In this document: positions 1-32,000 of the stretch, piece by piece | Position numbering within the stretch: the first letter of the stretch is position 1 | How the letters are laid out: every line of letters starts with the position of its first letter | Assembly (NCBI RefSeq): GCF_037860775.1 | Contig: NZ_JBBEWC010000003.1 | Location: 178,969-210,968 of the forward strand | Length of the DNA: 32,000 bases | Direction of reading: 5' to 3' | Source: Emticicia soli | GTDB taxonomy: Bacteria; Bacteroidota; Bacteroidia; Cytophagales; Spirosomataceae | Translations under genes and position numbers: made by a program | The notes under the pieces: model-generated | The model's input: only the letters and a program-made list of their open reading frames with translations | Told to the model about the DNA's origin: nothing | The model's database searches: none

Positions 1-815
1 CATGAGAATACAGCCTCCAAATGCTGTTTTTGCGGAAAATCAGGTGTTACTAAATCGGCCTCCGGCTTATAGATATAAGGCATCGGGAAACCTCTTTCCT
101 GAAACGTCTGCTCGGCCATGTTGTTGTAACGAAGCTGAATAGACCAACGGATATTTTTGGTAACGTTTTCGCCTGAACGATGTACCAAAAACGCCGAGAA
201 AACCAGTAAATCACCTACTTCAAACTCAGTTTGAACATAGCTGTCTTCTGAAAGGTCTTCTTGAATACTTCCTAAATAGCCCGATGTATCGGCTTTTAAT
301 AAGCCATCTTTGTGGCTGGCTGGTATAATTTGTAACGAGCCAAGGGCTTCGCCACAATCAACCATAGGAAACCACATAACAATGCTATCTAAAGAACCCT
401 GGCCAGTGCGCCAGTCTTGATGCGCTCCCAATTTCCAGTGGCTACCACCTTTCGACAAATAGCGGCTATTGAACTGCATAGCAGGGCGCACACCAATTGC
501 CGGGAAATCGTATCCTAAAGATTTCAATAAGTTAATAAGCTTCGGTTCTGTACCAAGTCTGTGTAGAGATATAAGATGCTGTGCTTGTTTACCTGTGCTT
601 ACGAAAGTATTGAAGTCGGCCTCGAATAGCTCAAACATAGCTGGCTCAAACTCATCTTTATTATTAATGTCTACACTTTTGCCCAACACTCTCTCAATCT
701 GCAAAGCAAAAAGATTACGAGCCTCGGTATATATCTGGTTGATTTCTTCTTTATTAAAGAAGTTTTTCAGAATAATATAACCATCTTTATTGAATTGTTC
801 TTTCTGTGTTACCAT
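1..815 (-). CDS. Phytanoyl-CoA dioxygenase (PhyH) family Fe(II)/2-oxoglutarate oxygenase; 3' end runs off the window
   Basis: Absent from the ORF track because there is no stop in the window. I checked every codon in this frame from the ATG at 815 down to position 3 and found no stop. The translation MVTQKEQFNKDGYIILKNFF...GAHQDWRTG...FLVHRSGEN shows the HxD...H iron triad spacing typical of PhyH. Confidence 0.75.
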   Translation of the reverse strand, partial: MVTQKEQFNKDGYIILKNFFNKEEINQIYTEARNLFALQIERVLGKSVDINNKDEFEPAMFELFEADFNTFVSTGKQAQHLISLHRLGTEPKLINLLKSLGYDFPAIGVRPAMQFNSRYLSKGGSHWKLGAHQDWRTGQGSLDSIVMWFPMVDCGEALGSLQIIPASHKDGLLKADTSGYLGSIQEDLSEDSYVQTEFEVGDLLVFSAFLVHRSGENVTKNIRWSIQLRYNNMAEQTFQERGFPMPYIYKPEADLVTPDFPQKQHLEAVFS

Positions 816-901
816 AGCTTATAATCTATTCAAAAATTAAATAATAGGGCAAATCTAAAACTGTAAATAGGTCATAAAAATGATATTTATCAGTAAAGCT
901 T

Positions 902-2254
902 TTATTTCTCTAAAATAGCATAACCGAAGCCTGCTCTTCCGAACCCATTGCCATTATATAACAGATATTTTTTGTTATTATGTTCATAACAGTAAGCATA
1001 ATCTATCATTTCATAATCAAAATCGTTCGGATTATCTGATTTATGAATGCCTACCAAATCGTCTTTACGTTCCCACTTGAAACCGTCTTTCGATTCGGCA
1101 TAGCCTAAACGATAGCTTTGGTTACGGTCGGTGCGGTAATCTCTTGTGTGGCGATAAGAGTAATACATTTTGAAAATACCATCTTCAAAAAATACACTTG
1201 GTCGACCTACTGCGTGCAAGAAATCATCAAAAGGCAGAGCAACATCACCTGTCGGTGTCCATTTAATGCCATCTTCTGATACTGCTACACGGCAGTCGTA
1301 ATAAGGCTCAGGATAACCATGAATGTATTCACATTTCTGGCCAGAGATATACCACATCATCCAGCGGCCATTTACATACATTACCGAAGGTTGCGCTGCC
1401 CAAAGAGGGTTATCAATTGAGCGATCCATGATAGGGCCACGGAACATTTTCTTGAAAGTAATACCGCCATCGGTGCTGACAGATAAGCCCATCGACAGAC
1501 GGTAAGAGTTATGCGTACGATTCCAACCTGTGTAATACAACCAGATGTCGCCATTTGCTTGTGGTACAAACCACGATGGCATAGCACCGGTTTCATCGTA
1601 TTCACCCGGACCACCTAAATCCAATACGAAAGTATCGTGGATATAGAGAATCTTGGTTGGGTCGTCATAATCAACATCAATAAATGTCGGACGAGACTGC
1701 CCGTAGTCGTCTCTTGATGAAAAATAAACTCTTAAGAAATCTTTATGTTTGTAGGCATACGGCACTTGTGCATGTGAGCGGCTATGTGCTAGTGTACCAT
1801 CTGGTTTATAGATTACTCCTTTTTTTTGCCAAGACCCCCCCGCCCCTAAAGGGGAGCTTTTATCTTCAGTAGTTAACATTCGTTTTATCTGATTTAAGAC
1901 CTCTTCAGTGGAATTGTTTAGGGTTTTGTTTGTAATTCTTATAACCCTAATGCCTACTGATTGGTAAAATTCGTCTTTTTCTTTGTCTATTAATTGTTGC
2001 TCATAACTGTTGTGGATACTGCCATCAATCTCAATTACAAGTTTGAGCGTATGGCAGTAAAAATCAGCTATGTAATTGCCAATAGGATGTTGTCTTTTAA
2101 ACCTAATACCTAATTGACTTTTTGAAAGAAAATGCCACAGATGCTCTTCCATTGGTGTCGGATTCGCCCTAAGTTTCGCAGCTCTTTCAAATATAATATC
2201 CGCAGCCCCATAAAACATATTCTCTTTCATACAGACTATTTTTTGTGTGTACAT
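902..2254 (-). CDS. Continuous ORF fusing an N-terminal DUF559 (Vsr-like endonuclease fold) module to a five-bladed beta-propeller glycosidase-like protein (GH43/32/130-like)
   Basis: The track ORF 902..2257 starts at TTG. The first ATG is at 2254 and the next at 2230 (MKENMFYGA..., a typical DUF559 N-terminus). Residues ~10-125 carry the DUF559 pattern (LW..L...FKRQHPIG.YIADFYC..L.IEIDG..H). Residues ~140-451 are rich in W/Y/G propeller repeats, as seen in polysaccharide loci. No stop separates the two modules. An internal ATG at 1879 could start the propeller protein alone (902..1879). Confidence 0.7.
   Translation of the reverse strand: MYTQKIVCMKENMFYGAADIIFERAAKLRANPTPMEEHLWHFLSKSQLGIRFKRQHPIGNYIADFYCHTLKLVIEIDGSIHNSYEQQLIDKEKDEFYQSVGIRVIRITNKTLNNSTEEVLNQIKRMLTTEDKSSPLGAGGSWQKKGVIYKPDGTLAHSRSHAQVPYAYKHKDFLRVYFSSRDDYGQSRPTFIDVDYDDPTKILYIHDTFVLDLGGPGEYDETGAMPSWFVPQANGDIWLYYTGWNRTHNSYRLSMGLSVSTDGGITFKKMFRGPIMDRSIDNPLWAAQPSVMYVNGRWMMWYISGQKCEYIHGYPEPYYDCRVAVSEDGIKWTPTGDVALPFDDFLHAVGRPSVFFEDGIFKMYYSYRHTRDYRTDRNQSYRLGYAESKDGFKWERKDDLVGIHKSDNPNDFDYEMIDYAYCYEHNNKKYLLYNGNGFGRAGFGYAILEK
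1820..1841 (-). repeat. Two homopolymer tracts at the DUF559/propeller junction: sense-strand G7 (1835..1841) and A8 (1820..1827)
   Basis: Read directly. The plus strand shows T8 at 1820..1827 and C7 at 1835..1841. The sense codons are ...GGG GCG GGG GGG TCT TGG CAA AAA AAA GGA... Confidence 0.9.
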
Positions 2255-2300
2255 CAATAGAATATTGTAGAAAATGTGTCTTAAGTTCCCCTTTAGGGGC
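1842..2300 (-). mobile_element. DUF559 mini-cassette bounded by perfect 14-bp inverted repeats (putative selfish or REP-associated unit)
   Basis: GCCCCTAAAGGGGA (1842..1855) is the exact reverse complement of TCCCCTTTAGGGGC (2287..2300). The pair brackets just the DUF559 coding part. Each arm is itself a CCCC-N4-GGGG mini-hairpin. One arm touches the TAG stop (2300..2302) of the upstream methyltransferase, and the other is translated as SPLGA. Confidence 0.5.
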
Positions 2301-3187
2301 TAGGGGTTCTTTTTCCTGTTTTTCTCTGCTCTCAGTTTCCAGTTATCTTTAAAATCTTTTCCAGGAATCTGTAGATTTACGTTTACTGTTGGTGCTTTTT
2401 TGGTTTTCTTAAAATCTAATACATAATAACCGTTACCGAAAATCCATTGTAGCTTTACATCTTTTACATTTTTAGGCAAGTCTTGCAAAGGTACTTGGTC
2501 GGCAAACATTGGGTTGGCGTCCATCAATATCTGGTAAGTTTTTTGGTCTCTTAGCCATGCACCTACGCTTTCGTCGCCTACTACTACACGGCCACCTACT
2601 TTTACTACACGGTTAAACTCTTCAAAAGCCTTAGCTCTTTCTGAGAATGTATTGATACCACCAAAATGGAAAACCGCATCGAAATAATTGTCTTCAAATG
2701 GTAAATAAGCGCCATTACCAATGAAATAATCTATTTGCACATCTTTTTTATCGGCAAATTTTTCTTTGGCATGACCAAGCATCGCTGGCGATAAATCAGA
2801 TAACACCGCATGACCACCCGGAGTAACTTTTTCAATAATATAAGCCGAATCTTTTCCTGTACCTGCGCCTACTTCCAGCACCTTCATGCCCGGCTTTAGT
2901 TTCAATAAACCAATCATGGCTTTGCGTGTAGCTGCCTCGTTGGCATGTAAAGACTCAAATACCCAAGAAACTCCACGGTCGTAGCGTAGGTGAGCATCGT
3001 TATAAGCTACTTGCTCCTTACGGTCTTGCTCGAAAAGTTCTTTCGGGTAAACTAAATCTACAATGTTATTTATATCGTAAGAGATGGGTTCTTCTTGTGA
3101 GCTGTTGTGAAGCGTTTTGCCATCGGCCGACAGAACAAGTTTAGTTCTGGTTTTTGGGCAAATAAGTTGGTCAAAAAATTGAGTCAT
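2300..3187 (-). CDS. Class I SAM-dependent methyltransferase with an N-terminal Trm112-like segment
   Basis: ATG start. The SAM motif I is VLEVGAGTGKDS, with a downstream acidic residue and FHFGG. The N-terminus LICPKTRTKL resembles the Trm112-type ribbon. Confidence 0.8.
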   Translation of the reverse strand: MTQFFDQLICPKTRTKLVLSADGKTLHNSSQEEPISYDINNIVDLVYPKELFEQDRKEQVAYNDAHLRYDRGVSWVFESLHANEAATRKAMIGLLKLKPGMKVLEVGAGTGKDSAYIIEKVTPGGHAVLSDLSPAMLGHAKEKFADKKDVQIDYFIGNGAYLPFEDNYFDAVFHFGGINTFSERAKAFEEFNRVVKVGGRVVVGDESVGAWLRDQKTYQILMDANPMFADQVPLQDLPKNVKDVKLQWIFGNGYYVLDFKKTKKAPTVNVNLQIPGKDFKDNWKLRAEKNRKKNP

Positions 3188-3320
3188 TATTTGATATATA
3201 TCTATGTTAAAGCGTCAAAGTTCAAGATTTTTGCTGAAAAAACCATAGGAAAAAAGCTATATTCTAATACGAATGATTAGTTTTCTTTAATGATTTTGAA
3301 GCGTAAGAAGAAAGAGTCCT

Positions 3321-3695
3321 CTATATTGCCAAAAGGCTATCGGCAGAAATTCCTAAATCATGATATAGGTTTTTTATCATTCTGAGGGTAAGAGGTCTTT
3401 TTTTGCTTAGAACTTCCGATACACGTTCTTTGCTGCCAAAGTATTTTACTAGGTCTTTTTGGTGTAATCCTTCCTCTTCCATTTTATATTTGATAGCTTC
3501 AATAGGGTCAAGTGGGGCTATTGAGTAATGCTTCTTCTCATAATCTTCTACCAGAATAGAAAGAACCTCTAGTAAGTCAGCCTCTTTGCTATTTTCAGGG
3601 CAATCCCAGAGTTTTCGGATATTATCCATTGCAGCAGTGTATTGTTCTTCTGTTTTGATAGGAGCAATAGTGATATTTTCCATATATAAAATCAT
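3321..3695 (-). CDS. higA: HigA-type antitoxin (XRE-family helix-turn-helix)
   Basis: The C-terminal segment GSKERVSEVLSKKRPLTLRMIKNLYHDLGISADSLL matches the E. coli YgjM/HigA pattern (GSKS.VSRVLSGKR.LTL...KL...FGIS). It lies immediately downstream of higB with a 1-nt TAATG overlap. An alternative start at 3683 (MENITI) is possible. Confidence 0.85.
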   Translation of the reverse strand: MILYMENITIAPIKTEEQYTAAMDNIRKLWDCPENSKEADLLEVLSILVEDYEKKHYSIAPLDPIEAIKYKMEEEGLHQKDLVKYFGSKERVSEVLSKKRPLTLRMIKNLYHDLGISADSLLAI

Positions 3696-3994
3696 TAAAA
3701 TTCGATGGTTTTTGCATCAATCTTATCATATTCTGTATGAGTTCCGATAAACTTTATCCAACATATCTGTTTATCGTATCGAAATGCTACAACCATTCTA
3801 TATTTGTTTCTTGCAATGTTAAATATGATACGAGAATTACCAACAAAATCAGCACCTTTATAATCAGAAACGACTTCTTGCGGTGTTTTATAACTAGCTT
3901 TTGACATTTTTTTTATCCACTCCTGAATACTAGCCTGTGAGTCAGGATATTTGTCGATAAATTCTTTTAATGTTTTAATCGCAATGATTCTCAT
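3695..3994 (-). CDS. higB: HigB-family type II toxin (RelE-like mRNA interferase)
   Basis: A 99-aa protein. The pattern KTLKEF..KYP......W......Y..P.....Y...DF.G..R.IFNI..NKYR.V....Y....C.I.F.GTH.EYD parallels E. coli YgjN/HigB. The toxin-first gene order is characteristic of higBA. Confidence 0.85.
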   Translation of the reverse strand: MRIIAIKTLKEFIDKYPDSQASIQEWIKKMSKASYKTPQEVVSDYKGADFVGNSRIIFNIARNKYRMVVAFRYDKQICWIKFIGTHTEYDKIDAKTIEF

Positions 3995-4012
3995 ATCAAT
4001 ATATTAACAAAA

Positions 4013-4047
4013 CAAAAATACAAAAAGTTACCATTTAGGTAACTTTT
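4013..4047 (-). promoter_or_regulatory. Putative higBA promoter (-7 box TATTTTTG) with a perfect 10-bp inverted repeat that could be an operator or a terminator
   Basis: AAAAGTTACC (4023..4032), then ATTTA, then GGTAACTTTT (4038..4047) form a perfect palindrome. On the sense strand it is followed by TGTATTTTTGTTTT, which contains TATTTTTG (plus 4013..4020) about 20 nt before the higB ATG. It could equally act as a rho-independent terminator for the upstream acyltransferase gene. Confidence 0.4.
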
Positions 4048-4079
4048 ATGCATGAATCTATTTTTAATATTCTTAGTGC

Positions 4080-4745
4080 TTACAAATTAATATCCTTACT
4101 AGAAACCTCTGCTTTTACGGCAGGGTTGCCTTTCCAGATGCTCCAAGGTTCGGTTTTGGTTTTGGTAAGGTTGGCGCCCATAGCAATCAGTGTGCCTTCG
4201 CCCAGTGTACAGCCATCACGAATGGTAGCATTTACACCAAAAAATGAATACTCACCTACTACACAACGACCAGATAATACCACATGAGACGTAAAATACA
4301 CATGGTCTTTTATTTCGCCGTGGTGACCAATGTGGTTACCGCTCCACAACACTACATTGTTGCCGATTTTTACAAAAGGTTGAATGGTGTTATCTTCCAG
4401 AATAAAACAGTTTTCGCCAATCTGGTCGGTTAAAACTGTGGCTTTTGAGCTGATGTAAGAAATACACTCATAACCCAGTTTTTTTATTTCGCCATATACT
4501 TTTGCACGAATCTGGTTCATTTTACGCTCGCTTAGTGGCGCAAAAAACTTATATTCTGATGGAGGGAAAAGCTCAGGAACATCTTCAAACGCCACGAGTT
4601 GTATACCACAGAAAGATGTTTCGCCTTCTTTTATGTATGCTCTGTTTTTTGTGAATGCTACAATTTCGTGCTCTGAGTCATTTGTGAGATAATAATGGGC
4701 TAATTCTGCCACTAATTCGGTGCCGAAAACTACTACTTTTGCCAT
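4080..4745 (-). CDS. Left-handed beta-helix (hexapeptide repeat) sugar acyltransferase, NeuD/PglD-like architecture
   Basis: Hexapeptide-type repeats sit in the C-terminal half (IGNNVVLWSGNHIGHHGEIKDHVYFTSHVVLSGRCVVGEYSFFGVNATIRDGCTLGEGTLIAMGANL) behind a small N-terminal alpha/beta domain. Confidence 0.75.
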   Translation of the reverse strand: MAKVVVFGTELVAELAHYYLTNDSEHEIVAFTKNRAYIKEGETSFCGIQLVAFEDVPELFPPSEYKFFAPLSERKMNQIRAKVYGEIKKLGYECISYISSKATVLTDQIGENCFILEDNTIQPFVKIGNNVVLWSGNHIGHHGEIKDHVYFTSHVVLSGRCVVGEYSFFGVNATIRDGCTLGEGTLIAMGANLTKTKTEPWSIWKGNPAVKAEVSSKDINL

Positions 4746-4762
4746 TGTGAAGCTATTTGTTT

Positions 4763-5461
4763 TTAAACCAACTCGAATTCTTTTAAATATTCATGGATTG
4801 CTTCAATTGAGCAAAACATCATTAGGTCAATTATTGAAAGCCAGGGTACAAATTCATTGTTGAATTGCTTGTACTGAATTGGCTTCGATTTGATAAAATT
4901 AAGCAAGATTTTGTTATCGGCAAAAAGTTGTTTGTCATAGATAGCCATCCCGCCGATTGGGTTAATATAATGATTGGCTTGCTCTTGTAGGCAAATATCT
5001 AAAATGCGCTCTTGTGCTTTCAGATGCTGGTTGTTGTACACAACCGAACTATCAACAAATTCGGTATCAATACCCAGATACTGACACGTAGATTTAAGAC
5101 TTGTTGTACAAAGCTCAGCTATGTTTGCAGGGTTTGATTCAAAAACCTGTGTCAGCACGCCAAGTGTTTCGTTATAGAACGGTGCTTTTTTGTACGACTG
5201 CTCAATAGTCTTAAGAAATTTTTTGCTCCATGCTGCTAAGTTATCAACTTCAATGTCTCTTATAAGGCGATTCTGGCTTGCACTAATTAGCGAAAGCGTA
5301 AAAAGTGAAGCCTTGCCGTTTATCAGAATGTTGTTCCGGTTAATCCAGCCTTTGTTGATATAAGCTACGTCGTCATACACTATAAACTTATCAACGGCTT
5401 TTATTAGTTGAAAGTAGCCCACGTATGGGAAAATGTATGGCTGCATAATGCCGATTGTCAT
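4763..5461 (-). CDS. WbqC family protein (O-antigen/polysaccharide locus protein of unknown mechanism)
   Basis: The N-terminus IMQPYIFPYVGYFQLIKAVDKFIVYDDVAYINKGWINRNNIL is the signature start of the WbqC family. Confidence 0.8.
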   Translation of the reverse strand: MTIGIMQPYIFPYVGYFQLIKAVDKFIVYDDVAYINKGWINRNNILINGKASLFTLSLISASQNRLIRDIEVDNLAAWSKKFLKTIEQSYKKAPFYNETLGVLTQVFESNPANIAELCTTSLKSTCQYLGIDTEFVDSSVVYNNQHLKAQERILDICLQEQANHYINPIGGMAIYDKQLFADNKILLNFIKSKPIQYKQFNNEFVPWLSIIDLMMFCSIEAIHEYLKEFELV

Positions 5462-5468
5462 AGCCTAT

Positions 5469-7508
5469 TTATTTATTGTTTTCAGTTTGAGGATTCAATT
5501 TGCGTAAAAAGAAAGCACTTTCTTCTACCGGAGTATCTTTGTGTTCATCGCCTTTACCTAAGGCAATATCTCCTTCTTGGTAAGGTAGAACTCCTTTAGA
5601 ATAGAACAAGTATTGTGCTTCGGCCGGAATAGGTTTTACTCTACTACGGAACGGGTGAATCGGAATAAGTTTGCGTTTAAATTCTTTTCCCCAAAGCGGA
5701 TACTCAAAATCTTCATGCTCTTGTTGAGTTCCTAGGGCTACAATGGCGTCTTTAGGTACTATTTCGTCGAAAGTCTTATAGGCTTCATAAATATCAGGGC
5801 GGGAAACCGTAAGTTGCTCCATTCGTGACATATTGAAGATATTTCTTTCGCTGAATACAGGATGGTTGCGTGTAAACAAAATAGTGCATACTGCCGAAAC
5901 ACCTATTAATACGCAGCAGATTAGCTGCCAGTATTGCCAAATTTTCTTTTTTTCGGATAATACATAAAAAGACGCCAGCAGAGGCATACACCAAACTGCC
6001 ATATTCAGAAAATACCTAGCCTTGATAGGGTCGTAGGGGGCTGAGTAGCTCAACGACAAGAAATGTAAAACGGCCGCCGCTACAAGCACCAACATACTTT
6101 TATTAGTAACGCTGCTTGTACGGTAATTACGGGCAAAATGATAGCAAAGTAATAAAATGACCGGAAGCACCATACCAAAACTAATGATACCCCAGTAAGG
6201 CCGCTCTGCATAAAAACGAATCGGGTGGTCGAAAGAGAAGTAAGAAACTACTGTATATCTATCGCCTTCCAGATTTAAAGTTCTGAAAATCTTGTTGGGA
6301 ATATAACGGAAGGCATTATTGATTTTTCTGCCCACTTCTGTGCTTCGGATACCGTCGAGATTTAAGAAATCAGAAGAGAAACGGCCGATATTCAGAGCCG
6401 TATTCTTGATTTTGTCTTTAGTTGTATAATCTTCAACGCCATGCCATTTCATTACTATTGGTGGCGCTGAGAGGTTTCCTAACCTGAATTTACCTACTTC
6501 TTGTATATTACCAATGTAGCCCGTAGGCAATACATATACAGCAACGCTAATCATGAAGCTGATTAAGAAGATATTGATATTGCGGTAAAATTCTTTTTTG
6601 AGTAGAACTGTGTATATAGCAACGGCAAAAGCAGCCGGAGCAATCAACATAAATGTAATCTTGTGGCCAATCCAGACGCCTGCTATGAGGCTTATCAGAA
6701 TAAGATTCAGCGGTATTGGCCTTTGCTTGAATGAAAACAGGAAATAGGTCAGAATACCCAGATAAGCGCTTAACACAATATCTGTTTCGGTAGTAGTTGC
6801 CTGTACTAAAGCCGTTGGAAGCAAAAGGGTAACAAGCCCAACAAATATTGAAGCCGTAAAATTTTTAGAAATCTTATAAGCTATGGCGTAGCTCGATAAA
6901 GCAAATATCCAATATGAAAGATAGTGAATAAACTTAAAGCCATTTTCGCCAAATAGATGATAAAAGAACATCTGTAGCGTAGGCAATGAGTTCGGATAAA
7001 AATCAATCGTCCAGGTAGTGCCTTGCATACGGTTCATGTTACCATTTTGCAGATAATAAGCACATTTTACTAGGTGTCCTGTCATACTGTCCCACTCGTT
7101 AGGGAAAGTAATAAACGATATGATAAGGTTTATTGCGGCAGTAATAACTACTGCTATGAGCAATACGGCAAATGATAATTTATTAATAATTGATGCTTGC
7201 CTCCAGCTATTAATAAGCTCGGTTTTTAGCTTACCGGCATCAGCCAATAGACTGAAATGGTAATTATTAGCGATTTGTCGGAAAAGAATATAGAATAAAA
7301 TCGCTATCAGATTGATAGAGATACCCCAGGCAATAGGTTGACCAATCAGGTTGAATTTAGATAACAGAAAACCCGTTGGAATAATACACGAAACTAAACC
7401 AAGAAACAGTTTGAGGCCGTAATCGCTCAAGCTTTCAGAAATGTAGGCTGCATTCCGATGGATTTGCCAGATGAAGAAAATAAAAAGTAGCAGAAATATC
7501 CAATACAT
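5469..7508 (-). CDS. Large polytopic membrane protein, candidate GT-C (ArnT/PMT-like) glycosyltransferase with a C-terminal soluble domain
   Basis: A 679-aa protein with more than 10 hydrophobic segments. An acidic loop motif NEWDSMTGH follows an early TM segment, as in GT-C enzymes. The last ~140 aa are hydrophilic. The family assignment is tentative. Confidence 0.45.
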   Translation of the reverse strand: MYWIFLLLFIFFIWQIHRNAAYISESLSDYGLKLFLGLVSCIIPTGFLLSKFNLIGQPIAWGISINLIAILFYILFRQIANNYHFSLLADAGKLKTELINSWRQASIINKLSFAVLLIAVVITAAINLIISFITFPNEWDSMTGHLVKCAYYLQNGNMNRMQGTTWTIDFYPNSLPTLQMFFYHLFGENGFKFIHYLSYWIFALSSYAIAYKISKNFTASIFVGLVTLLLPTALVQATTTETDIVLSAYLGILTYFLFSFKQRPIPLNLILISLIAGVWIGHKITFMLIAPAAFAVAIYTVLLKKEFYRNINIFLISFMISVAVYVLPTGYIGNIQEVGKFRLGNLSAPPIVMKWHGVEDYTTKDKIKNTALNIGRFSSDFLNLDGIRSTEVGRKINNAFRYIPNKIFRTLNLEGDRYTVVSYFSFDHPIRFYAERPYWGIISFGMVLPVILLLCYHFARNYRTSSVTNKSMLVLVAAAVLHFLSLSYSAPYDPIKARYFLNMAVWCMPLLASFYVLSEKKKIWQYWQLICCVLIGVSAVCTILFTRNHPVFSERNIFNMSRMEQLTVSRPDIYEAYKTFDEIVPKDAIVALGTQQEHEDFEYPLWGKEFKRKLIPIHPFRSRVKPIPAEAQYLFYSKGVLPYQEGDIALGKGDEHKDTPVEESAFFLRKLNPQTENNK

Positions 7509-7534
7509 TCAAATAATAAGGGCTTCTTGAACTA

Positions 7535-7562
7535 CAAAGGTAAGACGGAATAGTGTTCCGTC
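7535..7562 (-). promoter_or_regulatory. Hairpin after ilvA followed by a TACCTTTG -7-like box (possible terminator plus promoter for the glycan gene block)
   Basis: GACGGAA (7544..7550) pairs with TTCCGTC (7556..7562), a 7-bp stem. On the sense strand the stem is followed by TTACCTTTG (TAnnTTTG match, plus 7535..7542) about 27 nt before the ATG at 7508. Confidence 0.3.
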
Positions 7563-7568
7563 CTACAC

Positions 7569-8834
7569 TCATATCAAAAACTCAAATAAATCAGGTTTAT
7601 TATTGATGTATTCAAACTGTATATTATGTTCTTCCATGCGTTGAATCAAAGGCTTATAATCTGATTTATGCTTTAATTCAATACCTACCAGAGCAGGTCC
7701 ACGTTCACGAGAGGTTTTTTTGTTATATTCAAAAAATACAATATCATCAGTTGGCCCTAATACATCATTCAGAAACTCTTTAAATGCACCCGCACGCTGC
7801 GGAAAACGGATAATGAAGTAGTGTTTGAGTTCTTCATATAATAAAGAGCGTTCTTTTATTTCTTCAGTACGGGTAATGTCATTATTGCCACCACCTATAA
7901 TACAAACTACGTTTTTGCCCTTTATTTCGTCTTTCAGAAAATCTAAAGCTGCAACCGATAACGCCCCTGCAGGCTCGGCAACAATGGCTTCTTCATTATA
8001 AAGCTGAAGAATAGTAGAGCACACTTTACCTTCGGGTATCAGAATGATTTCGTGATTGAGGTTTTGCTTACACACTTCAAAAGTTATGTCTCCTGCACGT
8101 TTTACAGCGGCGCCATCAACAAATTTATTGATTTCCTCAAGGGTTACGACTTTGTCAGCTTCCAGAGATTTTTTCATGGTTGGTGAACCAAGCGGCTCAA
8201 CCGCAACCAGTTTAGTGCGTGGCGAAAGTTGTTTAAAAACCGTAGATACACCAGAAGCCAAACCACCACCACCGATAGCAAAAATGAGATAATCTATTTT
8301 AAAATTAGAGTCTTTAAATATTTCGAGCCCCACAGTGCCTTGTCCTTCTATTACCTGTAAATCATCAAACGGGTGTATAAAAGTAGCCTTTTGTTCTTCG
8401 CAGAAGGTTTTGGCAGCAAAGTAGGCATCGTCATAAGTGTCGCCCACTAATTCAATTTTTACGAACTCTTTACCAAACATACCCACTTGCTTTATTTTCT
8501 GAGCAGGGGTGGTAGTAGGCATAAAAATAGTGCCTGTTACCCCCAGTTTTTTGCAGGCATAAGCAAGCCCTTGAGCATGGTTACCTGCACTGGCGCAAAC
8601 TACTCCTTTAGAAAGTTGTTCTTTGGTAAGACTCGCCATTTTGTTATAAGCACCTCTGATTTTATAAGAGCGCACTACCTGCAAATCTTCACGTTTGAGG
8701 TAAATATCGGCTCCGTAACGCTCTGAAAGGTTAAGATTATGCATTAATGGCGTATGCGTAGCTACATCTTCAAGCCTTTCGGCAGCTACATACATATTGT
8801 CTATATCCGGAAAAGTGAATTGTTTTTCTGGCAC
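7569..8834 (-). CDS. ilvA: Threonine ammonia-lyase (threonine dehydratase), biosynthetic type
   Basis: The PLP-lysine motif is SYKIRGAYN, and a GGGGL loop and a C-terminal ACT-like regulatory domain are present. The first codon is GTG (8832..8834), with an in-frame ATG at 8795. The N-terminal FPDIDN..AAERL looks conserved, which favours the GTG start. Confidence 0.9.
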   Translation of the reverse strand: MPEKQFTFPDIDNMYVAAERLEDVATHTPLMHNLNLSERYGADIYLKREDLQVVRSYKIRGAYNKMASLTKEQLSKGVVCASAGNHAQGLAYACKKLGVTGTIFMPTTTPAQKIKQVGMFGKEFVKIELVGDTYDDAYFAAKTFCEEQKATFIHPFDDLQVIEGQGTVGLEIFKDSNFKIDYLIFAIGGGGLASGVSTVFKQLSPRTKLVAVEPLGSPTMKKSLEADKVVTLEEINKFVDGAAVKRAGDITFEVCKQNLNHEIILIPEGKVCSTILQLYNEEAIVAEPAGALSVAALDFLKDEIKGKNVVCIIGGGNNDITRTEEIKERSLLYEELKHYFIIRFPQRAGAFKEFLNDVLGPTDDIVFFEYNKKTSRERGPALVGIELKHKSDYKPLIQRMEEHNIQFEYINNKPDLFEFLI

Positions 8835-8933
8835 GGTTTTGTTGATGCTGGTTATAGGTTAAATGTGGTTTTAACCCGAAGTGTGATTTTACTAAGCTAT
8901 CTGGTAAGGAAAATAACCCGATAGAATTTTTAT

Positions 8934-8941
8934 CAAATGTA
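8934..8941 (-). promoter_or_regulatory. Possible internal promoter for ilvA (-7 box TACATTTG)
   Basis: The sense strand reads TTACATTTG. The same 9-mer precedes the ilv leader (16093..16101). It lies just downstream of the 8956..8978 hairpin and ~100 nt before the ilvA start. No clear -33 TTG is present. Confidence 0.3.
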
Positions 8942-8955
8942 ATAAAAAATAAAAT

Positions 8956-8978
8956 GAGTAGGTAAAAAATACCTACTC
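8956..8978 (-). terminator. Rho-independent-type terminator hairpin in the ilvC-ilvA spacer
   Basis: GAGTAGGTA (8956..8964) and TACCTACTC (8970..8978) form a perfect 9-bp stem with a 5-nt loop. On the sense strand the stem is followed by ATTTTATTTTTTATT. Confidence 0.5.
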
Positions 8979-8989
8979 AATCAAATGTT

Positions 8990-9149
8990 GAAGTTGTTTA
9001 GAATTTTAATTTCAGTTTAAAAATAGTGGTATTTTGAGCGAGACAAATCAAATGATGAAAGCATAGCAGAGCTATGATTGCAATTATTTGATGTAGACGT
9101 AGCCAAAATAACGCATTTTTAAACGAAAGAAATAATCCTAAACAACTTC
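8990..9149. repeat. ~160-bp imperfect palindrome (MITE/ERIC-like) with 12-bp perfect terminal inverted repeats
   Basis: GAAGTTGTTTAG (8990..9001) is the reverse complement of CTAAACAACTTC (9138..9149). By-eye alignment of the arms 8990..9036 and 9104..9149 gives about 35 complementary positions of 47, including a shared GTTTAAAAAT core. Confidence 0.55.
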
Positions 9150-9170
9150 TTACTCTATAAGAAATGAGAA

Positions 9171-10214
9171 TTAGTTTCTCTCAGGTCTTAAGCTACGTAC
9201 AGTAGCACCAGCTTGCCACATTTCAGAATCACGCAATTCTGCCAATTCGATTTCCAGTTTCTCACGGTAATCTTCTTGAGAGTTACGCTCGATAGACTGC
9301 GCAGCTTCTTTTTGTGTTTTTACGCTGTTATATAATTTCTTGAACACCGGTTTAGTTGCATCATGGAATGGTTTCCACCAGTCTAAAGCACCACGTTGCG
9401 CAGTAGTAGAACAGTTTGCGTACATCCAGTCCATACCGTTTTCTGCTACTAATGGCATCAACGATTGTGTTAATTCTTCTACTGTTTCGTTGAAAGCTTC
9501 TGATGGAGAGTGGCCGTTTTCACGCAATACTTCGTATTGAGCGGCAAAAATACCTTGAATAGCACCCATCAAAGTACCTCTTTCACCTGTAAGGTCAGAA
9601 GTTACTTCACGGTAGAAATCAGTTTCGAACAAGTAACCTGAACCTACACCAATACCCATAGCAATAGCTGTTTCACGAGCATGGCCAGAAGCATCTTGGT
9701 AAACTGCAAAGCTAGAGTTCAAACCTTTACCTTCTACGAACAAACGACGAAGAGATGTACCAGAACCTTTAGGAGCAACCAATACTACGTCAACGCTCTT
9801 AGGAGGTTTAATACCAGTCTTTTTGCTATAAGTAATGCCGAAACCGTGCGAGAAATACAAAGTTTTGCCTTTTTTAAGGTATTGTTTAACGGTTGGCCAT
9901 AATTGAATTTGAGCTGCATCAGACAAAAGGAAACAGATAATAGTACCTTTTTTCAATGCATCTTCAATGTTGAAAAGCGTTTTGCCCGGTACCCAACCAT
10001 CGGCTACTGCTTTGTCATAAGTTTTGCCAGGGCGTTGTCCAACAATTACGTTGAATCCGTTGTCACGCATGTTCATTGCCTGACCAGGACCTTGTACGCC
10101 GTAGCCAATCACAGCGATGGTTTGGTTACTCAAAAACTCTCTTGCTTTTTCAAGAGGGTACTCCTCGCGGGTTACTACTTCTTCTTCAACACCGCCAAAA
10201 TTTAACTTTGCCAT
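9171..10214 (-). CDS. ilvC: Ketol-acid reductoisomerase (class I)
   Basis: The Rossmann motif is IGYGVQGPGQAMNMRDNG, and the length (347 aa) and the rest of the sequence are typical of IlvC. Confidence 0.95.
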   Translation of the reverse strand: MAKLNFGGVEEEVVTREEYPLEKAREFLSNQTIAVIGYGVQGPGQAMNMRDNGFNVIVGQRPGKTYDKAVADGWVPGKTLFNIEDALKKGTIICFLLSDAAQIQLWPTVKQYLKKGKTLYFSHGFGITYSKKTGIKPPKSVDVVLVAPKGSGTSLRRLFVEGKGLNSSFAVYQDASGHARETAIAMGIGVGSGYLFETDFYREVTSDLTGERGTLMGAIQGIFAAQYEVLRENGHSPSEAFNETVEELTQSLMPLVAENGMDWMYANCSTTAQRGALDWWKPFHDATKPVFKKLYNSVKTQKEAAQSIERNSQEDYREKLEIELAELRDSEMWQAGATVRSLRPERN

Positions 10215-10243
10215 TTTTATTGTTTTGTTTTGTGTTATTACTA

Positions 10244-10394
10244 TTGTCTGAACTTTGATTTACCTGATTTTTATGATTACACTGATTTTCATTTGGACTT
10301 AGAAATTGCTAAATGTTTTTATGATTTATAATTTCAAATAACCTATACTTTATCAATAAAATCATTTAATCGGGTAAACCATATTTCAAGATGA
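10244..10394. repeat. ~150-bp unit bounded by inverted copies of a ~36-40-nt motif (spacer between the GxxExxY gene and ilvC)
   Basis: The forward copy TTGTCTGAACTTTGATTTACCTGATTTTTATGATTACACTG is at 10244..10284. The reverse copy is at 10358..10394, with reverse complement TCATCTTGAAATATGGTTTACCCGATTAAATGATTT. The GxxExxY stop codon (10386..10388) lies inside the reverse copy. Confidence 0.55.
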
Positions 10395-10781
10395 TTTATA
10401 TTTCGAATTTATTAATCGCTTAAATTCTAAACTCTCACTACCAAAATTTATTAGCAAACCTACCTCAAGATTATATGCTTCCAGATAATTAATGGCTTGC
10501 GCAAAATGCACATTTTCTAACTTTATGATAGCTTTTAGTTCAACACTTACTTTATCTTCTACTAGAAAATCTACCCTTCTTGTACCAATACACTCATTTT
10601 TATAAAATATTGGCATTTCGTGTTCTCTACTAAAGAAAACTTTATTCCTGCTAAACTCAACCTCTAAAGCTCTTTGATATATTACTTCCTGAAATCCATT
10701 TCCTAAAATTTTATGAACTTCAATTGCGCAACCAATGATTTTTGAGGTAATCGATGAATGCTTATATTTTTCGTTAATCAT
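10386..10781 (-). CDS. GxxExxY protein (PD-(D/E)XK_3 nuclease-fold family, function unknown)
   Basis: G-F-Q-E-V-I-Y occupies aa 29-35. A PD-(D/E)XK-like core is present (RRVDFLVEDKVSVELK). The 131-aa size is typical of the family. Confidence 0.85.
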   Translation of the reverse strand: MINEKYKHSSITSKIIGCAIEVHKILGNGFQEVIYQRALEVEFSRNKVFFSREHEMPIFYKNECIGTRRVDFLVEDKVSVELKAIIKLENVHFAQAINYLEAYNLEVGLLINFGSESLEFKRLINSKYKSS

Positions 10782-10782
10782 T

Positions 10783-10944
10783 TTGTCTGAACAGCATTTG
10801 ACCTGATTTGATGATTACATTATGTATATACCACTATTCAAATCCAAAATAGAAACAATTCACTAAATCAATCTAAAACTCATTCAATTAAAAATCAGTT
10901 TTTCAGCGAAATCATTTAATCAGGTAAATCACAGTTCAAGACGA
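10783..10944. repeat. Second ~160-bp unit bounded by inverted copies of the same motif (spacer between ilvN and the GxxExxY gene)
   Basis: The forward copy TTGTCTGAACAGCATTTGACCTGATTTGATGATTACAT starts at 10783, 2 nt from the GxxExxY ATG. The reverse copy is at 10904..10944, with reverse complement TCGTCTTGAACTGTGATTTACCTGATTAAATGATTTCGCTG, and it starts 8 nt after the ilvN stop. Confidence 0.55.
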
Positions 10945-10951
10945 GACTGAT

Positions 10952-11491
10952 TTACAAATAATACTCCCATTCAGTGATTTCTTCTGGTAAGTACTCTATT
11001 AAACCTTTAGGGGTTTTACCTACGGCTACTCTTCCAGAACGAACGAACTCTATGATACCGTGAGGTTTGATGTATCGGAAAAAGTCGAAAATCTCTCTTT
11101 CAGTACCTGTTTTTTCTATTACTACGTAGTCGAGCCCCCAGTAAACTACCCAAGCTTTGTGTACTTTATTGATGTTTTCGACATCGATAACCTTGCCATC
11201 AATAGGTGTTGAAATTTTGAATAGGGCGATTTCGTTGTACACGATGTCTTCGTTAAGATAGCCGAAAACAGCTAGTACTTCGACAATCTTACGAATCTGG
11301 CGTACTAGTTTTTCTACCTCTTCACGCTTGTCGTGTTTAATGACAATCGTAAAACGAGAGATACCCTTTCTTTCTGTTTCTGATACCGTCAAAGACTCGA
11401 TATTGATTCTTCGGCGGGTAAAAATTATTGTGATTTTGTTGAGTAATCCGATGCTATTTTCGGTAAATACGCAAATAGTGTATGTTGTCAT
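10952..11491 (-). CDS. ilvN: Acetolactate synthase small (regulatory) subunit
   Basis: The ACT-domain start is ICVFTENSIGLLNKITIIFTRRRINIESLTVSETE. It is 179 aa and sits in an ilvB-adjacent context. Confidence 0.9.
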   Translation of the reverse strand: MTTYTICVFTENSIGLLNKITIIFTRRRINIESLTVSETERKGISRFTIVIKHDKREEVEKLVRQIRKIVEVLAVFGYLNEDIVYNEIALFKISTPIDGKVIDVENINKVHKAWVVYWGLDYVVIEKTGTEREIFDFFRYIKPHGIIEFVRSGRVAVGKTPKGLIEYLPEEITEWEYYL

Positions 11492-11517
11492 TGGTAAATC
11501 GAATCGAGATTTTTGAA

Positions 11518-11656
11518 TTAGTGATTAAGGTTTATTGAGTGATTGAGCAGGCCGCCGCTGCGGTGGTTGAGTGATTGAGTGATAATCACTCAACTTCACA
11601 ATAAAACTTTTGATTCAGTATTTTTTAATCACTAAATCGCTCATTCACTAAATCAC
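11518..11656. repeat. Dyad-rich spacer built from GTGAWT/AWTCAC motifs between ilvB and ilvN
   Basis: AWTCAC hexamers start at 11627, 11635, 11643 and 11651, an exact 8-nt period. GTGATT-type copies in the opposite orientation are at 11521, 11539, 11571 and 11579. There is a perfect 19-nt palindrome TTGAGTGATAATCACTCAA (11575..11593). TTAGTGATTAA (11518..11528) is the reverse complement of 11625..11635. A 13-bp direct repeat TTGAGTGATTGAG (11535..11547 and 11567..11579) flanks the GC-rich CAGGCCGCCGCTGCGGTGG. Confidence 0.7.
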
Positions 11657-11660
11657 CCAA

Positions 11661-13421
11661 TTATTCCAGTCGTATTTCTGATACACTTGTACCAGCCGGA
11701 ACCATCGGGAATACGTTTTCTTCTTTTTCTACTAATACCTCTAATAAATAAGCTTTATCAGATTTAAGTAAGGTATCAAGCGATGCACTAAGATTCTCTC
11801 TTTCTGAGCAAGTGTGCCCTTCAATACCAAAGCCTTTGGCAATAGTAATGAAATCAGGGTTTTTTAGCTCAACGAACGAGTAGCGATTATCGAAGAACAA
11901 TTGCTGCCATTGCCGTACCATGCCCAGATAATTGTTGTTAAGGATAATCATCTTTACGGCAAGGCCACTCTGTGCAATAGTACCAAGTTCCTGAATGGTC
12001 ATCTGGAAACAGCCATCACCAATGATACCTACTACTTCACGGTCTGGAGCACCCATCTTAGCACCAAACGAAGCCGGAATCGCAAAGCCCATAGTTCCTA
12101 AACCACCAGAGGCAATATAAGAATGAGGCTTACGGAATTGGTAATAACGTGCCGTTACCATTTGGTGTTGGCCTACGTCAACCACGATACAGGCTTCACC
12201 ATTGGTTTTATCAGAGAGCATGGCTACAACTTCAGCCATTTTTATTTTGCCTTCGCCTTTTAAATCACGAAGTGTTACTTTCTCATGTTCTTTTGCATCA
12301 AGTTTTCTGAATTCGTTCTTCCATGCCGAAAAATCTCCTTTTTTAACCAAAGGCATAAGCAATTTCAAGGCTTCTTTCGCATCACCTACAACAGGGGCTT
12401 CGGTCTTCTTGATTTTCTCGATTTCAGAAGGGTCAATTTCTATATGAATAATTTTGGCTTGCTTAGCAAACTTAGTAGAATCACCTGTTACACGGTCATC
12501 GAAACGCATACCAATCGCAATCAAAACATCGCATTGGTCGGTCATAACGTTAGGTGCATACATACCGTGCATACCCAGCCAACCCATGTAATTCGGATGG
12601 TCAATAGGCATACCCGAAAGTCCTAATAAAGTACTTGCACACGGAATATCAGTTTTTTCTACAAATTCCAATAGCTCTGGTACTGCTTCGGCTATTAACA
12701 CACCATGACCGAACAAGATGTATGGACGCTTTGCTTTATTAATCAGTTCGGCTGCCTTTTCTATCTGGTCTTGTTTCGGAACAATACGAGGGCGATAAGT
12801 AACCAGTTTGTTTATTTTTTTATACTCAAACTTTTCAGTCATTTTACTAGCCTGCGCATCACGGGTGAAATCAATCACTACCGGGCCAGGCTTACCAGCT
12901 TGAGCAATATAAAAAGCTTTGGCCATTACTTCAGGTACTTCGTCGGCGCTGGTAATCTGGTAGTTCCATTTACAAACAGGGGTTGTTACGCCAATCATGT
13001 CTGTTTCCTGAAAAGCATCAGTACCTAACAACGTTGATTTTACCTGACCTACAATACAAACCAATGGAGTACAATCAATGATAGCATCGGCAATAGGTGT
13101 AATAAGGTTGGTACCTCCCGGGCCTGAGGTTACCAGGCAAACCCCTGTACGGCCACTTACACGAGAATAGCCTTGTGCGGCGTGTCCAGCACCTTGTTCA
13201 TGGCGAACCAGAATGTGGTTAAGGCGGTCGATGTAATCATAGAGGGCATCATAAGTTGGCATGATAGCCCCACCCGGATAACCAAAAATGGTATCTACTC
13301 CTTCGGCTAGCAAACACTCCATCATTGCTTGTGCACCAGAAAGGAAGTCTTTCTTTTGAGGTTGCTCAAGATTGATAGAAAAGGTTTCTTGTTTGGCTTC
13401 CACTTCTAATAAATTTCCCAT
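11661..13421 (-). CDS. ilvB: Acetolactate synthase large (catalytic) subunit, biosynthetic type
   Basis: The ThDP-binding motif is GDGCFQMTIQELGT...NN. It is 586 aa with typical N-terminal Pyr and central FAD domains. Confidence 0.95.
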   Translation of the reverse strand: MGNLLEVEAKQETFSINLEQPQKKDFLSGAQAMMECLLAEGVDTIFGYPGGAIMPTYDALYDYIDRLNHILVRHEQGAGHAAQGYSRVSGRTGVCLVTSGPGGTNLITPIADAIIDCTPLVCIVGQVKSTLLGTDAFQETDMIGVTTPVCKWNYQITSADEVPEVMAKAFYIAQAGKPGPVVIDFTRDAQASKMTEKFEYKKINKLVTYRPRIVPKQDQIEKAAELINKAKRPYILFGHGVLIAEAVPELLEFVEKTDIPCASTLLGLSGMPIDHPNYMGWLGMHGMYAPNVMTDQCDVLIAIGMRFDDRVTGDSTKFAKQAKIIHIEIDPSEIEKIKKTEAPVVGDAKEALKLLMPLVKKGDFSAWKNEFRKLDAKEHEKVTLRDLKGEGKIKMAEVVAMLSDKTNGEACIVVDVGQHQMVTARYYQFRKPHSYIASGGLGTMGFAIPASFGAKMGAPDREVVGIIGDGCFQMTIQELGTIAQSGLAVKMIILNNNYLGMVRQWQQLFFDNRYSFVELKNPDFITIAKGFGIEGHTCSERENLSASLDTLLKSDKAYLLEVLVEKEENVFPMVPAGTSVSEIRLE

Positions 13422-13466
13422 GTCAGAATGGTTTTTAAAGTATCATTGATTGTTGTAAGTCTTCTA

Positions 13467-14195
13467 TTAATGCTTTTGCTTTTTTATAAAGATTCCCTCG
13501 CCTTGCATCAGTCTTCCGTTTTTAGGGTCTTTCAGTTCGGGCAATATTGTAAAAAGCTCAAAACCTAATTCGTCTAATTTGCTGATAACCTCATTGTATA
13601 GCGGCCCTTGCTCATATAAAGGCACAAATGAGATTTCGGCCTGAATCACATTAATGTAAGGCAATACGGCGCTTGCGCCTGCCAGTACATTCAACTCATA
13701 ACCCTGTACATCAATTTTCAGATAAATAGATTTATACTGTTGGGCTATTTCGGGCGTGATTACCTCGTCTAATCGTTTAATCTGAATTGTCTCAGTAGCC
13801 TGATATGCTGTGTCGGGTGCTAAATCTGTATGATTTTTATGCATCCCGAGCAAAGAGCTACTCGCAAAGTTCCCTGCAATGTTAATAGTCAGTTCTTCGT
13901 TTTTGATACCAAAACCCATATTATGGCATATCCATTTAGGGTCTTTGTCGGCATTAGCCTTAAGCTTTTCGAAACTGGCTTTAATGGGTTCGAACGATAT
14001 AATCTCGCCTTTGTATCCCATCTCTCTGGCTTCTGCTCCGTAGGTTCCTACAAATCCGCCTACATCAACCAATAAATCAACTTTGTGGTTTTCTAATAAT
14101 TGTTTGATTAAGGCGAATGGAGAGTTCATGACATTGAAGCGACGAATCTCCATATTCAAGTACTTACGGGCAAACTTCTTTATAAAATCATCCAT
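13467..14195 (-). CDS. FkbM-family SAM-dependent methyltransferase
   Basis: The motifs LLVDVGGFVGTYG (SAM motif I), FEP, and KIDVQGYELNVLAGA give the typical FkbM pattern. It starts 9 nt after the ilvD stop and ends 45 nt before the ilvB start. Confidence 0.75.
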   Translation of the reverse strand: MDDFIKKFARKYLNMEIRRFNVMNSPFALIKQLLENHKVDLLVDVGGFVGTYGAEAREMGYKGEIISFEPIKASFEKLKANADKDPKWICHNMGFGIKNEELTINIAGNFASSSLLGMHKNHTDLAPDTAYQATETIQIKRLDEVITPEIAQQYKSIYLKIDVQGYELNVLAGASAVLPYINVIQAEISFVPLYEQGPLYNEVISKLDELGFELFTILPELKDPKNGRLMQGEGIFIKKQKH

Positions 14196-14204
14196 ATTTC
14201 TTAA

Positions 14205-15884
14205 TTATAAGTCTGTTACGCAACCTTCGCTGGCCGAGCTAACATTCTTGATATATTTCCTTAGTACTCCTCTCTTAAATGGCGATTCTGTTGGTTGCCA
14301 AGCTGCTCTGCGCACTGCAAGTTCTTCGTCAGATACGTGCAGAACCAATTTATTTTCAATGGCATCAATCGTAATTTTATCGCCATCTTTTACCAAGGCA
14401 ATAGTGCCACCATCATACGCTTCTGGTGTTACGTGACCTACCACAAAACCGTGTGTACCACCTGAGAAACGGCCGTCGGTAATCATGGCTACTGAGTCAC
14501 CTAAGCCTGCACCCATTACGGCTGAAGTTGGTTTTAGCATTTCTGGCATTCCGGGGCCACCTTTAGGGCCTTCGTTACGAATTACCAATACATGGCCTGG
14601 TTTAACTTCGCCTTTGCTTAAAAATTCTATTACGTCTTCTTCACGCTCGCATACTTTGGCAATACCTTCAAATTTCTCACCTTCTTTACCTGTAATTTTA
14701 GCTACTGCGCCTTTTTCGGCAAGGTTACCATACAAAATCTGTAAGTGACCTGTTGCTTTAAGCGGGTTGGTAACCGGGCGAATCATGTTTTGTGTATCGA
14801 AATCTAAGTCAACTACATCTTCAAGATTTTCGGCTACTGTTTTACCTGTAATAGTCATACAATCGCCGTGTAATAATCCGCATTTCAACAAATACTTCAT
14901 TACTGCAGGTACACCACCTATGGCAAGCATATCTTCCATGTAGTATTTACCAGATGGTTTCAAGTCGCCCAAAAGTGGAGTGCGGTCTGAAATAGCCTGC
15001 ACATCGTCTAATGTAAACTCAATACCTGCCGACGAAGCAATTGCCAGATAGTGTAATACCGCATTAGTTGAACCACCAAGTGCCATTACTACTGCAAGTG
15101 CATTTTCGAAAGCCTTACGGGTCATGATGTCACGTGGGAGAATTTGTTTTTCTAGCAAGTTTTTCATCGCTGCGCCAATAGCCACACATTCTGCTTTTTT
15201 GCCTTCGTGTGTTGCAGGGTACGATGAGCTGTTTGGTAAACTCATGCCCATTGCCTCAATAGACGATGCCATTGTGTTGGCTGTGTACATACCACCACAA
15301 GCACCTTGACCCGGAATCGAGTTCTGGATAACTCCTTTGTAATCTTCGTCAGATATATTGTTGGCGAACTTCTTGCCTAATGCTTCGAAAGCCGAAACGA
15401 TGTCAAGTTTTTGTCCGTGATAATGTCCTGATTTTACTGTACCGCCATATACCAATATAGCAGGGCGATTCAAACGGGCTATGGCCATCATGGCACCCGG
15501 CATATTTTTATCACAACCTACTACCGTAATCACACCATCGTACCATTGTGCCGAAACCACATCTTCAATCGAATCTGCAATAATATCACGGCTTGGTAAC
15601 GAATAACTCATGCCATCGTTACCGTTGGTCATACCGTCAGATACGCCAATGGTATTAAAAATCAGCCCCACCATGTTGTTTTCCTGCACACCTTTCTTTA
15701 CATGTACTGCAAGTCCGTTAAGGTGAATGTTACAAGGGTTACCTTCGTAGCCAGTGCTGGCAATTCCAATCTGAGGCTTTGCCATGTCTTCTTCTGTCAG
15801 GCCAATGGCATAAAGCATGGCTTGCGCAGCAGGATTTGTTACTTCTTGCGTGAGTGTTCGACTGAATTTGTTTAGAGTGGTCAT
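14205..15884 (-). CDS. ilvD: Dihydroxy-acid dehydratase
   Basis: The Fe-S ligand region is GCDKNMPG, with SDGRFSGG-like [12 protein letters not shown] near the C-terminus. It is 559 aa. Confidence 0.95.
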
Positions 15885-15929
15885 TGTTGATTATTGATAT
15901 ATTATAGTCGTAAACCGTATTTTGTTCAT

Positions 15930-15961
15930 AAAAAAGCCTTCTGCACTAAGTGAAGAAGGCT
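15930..15961 (-). terminator. Attenuator terminator of the ilv leader
   Basis: The sense strand reads AGCCTTCT-TCACTTAGTGC-AGAAGGCT followed by TTTTTT. The 8-bp stem pairs plus 15935..15942 with 15954..15961, and an inner CAC/GUG extension is possible. It lies 45 nt upstream of the ilvD ATG. A 10-bp alternative pairing, GTGAAGAAGG (plus 15980..15989) with CCTTCTTCAC (plus 15950..15959), overlaps the 5' arm of the terminator and would act as an antiterminator. Confidence 0.75.
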
Positions 15962-15991
15962 CAGGTCATGGTCGTGCGTCCTTCTTCACGG

Positions 15992-16042
15992 CTAGTCTAG
16001 CAGGAGAATAATTGGGACGATAATGACGTTATTATGATTCAT
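15992..16042 (-). CDS. ilv operon leader peptide (16 aa, MNHNNVIIVPIILLLD)
   Basis: Hand translation: ATG AAT CAT AAT AAC GTC ATT ATC GTC CCA ATT ATT CTC CTG CTA GAC TAG. Nine of ten consecutive codons encode Val, Ile or Leu. The stop lies 2 nt upstream of the antiterminator arm. It is too short for the ORF track. Confidence 0.7.
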   Translation of the reverse strand: MNHNNVIIVPIILLLD

Positions 16043-16093
16043 AAATAAATTTCTCTAGTTGCGAATTTTCGCTATATGCGAATCATTTCTATA

Positions 16094-16125
16094 CAAATGT
16101 AAGAGAAACGCTTTTTTAAATCCAA
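16094..16125 (-). promoter_or_regulatory. Putative Bacteroidota-type promoter of the ilv operon
   Basis: The sense strand reads TTG (plus 16123..16125), 21 nt, then TACATTTG (plus 16094..16101). This matches the TTG / TAnnTTTG consensus and lies about 50 nt upstream of the leader ATG. Confidence 0.35.
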
Positions 16126-16203
16126 ACTTTTTGAAATAAAATTTTGAAATTAGTTATTTATTGTACTTTTCCTAGGCTGATTTGTGGCATTCCCAAGAAT
16201 TTA

Positions 16204-17103
16204 TTACTGCCCGGTAATCTCTTCATAAGTCGATTGCAGGCTTCGTTGAATGCCATCGCCTTGCATTTCGCTTACACCCGGAATAGCCGTTGTCTTCAGA
16301 ATTTCCTCTTTTGTTTTACCTGCTTTCACTTCGGCTTCTACAAAATTCCATAGTTTAGATAGGTAGTCCTGAAACACCCTTATGTCGTCTTTATTGCCTG
16401 TTATTTTCTCTGGGTCAAACGCATGACCGAATACAAAAAGCGTCTGATTATCGAAAGTAGCTAGTGCTTTGTCAAGCACCGAAACCCAGTTTTTTACAGA
16501 GGCACCTGCTGACCGGTCAACAAACGGATAGCGACGATTGAAGAGCAAGTCGCCCATGTGTACAATATTGGCATGTTCGAAATGAATCAGGCTATCGCCG
16601 TTGGTGTGGCCTGCGCCAAAGTAATGGGCTTTTATGCTTTCATTGCCCACTTTTTGCTTCCATGTATCTTTAAAAGTTACATCAGGATAAAGCTGTTTGT
16701 CTTCTGTTTTGCTTTTTTCGGCGCTTGCTTTCTGGTTTTTCAAAGAGTTTTCGTGAGCAACTACGTGTTCGGCAATGCCTTTAAATGAAATGTTACCGCC
16801 AGAATGGTCGCCATGATGATGGGTGTTGATTAAGAGTTGAATAGGTTTATCTGATAGCTTTTTCAGCTCACCAATCAGATGATTTGACTGTTCAGGGAAT
16901 TGAGAATCTACTACGGCCAAGCCTTTTGGGGTGATGAGATAAGCTATTGTACCGCCTCTTTCAGTAAAAACACCTACGCCACCACGTAAGTCTTTCATTT
17001 TGTAAGGGTTTTCGGCAAGCATAGCAGCTAACAATTCTTTACCCGATAGAGTAAAGGCACCAAGGGTTAAGCCCGAAGCCTGAATAAAATTTCTACGATT
17101 CAT
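16204..17103 (-). CDS. MBL-fold metallo-hydrolase with a twin-arginine (Tat) signal
   Basis: The N-terminus MNRRNFIQASGLTLGAFTL is a Tat motif. The zinc motif is THHHGDHSGG (HxHxDH), followed by GAGHTNGD, and GHA later. Confidence 0.8.
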   Translation of the reverse strand: MNRRNFIQASGLTLGAFTLSGKELLAAMLAENPYKMKDLRGGVGVFTERGGTIAYLITPKGLAVVDSQFPEQSNHLIGELKKLSDKPIQLLINTHHHGDHSGGNISFKGIAEHVVAHENSLKNQKASAEKSKTEDKQLYPDVTFKDTWKQKVGNESIKAHYFGAGHTNGDSLIHFEHANIVHMGDLLFNRRYPFVDRSAGASVKNWVSVLDKALATFDNQTLFVFGHAFDPEKITGNKDDIRVFQDYLSKLWNFVEAEVKAGKTKEEILKTTAIPGVSEMQGDGIQRSLQSTYEEITGQ

Positions 17104-17138
17104 GGTTTAAAAATTATGTTAAGTGTATAGAGGTATTG

Positions 17139-17951
17139 TTATTCGCTACTAATGGCCGCTTCTACCATGTGTTTTACCGAGACATCGTTCGATACCAGAA
17201 TTCTAATCAGGTGTTTTTCACGCAAGTTCATGGCTTTAATGATTTCTTTTGCCGATAAGCCTTCCTGATGCAGATTCCGTACGGTTCCGCCAAAATCTTC
17301 AAAATACTGCAATTTAGCCTGCATTTGTTGCTTGCCATCTTTCAGCCGTGGGTGGTGCCCACAGAAAAGTACGTCGAAATCGTACTGCAATATCTTTTTA
17401 AAAGATTCTACCTGTTGCCAGAATTTCTCTCCTTTTCTGAAAATTCTGATTTTAATGCCTACGAATAAATCGCCGGAAAAAAGCCAGCCTTTGTCTGGTT
17501 CTAAAAAGACGGTGTGGTCGTCGGAGTGCCCGGGTGTATGAATGGGCACAAGTTTATGGTGTGAGGTTTCAATAGTTGATGGGAAAATGTGTATGTGCTT
17601 TGTATAAGGTGTTATGTGGCCAAAAAGTACTCTTTCGTATGGGTATAACTCAAATCCTGCTTTTACTTTTTCCTGTGTAATGGGGTGAGCAAGTACTTCT
17701 GCCTGATGCTCGTATGCAAGTTTTGCTACATTGCCTGAGTGGTCTTCGTGGAAATGTGTTAGCAGAATCTTTTCGATGTTTTTGTGCTGAAAACTGGTGC
17801 TTACTTTCTCCTGGCAACGAGCCTGTGCAGTATCGATTAATACATTGTCTAAAACAAAACAGTACACATTAAACCAAGGTTTGCCGATAGGAGCATATCC
17901 AAACCGGAACAGCTCTACATCGGCAAACTTTTTGTATTTAAGATATTGCAT
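17139..17951 (-). CDS. MBL-fold metallo-hydrolase (cytoplasmic)
   Basis: The motifs are THFHEDHSGN (HxHxDH), TPGHSDDH and CGHH. No signal peptide is present. Confidence 0.75.
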   Translation of the reverse strand: MQYLKYKKFADVELFRFGYAPIGKPWFNVYCFVLDNVLIDTAQARCQEKVSTSFQHKNIEKILLTHFHEDHSGNVAKLAYEHQAEVLAHPITQEKVKAGFELYPYERVLFGHITPYTKHIHIFPSTIETSHHKLVPIHTPGHSDDHTVFLEPDKGWLFSGDLFVGIKIRIFRKGEKFWQQVESFKKILQYDFDVLFCGHHPRLKDGKQQMQAKLQYFEDFGGTVRNLHQEGLSAKEIIKAMNLREKHLIRILVSNDVSVKHMVEAAISSE

Positions 17952-17996
17952 TTTTCTAAGAAATAAGCCCTTACGTATATAGCAAAATGAGCCATA

Positions 17997-20900
17997 TTAC
18001 TTCACTATTTTATAAATTTCGTCGCCTATGGCTGTTCTGAGATTCAAAGTGCTAATCTTGGTATTGTCACGAGTCGGGTAAACTCTGTTCGACAAAAACA
18101 CGTAGGCAAAGTTGTATTTAGGGTCAACCCATACAAATGTACCGGTAAAGCCAGAGTGCCCGTAACTCTCGGGTGTAGCCAGCGTAGGGCCATTAGCAAC
18201 CTTAGGGTTGAAGTCTATTTTATCAAAAGCAATAGCTCTGCGGTTTTTCAGTTCAGGGAACTGATATTTGGTGCATTCTTCTACTACTTCGGGCTTAATA
18301 AACTGTGTGCCGCCGTAGCTTCCTTTTTGCAGGTACATCTGCATGAGCTTCATTAAATCGTTGGCATTACCAAATAAACCCGCATGACCCGAAACACCAT
18401 CAAGCATTCCTGCGCCTTCATCATGCACACGGCCATGTATCAGGGTTTTTCTGAATAGAGTATCTCTTTCACTAGGTACTATCTGTGATTTCGGATAAAA
18501 GCGCAGTGGATTATAAGTTAACGTAGTAGCACCTAATTGTTTATAGGTTTGTTTCAGGTAGTCTTCCCACGGCATACCTGTTATGCGAGGCATAAAAGTT
18601 GGGTAAGCATAATAATGCAAGTCGCTGTAAACATAGCCTTGTTCTGGTTTTACCGGAGAATCTTTGATTGCTTTAAAAATCGTCTCTCTGTAATCTTTAT
18701 GTAGCCATAGACTATCGGTTACTTGTACCGTGAAATCAGCCGATGGTTTGGTTGAAAGTGTGTTTTTCTTCCATACCAATGTGGCAGGCGAGAGGGTTTC
18801 TTTCCACAAAGTTTTATCTTCTTTAATGGCTTTCATGAGCATAGCGTTGTATTTCTTTTTGCTCATCAAAAACCTCTTTTTGTATTTCTGTGCGTATTTT
18901 GCATCAAATACCGGACTGTTTTTTACACTTTTTACTGAATCAATAGCATCCATCCAGAACGGAATCCAGGCTTTTAAGCCAGACTTATGCGTGAGCATAT
19001 CTCTGAATCGTAAATCAGCTTTGTTTGAATTATCAAATTCGGTGTAGTAATCTTTGAAAGTTTTATCTAAATCAAACTTATCAATACTCATCAACTGCAT
19101 TACTGCCAATAAAGAGGTACTCACTTTGGTTACAGATGCTAAATCATATAGGTCTGTCAGCTTAACTTTGCCGCTTGATACCTTGTTGCTTGGGGCTGTC
19201 AGAACAAGGTTCGAGCTATTGCTTTTTACCTTTTCGTCCATCACATCGTTTTTGCTATCAGCTTTTAGCACCAAGTCATTATATTCGTTTCTGCCTGCTT
19301 TGGCTGCTTCGTAAGTATGGTATCCAAAGGCTTTATGATAAATCACACGGCCATCTTTGGCTACTTCTAATACTGCTCCCGGATACGCTTTTTCTTTTAT
19401 GCCAAGATTTACTACTGAGTCCATTTTGGCATTGAATACTTCACTACTTAAACCAACCATTTCGGGCACGCCGTAAGCAAGGCGACCGATGGCTTTTGTC
19501 TGAATGCTCAACTCTAGTTTATAGCGTTCATTAACAGTTACGGGCAATTTACCAATAAACGGGATAGCTCCAAAAATGGCTTGGGCCGAAGCATCTTCCA
19601 TATAATTGGTTAGTTGATATGCCATTACTACGGCTTTTGCTTTATCTAAATCTTCAAATTTATCAAGCGTATAAGGGTTGCCAAATAGTGTAACTACTGC
19701 TTTGCCAGTATTAGCAAAGGCTTTTACCGCTTTTTTGTTGGCATCGGTTACGCCATATTTAGCTGCAGGGCGAATGTTGTTGAGGTGAACACCAACTACT
19801 ATCAAATCATGATTTTTGGTTTGCTCTAATACTCGGTTAATAGTAGAATCAGGTGCATTGGCCGGAATCAGAAAGTTATCAACACTTGTATAGTTGCTTG
19901 CCATTTTCTGGAAAACCGTTAGCTGGCTTGCATCTATTGAAACTACTGCAATTTTTTTGGTCAGGTCTTTTACAGGCAGAATACTCTCTTCGTTTTTTAC
20001 CAGAGTAACCGAAGCCTCAGCAAACTGGCGGTTCAATACATCAGAATTAACAGTGTTAAGGTCTTTAATCAGGTTTTCGATTTGAATTGGTTTGTAGCGG
20101 TGGAGACCTACCCACGATTTAGCCATCAGGATTCTCTTAACCCGAAAATCAATTTCTTCCATCGAAATTTCTTTGTTCTGGATAGCAGCCTTAATAGCAG
20201 CTATGGCTGCGGGTACATCTTCAAAAGTTTCCAGAATATCGTTGCCTGCCAGAATGGCTTTAACATTGGCTTGTCCGTTCGGGAAATACTTTACTGCGCC
20301 TTGCATATCCATAGCATCGGTAAATACCAAGCCTTTAAACTTTAAATCTTTGCGCAGTAAATCGGTTACAATATTCTTCGATAGGGTAGAGGCCAGGTTT
20401 TTGGTGGAGTCTAACGACGGGATGCTCAGGTGGGCGGTCATAACACCACTTAGCCCGCTATTTATTAGGGTTTGATATGGAAATAACTCAATATCGTTCA
20501 AACGTTTTTTATCATGCGCAATCAATGGTAAATCATAGTGTGAATCAACACCTGTATCACCATGCCCCGGAAAATGCTTAGCCGATGTAAGAATGCGTTC
20601 GCTATTCATGCCTTGCATATAAGCCAATGCTTTGGTGGCTACATCATATTTATTTTCGCCAAAAGAGCGGAAGTTAATAACAGGGTTGTTGGGGTTGTTG
20701 TTTACGTCTACCACAGGCGCATAGTTTATATGAACCCCCATTCTGCGGCATTGGCGGCCTATTTCGGCACCCATCTCGCGTATATCTGCCTCTTTGCCTC
20801 GCATTGCTCCGAGTGTCATCTGATAAGGAAAGCGCACTGTGCTATCTAGCCTCATGGCTAAGCCCCATTCTAAGTCCATACCTATCAGCATAGGTACTTT

Positions 20901-21200
20901 CGATAGCTTCTGTAACTCATTTACAATACGTGCCTGTGTGGTAGGTTGGCCTGCAAAAAATACCAAGCCGCCCAGTTTATAGTCTTGCACCCATTTTTTG
21001 AGCTTATCAAAATTATATCCTTGCCCAGAGGTATTACCACGGGGCATCAGCAACTGGCCGATTTTTTCTTCCAAGGTCAGCGTATTAAAAACAGAATCCA
21101 CCCAACGCTGGTTATAGTTAGTAAGGAAGTCGGGCGTTTTTTGTGCAAATGTGGATAAGGTGTTGATAAGTAGAAAAACGAGCAACAATACTTTTTTCAT
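17997..21200 (-). CDS. Secreted fusion of a GH3 (NagZ-like beta-N-acetylhexosaminidase) domain and a serine hydrolase / class C beta-lactamase-like domain
   Basis: The signal peptide is MKKVLLLVFLLINTLSTFAQ. GH3 motifs are KHFPGHGDT and FTDAMDM. The C-terminal half carries S-x-x-K (ASVTKV), YSD and HSG motifs. It is 1067 aa. Confidence 0.8.
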   Translation of the reverse strand: MKKVLLLVFLLINTLSTFAQKTPDFLTNYNQRWVDSVFNTLTLEEKIGQLLMPRGNTSGQGYNFDKLKKWVQDYKLGGLVFFAGQPTTQARIVNELQKLSKVPMLIGMDLEWGLAMRLDSTVRFPYQMTLGAMRGKEADIREMGAEIGRQCRRMGVHINYAPVVDVNNNPNNPVINFRSFGENKYDVATKALAYMQGMNSERILTSAKHFPGHGDTGVDSHYDLPLIAHDKKRLNDIELFPYQTLINSGLSGVMTAHLSIPSLDSTKNLASTLSKNIVTDLLRKDLKFKGLVFTDAMDMQGAVKYFPNGQANVKAILAGNDILETFEDVPAAIAAIKAAIQNKEISMEEIDFRVKRILMAKSWVGLHRYKPIQIENLIKDLNTVNSDVLNRQFAEASVTLVKNEESILPVKDLTKKIAVVSIDASQLTVFQKMASNYTSVDNFLIPANAPDSTINRVLEQTKNHDLIVVGVHLNNIRPAAKYGVTDANKKAVKAFANTGKAVVTLFGNPYTLDKFEDLDKAKAVVMAYQLTNYMEDASAQAIFGAIPFIGKLPVTVNERYKLELSIQTKAIGRLAYGVPEMVGLSSEVFNAKMDSVVNLGIKEKAYPGAVLEVAKDGRVIYHKAFGYHTYEAAKAGRNEYNDLVLKADSKNDVMDEKVKSNSSNLVLTAPSNKVSSGKVKLTDLYDLASVTKVSTSLLAVMQLMSIDKFDLDKTFKDYYTEFDNSNKADLRFRDMLTHKSGLKAWIPFWMDAIDSVKSVKNSPVFDAKYAQKYKKRFLMSKKKYNAMLMKAIKEDKTLWKETLSPATLVWKKNTLSTKPSADFTVQVTDSLWLHKDYRETIFKAIKDSPVKPEQGYVYSDLHYYAYPTFMPRITGMPWEDYLKQTYKQLGATTLTYNPLRFYPKSQIVPSERDTLFRKTLIHGRVHDEGAGMLDGVSGHAGLFGNANDLMKLMQMYLQKGSYGGTQFIKPEVVEECTKYQFPELKNRRAIAFDKIDFNPKVANGPTLATPESYGHSGFTGTFVWVDPKYNFAYVFLSNRVYPTRDNTKISTLNLRTAIGDEIYKIVK

Positions 21201-21540
21201 GAGTTTACATTTTTGTCAGAATATAAGTCAAAATAAATCAAAAAATGCCAATAATCCTTCAAGGTTTACTAAACGAGCCAATATTTAATGCGTTTGGGTT
21301 ATTTTCATGCCATAATGCCATGTTAATTGAATTGGCATCAGGTTTGAAGTATAAAAAAAGCGAATAAATTTTTTTATTATTCAAAACGTTTAGTACTTTC
21401 ACTCTGACAATCTGGCAGATACGTATATACTACAAATGGCCATTTTTAGATAATTTTAGAGGGTTAGTAAGCTTTTAAATAATAATCAGACTTTGCTGTA
21501 CAGAATTAATGATTTCTTCGTCTAAAAAGAAATCGCATAA

Positions 21541-24048
21541 ATGAACCTAAATTTGTGGTACATGAATCGTGAACTAATCTCTAGCCTAGTAATGGCACGC
21601 CAAGACGTAGAAAACGTTGAAATGATAGAAATCGCTTCACCCGATGAAGTGATGGAAAATGAAAATAATTTACCAACAGAATTATCGCTTCTTTCGCTAA
21701 GAAATACTGTTTTGTTTCCTGGTATTGTGATACCTGTTACGGTTACCAGGGCTAAATTTATTAAAATGGTTAAGAAAGCCTATCGCAACGATAAAACTAT
21801 CGGTGTTGTAGCGCAAATACGCCATACGCCTAACGAACCGGCTCCTGAAGATTTATATAAAGTAGGTACAATTGCTACTATCTTAAAAATGATAGTGTTG
21901 CCTGATGGAAACGTAACCGTGATTATTCAGGGGCGTCGCCGTTTTGAGGTAATAAATTATACACAAACCGAACCACATTTAAGTGCTACGGTAAAATATA
22001 TTCCCGATAATTTTCCGAGTGTTCGTAAGAAAGAAGTAAAAGCATTAATTCAGAGTCTGAAAGAAGCTGCGTATAAAATTCTGAGCCTTAATCCGGAAAT
22101 TCCGAAAGATGCACAAATGGCTATCAGTAATATTGATAGTCCGAGCTTTCTAACGCACTTCTTGTCTTCTAACCTCAACATCGAAATCAGCGAAAAGCAA
22201 TTGTTGCTCGAAACTTTCGATGGAAGCGAGCAAGCACATAAATTGCTTGAGCACATGATGAAGGAGATTCAGGTGTTGGAAATAAAACGTGATATACAAA
22301 GCAAAGCAAGCCTTGATATTGACCAGCAACAAAGAGAATACTACCTACGCCAGCAAATAAAGGTGTTGCAGGAAGAGCTAGGTTTGGAAACTCCTGACCA
22401 GGAAGTAGAAAAACTGCGAGCTAAAGGCGCAAAGAAAAAATGGAGCAAAGAAGCCAATGAGCATTTCAATAAAGAATTAAATAAAATTCTGCGGATGAAC
22501 TCAATGGCACCTGAATACGGAGTATCGTTGACTTATGCCGAAACCATGATAGAATTGCCCTGGAACGAATATTCGAAGGATAATTTTGACTTGAAACGAG
22601 CTAAGAAAATATTAGATGCCGACCACTCAGGCTTAGAAAAAGTAAAAGAGCGTATCATTGAGTATTTGGCCGTATTGAAACTGCGCAGCGATATGAAAGC
22701 GCCTATTCTTTGCCTTTATGGCCCTCCGGGGGTAGGTAAAACCTCATTGGGTAAATCGATAGCTAAATCGTTAGGCCGCAACTATGTGCGTATGGCACTG
22801 GGTGGCTTGCACGATGAGGCAGAAATACGTGGACACAGAAAAACCTATATAGGCGCTATGCCTGGTAAAGTGATACAAAACTTACAAAAGGCCAAAGCAT
22901 CGAACCCTGTATTTGTACTTGATGAAATTGATAAGGTTTCAAGAGATTTTCGTGGAGACCCATCTTCGGCTTTGCTTGAGGTGCTGGACCCAGAGCAAAA
23001 CTCATCTTTCAAAGATAATTACCTTGAAGTTGATTACGACCTTTCGAAAATCTTGTTTATTGCCACAGCCAACTCTTTAGATAGCATTCAGCCGCCTTTA
23101 AGAGACAGGATGGAGATTATTGAGATTTCGGGTTATACGGTTGAGGAGAAAATAGAAATTGCTAAAAAGCACTTGGTGCCAAAGCAATTAGAACAACACG
23201 GTATTAAAGTAAAAGACCTGAAAATTGATGATAAGGCTATTCAGAAAGTAATTGAAGGCTATACAAGAGAGTCGGGTGTGCGTCGTCTGGAGCAACAAGT
23301 AGGTACTTTGGTGCGTAAAATAGCGAAGGCTATTGCCATGCAGGAAGAGTACCCTAAGCTTATAAAAGCAGACCATGTAGAAAAACTTCTGGGTGGGCCG
23401 ATATTTGACCATGATTTGTATGAAGGCAATGAAACAGCAGGTGTAGTAACCGGCTTGGCCTGGACATCGGTAGGTGGAGATATTCTGTTTATTGAATCGA
23501 GCCTGAGCCGTGGCCGTGGACAATTGACTTTATCGGGGCAATTGGGTGATGTAATGAAAGAATCAGCAGTAACGGCACTTTCTTACCTTAAATCTCATGC
23601 CGAAGAAATAGGTATTGATTACCGTATTTTCCAGAATTACGATTTGCACGTGCACGTACCACAAGGTGCTGTGCCAAAAGATGGCCCATCGGCTGGTATT
23701 ACTATGGTAGTTTCTATGGCTTCTATCTTTACACAAAGAAGATTGAAACCCAATCTGGCTATGACCGGTGAGATTACACTCCGTGGAAAAGTATTGCCAG
23801 TAGGTGGAATAAAAGAGAAAATTCTAGCCGCTAAGCGAGCAGGCATCAAGGAGATTGTAATGTGTTACAAAAACCGTAAAGATGTAGAGGAAGTTGGTGC
23901 TACTTATACACAAGGGCTCACTTTTCACTATGTAGATTATGTACAAGAGGTGCTTGACGTAGCCTTATTGCCAGAGCAAGTAGATAAACCAATGAAGTTT
24001 ATATTGCCTGACGAAAAGAAAGAAGTGCAGCCGGCAGAAGTATTGTAA
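21541..24048 (+). CDS. lon: ATP-dependent Lon protease (LonA)
   Basis: It has an N-terminal LON domain (LPILSLRNTVLFPG-like LSLLSLRNTVLFPGIVIPV), Walker A GPPGVGKTS, Walker B VFVLDEIDK, and the protease serine motif PKDGPSAG. The exact start is uncertain (ATG at 21541, 21562 or 21592). Confidence 0.95.
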   Translation: MNLNLWYMNRELISSLVMARQDVENVEMIEIASPDEVMENENNLPTELSLLSLRNTVLFPGIVIPVTVTRAKFIKMVKKAYRNDKTIGVVAQIRHTPNEPAPEDLYKVGTIATILKMIVLPDGNVTVIIQGRRRFEVINYTQTEPHLSATVKYIPDNFPSVRKKEVKALIQSLKEAAYKILSLNPEIPKDAQMAISNIDSPSFLTHFLSSNLNIEISEKQLLLETFDGSEQAHKLLEHMMKEIQVLEIKRDIQSKASLDIDQQQREYYLRQQIKVLQEELGLETPDQEVEKLRAKGAKKKWSKEANEHFNKELNKILRMNSMAPEYGVSLTYAETMIELPWNEYSKDNFDLKRAKKILDADHSGLEKVKERIIEYLAVLKLRSDMKAPILCLYGPPGVGKTSLGKSIAKSLGRNYVRMALGGLHDEAEIRGHRKTYIGAMPGKVIQNLQKAKASNPVFVLDEIDKVSRDFRGDPSSALLEVLDPEQNSSFKDNYLEVDYDLSKILFIATANSLDSIQPPLRDRMEIIEISGYTVEEKIEIAKKHLVPKQLEQHGIKVKDLKIDDKAIQKVIEGYTRESGVRRLEQQVGTLVRKIAKAIAMQEEYPKLIKADHVEKLLGGPIFDHDLYEGNETAGVVTGLAWTSVGGDILFIESSLSRGRGQLTLSGQLGDVMKESAVTALSYLKSHAEEIGIDYRIFQNYDLHVHVPQGAVPKDGPSAGITMVVSMASIFTQRRLKPNLAMTGEITLRGKVLPVGGIKEKILAAKRAGIKEIVMCYKNRKDVEEVGATYTQGLTFHYVDYVQEVLDVALLPEQVDKPMKFILPDEKKEVQPAEVL

Positions 24049-24075
24049 CAAACCGTTTGAATAGATAATAGTATG

Positions 24076-24108
24076 ATAGCAGATGTGTTGAGCATCTGCT
24101 ATTTTTTT
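24076..24108. terminator. Bidirectional terminator between the convergent lon and alkA-like genes
   Basis: ATAGCAGATG (24076..24085) and CATCTGCTAT (24093..24102) form a perfect 10-bp stem followed by T7. The T-tract overlaps the stop codon of the minus-strand gene. Confidence 0.7.
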
Positions 24109-24985
24109 ATCCTAACAGCGAATGCCAGAAGTAAAAAGTGGCATAGCCACGCCAGCCAGCCCAAGGTTCTGCCATTTGGTGCAGCTCGGCAATAGTAGGT
24201 TTGCCTCCTAAGCTATACTGCGTTTTTACGGCATTGTGCAGGCCAACATCTTCTACCGGAAAGGCATCATAACTTTTCAGACTTTTCATCATCGAGTAAT
24301 TGGCCGTCCAATTGCCTACGCCTTTAATGGCTACTAATTGTTGTTTGATTTCGTCATAAGAAAGCAAAGCCAGTGCTTGCTGTGAGAGCGAGCCTTCTGC
24401 AAATGCATTTGAAATATTGATAATATATTGTGCTTTGGCCCGGCTGAACTGGTGCGGCTGAAAGTCTTCAATAGTCAGCTTTGCTAGTCTTTCAGGAGTA
24501 GGTAAGGCATAGAAAGTTTCGCCTTGAAATGTGATGCTTTTGCCAAATGTATGCACTAGCCTTTGTTTTAAAGCATAAGCAAAATTGAGGTTGATTTGTT
24601 GCCCGATAACCGACCATACCAACGACTCAAACAGATTGGGCATGCCAACCATTCTGAGACCATGATACTTCTGGCAAAGCTGGTGTAAAACAGGGTCTTG
24701 TTGGGCTATTGCATAAAAGGTTTTCAGGTCGGCGTTGAGGTCAAACCAATCTTCGATATAATTTCTGACTACTTCTTGAACAGCAGGCGACTGATTATCG
24801 GTATGAATAACTGCAATAAGCCCATTATCGAAACTGATCGAGAACAGAACCAATTCGTTTTCTATTTCTAAAACTTTATATATAATATCGTCTTTAATGC
24901 TATGTAGGCACTCTTTCTCGTTTCGAGATAAAAATTTCAATAACTCTTTGTAACTAAACTCCTCGGGTGTGGGAATGTGTATCAT
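24107..24985 (-). CDS. alkA: DNA-3-methyladenine glycosylase II family protein (AlkA-like, HhH-GPD)
   Basis: The helix-hairpin-helix is LVAIKGVGNWTANY with the downstream catalytic Asp region PVEDVGLHNA. It is 292 aa with an AlkA-like N-terminal domain. Confidence 0.8.
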   Translation of the reverse strand: MIHIPTPEEFSYKELLKFLSRNEKECLHSIKDDIIYKVLEIENELVLFSISFDNGLIAVIHTDNQSPAVQEVVRNYIEDWFDLNADLKTFYAIAQQDPVLHQLCQKYHGLRMVGMPNLFESLVWSVIGQQINLNFAYALKQRLVHTFGKSITFQGETFYALPTPERLAKLTIEDFQPHQFSRAKAQYIINISNAFAEGSLSQQALALLSYDEIKQQLVAIKGVGNWTANYSMMKSLKSYDAFPVEDVGLHNAVKTQYSLGGKPTIAELHQMAEPWAGWRGYATFYFWHSLLG

Positions 24986-25323
24986 CTTAAAATTGATAAA
25001 TGAAATACGGATAAATATACTTTAACGATACAAATATCTGATAAGTATTTATGCCAGATAAATGGTGCGCTTGCACGAGGCAAGAATACCTGAAAATAAT
25101 ATTTTGATAATATTAAAAATAATAAATAATATGCTATAACTTCGTGGTTTATAGTATGTTATGTACAACGCCATGATAAAATCCTGCCTCATTATACTGT
25201 GTTTTTGAATTACTAACCTATTAGCAGTAGATGATTCTTGCGTATAGTTATGACGGTTTGTTGCTGGAATTTTACGAGTGAATGTTTTAATTTTTAATTC
25301 ATTTATTTTAACAAACCAATACA

Positions 25324-27573
25324 ATGAAAAAGACCCGGCCTTTGCTGATAGTGTTTTTACTATTTGCTGTGTATAGCCATGCCCAAAAAAATGTATATCA
25401 TGAAGTAAACCTTGCAAAAAAAACGCATGCGGCTCTAAAACTTTCATCGCTTTTCCGAACACCTATTGCGGCTTCAAATACACAGAAAGCATTAGTAAGC
25501 AATAATTCAGCTGTTGAATTTTCGGTAAATAAAACAGAGTTGAAAAAGTTGAGCCAGCAACAAATCCCTTTTCTGAGCCTTACTATTCCGGCCTCTACAC
25601 AAAATGCATTTGAACTAGAATTAATTCCCATCAATATCTATGGTCCTCAGTTTAGATTACTCAACGCCGAAAATCAGGAAGTTCCTTTCGTTAAATCTAC
25701 GCATTATAAGGGTGTTGTTAAAGGGGACCCTAAGTCTTTGGTGGCACTAAGCGTTGGTAATGGAGAGATAAGCGGCTTTATTTCAAACAAAGATGGTAAT
25801 TATGTATTAGGTAAACTCAAGAAATCAGAAAATTATGTTTTGTATAATGATAAAGATTTGCTGGACAAAAAAGCTTTTAACTGCGAAGCAATTGAAGAAA
25901 AAATTGCACAGGCTGCTGAGGTTGGCTCTTGCAGCACTGCCCCCGTTCGGGATACTACTGCGGCATGTAATCCGGTACTGATTCATCTGGAAGCAGACTA
26001 CCAGATATTTAAAGACCAGGACTCAAGCATGGTAACAGCCACTAATTTTGTTACCCATTTATTTGCTCAGGTTGTGGTTTTATATGACCGTGAATGGATA
26101 AATATGCAGATTGCTGAACTTAAAATCTGGAACAGAAATGAGCCTTTTATGTCTCCTTGGACGGCTACCTTCCAACAAGTGTATCATGCTTTTGGCTATT
26201 ATATCGCCGATTCTCTGGGTGGAAATTTTAATGGGCATATTGCACATCTATTGTCAGGTAAGCCCTTAGGTGGCGGCATGGGAGAAATAGACGTGTTATG
26301 TAGCAAAGGGTGGTCTGTAACAACAAGTGTTGGAGATACAGTAATAGAACTACCCACGTACTCAAGGGCTGTAAAAGTGATTACGCATGAAATCGGGCAT
26401 AACTTAGGGTCATCGCACACAAATAGTTGCCGATGGCCTTGTGGTGCGCTTGATAACTGCTGGACAATTGAACCACGACCAGATGGAGGGAGATGTACTA
26501 TGAGCCCATTCCCTGAGGTGAGAGGTACTATCATGAGTTACTGCGATATAGGCGGTGCTAGTATTGATTTGTATAATGGTTTTGGAATCTTGCCCGGAAA
26601 TCTGATAAGACAAAAGGTGCAGGCATGTATGGGTAATACAAAACCTGCTGTTAACCTTTCGGCTATCAATGTGTATAGAAATACAGCGCATCTTTTATGG
26701 GAGCATCCGGTAGGAGAGGGCGACTACACCATTGAGTATAAACCAGCTTCATCTAGCACATGGATAAGTAAAGCAACAAATATAGAAGGGCTTATTGTTA
26801 CAGGGCTTCTGTCAAATACTGCATACGACTGGCGTGTAAAAGTTGATTGTTCTCCGTATACTACTTCTACTTTTACTACTAATAATCAGCCACCGGTAGA
26901 ATATTGTAAAACCAATTATACTTATTCTTGTGATACCTGGCCGGTAAAGATGATTGCTTTTCAGATTAATGATGTTTACTTTAGTCAAGAGTACGAATGT
27001 CTGCCTGCAGGCCAGCAACCGTTTAATTTTAAACCCATACGTAATCTAAATAAAGGGCAGGTGCAGAATTTTATTATCCATCCGGGTAGTGTAGGAGGGT
27101 CTTTTGTGCATGCATCTATCTGGATAGATTTTAATAAAAATGGTAGTTTTGAAACGACAGACAAAGTTTTTGTTACACAGGACTCAACTAATAGCGGTAC
27201 TATTTCAGGCTCGTTTACAATTCCTGATTCGGTTGTTACACAGAAATACACCCGTATGCGAGTAATGTTGACAATGGACGAAAAGCCACTGGCTACTTGC
27301 GGTAATTATATTACCGGAGAAACAGAAGATTATTTAATAAATATTGAAGGTAATTGCCCTACAATTGTCTCTCTTTACAATCCTGTAAATAACATTGTGG
27401 CAGGTGGGCAAATAATACAGGCATTAGCTACGGGCGGAACGATTAATGCCACTAATCATATAGATGCTATTGGAACAATGGCTACTTATCAATCAAATGT
27501 TATTAATCTCTCGCCCGGCTTTAAGGCTGAAAAAGGTACGATATTTAAGGCTGAAACAGGAGGATGCAATTAA
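25324..27573 (+). CDS. Secreted multidomain zinc metalloprotease (metzincin, reprolysin/M12B-like) with FN3 and GEVED domains
   Basis: The signal peptide is MKKTRPLLIVFLLFAVYSHAQ. It has HEIGHNLGSSH (HExxHxxGxxH) plus a Met-turn TIMSY, an FN3-like segment (AHLLWEHPVGEGDYTIEYKP...YDWRVKV), a GEVED-type motif GETEDY, and a C-terminal tail LSPGFKAEKGTIFKAE. Confidence 0.8.
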   Translation: MKKTRPLLIVFLLFAVYSHAQKNVYHEVNLAKKTHAALKLSSLFRTPIAASNTQKALVSNNSAVEFSVNKTELKKLSQQQIPFLSLTIPASTQNAFELELIPINIYGPQFRLLNAENQEVPFVKSTHYKGVVKGDPKSLVALSVGNGEISGFISNKDGNYVLGKLKKSENYVLYNDKDLLDKKAFNCEAIEEKIAQAAEVGSCSTAPVRDTTAACNPVLIHLEADYQIFKDQDSSMVTATNFVTHLFAQVVVLYDREWINMQIAELKIWNRNEPFMSPWTATFQQVYHAFGYYIADSLGGNFNGHIAHLLSGKPLGGGMGEIDVLCSKGWSVTTSVGDTVIELPTYSRAVKVITHEIGHNLGSSHTNSCRWPCGALDNCWTIEPRPDGGRCTMSPFPEVRGTIMSYCDIGGASIDLYNGFGILPGNLIRQKVQACMGNTKPAVNLSAINVYRNTAHLLWEHPVGEGDYTIEYKPASSSTWISKATNIEGLIVTGLLSNTAYDWRVKVDCSPYTTSTFTTNNQPPVEYCKTNYTYSCDTWPVKMIAFQINDVYFSQEYECLPAGQQPFNFKPIRNLNKGQVQNFIIHPGSVGGSFVHASIWIDFNKNGSFETTDKVFVTQDSTNSGTISGSFTIPDSVVTQKYTRMRVMLTMDEKPLATCGNYITGETEDYLINIEGNCPTIVSLYNPVNNIVAGGQIIQALATGGTINATNHIDAIGTMATYQSNVINLSPGFKAEKGTIFKAETGGCN

Positions 27574-27580
27574 CTATTTA

Positions 27581-27610
27581 GTGAATTGGTGATTTTGTGA
27601 ATGAGTGATT
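27581..27610 (+). repeat. Phased (GTGAWTnn)x4 array directly 3' of the metalloprotease stop codon
   Basis: GTGAAT is at 27581, GTGATT at 27589, GTGAAT at 27597 and GTGATT at 27605, an exact 8-nt period. The array starts 8 nt after the TAA at 27571..27573. The same array, in the same orientation relative to the upstream gene, follows the ilvB stop. Confidence 0.8.
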
Positions 27611-27660
27611 AAGCGTATGTCGCCCAGCGAATATTTAATCATTTTAACTTAATCAAAAAT

Positions 27661-28932
27661 TTAGAGCTTATCAATTTTTGTTTCTTTGATAATGCCATTG
27701 CCTTTAAAGATGAAGCCTATTTCTTTCAGTTCTCCAAGAGACTTGGTATAAGTAGTTTTAAATATCTCTTTACCGTTTAATTCTATACTCATGGCTTGCT
27801 TGGCATTTATTACTTTGATATTTTGCCAATGGTATATATTTGTGCCAAAGGCTGTTAAATCGAGCTTTTTGCCATCAAATGTCTTTTCGCTGATGCTGGT
27901 TTTAAGTTCACTTTCACAGCCTTTTGCACCAAGATTGATATACATATATTCGTATTGGCCTTTTATTAGTAGCGCAATACCGGGGCATACAATACCGGTA
28001 GAATCCATTTTGAAGTCAGAACTAAAAACAAAATTATTACCATCGATATTAAAATCACGGCTATCATGGAAAGTCAGAAAGAACGGCTCGCCAATGTTAA
28101 TTTTATTATCAAGCAAAGCCTCTTTTCCAACACCTACAATACCATCAGAAAGCCAAAGAGTAGAAGGCAGTATTTTGTTTTCTAAAGTATTCTGATGTGC
28201 GGCAATTACCCAATCTTTGGTTTTTATATGTACCGGAATCTCTTTTATGATAGAATCATCGGCTATTAGTTTAGCCATGTAATACCCCGGTAGGTAATAA
28301 ATATCTGTTTGTTTATAATTTCGTTTTGCTACTTCAACCCTGCGCCTTTGGTCCCACGATTGTTGAATATAGAACTTATGTGCATCAACCGAATCTACAT
28401 TATAAGTAAACACTACGGTATTTGGCACTGTGCCATTAACCGATGTTTTAGCCGAAAACTGAATAGCAGCATGCGCTATGGTTTTTTTTGCAGAAATGCC
28501 TTTCAACACAAAAAAAGCAGCCAGAAATATAAGTAGTGCGGCTGCTGTTACCCATATATATGCCGCTTGTTGTTTATTACGCTTTTTTGGCTGAACAGGC
28601 ACCGCTTCTTTAAGCTCTTCTAGCGATTCAGTACTTATTACCTCAACAGGCTTTGTAGAATTTAATTTTAAGCTTAGCCAATCGGTTGCATAAGCAATAT
28701 GGCTAAGGGCATCTAAAGTGGCTATATGTGGCAGGCGGTTGTATTCGTTTCGCCAGATACGCTTTATAGTAGTAAGGCTTATTTTTACGCCTGATTTCTC
28801 TTCAATAAAAAATACCAGAAACTCATAATCTTTCTGGCTCCAGTTTTCGTGCCGGGCAAGTCCTGCCTTTTTACTTACTTCTTTTTTTAAAGTTTCTAAT
28901 AATTGTTCGTCTATGTGGTTTATGTCGCTCAT
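27661..28932 (-). CDS. Hypothetical single-pass membrane protein: cytoplasmic N-terminal domain, TM segment, extracytoplasmic beta-rich domains
   Basis: It is 423 aa. The hydrophobic segment is AAYIWVTAAALLIFLAAFFVL at about aa 123-143. The N-terminal ~110 aa are helical and possibly HTH-like (ISLTTIKRIW). The C-terminal region ends with a jelly-roll-like ELNGKEIFKT motif. Confidence 0.6.
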   Translation of the reverse strand: MSDINHIDEQLLETLKKEVSKKAGLARHENWSQKDYEFLVFFIEEKSGVKISLTTIKRIWRNEYNRLPHIATLDALSHIAYATDWLSLKLNSTKPVEVISTESLEELKEAVPVQPKKRNKQQAAYIWVTAAALLIFLAAFFVLKGISAKKTIAHAAIQFSAKTSVNGTVPNTVVFTYNVDSVDAHKFYIQQSWDQRRRVEVAKRNYKQTDIYYLPGYYMAKLIADDSIIKEIPVHIKTKDWVIAAHQNTLENKILPSTLWLSDGIVGVGKEALLDNKINIGEPFFLTFHDSRDFNIDGNNFVFSSDFKMDSTGIVCPGIALLIKGQYEYMYINLGAKGCESELKTSISEKTFDGKKLDLTAFGTNIYHWQNIKVINAKQAMSIELNGKEIFKTTYTKSLGELKEIGFIFKGNGIIKETKIDKL

Positions 28933-29059
28933 AGTCAGGCTTTTATCAAAACAATCGTAAAACAGTTGGAAAACAATTCAATCTTGTGAGCATAAATTTC
29001 TGCAAGCGCACTCATCTTGCGGCGTAAAAAATTATTACTCAAAATTTAATATAATTATT

Positions 29060-30124
29060 ATGAAAATGCTCAAAATCAAGTCATTTATTGTTGCTACATT
29101 ATTTATTTTTTCTCTTAGCCTACAAGCACAAAATACCCTGAAAGACTGGCAGGCGTTCTCAGAAAACAACGAGCCTGTGAGTTTGGCAGAGCAAACATAC
29201 AAAGAAAAAACCTGTGTAAAACTTGATGGTAAAAAAGAAGCAATAGTTATTAACAAAGCTAAGAACTACCAGAATTTCAGGATAGAGTTTGATGTAGCTA
29301 GCCAAGTAATGGCAGGGGTGGGCTTTCATGTAAAAAATGAGCAAAACTACCAGTTCTTGTATTTCAGACCTGGCTATGGCGGCACACAAGAGGCTATTCA
29401 GTATATACCTATTTACAATGGTGGTTTAAGCTGGGTACTTTACCATTACCCCATCTACGAGGCTAAAACAGATATTAAATCATTAGAGTGGTTTCATGCG
29501 ACTATTGAGGTACGAAACAAGATTCTGAAAGTATTTGTGAATCATAAGAAAGAGGCTGACCTAACTCTTACACTGCTGGACACTGATACTGAAAGTGGCA
29601 ACATTTTATTAAGAAGTATGTTTGGCGATTCTTATTTTGCCAACGTCTATATACAGGAGATTCCGAAAACTATTACCGACTGGAGTATATCGGAGCAATT
29701 GCCTCGTGATAAATCTTACGATTACTCGGATGTGAAAAAAATGAAGACGTGGACTAAAATTAATGATAAGCGTGATGAAATGGTAAACCTGAAAAGATAT
29801 TTTGAATACCCCAATGGCACAGTATTTACCAAAAAAACAGTTAGCTCTGATGCCGACAAGCCTCACTTACTGTATTTTGATTTTACCGGAAAACTACAGA
29901 TTTTTCTGAACGGGAAAGAAGTATTTAACTACGCTAAATACAAACTCGACCGACTGGATAATTACGAAAACTGTATTGTGCTTGACTTCAAAAAAGGCGA
30001 AAACGAATTGGTCTTTATCATAGAAGGCGATGCCTTTGTATTTGGTAAAGGCTTTAACTCAATGGGTAGATTTCAACACCAGAACTGGGGATTTGTGGCA
30101 TCGTTGGTAGAGAAAAACCGATAA
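29060..30124 (+). CDS. Secreted hypothetical protein with ConA/LamG-like (DUF1080-like) beta-sandwich features
   Basis: The signal peptide is MKMLKIKSFIVATLFIFSLSLQAQ. WFHATIEVRNKILKVFVNHK and IFLNGKEVFNY resemble lectin/LamG strand patterns. The assignment is tentative. Confidence 0.55.
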   Translation: MKMLKIKSFIVATLFIFSLSLQAQNTLKDWQAFSENNEPVSLAEQTYKEKTCVKLDGKKEAIVINKAKNYQNFRIEFDVASQVMAGVGFHVKNEQNYQFLYFRPGYGGTQEAIQYIPIYNGGLSWVLYHYPIYEAKTDIKSLEWFHATIEVRNKILKVFVNHKKEADLTLTLLDTDTESGNILLRSMFGDSYFANVYIQEIPKTITDWSISEQLPRDKSYDYSDVKKMKTWTKINDKRDEMVNLKRYFEYPNGTVFTKKTVSSDADKPHLLYFDFTGKLQIFLNGKEVFNYAKYKLDRLDNYENCIVLDFKKGENELVFIIEGDAFVFGKGFNSMGRFQHQNWGFVASLVEKNR

Positions 30125-30151
30125 GGTTTCAGATTAGCCACAATAAGTAAT

Positions 30152-30187
30152 AAAGTTTCAAGAAGCATATTTGCTTCTTGAAACTTT
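30152..30187. terminator. Bidirectional terminator between convergent genes
   Basis: AAAGTTTCAAGAAGCA (30152..30167), loop TATT, and TGCTTCTTGAAACTTT (30172..30187) form a perfect 16-bp stem. Confidence 0.7.
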
Positions 30188-30206
30188 AATGTTGTACATG
30201 TTGTAA

Positions 30207-30713
30207 TCATCTTAAAAAGATGATAGGTTTCAGTTCTTTCTCAAATTTGCTGATAATTTGTGCAAGTTGTCCCTTTTGGCGGCTTTCAGCCCAACCTATA
30301 TTTTCGTATAAAATACCCTCGTAATTGTTATCTAGCACCAAGCCGCTTTTATAGACTGTCGAATCGTTTTTTAGAATGTAGATATGGCTATCAATCTTTA
30401 GCGACTCGTAACCTGTACTATTAAATTCGCAGTTGCGTAACTGATTCAATACCTTACAGTCAGAAGACTTCAGTACTCTACTATTGGGGAAATTCGAGCT
30501 CGAGCTCATCAGGTCGCTAAAACCTATAACTACATAAGCTCTATAACCACCTTTTAGAAAATCAAATTGTTGGAATGGCTTGTTTTCATTTTGAATGCTT
30601 GTTAAGCTGTCTGGAATATTTTCATTTACAATAAAAGGATATAAGCCCAGATTATACAAAATCAACAAGCCTATACCAAGTATAGTAAAGGAAAGAATGA
30701 TTATCCTCTTCAT
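30207..30713 (-). CDS. Hypothetical membrane-anchored or secreted protein
   Basis: It is 168 aa with an ATG start and the N-terminal hydrophobic segment IIILSFTILGIGLLILYNL. I recognise no family. Confidence 0.5.
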   Translation of the reverse strand: MKRIIILSFTILGIGLLILYNLGLYPFIVNENIPDSLTSIQNENKPFQQFDFLKGGYRAYVVIGFSDLMSSSSNFPNSRVLKSSDCKVLNQLRNCEFNSTGYESLKIDSHIYILKNDSTVYKSGLVLDNNYEGILYENIGWAESRQKGQLAQIISKFEKELKPIIFLR

Positions 30714-30881
30714 AGAATCATACAGTAAAAGTTTAGCTTATTGAAATAGTGTATTTCGTCAGCGCAATTCTATTCATTTTTTGGGGCAATACAAAAATAA
30801 AATTATCCATCGGTACCCTGTTTTTTGACGTATCCACTTAATATAATTTATAAAATACGAGTAAGTAATACCTATAAATGC

Positions 30882-30912
30882 CAGCGGCCCACCTGTAACA
30901 GGCGGGCCGCTG
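30882..30912 (-). terminator. GC-rich hairpin downstream of the 30949..31659 gene
   Basis: CAGCGGCCC (30882..30890) pairs with GGGCCGCTG (30904..30912), and an inner CCTG/CAGG extension is possible. An AT-rich tail follows on the sense strand. Confidence 0.55.
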
Positions 30913-30948
30913 AAATAATTAATTCAATTAACTATTACTTATAATTTA

Positions 30949-31659
30949 TCATTTTGGTCTTTTGAAAGTGTTTTCATCAACCGGAGCATTAATCTTAATT
31001 TTGTTTGTAATGAAGGCTATCGCTCCCATTTGTGAAACTATGTCCATCGTATAAGCAAACTTAATGCCGTCTACATCTTTATAATCAGAGAAACTGATTT
31101 CTGCTTCTTGTCCGTTGGCTGATGCTTTCGTTTTGGTTAGCAAATAAGTTTTGGCATCAATGTACTGGTCTATTACATCACCATCAGCAGTAGTAACTTT
31201 CAGGTGATAATTGTCTTTTTTCTCTACTTTTTCAGTACCAACCAGCTCTACTTTGTTTCCTTTTTCTTTATAGTTATAAAGTGGACCGAATGGGTCAAGC
31301 TGACCTTTCAACTGTTTTAGTTCATTAGCAGGCATATCTTGTGGTTCGCCTGTGCCACCCATCATTGTCGGGCGAATCATCCAGGCAGAAGTACCATCAT
31401 AAGCTTGTACCATAGAGTTACCCATTACTGTTGACTCTGCGCGCACAGCTTTGTTAACAAGTAAAGTACTTACACTCGGAATCTCCATCCCTTGTACCGA
31501 CAATGAGCGGTCGATAACAATAGTATTAACAGATTTTAGCTTTTCGGCACCGCCCATAGCTTCAATGTGTTTGTCTACAATTTCATCTACAGTTTGTGCA
31601 AAACTGCTCACCGAAATAAAGGCCGCTACTGTTGTAGCAAAAATTTTGTTCATTTTCAT
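30949..31659 (-). CDS. Secreted hypothetical protein, LolA-like / outer-membrane lipoprotein-sorting-type fold candidate
   Basis: The signal peptide is MKMNKIFATTVAAFISVSSFAQ. The N-terminal VDEIVDKHIEAMGG..KLKS motif is common in this Bacteroidota family. It is 236 aa. Confidence 0.55.
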   Translation of the reverse strand: MKMNKIFATTVAAFISVSSFAQTVDEIVDKHIEAMGGAEKLKSVNTIVIDRSLSVQGMEIPSVSTLLVNKAVRAESTVMGNSMVQAYDGTSAWMIRPTMMGGTGEPQDMPANELKQLKGQLDPFGPLYNYKEKGNKVELVGTEKVEKKDNYHLKVTTADGDVIDQYIDAKTYLLTKTKASANGQEAEISFSDYKDVDGIKFAYTMDIVSQMGAIAFITNKIKINAPVDENTFKRPK

Positions 31660-31713
31660 GTTAAGTCTAATTAAAGTGTATTCATTAAGTTTATTAAGGG
31701 TCTTTTCTTAGGT

Positions 31714-31745
31714 GCTCACGCTATTGTTATGAGCAAAGCGTGAGC
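31714..31745 (-). terminator. Hairpin downstream of the outer-membrane protein gene
   Basis: GCTCACGCT (31714..31722) pairs with AGCGTGAGC (31737..31745), a 9-bp stem. The T-tract is weak. Confidence 0.4.
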
Positions 31746-31759
31746 GTATTTATTGGGTA

Positions 31760-32000
31760 TTATCTTGGTTGGCCACCGCCTTGCGTGCCTCCACCTTGCG
31801 TGCCTCCGCCTTGTCCGTCGCTTTTCACGTCATCGTTATTTACCGAGCGGGCTTTTTTCTTAGGTGCATCAACTGTCATTTTACCAATTTTGTAAGTAAA
31901 TGTTAAACGCACACCTCTGTTGTACATATATATGTTACTTACCTGGTTAAACTGTGCTGATTTCAACTCAGAATTAATGGTAAAGCGTTTGTTGAAGAAG
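31760..32000 (-). CDS. C-terminal end of an outer-membrane beta-barrel family protein (5' part outside the window)
   Basis: The frame is open from 31999 to the stop at 31760 (FFNKRFTINSELKSAQFNQVSNIYMYNRGVRLTFTYKIGK...). The terminal beta-strand pattern is followed by a low-complexity tail GGGTQGGGTQGGGQPR. Confidence 0.6.
   Translation of the reverse strand, partial: FFNKRFTINSELKSAQFNQVSNIYMYNRGVRLTFTYKIGKMTVDAPKKKARSVNNDDVKSDGQGGGTQGGGTQGGGQPR

Follow-up and report, generated by a model that had tools for sequence, protein, structure and literature searches.

Organization of the locus

The genes at this locus of the window (the whole 32-kb stretch of DNA analysed, to which all positions refer) are all carried on the minus strand, and their coordinates are collected in Table 1. 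The methyltransferase ORF (3187..2300) ends with the TAG at 2302..2300. The DUF559 and propeller parts that follow are read as one ORF, with no stop codon between them. The propeller part begins at W143 (TGG, 1831..1829); its native start codon is gone, and its domain matches, to the GH32N and mannoside-phosphorylase families of Pfam/NCBIfam, are weak. The identical protein was recovered as P0001, and fused orthologues as P0002-P0008, P0241, P0258 and P0261. The methyltransferase and the propeller are sugar-pathway genes of a polysaccharide cluster.

Table 1. Features of the methyltransferase-propeller junction
Feature	Position	Strand	Remarks
Upstream host gene, class I SAM methyltransferase (UbiE/COQ5-like), 295 aa	2300..3187	-	Pfam PF01209, E 1.7e-20
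Left arm	2283..2311	.	C-run, 3 nt, CCCC-TAAA-GGGG, ACTT; coding strand AAGAACCCCTAGCCCCTAAAGGGGAACTT
Cassette leader, left arm to DUF559 start	2231..2282	-	~25 nt longer than in L092/L090 (alignments)
DUF559 (Vsr-fold, PD-(D/E)xK) coding module	1880..2230	-	ATG 2230 start, MKENMFYG; Pfam domain 2188..1874
In-frame ATG, M127 of the 451-aa ORF	1877..1879	-	Probable present propeller start codon
Right arm	1831..1859	.	Coding strand AGCT, CCCC-TTTA-GGGG, C, G7, TCTT
Downstream host gene, five-bladed beta-propeller (GH32/43/130-like), polysaccharide cluster	902..1831	-	From W143
Whole read-through ORF	902..2257	-	451 aa from TTG 2257; 442 aa from ATG 2230

A first, sequence-only reading of this DNA had described perfect 14-bp inverted repeats bracketing the DUF559 module. 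Both were found: GCCCCTAAAGGGGA occupies 1842-1855 (+), and 2287-2300 is its exact reverse complement. The 32-kb window contains no further match, even when two mismatches were allowed; shuffled sequences gave a mean of 0.10 matches, and none of 100 reached two. The motif CCCC-N4-GGGG is likewise confined to the two arms across 32 kb (expected 0.08). The 14-mer is exact, but it is merely the core common to two unit types. Over its full length the inverted repeat measures 29 nt (1831-1859 / 2283-2311, 25/29 or 86% complementary), the left arm being of the type found in L215 and the right arm of the type found in L092/L090, and the arms of relatives match over 22-25 nt. Elsewhere the terminal inverted repeats amount to a perfect 22 nt (L215) or to as many as 35 exact nucleotides (L009/L013). 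The description of each arm as a hairpin stood in part: the motif is present in both, but a single arm folds weakly (DNA dG -3 to -5 kcal/mol, no better than shuffles). Arm-to-arm pairing forms a long-range stem in the predicted RNA fold.

As had been remarked, one arm abuts the methyltransferase stop, the core overlapping TAG by one base. The 3' end of the gene (AAC CCC TAG, 2308..2300) falls within the left unit, and the extended arm spans its last three codons. The observation that the other arm is translated was also correct: the right arm encodes SSPLGAGGS in frame with the DUF559-propeller ORF, and SSPLGAGG is read through into the propeller.

The DUF559 domain occupies aa 24-128 of the 451-aa ORF (Pfam PF04480, 97.1 bits against a cut-off of 20.6, E 7.2e-28) and spans profile positions 5-108 of 109; a match to NCBIfam PRK09767 (E 2.2e-15) lies under the equivalog cut-off. 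In a 25-member DUF559 alignment the window copy keeps 19/19 invariant columns (D56, E67, D69, H73 etc.), and the conserved core, D..E-x-D..H plus an RQHPI motif, is intact. The family profile matched PDB 3HRL (E 6.9e-26) and, weakly but specifically, 3R3P (I-Bth0305I, 'mobile intron protein'; E 2.4e-4, 24 bits). The nuclease part has a pN/pS of 0.10-0.16 at a pS of 0.6-0.85; the protein sequence of the linker changes rapidly (pN/pS 0.7-2.7, few sites). The sequence evidence for the predicted nuclease fold is strong, and purifying selection, invariant residues and profile matches together argue for a functional nuclease module.

Filled, empty and deleted alleles

Orthologues one step out (Dyadobacter, Runella, L004) have neither nuclease nor arms. 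Their propellers start MAWQKKG/MWIKKG, with ATG GCT TGG CAA at the start codon, and more than 100 propeller orthologues of 308-330 aa begin M(A)W(Q/I)KKG and carry no DUF559. The junctions are defined by a near-isogenic pair, the empty L214 and the filled L215, whose proteins cluster together at 90% identity. Their flanks are near-identical up to GGAAGAAAAA and again from TGGCAAAA; between these points L214 has an unrelated spacer of ~80 nt and L215 a cassette of ~480 nt. The comparison revealed no target-site duplication, ~80 nt having been replaced. The methyltransferase ends ..AAG TAA in the empty L214 allele and ..AAC CCC TAA/TAG in filled alleles. The cassette thus replaced an intergenic spacer carrying the methyltransferase stop and the propeller start in the ancestor of a genus-level clade, probably Emticicia, and the stop codon of the methyltransferase now comes from the left unit.

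In four relatives an internal deletion has removed the nuclease, while its last codons, the ATG corresponding to window position 1879 and the right arm remain. L001, L086 and P0011 retain the DUF559 C-terminal tail (NIKRM.. / KMINMSNESSPSGVRG) with the right unit and have lost the remainder; in L003 both arms persist, separated by ~55 nt. L090 has an intact ORF but a degraded right hairpin (ACTCAATTAGTGG). Filled, internally deleted and empty alleles coexist in close relatives.

These comparisons support the interpretation of 1831-2311 as an insertion rather than a designed domain fusion. The proposal that a nuclease gene with hairpin repeats had entered a gene junction is upheld by the empty outgroups, by the L214/L215 pair, and by the same architecture on unrelated genes and the hairpin units beside other Bacteroidota DUF559 genes (both below). 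The insertion is not a recent event. Saturated synonymous sites, together with the low pN/pS of the nuclease, indicate that it is old, and by these substitution patterns the cassette at this locus has been vertically inherited with its nuclease under purifying selection. The argument that a conserved fused ORF would mean an old fusion therefore holds in part, as the ORF persists to 89% identity with synonymous sites saturated.

Probable capture of the propeller start codon

Because the cassette ORF is open through the right unit, the propeller can be translated only from inside the cassette. The methionine of ATG 1879 is conserved in all fused orthologues, and in the DUF559-deleted proteins P0009, P0011 and P0012 it is the first residue or lies within 2-6 residues of it. 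The DUF559 family consensus at the position of M127 is V/F/L/I, and the next in-frame methionine is ~95 codons into the propeller. A propeller start at ATG 1879 was among the possibilities raised in the first reading, and the four deletion derivatives keep exactly that ATG. From these alignments, ATG 1879 is probably the present start codon of the propeller protein. The propeller would then be made mainly from ATG 1879, with a 16-residue leader derived from the cassette tail and the right unit, and the full DUF559-propeller fusion would also be made to some extent. The natural deletion derivatives suggest that the DUF559 part is dispensable for propeller and polysaccharide function. A selfish insert would be hard to lose once it had taken over the start codon of the downstream gene.

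Cassettes and units across Bacteroidota

The arms belong to a GC-rich palindromic unit of the pattern C-run, 2-5 nt, CCCC-TNNA-GGGG. Among 76 Bacteroidota DUF559 genes, hairpin units lie within 90 nt upstream of 30, downstream of 35 and on both sides of 20. The corresponding counts are 20, 25 and 3 in 401 displaced control windows, and 3, 3 and 0 at 157 other gene ends in DUF559 loci. The statement in the first reading that Bacteroidota DUF559 genes are often embedded in G/C hairpin repeats is borne out by these both-sides counts (20/76 against 0/157 other genes). Unit density is 4.7/kb beside DUF559 and 0.22/kb elsewhere. Related DUF559 genes in non-alignable flanks have unit types in common (L009/L011/L013/L014; L024/L034/L041). 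The same type of cassette, its unit types travelling with DUF559 clades, occurs at unrelated loci across Bacteroidota.

Thirteen of 80 DUF559 ORFs (~16%) run in frame into or lie within host genes, which include hisF, trpA, a nucleotidyltransferase, a DNA methylase, priA, a DegT aminotransferase, leuS and metH; further fusions involve argB. The junction peptides of these fusions are translated palindromes (SPLGAGG etc.), and the linkers SPLGAGG and PPLGGGGG recur where DUF559 is fused to unrelated genes. SPLGAGG and PPLGGGG peptides are frequent in Bacteroidota proteomes and mislead annotation. Stand-alone DUF559 proteins carry labels such as 'cyclase/HisF'.

The arms are not specific to the cassette; they are members of a dispersed family that is much larger. 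In 120 metagenome contigs selected for units there were 57 inverted pairs, mostly spaced by 7-170 nt, and only two DUF559 genes, both full genes with a unit within 26-52 nt. In an unbiased sample, no DUF559 gene stood within 200 nt of any of 220 unit matches, and the units were mostly cargo-less doublets, which indicates that units are independent of a neighbouring DUF559 gene; it may just be that the nuclease inserted among them. When the surroundings of the 220 unit matches were searched with a relaxed HMM, two intact DUF559 genes and one match at E 0.11 were recovered but no other trace of the domain, so that most units are not deletion derivatives of decayed cassettes. A strict terminal-inverted-repeat model was rejected as well, since the cargo-less doublets are heterotypic (identity 0.62 within a pair and 0.53 in random pairings). 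Unit pairs flanking DUF559 are not clearly more symmetric, averaging 0.64 on a best-of-several measure.

No second unit or DUF559 copy was found elsewhere in the 32-kb window, and the nearest DUF559 outside the orthologous locus is 56% identical. Nothing thus points to the cassette having spread recently in this genome, and a recent multi-copy burst was rejected on the same grounds. A phage origin was also set aside, IMG/VR holding just distant DUF559 relatives (<=43% identity). The DUF559 genes of IMG/VR contigs are flanked by other palindrome families, and in E. coli the stop codon of the DUF559 gene ycjD falls in a ~55-nt dispersed repeat, of which genomes have a median of 16 copies.

Interpretation and alternatives

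We consider it likely, with a probability of about 0.7, that 1831-2311 is a small selfish cassette composed of a DUF559 ORF between two inverted GC-rich palindromic units. The predicted nuclease would cut or nick DNA at or near units or empty junctions, and recombinational repair from a filled copy would restore or spread the cassette in a homing-like manner, with homology provided by flanking host coding sequence or by dispersed units. We infer that mobilization is either homing-like or REP/RAYT-like. Long vertical persistence and purifying selection also fit a domesticated host function.

It is rather unlikely that DUF559 does not copy itself and is a largely single-copy, vertically kept nuclease that mobilizes or maintains dispersed units and doublets in trans, as RAYTs do with REPs/REPINs, its placement between inverted units marking this relationship. 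Such a role would account for units, mostly closely spaced inverted doublets, that vastly outnumber DUF559 genes, and for the unit adjoining both full genes of the unit-selected sample. It also agrees with the other palindromes beside DUF559 genes of other phyla (the IMG/VR contigs and ycjD), and purifying selection with long vertical inheritance matches what has been published on RAYTs. REPs are known to donate stop codons and to lie inside ORFs (PMC3733652). However, DUF559 is a PD-(D/E)xK nuclease for which neither strand-transfer nor HUH chemistry is known, the arms of cargo-less doublets are usually heterotypic, and the 32-kb window is without any other unit. DUF559 clades, moreover, reach new loci with their flanking units, which is the behaviour of a cassette and not of a fixed single-copy gene.

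Far less probable is an adaptive fusion, in which DUF559 would serve the propeller as a working N-terminal domain, or the cluster as a domesticated regulator, the repeats being incidental. In favour of a fusion, at least 11 protein clusters retain the fused ORF, with propeller identity as low as 83-89%, it has acquired no stop codon in all this time, and the DUF559 domain is under purifying selection. Nevertheless, more than 100 orthologues do without DUF559, at least four lineages have deleted it with the propeller intact, and an empty allele exists inside the same 90% cluster. The linker changes fast, and the same nuclease-plus-units cassette is joined to many unrelated enzymes.

That the repeat serves RNA structure and not DNA mobility, the arms pairing in the operon transcript as an RNase III-like processing site (cf. 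the intervening sequences of 23S rRNA) or as a translational control stem, is very improbable: the MFE fold of 2325..1815 does pair the arms over ~25 bp around the DUF559 ORF (dG -134.9 kcal/mol, z -6.2 against shuffles) and arms change in concert between lineages (both of one type in L215, both of another in L092), but cleavage of the stem would part ATG 1879 from the propeller coding sequence, the window arms are of two types, L090 has its degraded right hairpin despite an intact ORF, there is neither an Rfam match nor a terminator-like T-run on the coding strand, and units elsewhere are mostly solo or in short doublets. A terminator or attenuator was rejected because of that missing T-run, the sole terminator-like match lying on the opposite strand, as was a known RNA family or intron, the Rfam search at E <= 1 being empty except for a sub-threshold IMES-1. 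Public sequence contigs over the locus contain a 92-nt divergent patch (1832-1925); these contigs, including fragmentary 'RNA?' contigs over 1925-2247, showed no joints informative for excision or expression.

DUF559 is among the commonest nuclease families of 'unknown function' in bacteria. Descriptions of DUF559-plus-palindrome cassettes or of in-frame DUF559 insertions were not found in the searchable literature, the coverage of which excludes subscription journals. The association gives DUF559 a testable function, that of a selfish or repeat-associated nuclease, and accounts for a class of odd chimeric ORFs. More tentatively, DUF559 proteins might act as cognate nucleases for a large class of GC-rich palindromic repeats, nuclease and repeats forming a second partnership of the REP-RAYT kind, but non-HUH. 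The class would take in the C-run/CCCC-TNNA-GGGG units of Bacteroidota, the palindromes of other phyla and perhaps the BoxC-like repeat found at ycjD of E. coli. Its autonomous form would be a 'translationally transparent' cassette sitting on start codons or inside housekeeping genes, in frame and without splicing. If the nuclease recognizes the units, this would be a new enzyme-repeat partnership beside RAYT-REP and a source of structure- or sequence-specific nicking enzymes.

Comparison with known systems

Like an intein, the cassette lies in frame in a host protein; unlike one, it yields only DUF559 in Pfam, with no Hint domain. With IS elements and MITEs it shares a single small ORF enclosed by 20-35-nt terminal inverted repeats and the existence of short cargo-less derivatives (L003). 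It differs in having no transposase fold (no transposase family match in Pfam) and no target-site duplication, and in arms that are independent dispersed units, often heterotypic. Rickettsia palindromic elements (RPEs; cited in PMC3733652) resemble it in being free of stops in some frames and in forming tolerated peptide segments in functional proteins; RPEs are gene-free, whereas here a nuclease domain of 120 aa is carried and takeover of a host start codon is possible.

The likeness to the REP/REPIN-RAYT systems and BIMEs of Proteobacteria (PMC3116915, PMC2817692, PMC3733652) extends to a nuclease gene between inverted short GC-rich palindromes, to repeats that outnumber the gene and typically form inverted doublets (seen here in metagenome contigs), that contribute stop codons and may occur in frame within genes, and to long vertical persistence. 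In contrast to those systems, the partner is a PD-(D/E)xK Vsr-fold nuclease and not an HUH/Y1 (IS200-like) transposase, the units have a C-run tag and no GTAG/CGTC, and DUF559 reaches new loci with its two units as one cassette.

Homing endonuclease genes differ from the cassette in that it has no surrounding intron or intein, the scan of the locus giving no Rfam intron and no Hint/intein domain in Pfam. Its ORF and flanks are translated with the host gene, into which the ORF reads without a stop of its own, and it is bracketed by inverted palindromic units that are numerous also without the nuclease. The cassette nevertheless belongs to the same nuclease superfamily as the free-standing or intron-borne Vsr-like (EDxHD) homing endonucleases, for example I-Bth0305I (PMC3239194; 3R3P catalytic domain, E 2.4e-4) and those of 'fractured genes' (PMC2677866). 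As with these enzymes, a small ORF occupies a fixed site in or between conserved genes, the same precise site is filled (L215) or empty (L214) among close relatives, and the insert has decayed by deletion in some lineages.

A nuclease cassette at a gene junction

All genes in the cassette part of the window lie on the minus strand. Pfam placed DUF559 at residues 24-128 of a 451-aa ORF (97 bits, E 7e-28). The remainder gave weak matches only, of GH32N type in Pfam and mannoside-phosphorylase/GH130-like in NCBIfam, which identify it as a five-bladed propeller. As the sequence-only reading had proposed, DUF559 is bracketed by perfect 14-bp inverted repeats, and its frame runs through the right arm into the propeller gene. 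The 14-mer and its exact reverse complement had no third match in 32 kb with up to two mismatches allowed (0.10 expected). Each arm had been described as a CCCC-N4-GGGG hairpin; the motif is present in both and nowhere else in the window, but a single arm is a marginal hairpin by itself. The inverted repeat extends beyond this core to 29 nt, of which 25 match. The left arm, AAG AAC CCC TAG CCCCTAAAGGGGAACTT on the coding strand, contains the last codons and the stop of the methyltransferase; the claim that one arm abuts this stop was correct as to location, but the extended arm does more than adjoin it. The right arm (AGC TCC CCT TTA GGG GCG GGG GGG TCT T) is translated as SSPLGAGGS and lies directly 5' of TGG CAA AAA AAA GGA (WQKKG), where the alignment of all propeller orthologues starts.

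Features of the window and of compared loci (window positions unless a locus is named)
Feature	Position	Strand	Remark
SAM methyltransferase, 295 aa	3187..2300	minus	stop TAG 2302..2300
DUF559-propeller ORF, 451 aa (442 aa from ATG 2230)	2257..902	minus	ORF list
Left arm	2283-2311		
Right arm	1831-1859		
14-mer GCCCCTAAAGGGGA	1842-1855		
Exact reverse complement of 14-mer	2287-2300		
Divergent patch	1832-1925		
Left arm and next TTCTTTTTCC	2290-2316	plus	scores as intrinsic-terminator-like; no plus-strand gene nearby
HigB toxin	3994..3695	minus	Pfam E 3e-28
Putative antitoxin, 124 aa, adjoining HigB	3695..3321	minus	no Pfam match
MNT/HepT pairs	L087-L089		between methyltransferase and propeller
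MNT/HepT pair	L214 2990-3594		
MNT/HepT pair	L086 1426-1707		
Solo units, left-type at hisF and right-type in hisI	L007 4150-4290; L018 4145-4275		Pedobacter; compared with L010 4140-4300
ycjD region	L297 7196-7420		E. coli K-12 NC_000913.3 ~1351195-1351419

The whole ORF as query retrieved eight fused proteins (440-442 aa, 89-100% identity) and, after them, more than 100 orthologues that consist of the propeller alone (308-330 aa; Dyadobacter, Runella, Spirosoma, Larkinella and others) and begin MAWQKKG, MWIKKG or MWVKKG. Alignment of orthologous methyltransferase/propeller junctions yielded both filled (L215) and empty (L214, L004) alleles. In L004, 140 nt separate the methyltransferase stop from the propeller ATG, and neither arm is present. 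The cleanest comparison was between L214 and L215, which belong to one 90%-identity protein cluster and are near-identical as far as ..GGAAGAAAAA and again from TGGCAAAA. In the empty allele the segment in between is an unrelated spacer of ~80 nt that contains AAG TAA and the ATG, and the propeller opens ATG TGG CAA AAG (MWQKKG); the filled allele, with a fused ORF of 447 aa, has ~480 nt running from CCCCTAACCCCTAAAGGGGAACT through DUF559 to TCCCCTTTAGGGGTTAGGGGTGT. The cassette gives the upstream gene a new stop (AAC CCC TAA) and removes the start codon of the downstream gene; no target-site duplication was found in this comparison. The cassette has replaced the intergenic spacer, and the proposal of a nuclease and repeats inserted at a gene junction is borne out by this pair and by the orthologues lacking nuclease and arms.

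The HigB toxin and its putative antitoxin (3321-3994) stand between the methyltransferase and an acetyltransferase. The pair is missing from that position in L092, L003, L214 and L215, and is thus probably a second selfish insertion in the polysaccharide cluster. Relatives have toxin-antitoxin pairs of the MNT/HepT (nucleotidyltransferase/HEPN) kind at the methyltransferase-propeller junction or at the one after it. The junctions of this cluster are probably repeated landing sites for selfish modules.

Distribution of cassettes and units

Cassettes of this kind are widespread in Bacteroidota. Eighty DUF559 loci were collected, through a search with DUF559 alone and a single scan of species-representative genomes, and GC hairpins of the CCCC-N3-7-GGGG kind were counted within 90 nt of gene ends. 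Hairpins lay upstream of 30/76 DUF559 genes (20/401 displaced control windows; 3/157 other gene ends at the same loci), downstream of 35/76 (25/401; 3/157) and on both sides of 20/76 (3/401; 0/157), confirming the statement of the sequence-only reading that DUF559 genes in Bacteroidota often lie in G/C hairpin repeats. The two flanks formed exact inverted repeats of 10 nt or longer at 25/76 loci as compared with 7/401 controls, and units numbered 4.7 per kb beside DUF559 and 0.22 elsewhere. The left unit consensus, (A)ACCCC(C), 2-5 nt, CCCC(C)-TAAA-GGGG(G)A, (A)CTT, with the right unit its complement, is recognisable from Pedobacter through Chitinophagaceae to Bacteroidales, with proteins just 45-55% identical. 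Related DUF559 genes in non-alignable flanks kept their unit types: L009, L011, L013 and L014 all have the ..CCCCCTCCGCCCCCTRAAGGGGGAACT type, and L024, L034 and L041 agree in a specific left type and in a right type that differs from it. This retention shows that nuclease and units arrive together at new loci.

At the 37 loci with a downstream unit, the ORF stopped before the unit in 16, ended at a TAG or TAA in the unit loop in 5 and read through the unit in 16. Thirteen of 80 DUF559 ORFs extend hundreds of codons into host genes or lie within them. Hosts were HisF in four Pedobacter species (junction ..PPLGGGGG-LSKRIIPCLDV), TrpA, a nucleotidyltransferase, N6 DNA methylase, PriA, DegT aminotransferase, LeuRS and MetH, where DUF559 sits at the linker before the B12 domain; ArgB fusions among the protein matches carry the same linker as the window, SSPLGAGG. 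Left units often adjoin or provide the stop of the upstream gene, as in the window (hisA, TAA then CCCC; hisF, ..ACC CCC TAA).

In Pedobacter, a solo left-type unit provides the hisF stop, and a solo right-type unit lies in frame at the hisI N-terminus (TPPSGGWGV; TAGLLP in a relative), which suggests that units insert in coding sequence on their own. Further in-frame unit peptides, from host ORFs of L047 and L079 and from P0201, were PSPNGEGSEV and SIWRGAGGEV (DNA methylase), PPSPPERGQGGEV and SLPLGEVGGV (LeuRS), and SPLQGMGA (ArgB); they point to several related unit families. One source gives some stand-alone DUF559 proteins (among them P0122, P0131, P0195 and P0207) the name 'cyclase' or 'imidazole glycerol-phosphate synthase subunit HisF', very likely by annotation carried over from DUF559-HisF read-through ORFs, as in Pedobacter.

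The units far outnumber the nuclease genes. Metagenomes scanned without bias for CCCC-N2-5-CCCCTAAAGGGG yielded at least 120 contigs. Among the matches listed, two of these contigs had a DUF559 gene, 0/220 pattern matches had one within 200 nt, and under a relaxed hairpin definition both DUF559 genes had a hairpin within 26-52 nt. There were at least 57 inverted unit pairs, mostly 7-170 nt apart and without cargo; among those listed, one carried DUF559, one bracketed trpF and the arms were mostly of different types. No DUF559 remnants were detectable beside the listed units.

Distant DUF559 genes (33-38% identity) on small IMG/VR 'viral' contigs were bracketed by inverted GC palindromes that belong to a different sequence family (for example CTCCGCCCCCTACGGGGGCGGACAGACC and its complement), ~90 nt each side of the match in L218, L219, L222, L226, L230, L232, L233 and L235. 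In E. coli, a GC palindrome carries the stop codon of ycjD (DUF559) in its loop and has an inverted copy 154 nt downstream. All 5426 complete E. coli genomes contain its 55-nt unit as a dispersed repeat, with a median of 16 sites each; we take it to be, probably, the BoxC family. Length and copy number fit that family (PMC2267715). Together, the viral palindromes and the ycjD repeat suggest that the association of DUF559 with palindromes extends beyond Bacteroidota.

Age, decay and a variable right end

Selection was measured among the window and two filled relatives, L092 and L090. For DUF559, pN/pS was 0.10-0.16 at a saturated pS of 0.6-0.85; for the propeller it was 0.03-0.05 at similar pS. 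The short linker and right arm, with few sites, had low pS and pN/pS of 0.7-2.7, which suggests constraint on the DNA, not on the peptide. All invariant residues of a 25-member family alignment are present in the window DUF559. The insertion is old and its nuclease maintained, the comparisons showing long vertical inheritance of the cassette under constraint on the nuclease. Identity between the window and L215 (DUF559 65%, propeller 83%) is consistent with joint divergence, given a nuclease pN about three times higher; the DUF559 divergence may also come from re-invasion.

Filled, deleted and empty alleles exist side by side among relatives, in several of which an internal deletion removed the nuclease. 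L001, with a propeller 98% identical, has 27 nt between the two genes and still encodes N-I-K-R-M-IITEDKNSPSGAGG; L086 retains KMINMSNESSPSGVRG and P0011 MNNIKQMISREETNPPLGVRG. In these three the last DUF559 codons are recognisable, including the Met at window ATG 1879. In L003 both arms stand ~55 nt apart with no nuclease and no recognisable DUF559 tail. In every deletion derivative the right arm persists, along with an in-frame ATG upstream of it within the cassette. At the position of ATG 1879, V, F, L or I stands in place of M in the wider family; after this ATG, no in-frame Met follows until ~95 codons into the propeller. From these comparisons we infer that ATG 1879 serves as the start codon of the propeller, that the right arm has become obligatory coding sequence and that the host gene has come to rely on the insert; the full fusion may be made as well.

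In a four-way alignment, both arms of L215 were of one type (ACCCCTAACCCCTAAAGGGGAA, 22 nt perfect) and both arms of L092 and L090 of a second (CCCCCC(C)GCCCCTAAAGGGGAG). The window is mixed, its left arm being of L215 type and its right arm of L092 type; the 'perfect 14-mer' is exact, but is no more than the core that the two types share. In wastewater and sludge runs (X1, X2), contigs contained the locus with a 92-nt divergent patch spanning the nuclease C-terminal tail and right arm, sharply bounded by 95-99% matches to the window on both sides, so that strains otherwise near-identical differ here. This patch marks the right end as a recombination or variation hot spot.

A proposed mechanism

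In the most likely account, the DUF559 nuclease would cut or nick at empty junctions or at units, and recombinational repair would copy or restore the cassette. Ribosomes translating the operon would pass through the GC-rich right unit into the host gene via the open frame, so that insertions on start codons or inside genes would stay viable. Once the native start was lost, selection on the host gene would protect the cassette 3' end, which may explain its retention in all decayed copies. A RAYT-like role for DUF559, acting in trans, is the main rival. Less likely is an adaptive fusion of DUF559 to the propeller. An RNA-processing stem formed by the arms is also less likely, as the predicted long-range stem would sever the start codon from the propeller and L090 has a degraded hairpin.

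Comparison with known systems

Few nuclease genes flanked by inverted units, with many free units and doublets, match the pattern reported for RAYTs and REPs/REPINs/BIMEs (PMC3116915, PMC2817692). REPs are reported to donate stop codons and lie inside ORFs (PMC3733652), as cassette units do. Unlike RAYT, which is defined by an HUH transposase, the protein here is a Vsr-fold PD-(D/E)xK nuclease, and the units lack the GTAG/CGTC tag of REPs. The closest characterised relative by profile was the homing endonuclease I-Bth0305I (3R3P, E 2.4e-4); 3HRL, an uncharacterised structure, matched the DUF559 profile at E 7e-26. Vsr, DUF559 and I-Bth0305I have been put in one group (PMC3424549). Unlike homing endonucleases, the DUF559 cassette lacks the intron/intein or own-stop feature. 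Full-text searches, mostly of non-subscription literature, gave no account of DUF559 cassettes that end in palindromes or of DUF559 inserted in frame, which is absence of evidence only. We conclude that the cassette is related to homing-endonuclease-like genes and to REP-associated nucleases and, having neither the homing feature nor the HUH transposase and tag, is a member of neither.

Follow-up and report, generated by a model that had tools for sequence, protein, structure and literature searches.

The gap between ilvN and ilvC in Emticicia soli is occupied by a single cassette, in which the gene for a minimal PD-(D/E)XK nuclease of the GxxExxY family lies between inverted repeat arms. We found that arms of the same design accompany GxxExxY genes in the same architecture at many other loci, and that the type of arm changes with the protein clade. 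With a probability of roughly one half, we read these cassettes as a phylum-wide family in which a nuclease and its repeats are partners in the manner of RAYT/REPIN systems, with a different fold and a different repeat design. The evidence for an association of gene and repeats is strong. By analogy with RAYT/REPIN, it is plausible that the nuclease would bind, cut and move the arms, and we infer these activities. This offers a concrete model, a nuclease–repeat partnership with a restriction-enzyme fold, and explains a frequent puzzle in the annotation of Bacteroidota genomes, where small 'GxxExxY' genes and AT-rich palindromes are wedged into conserved operons.

Architecture of the ilvN–ilvC junction

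The window is a 32-kb stretch of E. soli DNA in which ilvN and ilvC, both on the minus strand, leave a gap of 737 bp (10215–10951; Table 1). A sequence-only reading of this DNA had placed in the gap a GxxExxY gene flanked on each side by a unit of inverted motif copies. Both pattern scanning and repeat finding bore this out, and the gap length and all other coordinates held when the gene coordinates were rechecked. When the window was scanned with the pattern TGAACNNNNATTTACCTGATT, allowing up to three mismatches, matches were found at plus-strand positions 10249 and 10788 and at minus-strand positions 10388 and 10938, with no fifth copy elsewhere in the 32 kb. The expected number was 0.19 and four matches were reached in 0 of 100 shuffles, indicating that the four-copy motif is real. 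Gapless repeat finding recovered direct relations of 62 nt (74%) and 48 nt (71%) as well as both inverted relations, and the two hairpin units aligned with 78% column identity. The outer copies are the best preserved: over 21 nt they are 95% complementary, and with the motif HMM they score about 41 bits, where the inner copies reach about 30.

Table 1. Features of the ilvN–ilvC junction in the E. soli window, in the direction of transcription
Feature	Position	Strand	Pattern mismatches	nhmmer bits	Remarks
ilvN, acetolactate synthase small subunit, upstream host gene	10952–11491	minus			Pfam ALS_ss_C and ACT
Outer left arm	10902–10944	minus	0	41.3	Minus-strand reading GTCTTGAACTGTGATTTACCTGATTAAATGATTTCGCTG; 7 nt past the ilvN stop
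Upstream hairpin unit, loop	10822–10901	minus			AT-rich, not conserved; among loops of other units related only to orthologous contig L001
Inner right arm	10783–10821	minus	2	30.6	Ends ...GTTCAGACAAA, 1 nt ahead of the GxxExxY ATG; inverted repeat with 10910–10938
GxxExxY gene, 131 aa, minimal PD-(D/E)XK nuclease, clade A	10386–10781	minus			PF13366, TIGR04256
Inner left arm	10352–10394	minus	3	30.0	TCTTGAAATATGGTTTACCCGATTAAATGATT...; TGA of the arm is the GxxExxY stop codon
Downstream hairpin unit, loop	10286–10351	minus			
Outer right arm	10244–10285	minus	0	40.9	...AATCAGGTAAATCAAAGTTCAGACAAT; last base 29 nt ahead of the ilvC ATG
ilvC, ketol-acid reductoisomerase, downstream host gene	9171–10214	minus			Pfam KARI_N and KARI_C

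On each side of the gene, an arm pair would fold into a hairpin unit of about 150–160 bp. The two units measure 151 and 162 bp, and contain no ORF of 40 aa or more besides the ends of the GxxExxY frame. The earlier likening of this layout to REP doublets is a good description, but its likening to a composite transposon fails because the flanking units encode nothing; a composite transposon was rejected, since there are no transposase-bearing insertion sequences and both units are noncoding. The close packing that had been noticed was also found: the ATG at 10781 is next to the copy beginning at 10783, the stop codon (10386–10388) lies within a copy, and the outermost copies adjoin ilvN and precede ilvC. 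The low G+C content of the region was likewise verified (29.3% in the GxxExxY ORF, against 42.2% in ilvC and 38.1% in ilvN). A search for Bacteroidetes-type promoters returned a single TAnnTTTG, inside the ORF and without a −33 box, and hence no internal promoter is proposed. The cassette probably lacks a promoter of its own and would be read through from ilvBN.

The GxxExxY protein has a PD-(D/E)XK nuclease fold

The nuclease-fold identity assigned from the sequence was confirmed by matches of the E. soli protein to TIGR04256 (137.1 bits, cut-off 35; E=3e-40) and PF13366 PDDEXK_3 (130.2 bits, cut-off 22; E=6e-38). PD-(D/E)XK was the only match in Pfam and NCBIfam, and the HUH/Y1 transposase domain was absent. 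Comparison of two clades showed that G29, E32, Y35, D71 and E81 are invariant and K83 nearly so. An AF2 model from a shallow alignment had a pLDDT of 60; the final model, made from the two-clade alignment, reached 90.1 and has a restriction-endonuclease-like alpha/beta fold. Its best PDB matches in Foldseek were all PD-(D/E)XK nucleases, the nearest being the end-processing nucleases Cas4, lambda exonuclease and MGME1 at modest TM-scores (0.4–0.56), not site-specific endonucleases or resolvases, which weighs against the proposed partnership. The protein has the same core fold and E...D...ExK catalytic residues as the Cas4/RecB/lambda-exonuclease branch (4ic1, 3slp, 5zyv), but TM-scores are only 0.4–0.56 and identities 13–19%, and it is half the size, without an Fe–S cluster module or extra domains. 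A search of the PDB by sequence gave no match, and neither did libraries of defence and phage families. The searchable literature holds no function for the GxxExxY family and no description of its association with these arms.

The GxxExxY/PF13366 family comprises 27,790 representatives at 50% identity. Tandem two-domain fusions make up about one in six of the top representatives, which fits a dimer acting on two-fold symmetric DNA. We propose that GxxExxY, as a dimer, would recognise the arms specific to its own clade and may cut at or near their end words.

Arms accompany GxxExxY genes across loci

We picked 80 metagenomic GxxExxY loci by protein alone and counted the exact end words GTCTGAAC/GTTCAGAC. 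The results revealed that 178 of 220 exact end words lay within 300 nt of the gene, a zone holding 24.6% of the bases (p=7e-69). An exact end word was present in 52 of the 60 loci with full flanks, compared with 2.8% of control windows, so that the tie between motif doublets and GxxExxY suggested by the sequence-only reading extends beyond the ilv locus. Furthermore, all 26 left–right arm pairs spaced 261–2000 nt apart have a GxxExxY gene between them as their sole content. The presence of the same arms around GxxExxY across the whole phylum suggests that protein and repeats act as a pair. On these counts the ideas of an ilv attenuator and of a simple local duplication were rejected. It is accordingly hard to credit that the hairpins are ordinary ilv terminators, attenuators or mRNA stabilizers beside an unrelated gene, or a static local duplication. 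Such an explanation would sit well with the long palindrome of some kind that is found at every ilv junction in Emticicia and with the layout kept in four genomes. However, the same arms surround GxxExxY in unrelated operons and taxa, relatives manage without hairpins, and no T-run follows the hairpins in the ilvN–ilvC gap.

Each arm consists of the end word (T)TGTCTGAAC followed by TGATT every 9 nt, and adjoins the start or stop codon. The word GTCTGAAC with GATT at +11, +20, +29 and +38 is common to 321 distinct arms, and the outer right arm in E. soli, counted from its end, keeps this family-wide register. The commonest layout, in most relatives, is L-ORF-R, with the gene within one arm pair. 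Clade B carries CACGAATT-type arms that are almost perfect 30-nt complements around the ORF, CACAGAG-type arms were found in Bacteroides and Bernardetia, and ACACGGATTCG in Treponema. Clade-specific arms of one design would provide a concrete DNA or RNA substrate for GxxExxY. Searching the literature for the end-word strings themselves brought up only primer noise.

We also considered an RNA-level alternative, in which the sole role of the arms would be to form a double-stranded stem in the transcript that reads through the ilv operon, by outer–outer pairing or as two local hairpins, as in an element of the 23S rRNA intervening sequence (IVS) type. RNase III would cut the stem, freeing or stabilizing the GxxExxY message and uncoupling ilvBN from ilvC, and the nuclease would be a passenger with its substrate elsewhere. 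When the entire 737-nt gap is folded as RNA, the outer arms pair with each other in the minimum-free-energy structure (−164.5 kcal/mol, z=−4.4). Cassettes point the same way as the host gene upstream of them in 27 of 30 cases, and a promoter would find no space beside the arms. These findings are consistent with an RNA stem, as are the near-perfect complements of clade B, the arm design shared by the 23S IVS four-helix-bundle protein and the excision of the Coxiella IVS by RNase III (PMC4990558). We nevertheless regard this explanation as unlikely, because arm primary sequence is kept over hundreds of elements, whereas stems constrained by pairing should drift with compensatory changes. On the sense strand, mismatches between arms showed no bias of G:U over A:C (77 versus 94), and Watson–Crick pairs occupy only 74% of aligned arm positions. 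Same-direction tandem arm arrays at three loci (L050, L141 and L174) cannot pair with each other, units without a gene also lie between convergent and divergent genes, and an Rfam scan of 9000–12000 in E-value mode found no family. Arm similarity was 0.60 between unrelated units and 0.64 between partners of one unit, a small within-unit excess. Judging from these comparisons, it is the arm sequence that is conserved and not merely its pairing.

Other cargo with the same arm design

The 9-nt periodic arm design was also found in cassettes of the PF05635 four-helix-bundle '23S IVS protein' (locus L016 and plasmids). This cargo is not a nuclease, so nuclease chemistry cannot be what explains the architecture in general, and this weighs against the proposed partnership. 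One replicon carries a four-helix-bundle cassette and a GxxExxY cassette with differing arms. No other cargo with clade-A arms was found in 1.3 Mb of loci, and jackhmmer searches with the four-helix-bundle and GIY-YIG proteins returned only the queries themselves.

Intervening sequences in the 23S rRNA of Leptospira were reportedly described by Ralph and McClelland in 1993. As in the 23S IVS elements with S23p (PF05635) proteins, including that of Coxiella (PMC4990558), an ORF of about 120–130 aa bracketed by inverted repeats is carried within a host transcript and lacks a separate promoter, and horizontal acquisition is followed by vertical retention. The GxxExxY cassette differs in its location, at the mRNA operon junction ilvN–ilvC instead of rRNA helix 25 or 45, in its nuclease cargo, and in the conservation of arm sequence and not of pairing alone. 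The cassettes are thus linked by architecture to ORF-bearing 23S rRNA intervening sequences. A broader reading, which we offer tentatively and consider possible though doubtful, is that GxxExxY cassettes are an unrecognised class of mobile or domesticated element in prokaryotes, in which a lone minimal nuclease would recognise 9-nt periodic terminal arms and move or maintain its gene, together with hairpin units that lack one, at junctions within operons, with GIY-YIG, four-helix-bundle and 23S IVS ORF cassettes as sisters. If true, the long-unexplained 23S IVS ORFs would join the same architectural class as GxxExxY cassettes.

Solo units, spread and signs of movement

Gene-less solo units were found dispersed in intergenic DNA of three Emticicia genomes, E. 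agri (at least seven in its tiles), BO119 (at least five in its tiles) and C21, and the motif therefore belongs to a genuine dispersed palindromic family, as had been supposed. Some solo units are internal deletions of cassettes; at L190, three internally deleted copies lie beside an intact one. An arm subfamily with a 16-nt GC-rich insert occurs at at least four loci in three Emticicia species. The loops of dispersed units are unrelated, matching only among orthologues and local tandem copies, and no loop is shared among gene-less units. With loops that are all different, the solo units are unlike a MITE burst or a REPIN population. This family of hairpin units dispersed in Cytophagales could have consequences for the expression of operons and for genome assembly.

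Correia elements of Neisseria are an example of MITEs. Like MITEs and their autonomous parents, the units described here are 80–215 bp long, bounded by terminal inverted repeats (TIRs), intergenic and often co-transcribed with their neighbours, and some have arisen from a parent with a gene that lost its interior. Unlike MITEs, they come with no recognised DDE, HUH, serine or tyrosine transposase, and their copies share no interior. A comparison by eye of about 15 simple cassettes, whose A/T-rich flanks run into the TIR ends (TT...AA), showed no consistent target-site duplication. A TIR transposon would leave near-identical copies at different sites, and none were found: all cassette pairs with at least 85% DNA identity are orthologous loci, and thus no recent transposition was caught. 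Two candidate transposition pairs, L187/L190 and L147/L180, were rejected as orthologous loci with indels.

Cassettes occupy many unrelated operon junctions, among them ilvN–ilvC, fabD–fabG and junctions at radA and dtd, and, as judged by eye, likely also those of type I restriction-modification genes. This variety of sites is a sign of movement, as are the low G+C content of the ORF, the presence, remnant and absence states of the cassette at the ilv junction, and the GC-insert arm subfamily. GxxExxY proteins labelled Ignavibacteriales, Flavobacteriaceae and Bacteroidota are 90–94% identical, compared with 80% for vertical orthologues in Emticicia, which points to horizontal spread. With no member in 50,697 cultured phage records, a single match in IMG/VR and eight plasmid carriers, the family has no evident vehicle. 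In the partnership that we favour, the cutting activity of the nuclease would have placed cassettes at gene junctions in operons and spread them horizontally, and the same activity may let gene-less solo units persist and occasionally multiply.

REPIN/RAYT systems, in which hairpin-forming REP doublets are accompanied by a single-copy REP-associated tyrosine transposase (PMC3116915, PMC3337134, PMC5581495), offer a close analogy to this partnership. In both, a small nuclease-type gene stands between inverted repeat doublets that can form hairpins, units form tandem clusters, and the gene is found at a single locus, inherited vertically within a lineage under purifying selection. The differences are also clear. 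The protein here is a 131-aa PD-(D/E)XK protein instead of a HUH/Y1 transposase, and the arms are about 40 nt long, with a 9-nt periodic word and an end word, whereas REP palindromes measure 20–40 nt and carry GTAG. Here the spacers vary in length and share no sequence from one dispersed unit to the next, so a doublet with its spacer does not behave as the replicated unit. In addition, the gene is mostly inside one arm pair, and the cassettes lie within operons against host stop and start codons.

History at the ilv junction and in Emticicia

The E. soli cassette is syntenic in four Emticicia genomes, and two doublets flank the GxxExxY ORF also in BO119 and E. agri. The gene is under purifying selection in Emticicia (dN/dS 0.03–0.12), and synonymous sites at this locus are saturated. 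The cassette of E. soli is therefore old and vertically inherited within the genus. The outcomes named beforehand as counting against the sequence-only reading included a motif confined to this locus and an old static layout in relatives; the motif is not local, and the age and vertical inheritance of the layout agree in part with the second. We propose that entry of the cassette into the ilv operon predates the divergence of Emticicia species. Purifying selection has since kept it, and some lineages have eroded or lost it.

Long residence under purifying selection is as easily squared with a gene that has been domesticated or serves the host as with a mobile one. The ORF starts with ATGAT in 62 of the 80 loci, in register with the TGATT repeats, and this placement of the start codon (ATGATT) is the basis for an alternative in which GxxExxY would bind the 9-nt repeats and thereby repress its translation or transcription. 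The protein would then have a cellular role, such as repair or defence, and solo units would be inactive, decayed cassettes. Lasting selection and vertical inheritance in Emticicia agree with such autoregulation, and deletion can yield solo units, whose loops are unique. Even so, we judge it quite unlikely. An operator needs neither a second arm at the 3′ end nor a conserved distal end word, and the protein matches no known defence or phage family. Clean loss of the gene in close relatives, the 90–94% identity across phyla with its sign of horizontal spread, and the GC-insert arm subfamily common to dispersed units also argue against it.

Intact, remnant and absent alleles occur at one ilvN–ilvC junction across the genus, and relatives with an empty junction, which the sequence-only reading had looked to, do exist. 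A free-standing homing endonuclease would produce such alleles in its cycle, by cutting the empty ilvN–ilvC junction of cassette-free relatives so that repair copies the cassette in. PD-(D/E)XK is a known homing-endonuclease fold, and I-Bth0305I was among the weak Foldseek matches. Homing is nonetheless very unlikely here, given that GxxExxY proteins 75–94% identical occupy many unrelated host junctions and cannot each recognise a different host target. It is the arms and not the flanks that all sites have in common, and purifying selection long past fixation is unexpected in a pure homing cycle. In other Emticicia a mini-palindrome is all that is left of the cassette, or it is gone, and at the junction of SJ17W-69 only element-like ends remain.

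The GxxExxY cassette at the ilvN-ilvC junction

The minus-strand genes of the window run in the order ilvD, FkbM-type methyltransferase, ilvB, ilvN, a 131-aa ORF, ilvC and ilvA, and the ORF product was 100% identical to the NCBI entry 'GxxExxY protein [Emticicia soli]'. Along the operon, the ilvN-ilvC gap consists of a left arm, loop and right arm, the ORF from ATG to TGA, a second left arm, loop and right arm, and a 29-nt leader before ilvC. The GTTCAGACAAA end of the first right arm lies directly 5' of the GxxExxY ATG, and the stop codon is the TGA within the second left arm (TCTTGAA). The sequence-only reading had placed four copies of one motif here by eye and had noted that a 60-nt sample of the ORF is poorer in G+C than two samples of ilvC. 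A 17-base pattern with up to 3 mismatches matched those four sites only in 32 kb (0.19 expected; 0/100 shuffles reached 4), and the G+C contents were 29.3% versus 38-42%, so both observations stand. The best-kept arms were the two outer ones (~41 bits, the inner arms ~30 bits), which are mutually 95% complementary over 21 nt, and the outer right arm fits the GATT register of the family exactly. When the whole gap was folded as RNA the outer arms were paired (z=-4.4); DNA folding of the single units gave a modest gain over shuffles (z=-1.9 and -2.5). The two units contained no Bacteroidetes-type promoter, and an Rfam search of the locus found no family.

Positions of features in the window and in fetched loci or contigs (L numbers)
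Sequence	Feature	Position	Strand	Remarks
Window	ilvC-ilvA gap	8990-9149		~160-bp palindrome
Window	ilvC	9171-10214	minus	
Window	Hairpin unit	10244-10394		Bounded by inverted motif copies
Window	GxxExxY ORF, 131 aa	10386-10781	minus	PF13366 and TIGR04256, both far above cut-offs
Window	Hairpin unit	10783-10944		Bounded by inverted motif copies
Window	ilvN	10952-11491	minus	
Window	ilvB-ilvN gap	11492-11660		Long palindrome
Window	FkbM-type methyltransferase (PF05050)	13467-14195	minus	Between ilvD and ilvB
Several	16-nt GC-rich module	L002 3096; L017 7766; L115 3786, 3965; L119 4280; L063 6387; L003 ~3790, ~3950; window ~11560-11580		
L046	GIY-YIG nuclease gene, 100 aa	5299-5601		Cytophagales MAG
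L016	Four-helix-bundle '23S rRNA IVS protein' gene	3062-3439	minus	Reverse-complement coordinates

Inverted arms accompany GxxExxY genes

We fetched 80 metagenomic loci by GxxExxY protein alignment alone and found that 178/220 occurrences of the exact end words GTCTGAAC/GTTCAGAC lay no more than 300 nt from the gene, in a zone covering 24.6% of the sequence (binomial p=7e-69), which bears out the association between motif and gene that the sequence-only reading had proposed to check. At the 60 loci with full flanks an end word was present upstream in 45, downstream in 42 and on either side in 52, compared with 2.8% of control windows. The commonest layout was simpler than that of E. soli, with GTCTGAAC 35-38 nt 5' of the ATG and GTTCAGAC 26-50 nt 3' of the ORF, so that a single arm pair encloses the gene. 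A second group had a full hairpin unit upstream of the gene, and some loci (L126, L136, L137, L178 and L184) had a unit on each side, as in E. soli. Across all fetched DNA, the left-right arm pairs 261-2000 nt apart enclosed a GxxExxY gene in 26/26 cases, and 74 pairs 82-215 nt apart enclosed nothing. In the reverse test, in which genomes were scanned with the arm motif only, the matches listed included at least seven tiles with GxxExxY genes (Fulvivirga, Saprospiraceae, Ignavibacteria, Cyclobacteriaceae and others); in five of these (L011, L041, L050, L081 and L116) the match overlapped the gene or lay less than 200 nt from it. Beside these counts, it is scarcely credible that the arms are ordinary host hairpins. 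That they are operator sites for autoregulation of a nuclease useful to the host is distinctly unlikely.

Tandem arrays of arms or whole units adjoined GxxExxY genes at L050, L125, L141, L174, L175 and L190. At L141 three right arms precede the gene and three left arms follow it, with an 84-nt period, and at L141 and L125 the end words point toward the ORF, opposite to the common layout.

Arm design and recognition

The consensus of 321 distinct arms was GTCTGAAC TaTGATT TatnTGATT tatnTGATT nnnnTGATT, in which GATT starts at +11, +20, +29 and +38, and exactly 9 nt separated successive GATT words in 425/637 spacings. The ORF began with ATGAT in 62/80 cases, indicating that the start codon itself is in the repeat register, and many family members end in unusual tails (KNQGNP..., ...GSDK/N) that are translated from the right arm and end word. 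Neighbouring genes were co-directional in 27/30 cases upstream and 25/36 downstream. A TGA from the arm, including the TGA inside GTCTGAAC, often ended the upstream host frame, and the downstream host ATG often followed GTTCAGAC by 1-2 nt. The ilvB-ilvN junction of a Cytophagales MAG was filled in the same way by a gene-less unit, and cassettes of more distant clades lay in the fabD-fabG gap (Sphingomonas), after radA (Bacteroides) and after dtd (Chitinophagaceae).

Were the arms an RNA processing stem like that of an intervening sequence (IVS), with the GxxExxY gene as a passenger, pairing should hold while sequence drifts, but the reverse was seen. Arm similarity was 0.60 to the arms of unrelated units versus 0.64 to the arm's own partner, Watson-Crick pairs were formed at only 74% of aligned arm positions, sense-strand mismatches had no G:U excess (77 versus 94), and same-direction arm arrays exist. 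Since arm sequence is kept more than pairing, recognition specific to sequence and clade explains the data better, and a processing stem is unlikely. The encoded GxxExxY protein is the obvious candidate for the reader of the arms.

We favour a nuclease-repeat partnership between GxxExxY and its own arms, at a probability of about 0.5 because we infer binding, cleavage and movement alike and several expected signatures are missing. A GxxExxY dimer would recognise its own arms and cut at or near the end words. Such cutting would account for insertion at operon junctions and horizontal spread, and for gene-less derivatives that persist and are occasionally copied. In Emticicia the system now behaves as resident and vertically inherited.

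The GxxExxY protein and known systems

Over the clade of the E. soli protein (clade A) and a second clade, the catalytic residues E32, D71 and E81 were invariant and K83 nearly so. An AF2 model from the two-clade alignment was confident (pLDDT 90), with Cas4 SSO0001, an uncharacterised Spirosoma protein, lambda exonuclease and MGME1 as the closest solved folds (TM 0.4-0.56); searching the PDB by sequence found no relative. The family has 27,790 representatives at 50% identity, and ~1 in 6 of the best-scoring ones (P0361, P0363, P0365, P0367 and others) were tandem two-domain fusions of 250-295 aa, suggesting that the protein works as a dimer. Among MAGs with the labels Ignavibacteriales, Flavobacteriaceae and Bacteroidota the proteins were 90-94% identical, compared with 80% for vertical Emticicia orthologues, which requires horizontal transfer if the MAG labels, taken at face value, are right.

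In its working the cassette is most like REPIN/RAYT (PMC3116915, PMC3337134, PMC5581495), but it is not a member of that system, since its enzyme is not an HUH transposase and its dispersed arm doublets have no shared spacers. Its appearance is closest to that of the ORF-bearing 23S rRNA intervening sequence (PMC4990558), from which it differs in its place in an mRNA operon and in its nuclease cargo. Terminal inverted repeats are common to the cassette and MITEs, although the cassette has no transposase, target duplication or near-identical copies. We found no description of the GxxExxY-arm association in the literature searched, where the family has few mentions and its function is given as unknown or in passing only.

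History at the ilv locus

Emticicia sp. BO119, E. agri and assembly GCA_974487575 have the gene at the ilvN-ilvC junction too, with arm pairs of this family to either side of it; in the upstream unit of E. agri an identical 15-nt GC-rich insert stands at mirror positions in the two arms. Relatives with an empty junction were found as well. The gap is 103 nt in E. aquatica, 99 nt in Emticicia sp. SJ17W-69, where it is a mini-palindrome with element-like ends kept (TTTCTTAAACTGTGATTTTAACC...ACAGTCAGACAAA), and a clean 45 nt in a third Emticicia contig. The ilvB tree had two Emticicia clades with cassette-bearing members in each, and the simplest history is one ancestral cassette insertion followed by erosion and loss. 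A homing endonuclease is very improbable. GxxExxY orthologues had dN/dS of 0.03-0.12 and saturated synonymous sites, indicating that the protein was under selection throughout and that the element at ilvN-ilvC is old and static. The idea that GxxExxY is the partner of palindromic repeats is supported by the family-wide data, whereas ilvN-ilvC itself has the old static layout that the sequence-only reading had counted against it.

The ilvB-ilvN palindrome of E. soli is made of GTGATT/GTGAAT words with a 9-nt period and a GC-rich insert (CCACCGCAGCGGCGGCCTG). That of BO119 has a clade-A GTCTTGAAC unit nested at its centre, and E. agri and GCA_974487575 have other palindromes in this gap. The ilvC-ilvA palindrome, whose 35-nt arms are 80% complementary, is E. 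soli-specific, and the terminator-like hairpin downstream of it (GAGTAGGTA...TACCTACTC and a T-run) is conserved in BO119 and E. agri. The methyltransferase gene is present in E. soli, BO119 and E. agri and absent from GCA_974487575, E. aquatica and SJ17W-69; contig L203 has an ORF6N gene in its place. The ilv operon junctions are repeatedly used landing sites.

Gene-less units

Among the matches listed by the motif scan of genomes were gene-less units, dispersed over many loci in E. agri, BO119, Emticicia sp. C21 and several MAGs, none with a GxxExxY gene in the same 8-kb tile. These units are intergenic, fill the spacer to 6-25 nt from the adjacent genes, have co-directional neighbours in most cases and have mutually unrelated loops. 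At L190, three tandem 190-bp units beside an intact cassette have kept both arms and the 3'-terminal 45 nt of the ORF; judged by this make-up they are internally deleted cassettes, and the SJ17W-69 remnant tells the same story. A 16-nt GC-rich module, CCGCGACGGCG(G/T)ACCG, occupied one fixed arm position at four or more loci in three Emticicia species, and also occurred inside arms of the other (GTGATT/CACTAAT) palindrome family. The presence of this arm subfamily at dispersed loci argues that arms were copied between sites. Either the module marks an arm subfamily that has spread, or it is a tiny insert which prefers targets of its own.

Other clades and other cargo

Proteins of the second GxxExxY clade have 124 aa and are ~40% identical, and their genes lie between almost perfect inverted arms of 30 nt with the word TTATCACGAATTGAATACGAATTACACGAATT, which again abut the ATG and the stop. 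Further arm types were TTCACCACAGAGGACGCAGAGGAC... in Bacteroides finegoldii, AACACAGAGA-type in Bernardetia, ACACGGATTCG in Treponema and CGCGAAGG repeats in Sphingomonas; the comparison of arm type with protein clade covered a handful of clades. When 1.3 Mb were searched blind for small ORFs with inverted repeats as immediate flanks, 32 ORFs came up: 30 GxxExxY, one GIY-YIG nuclease and one four-helix-bundle '23S rRNA IVS protein', the last with arms of CCTAATT words at multiples of 9 nt. Two replicons with both cassette kinds had separate arms for each. Each kind of cargo having its own arms of like build, the cassettes have a design in common and an arm sequence particular to the cargo clade.

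The GIY-YIG gene of L046 lies between hairpin units of another family (TTTTGTCATCCCGACGCAGGAGGGATC...), in the double-hairpin layout seen around the E. soli GxxExxY gene. Four-helix-bundle genes outside rRNA lay between co-directional host genes (L016, L237, L238 and L240), in cassettes resembling those of GxxExxY in architecture. L240 had an inverted match of 10 nt only, and L016, L237 and L238 had inverted arms of short periodic words (CCTAATT, GCGGAGAGTGGAGAG-type and TCTAA-type).
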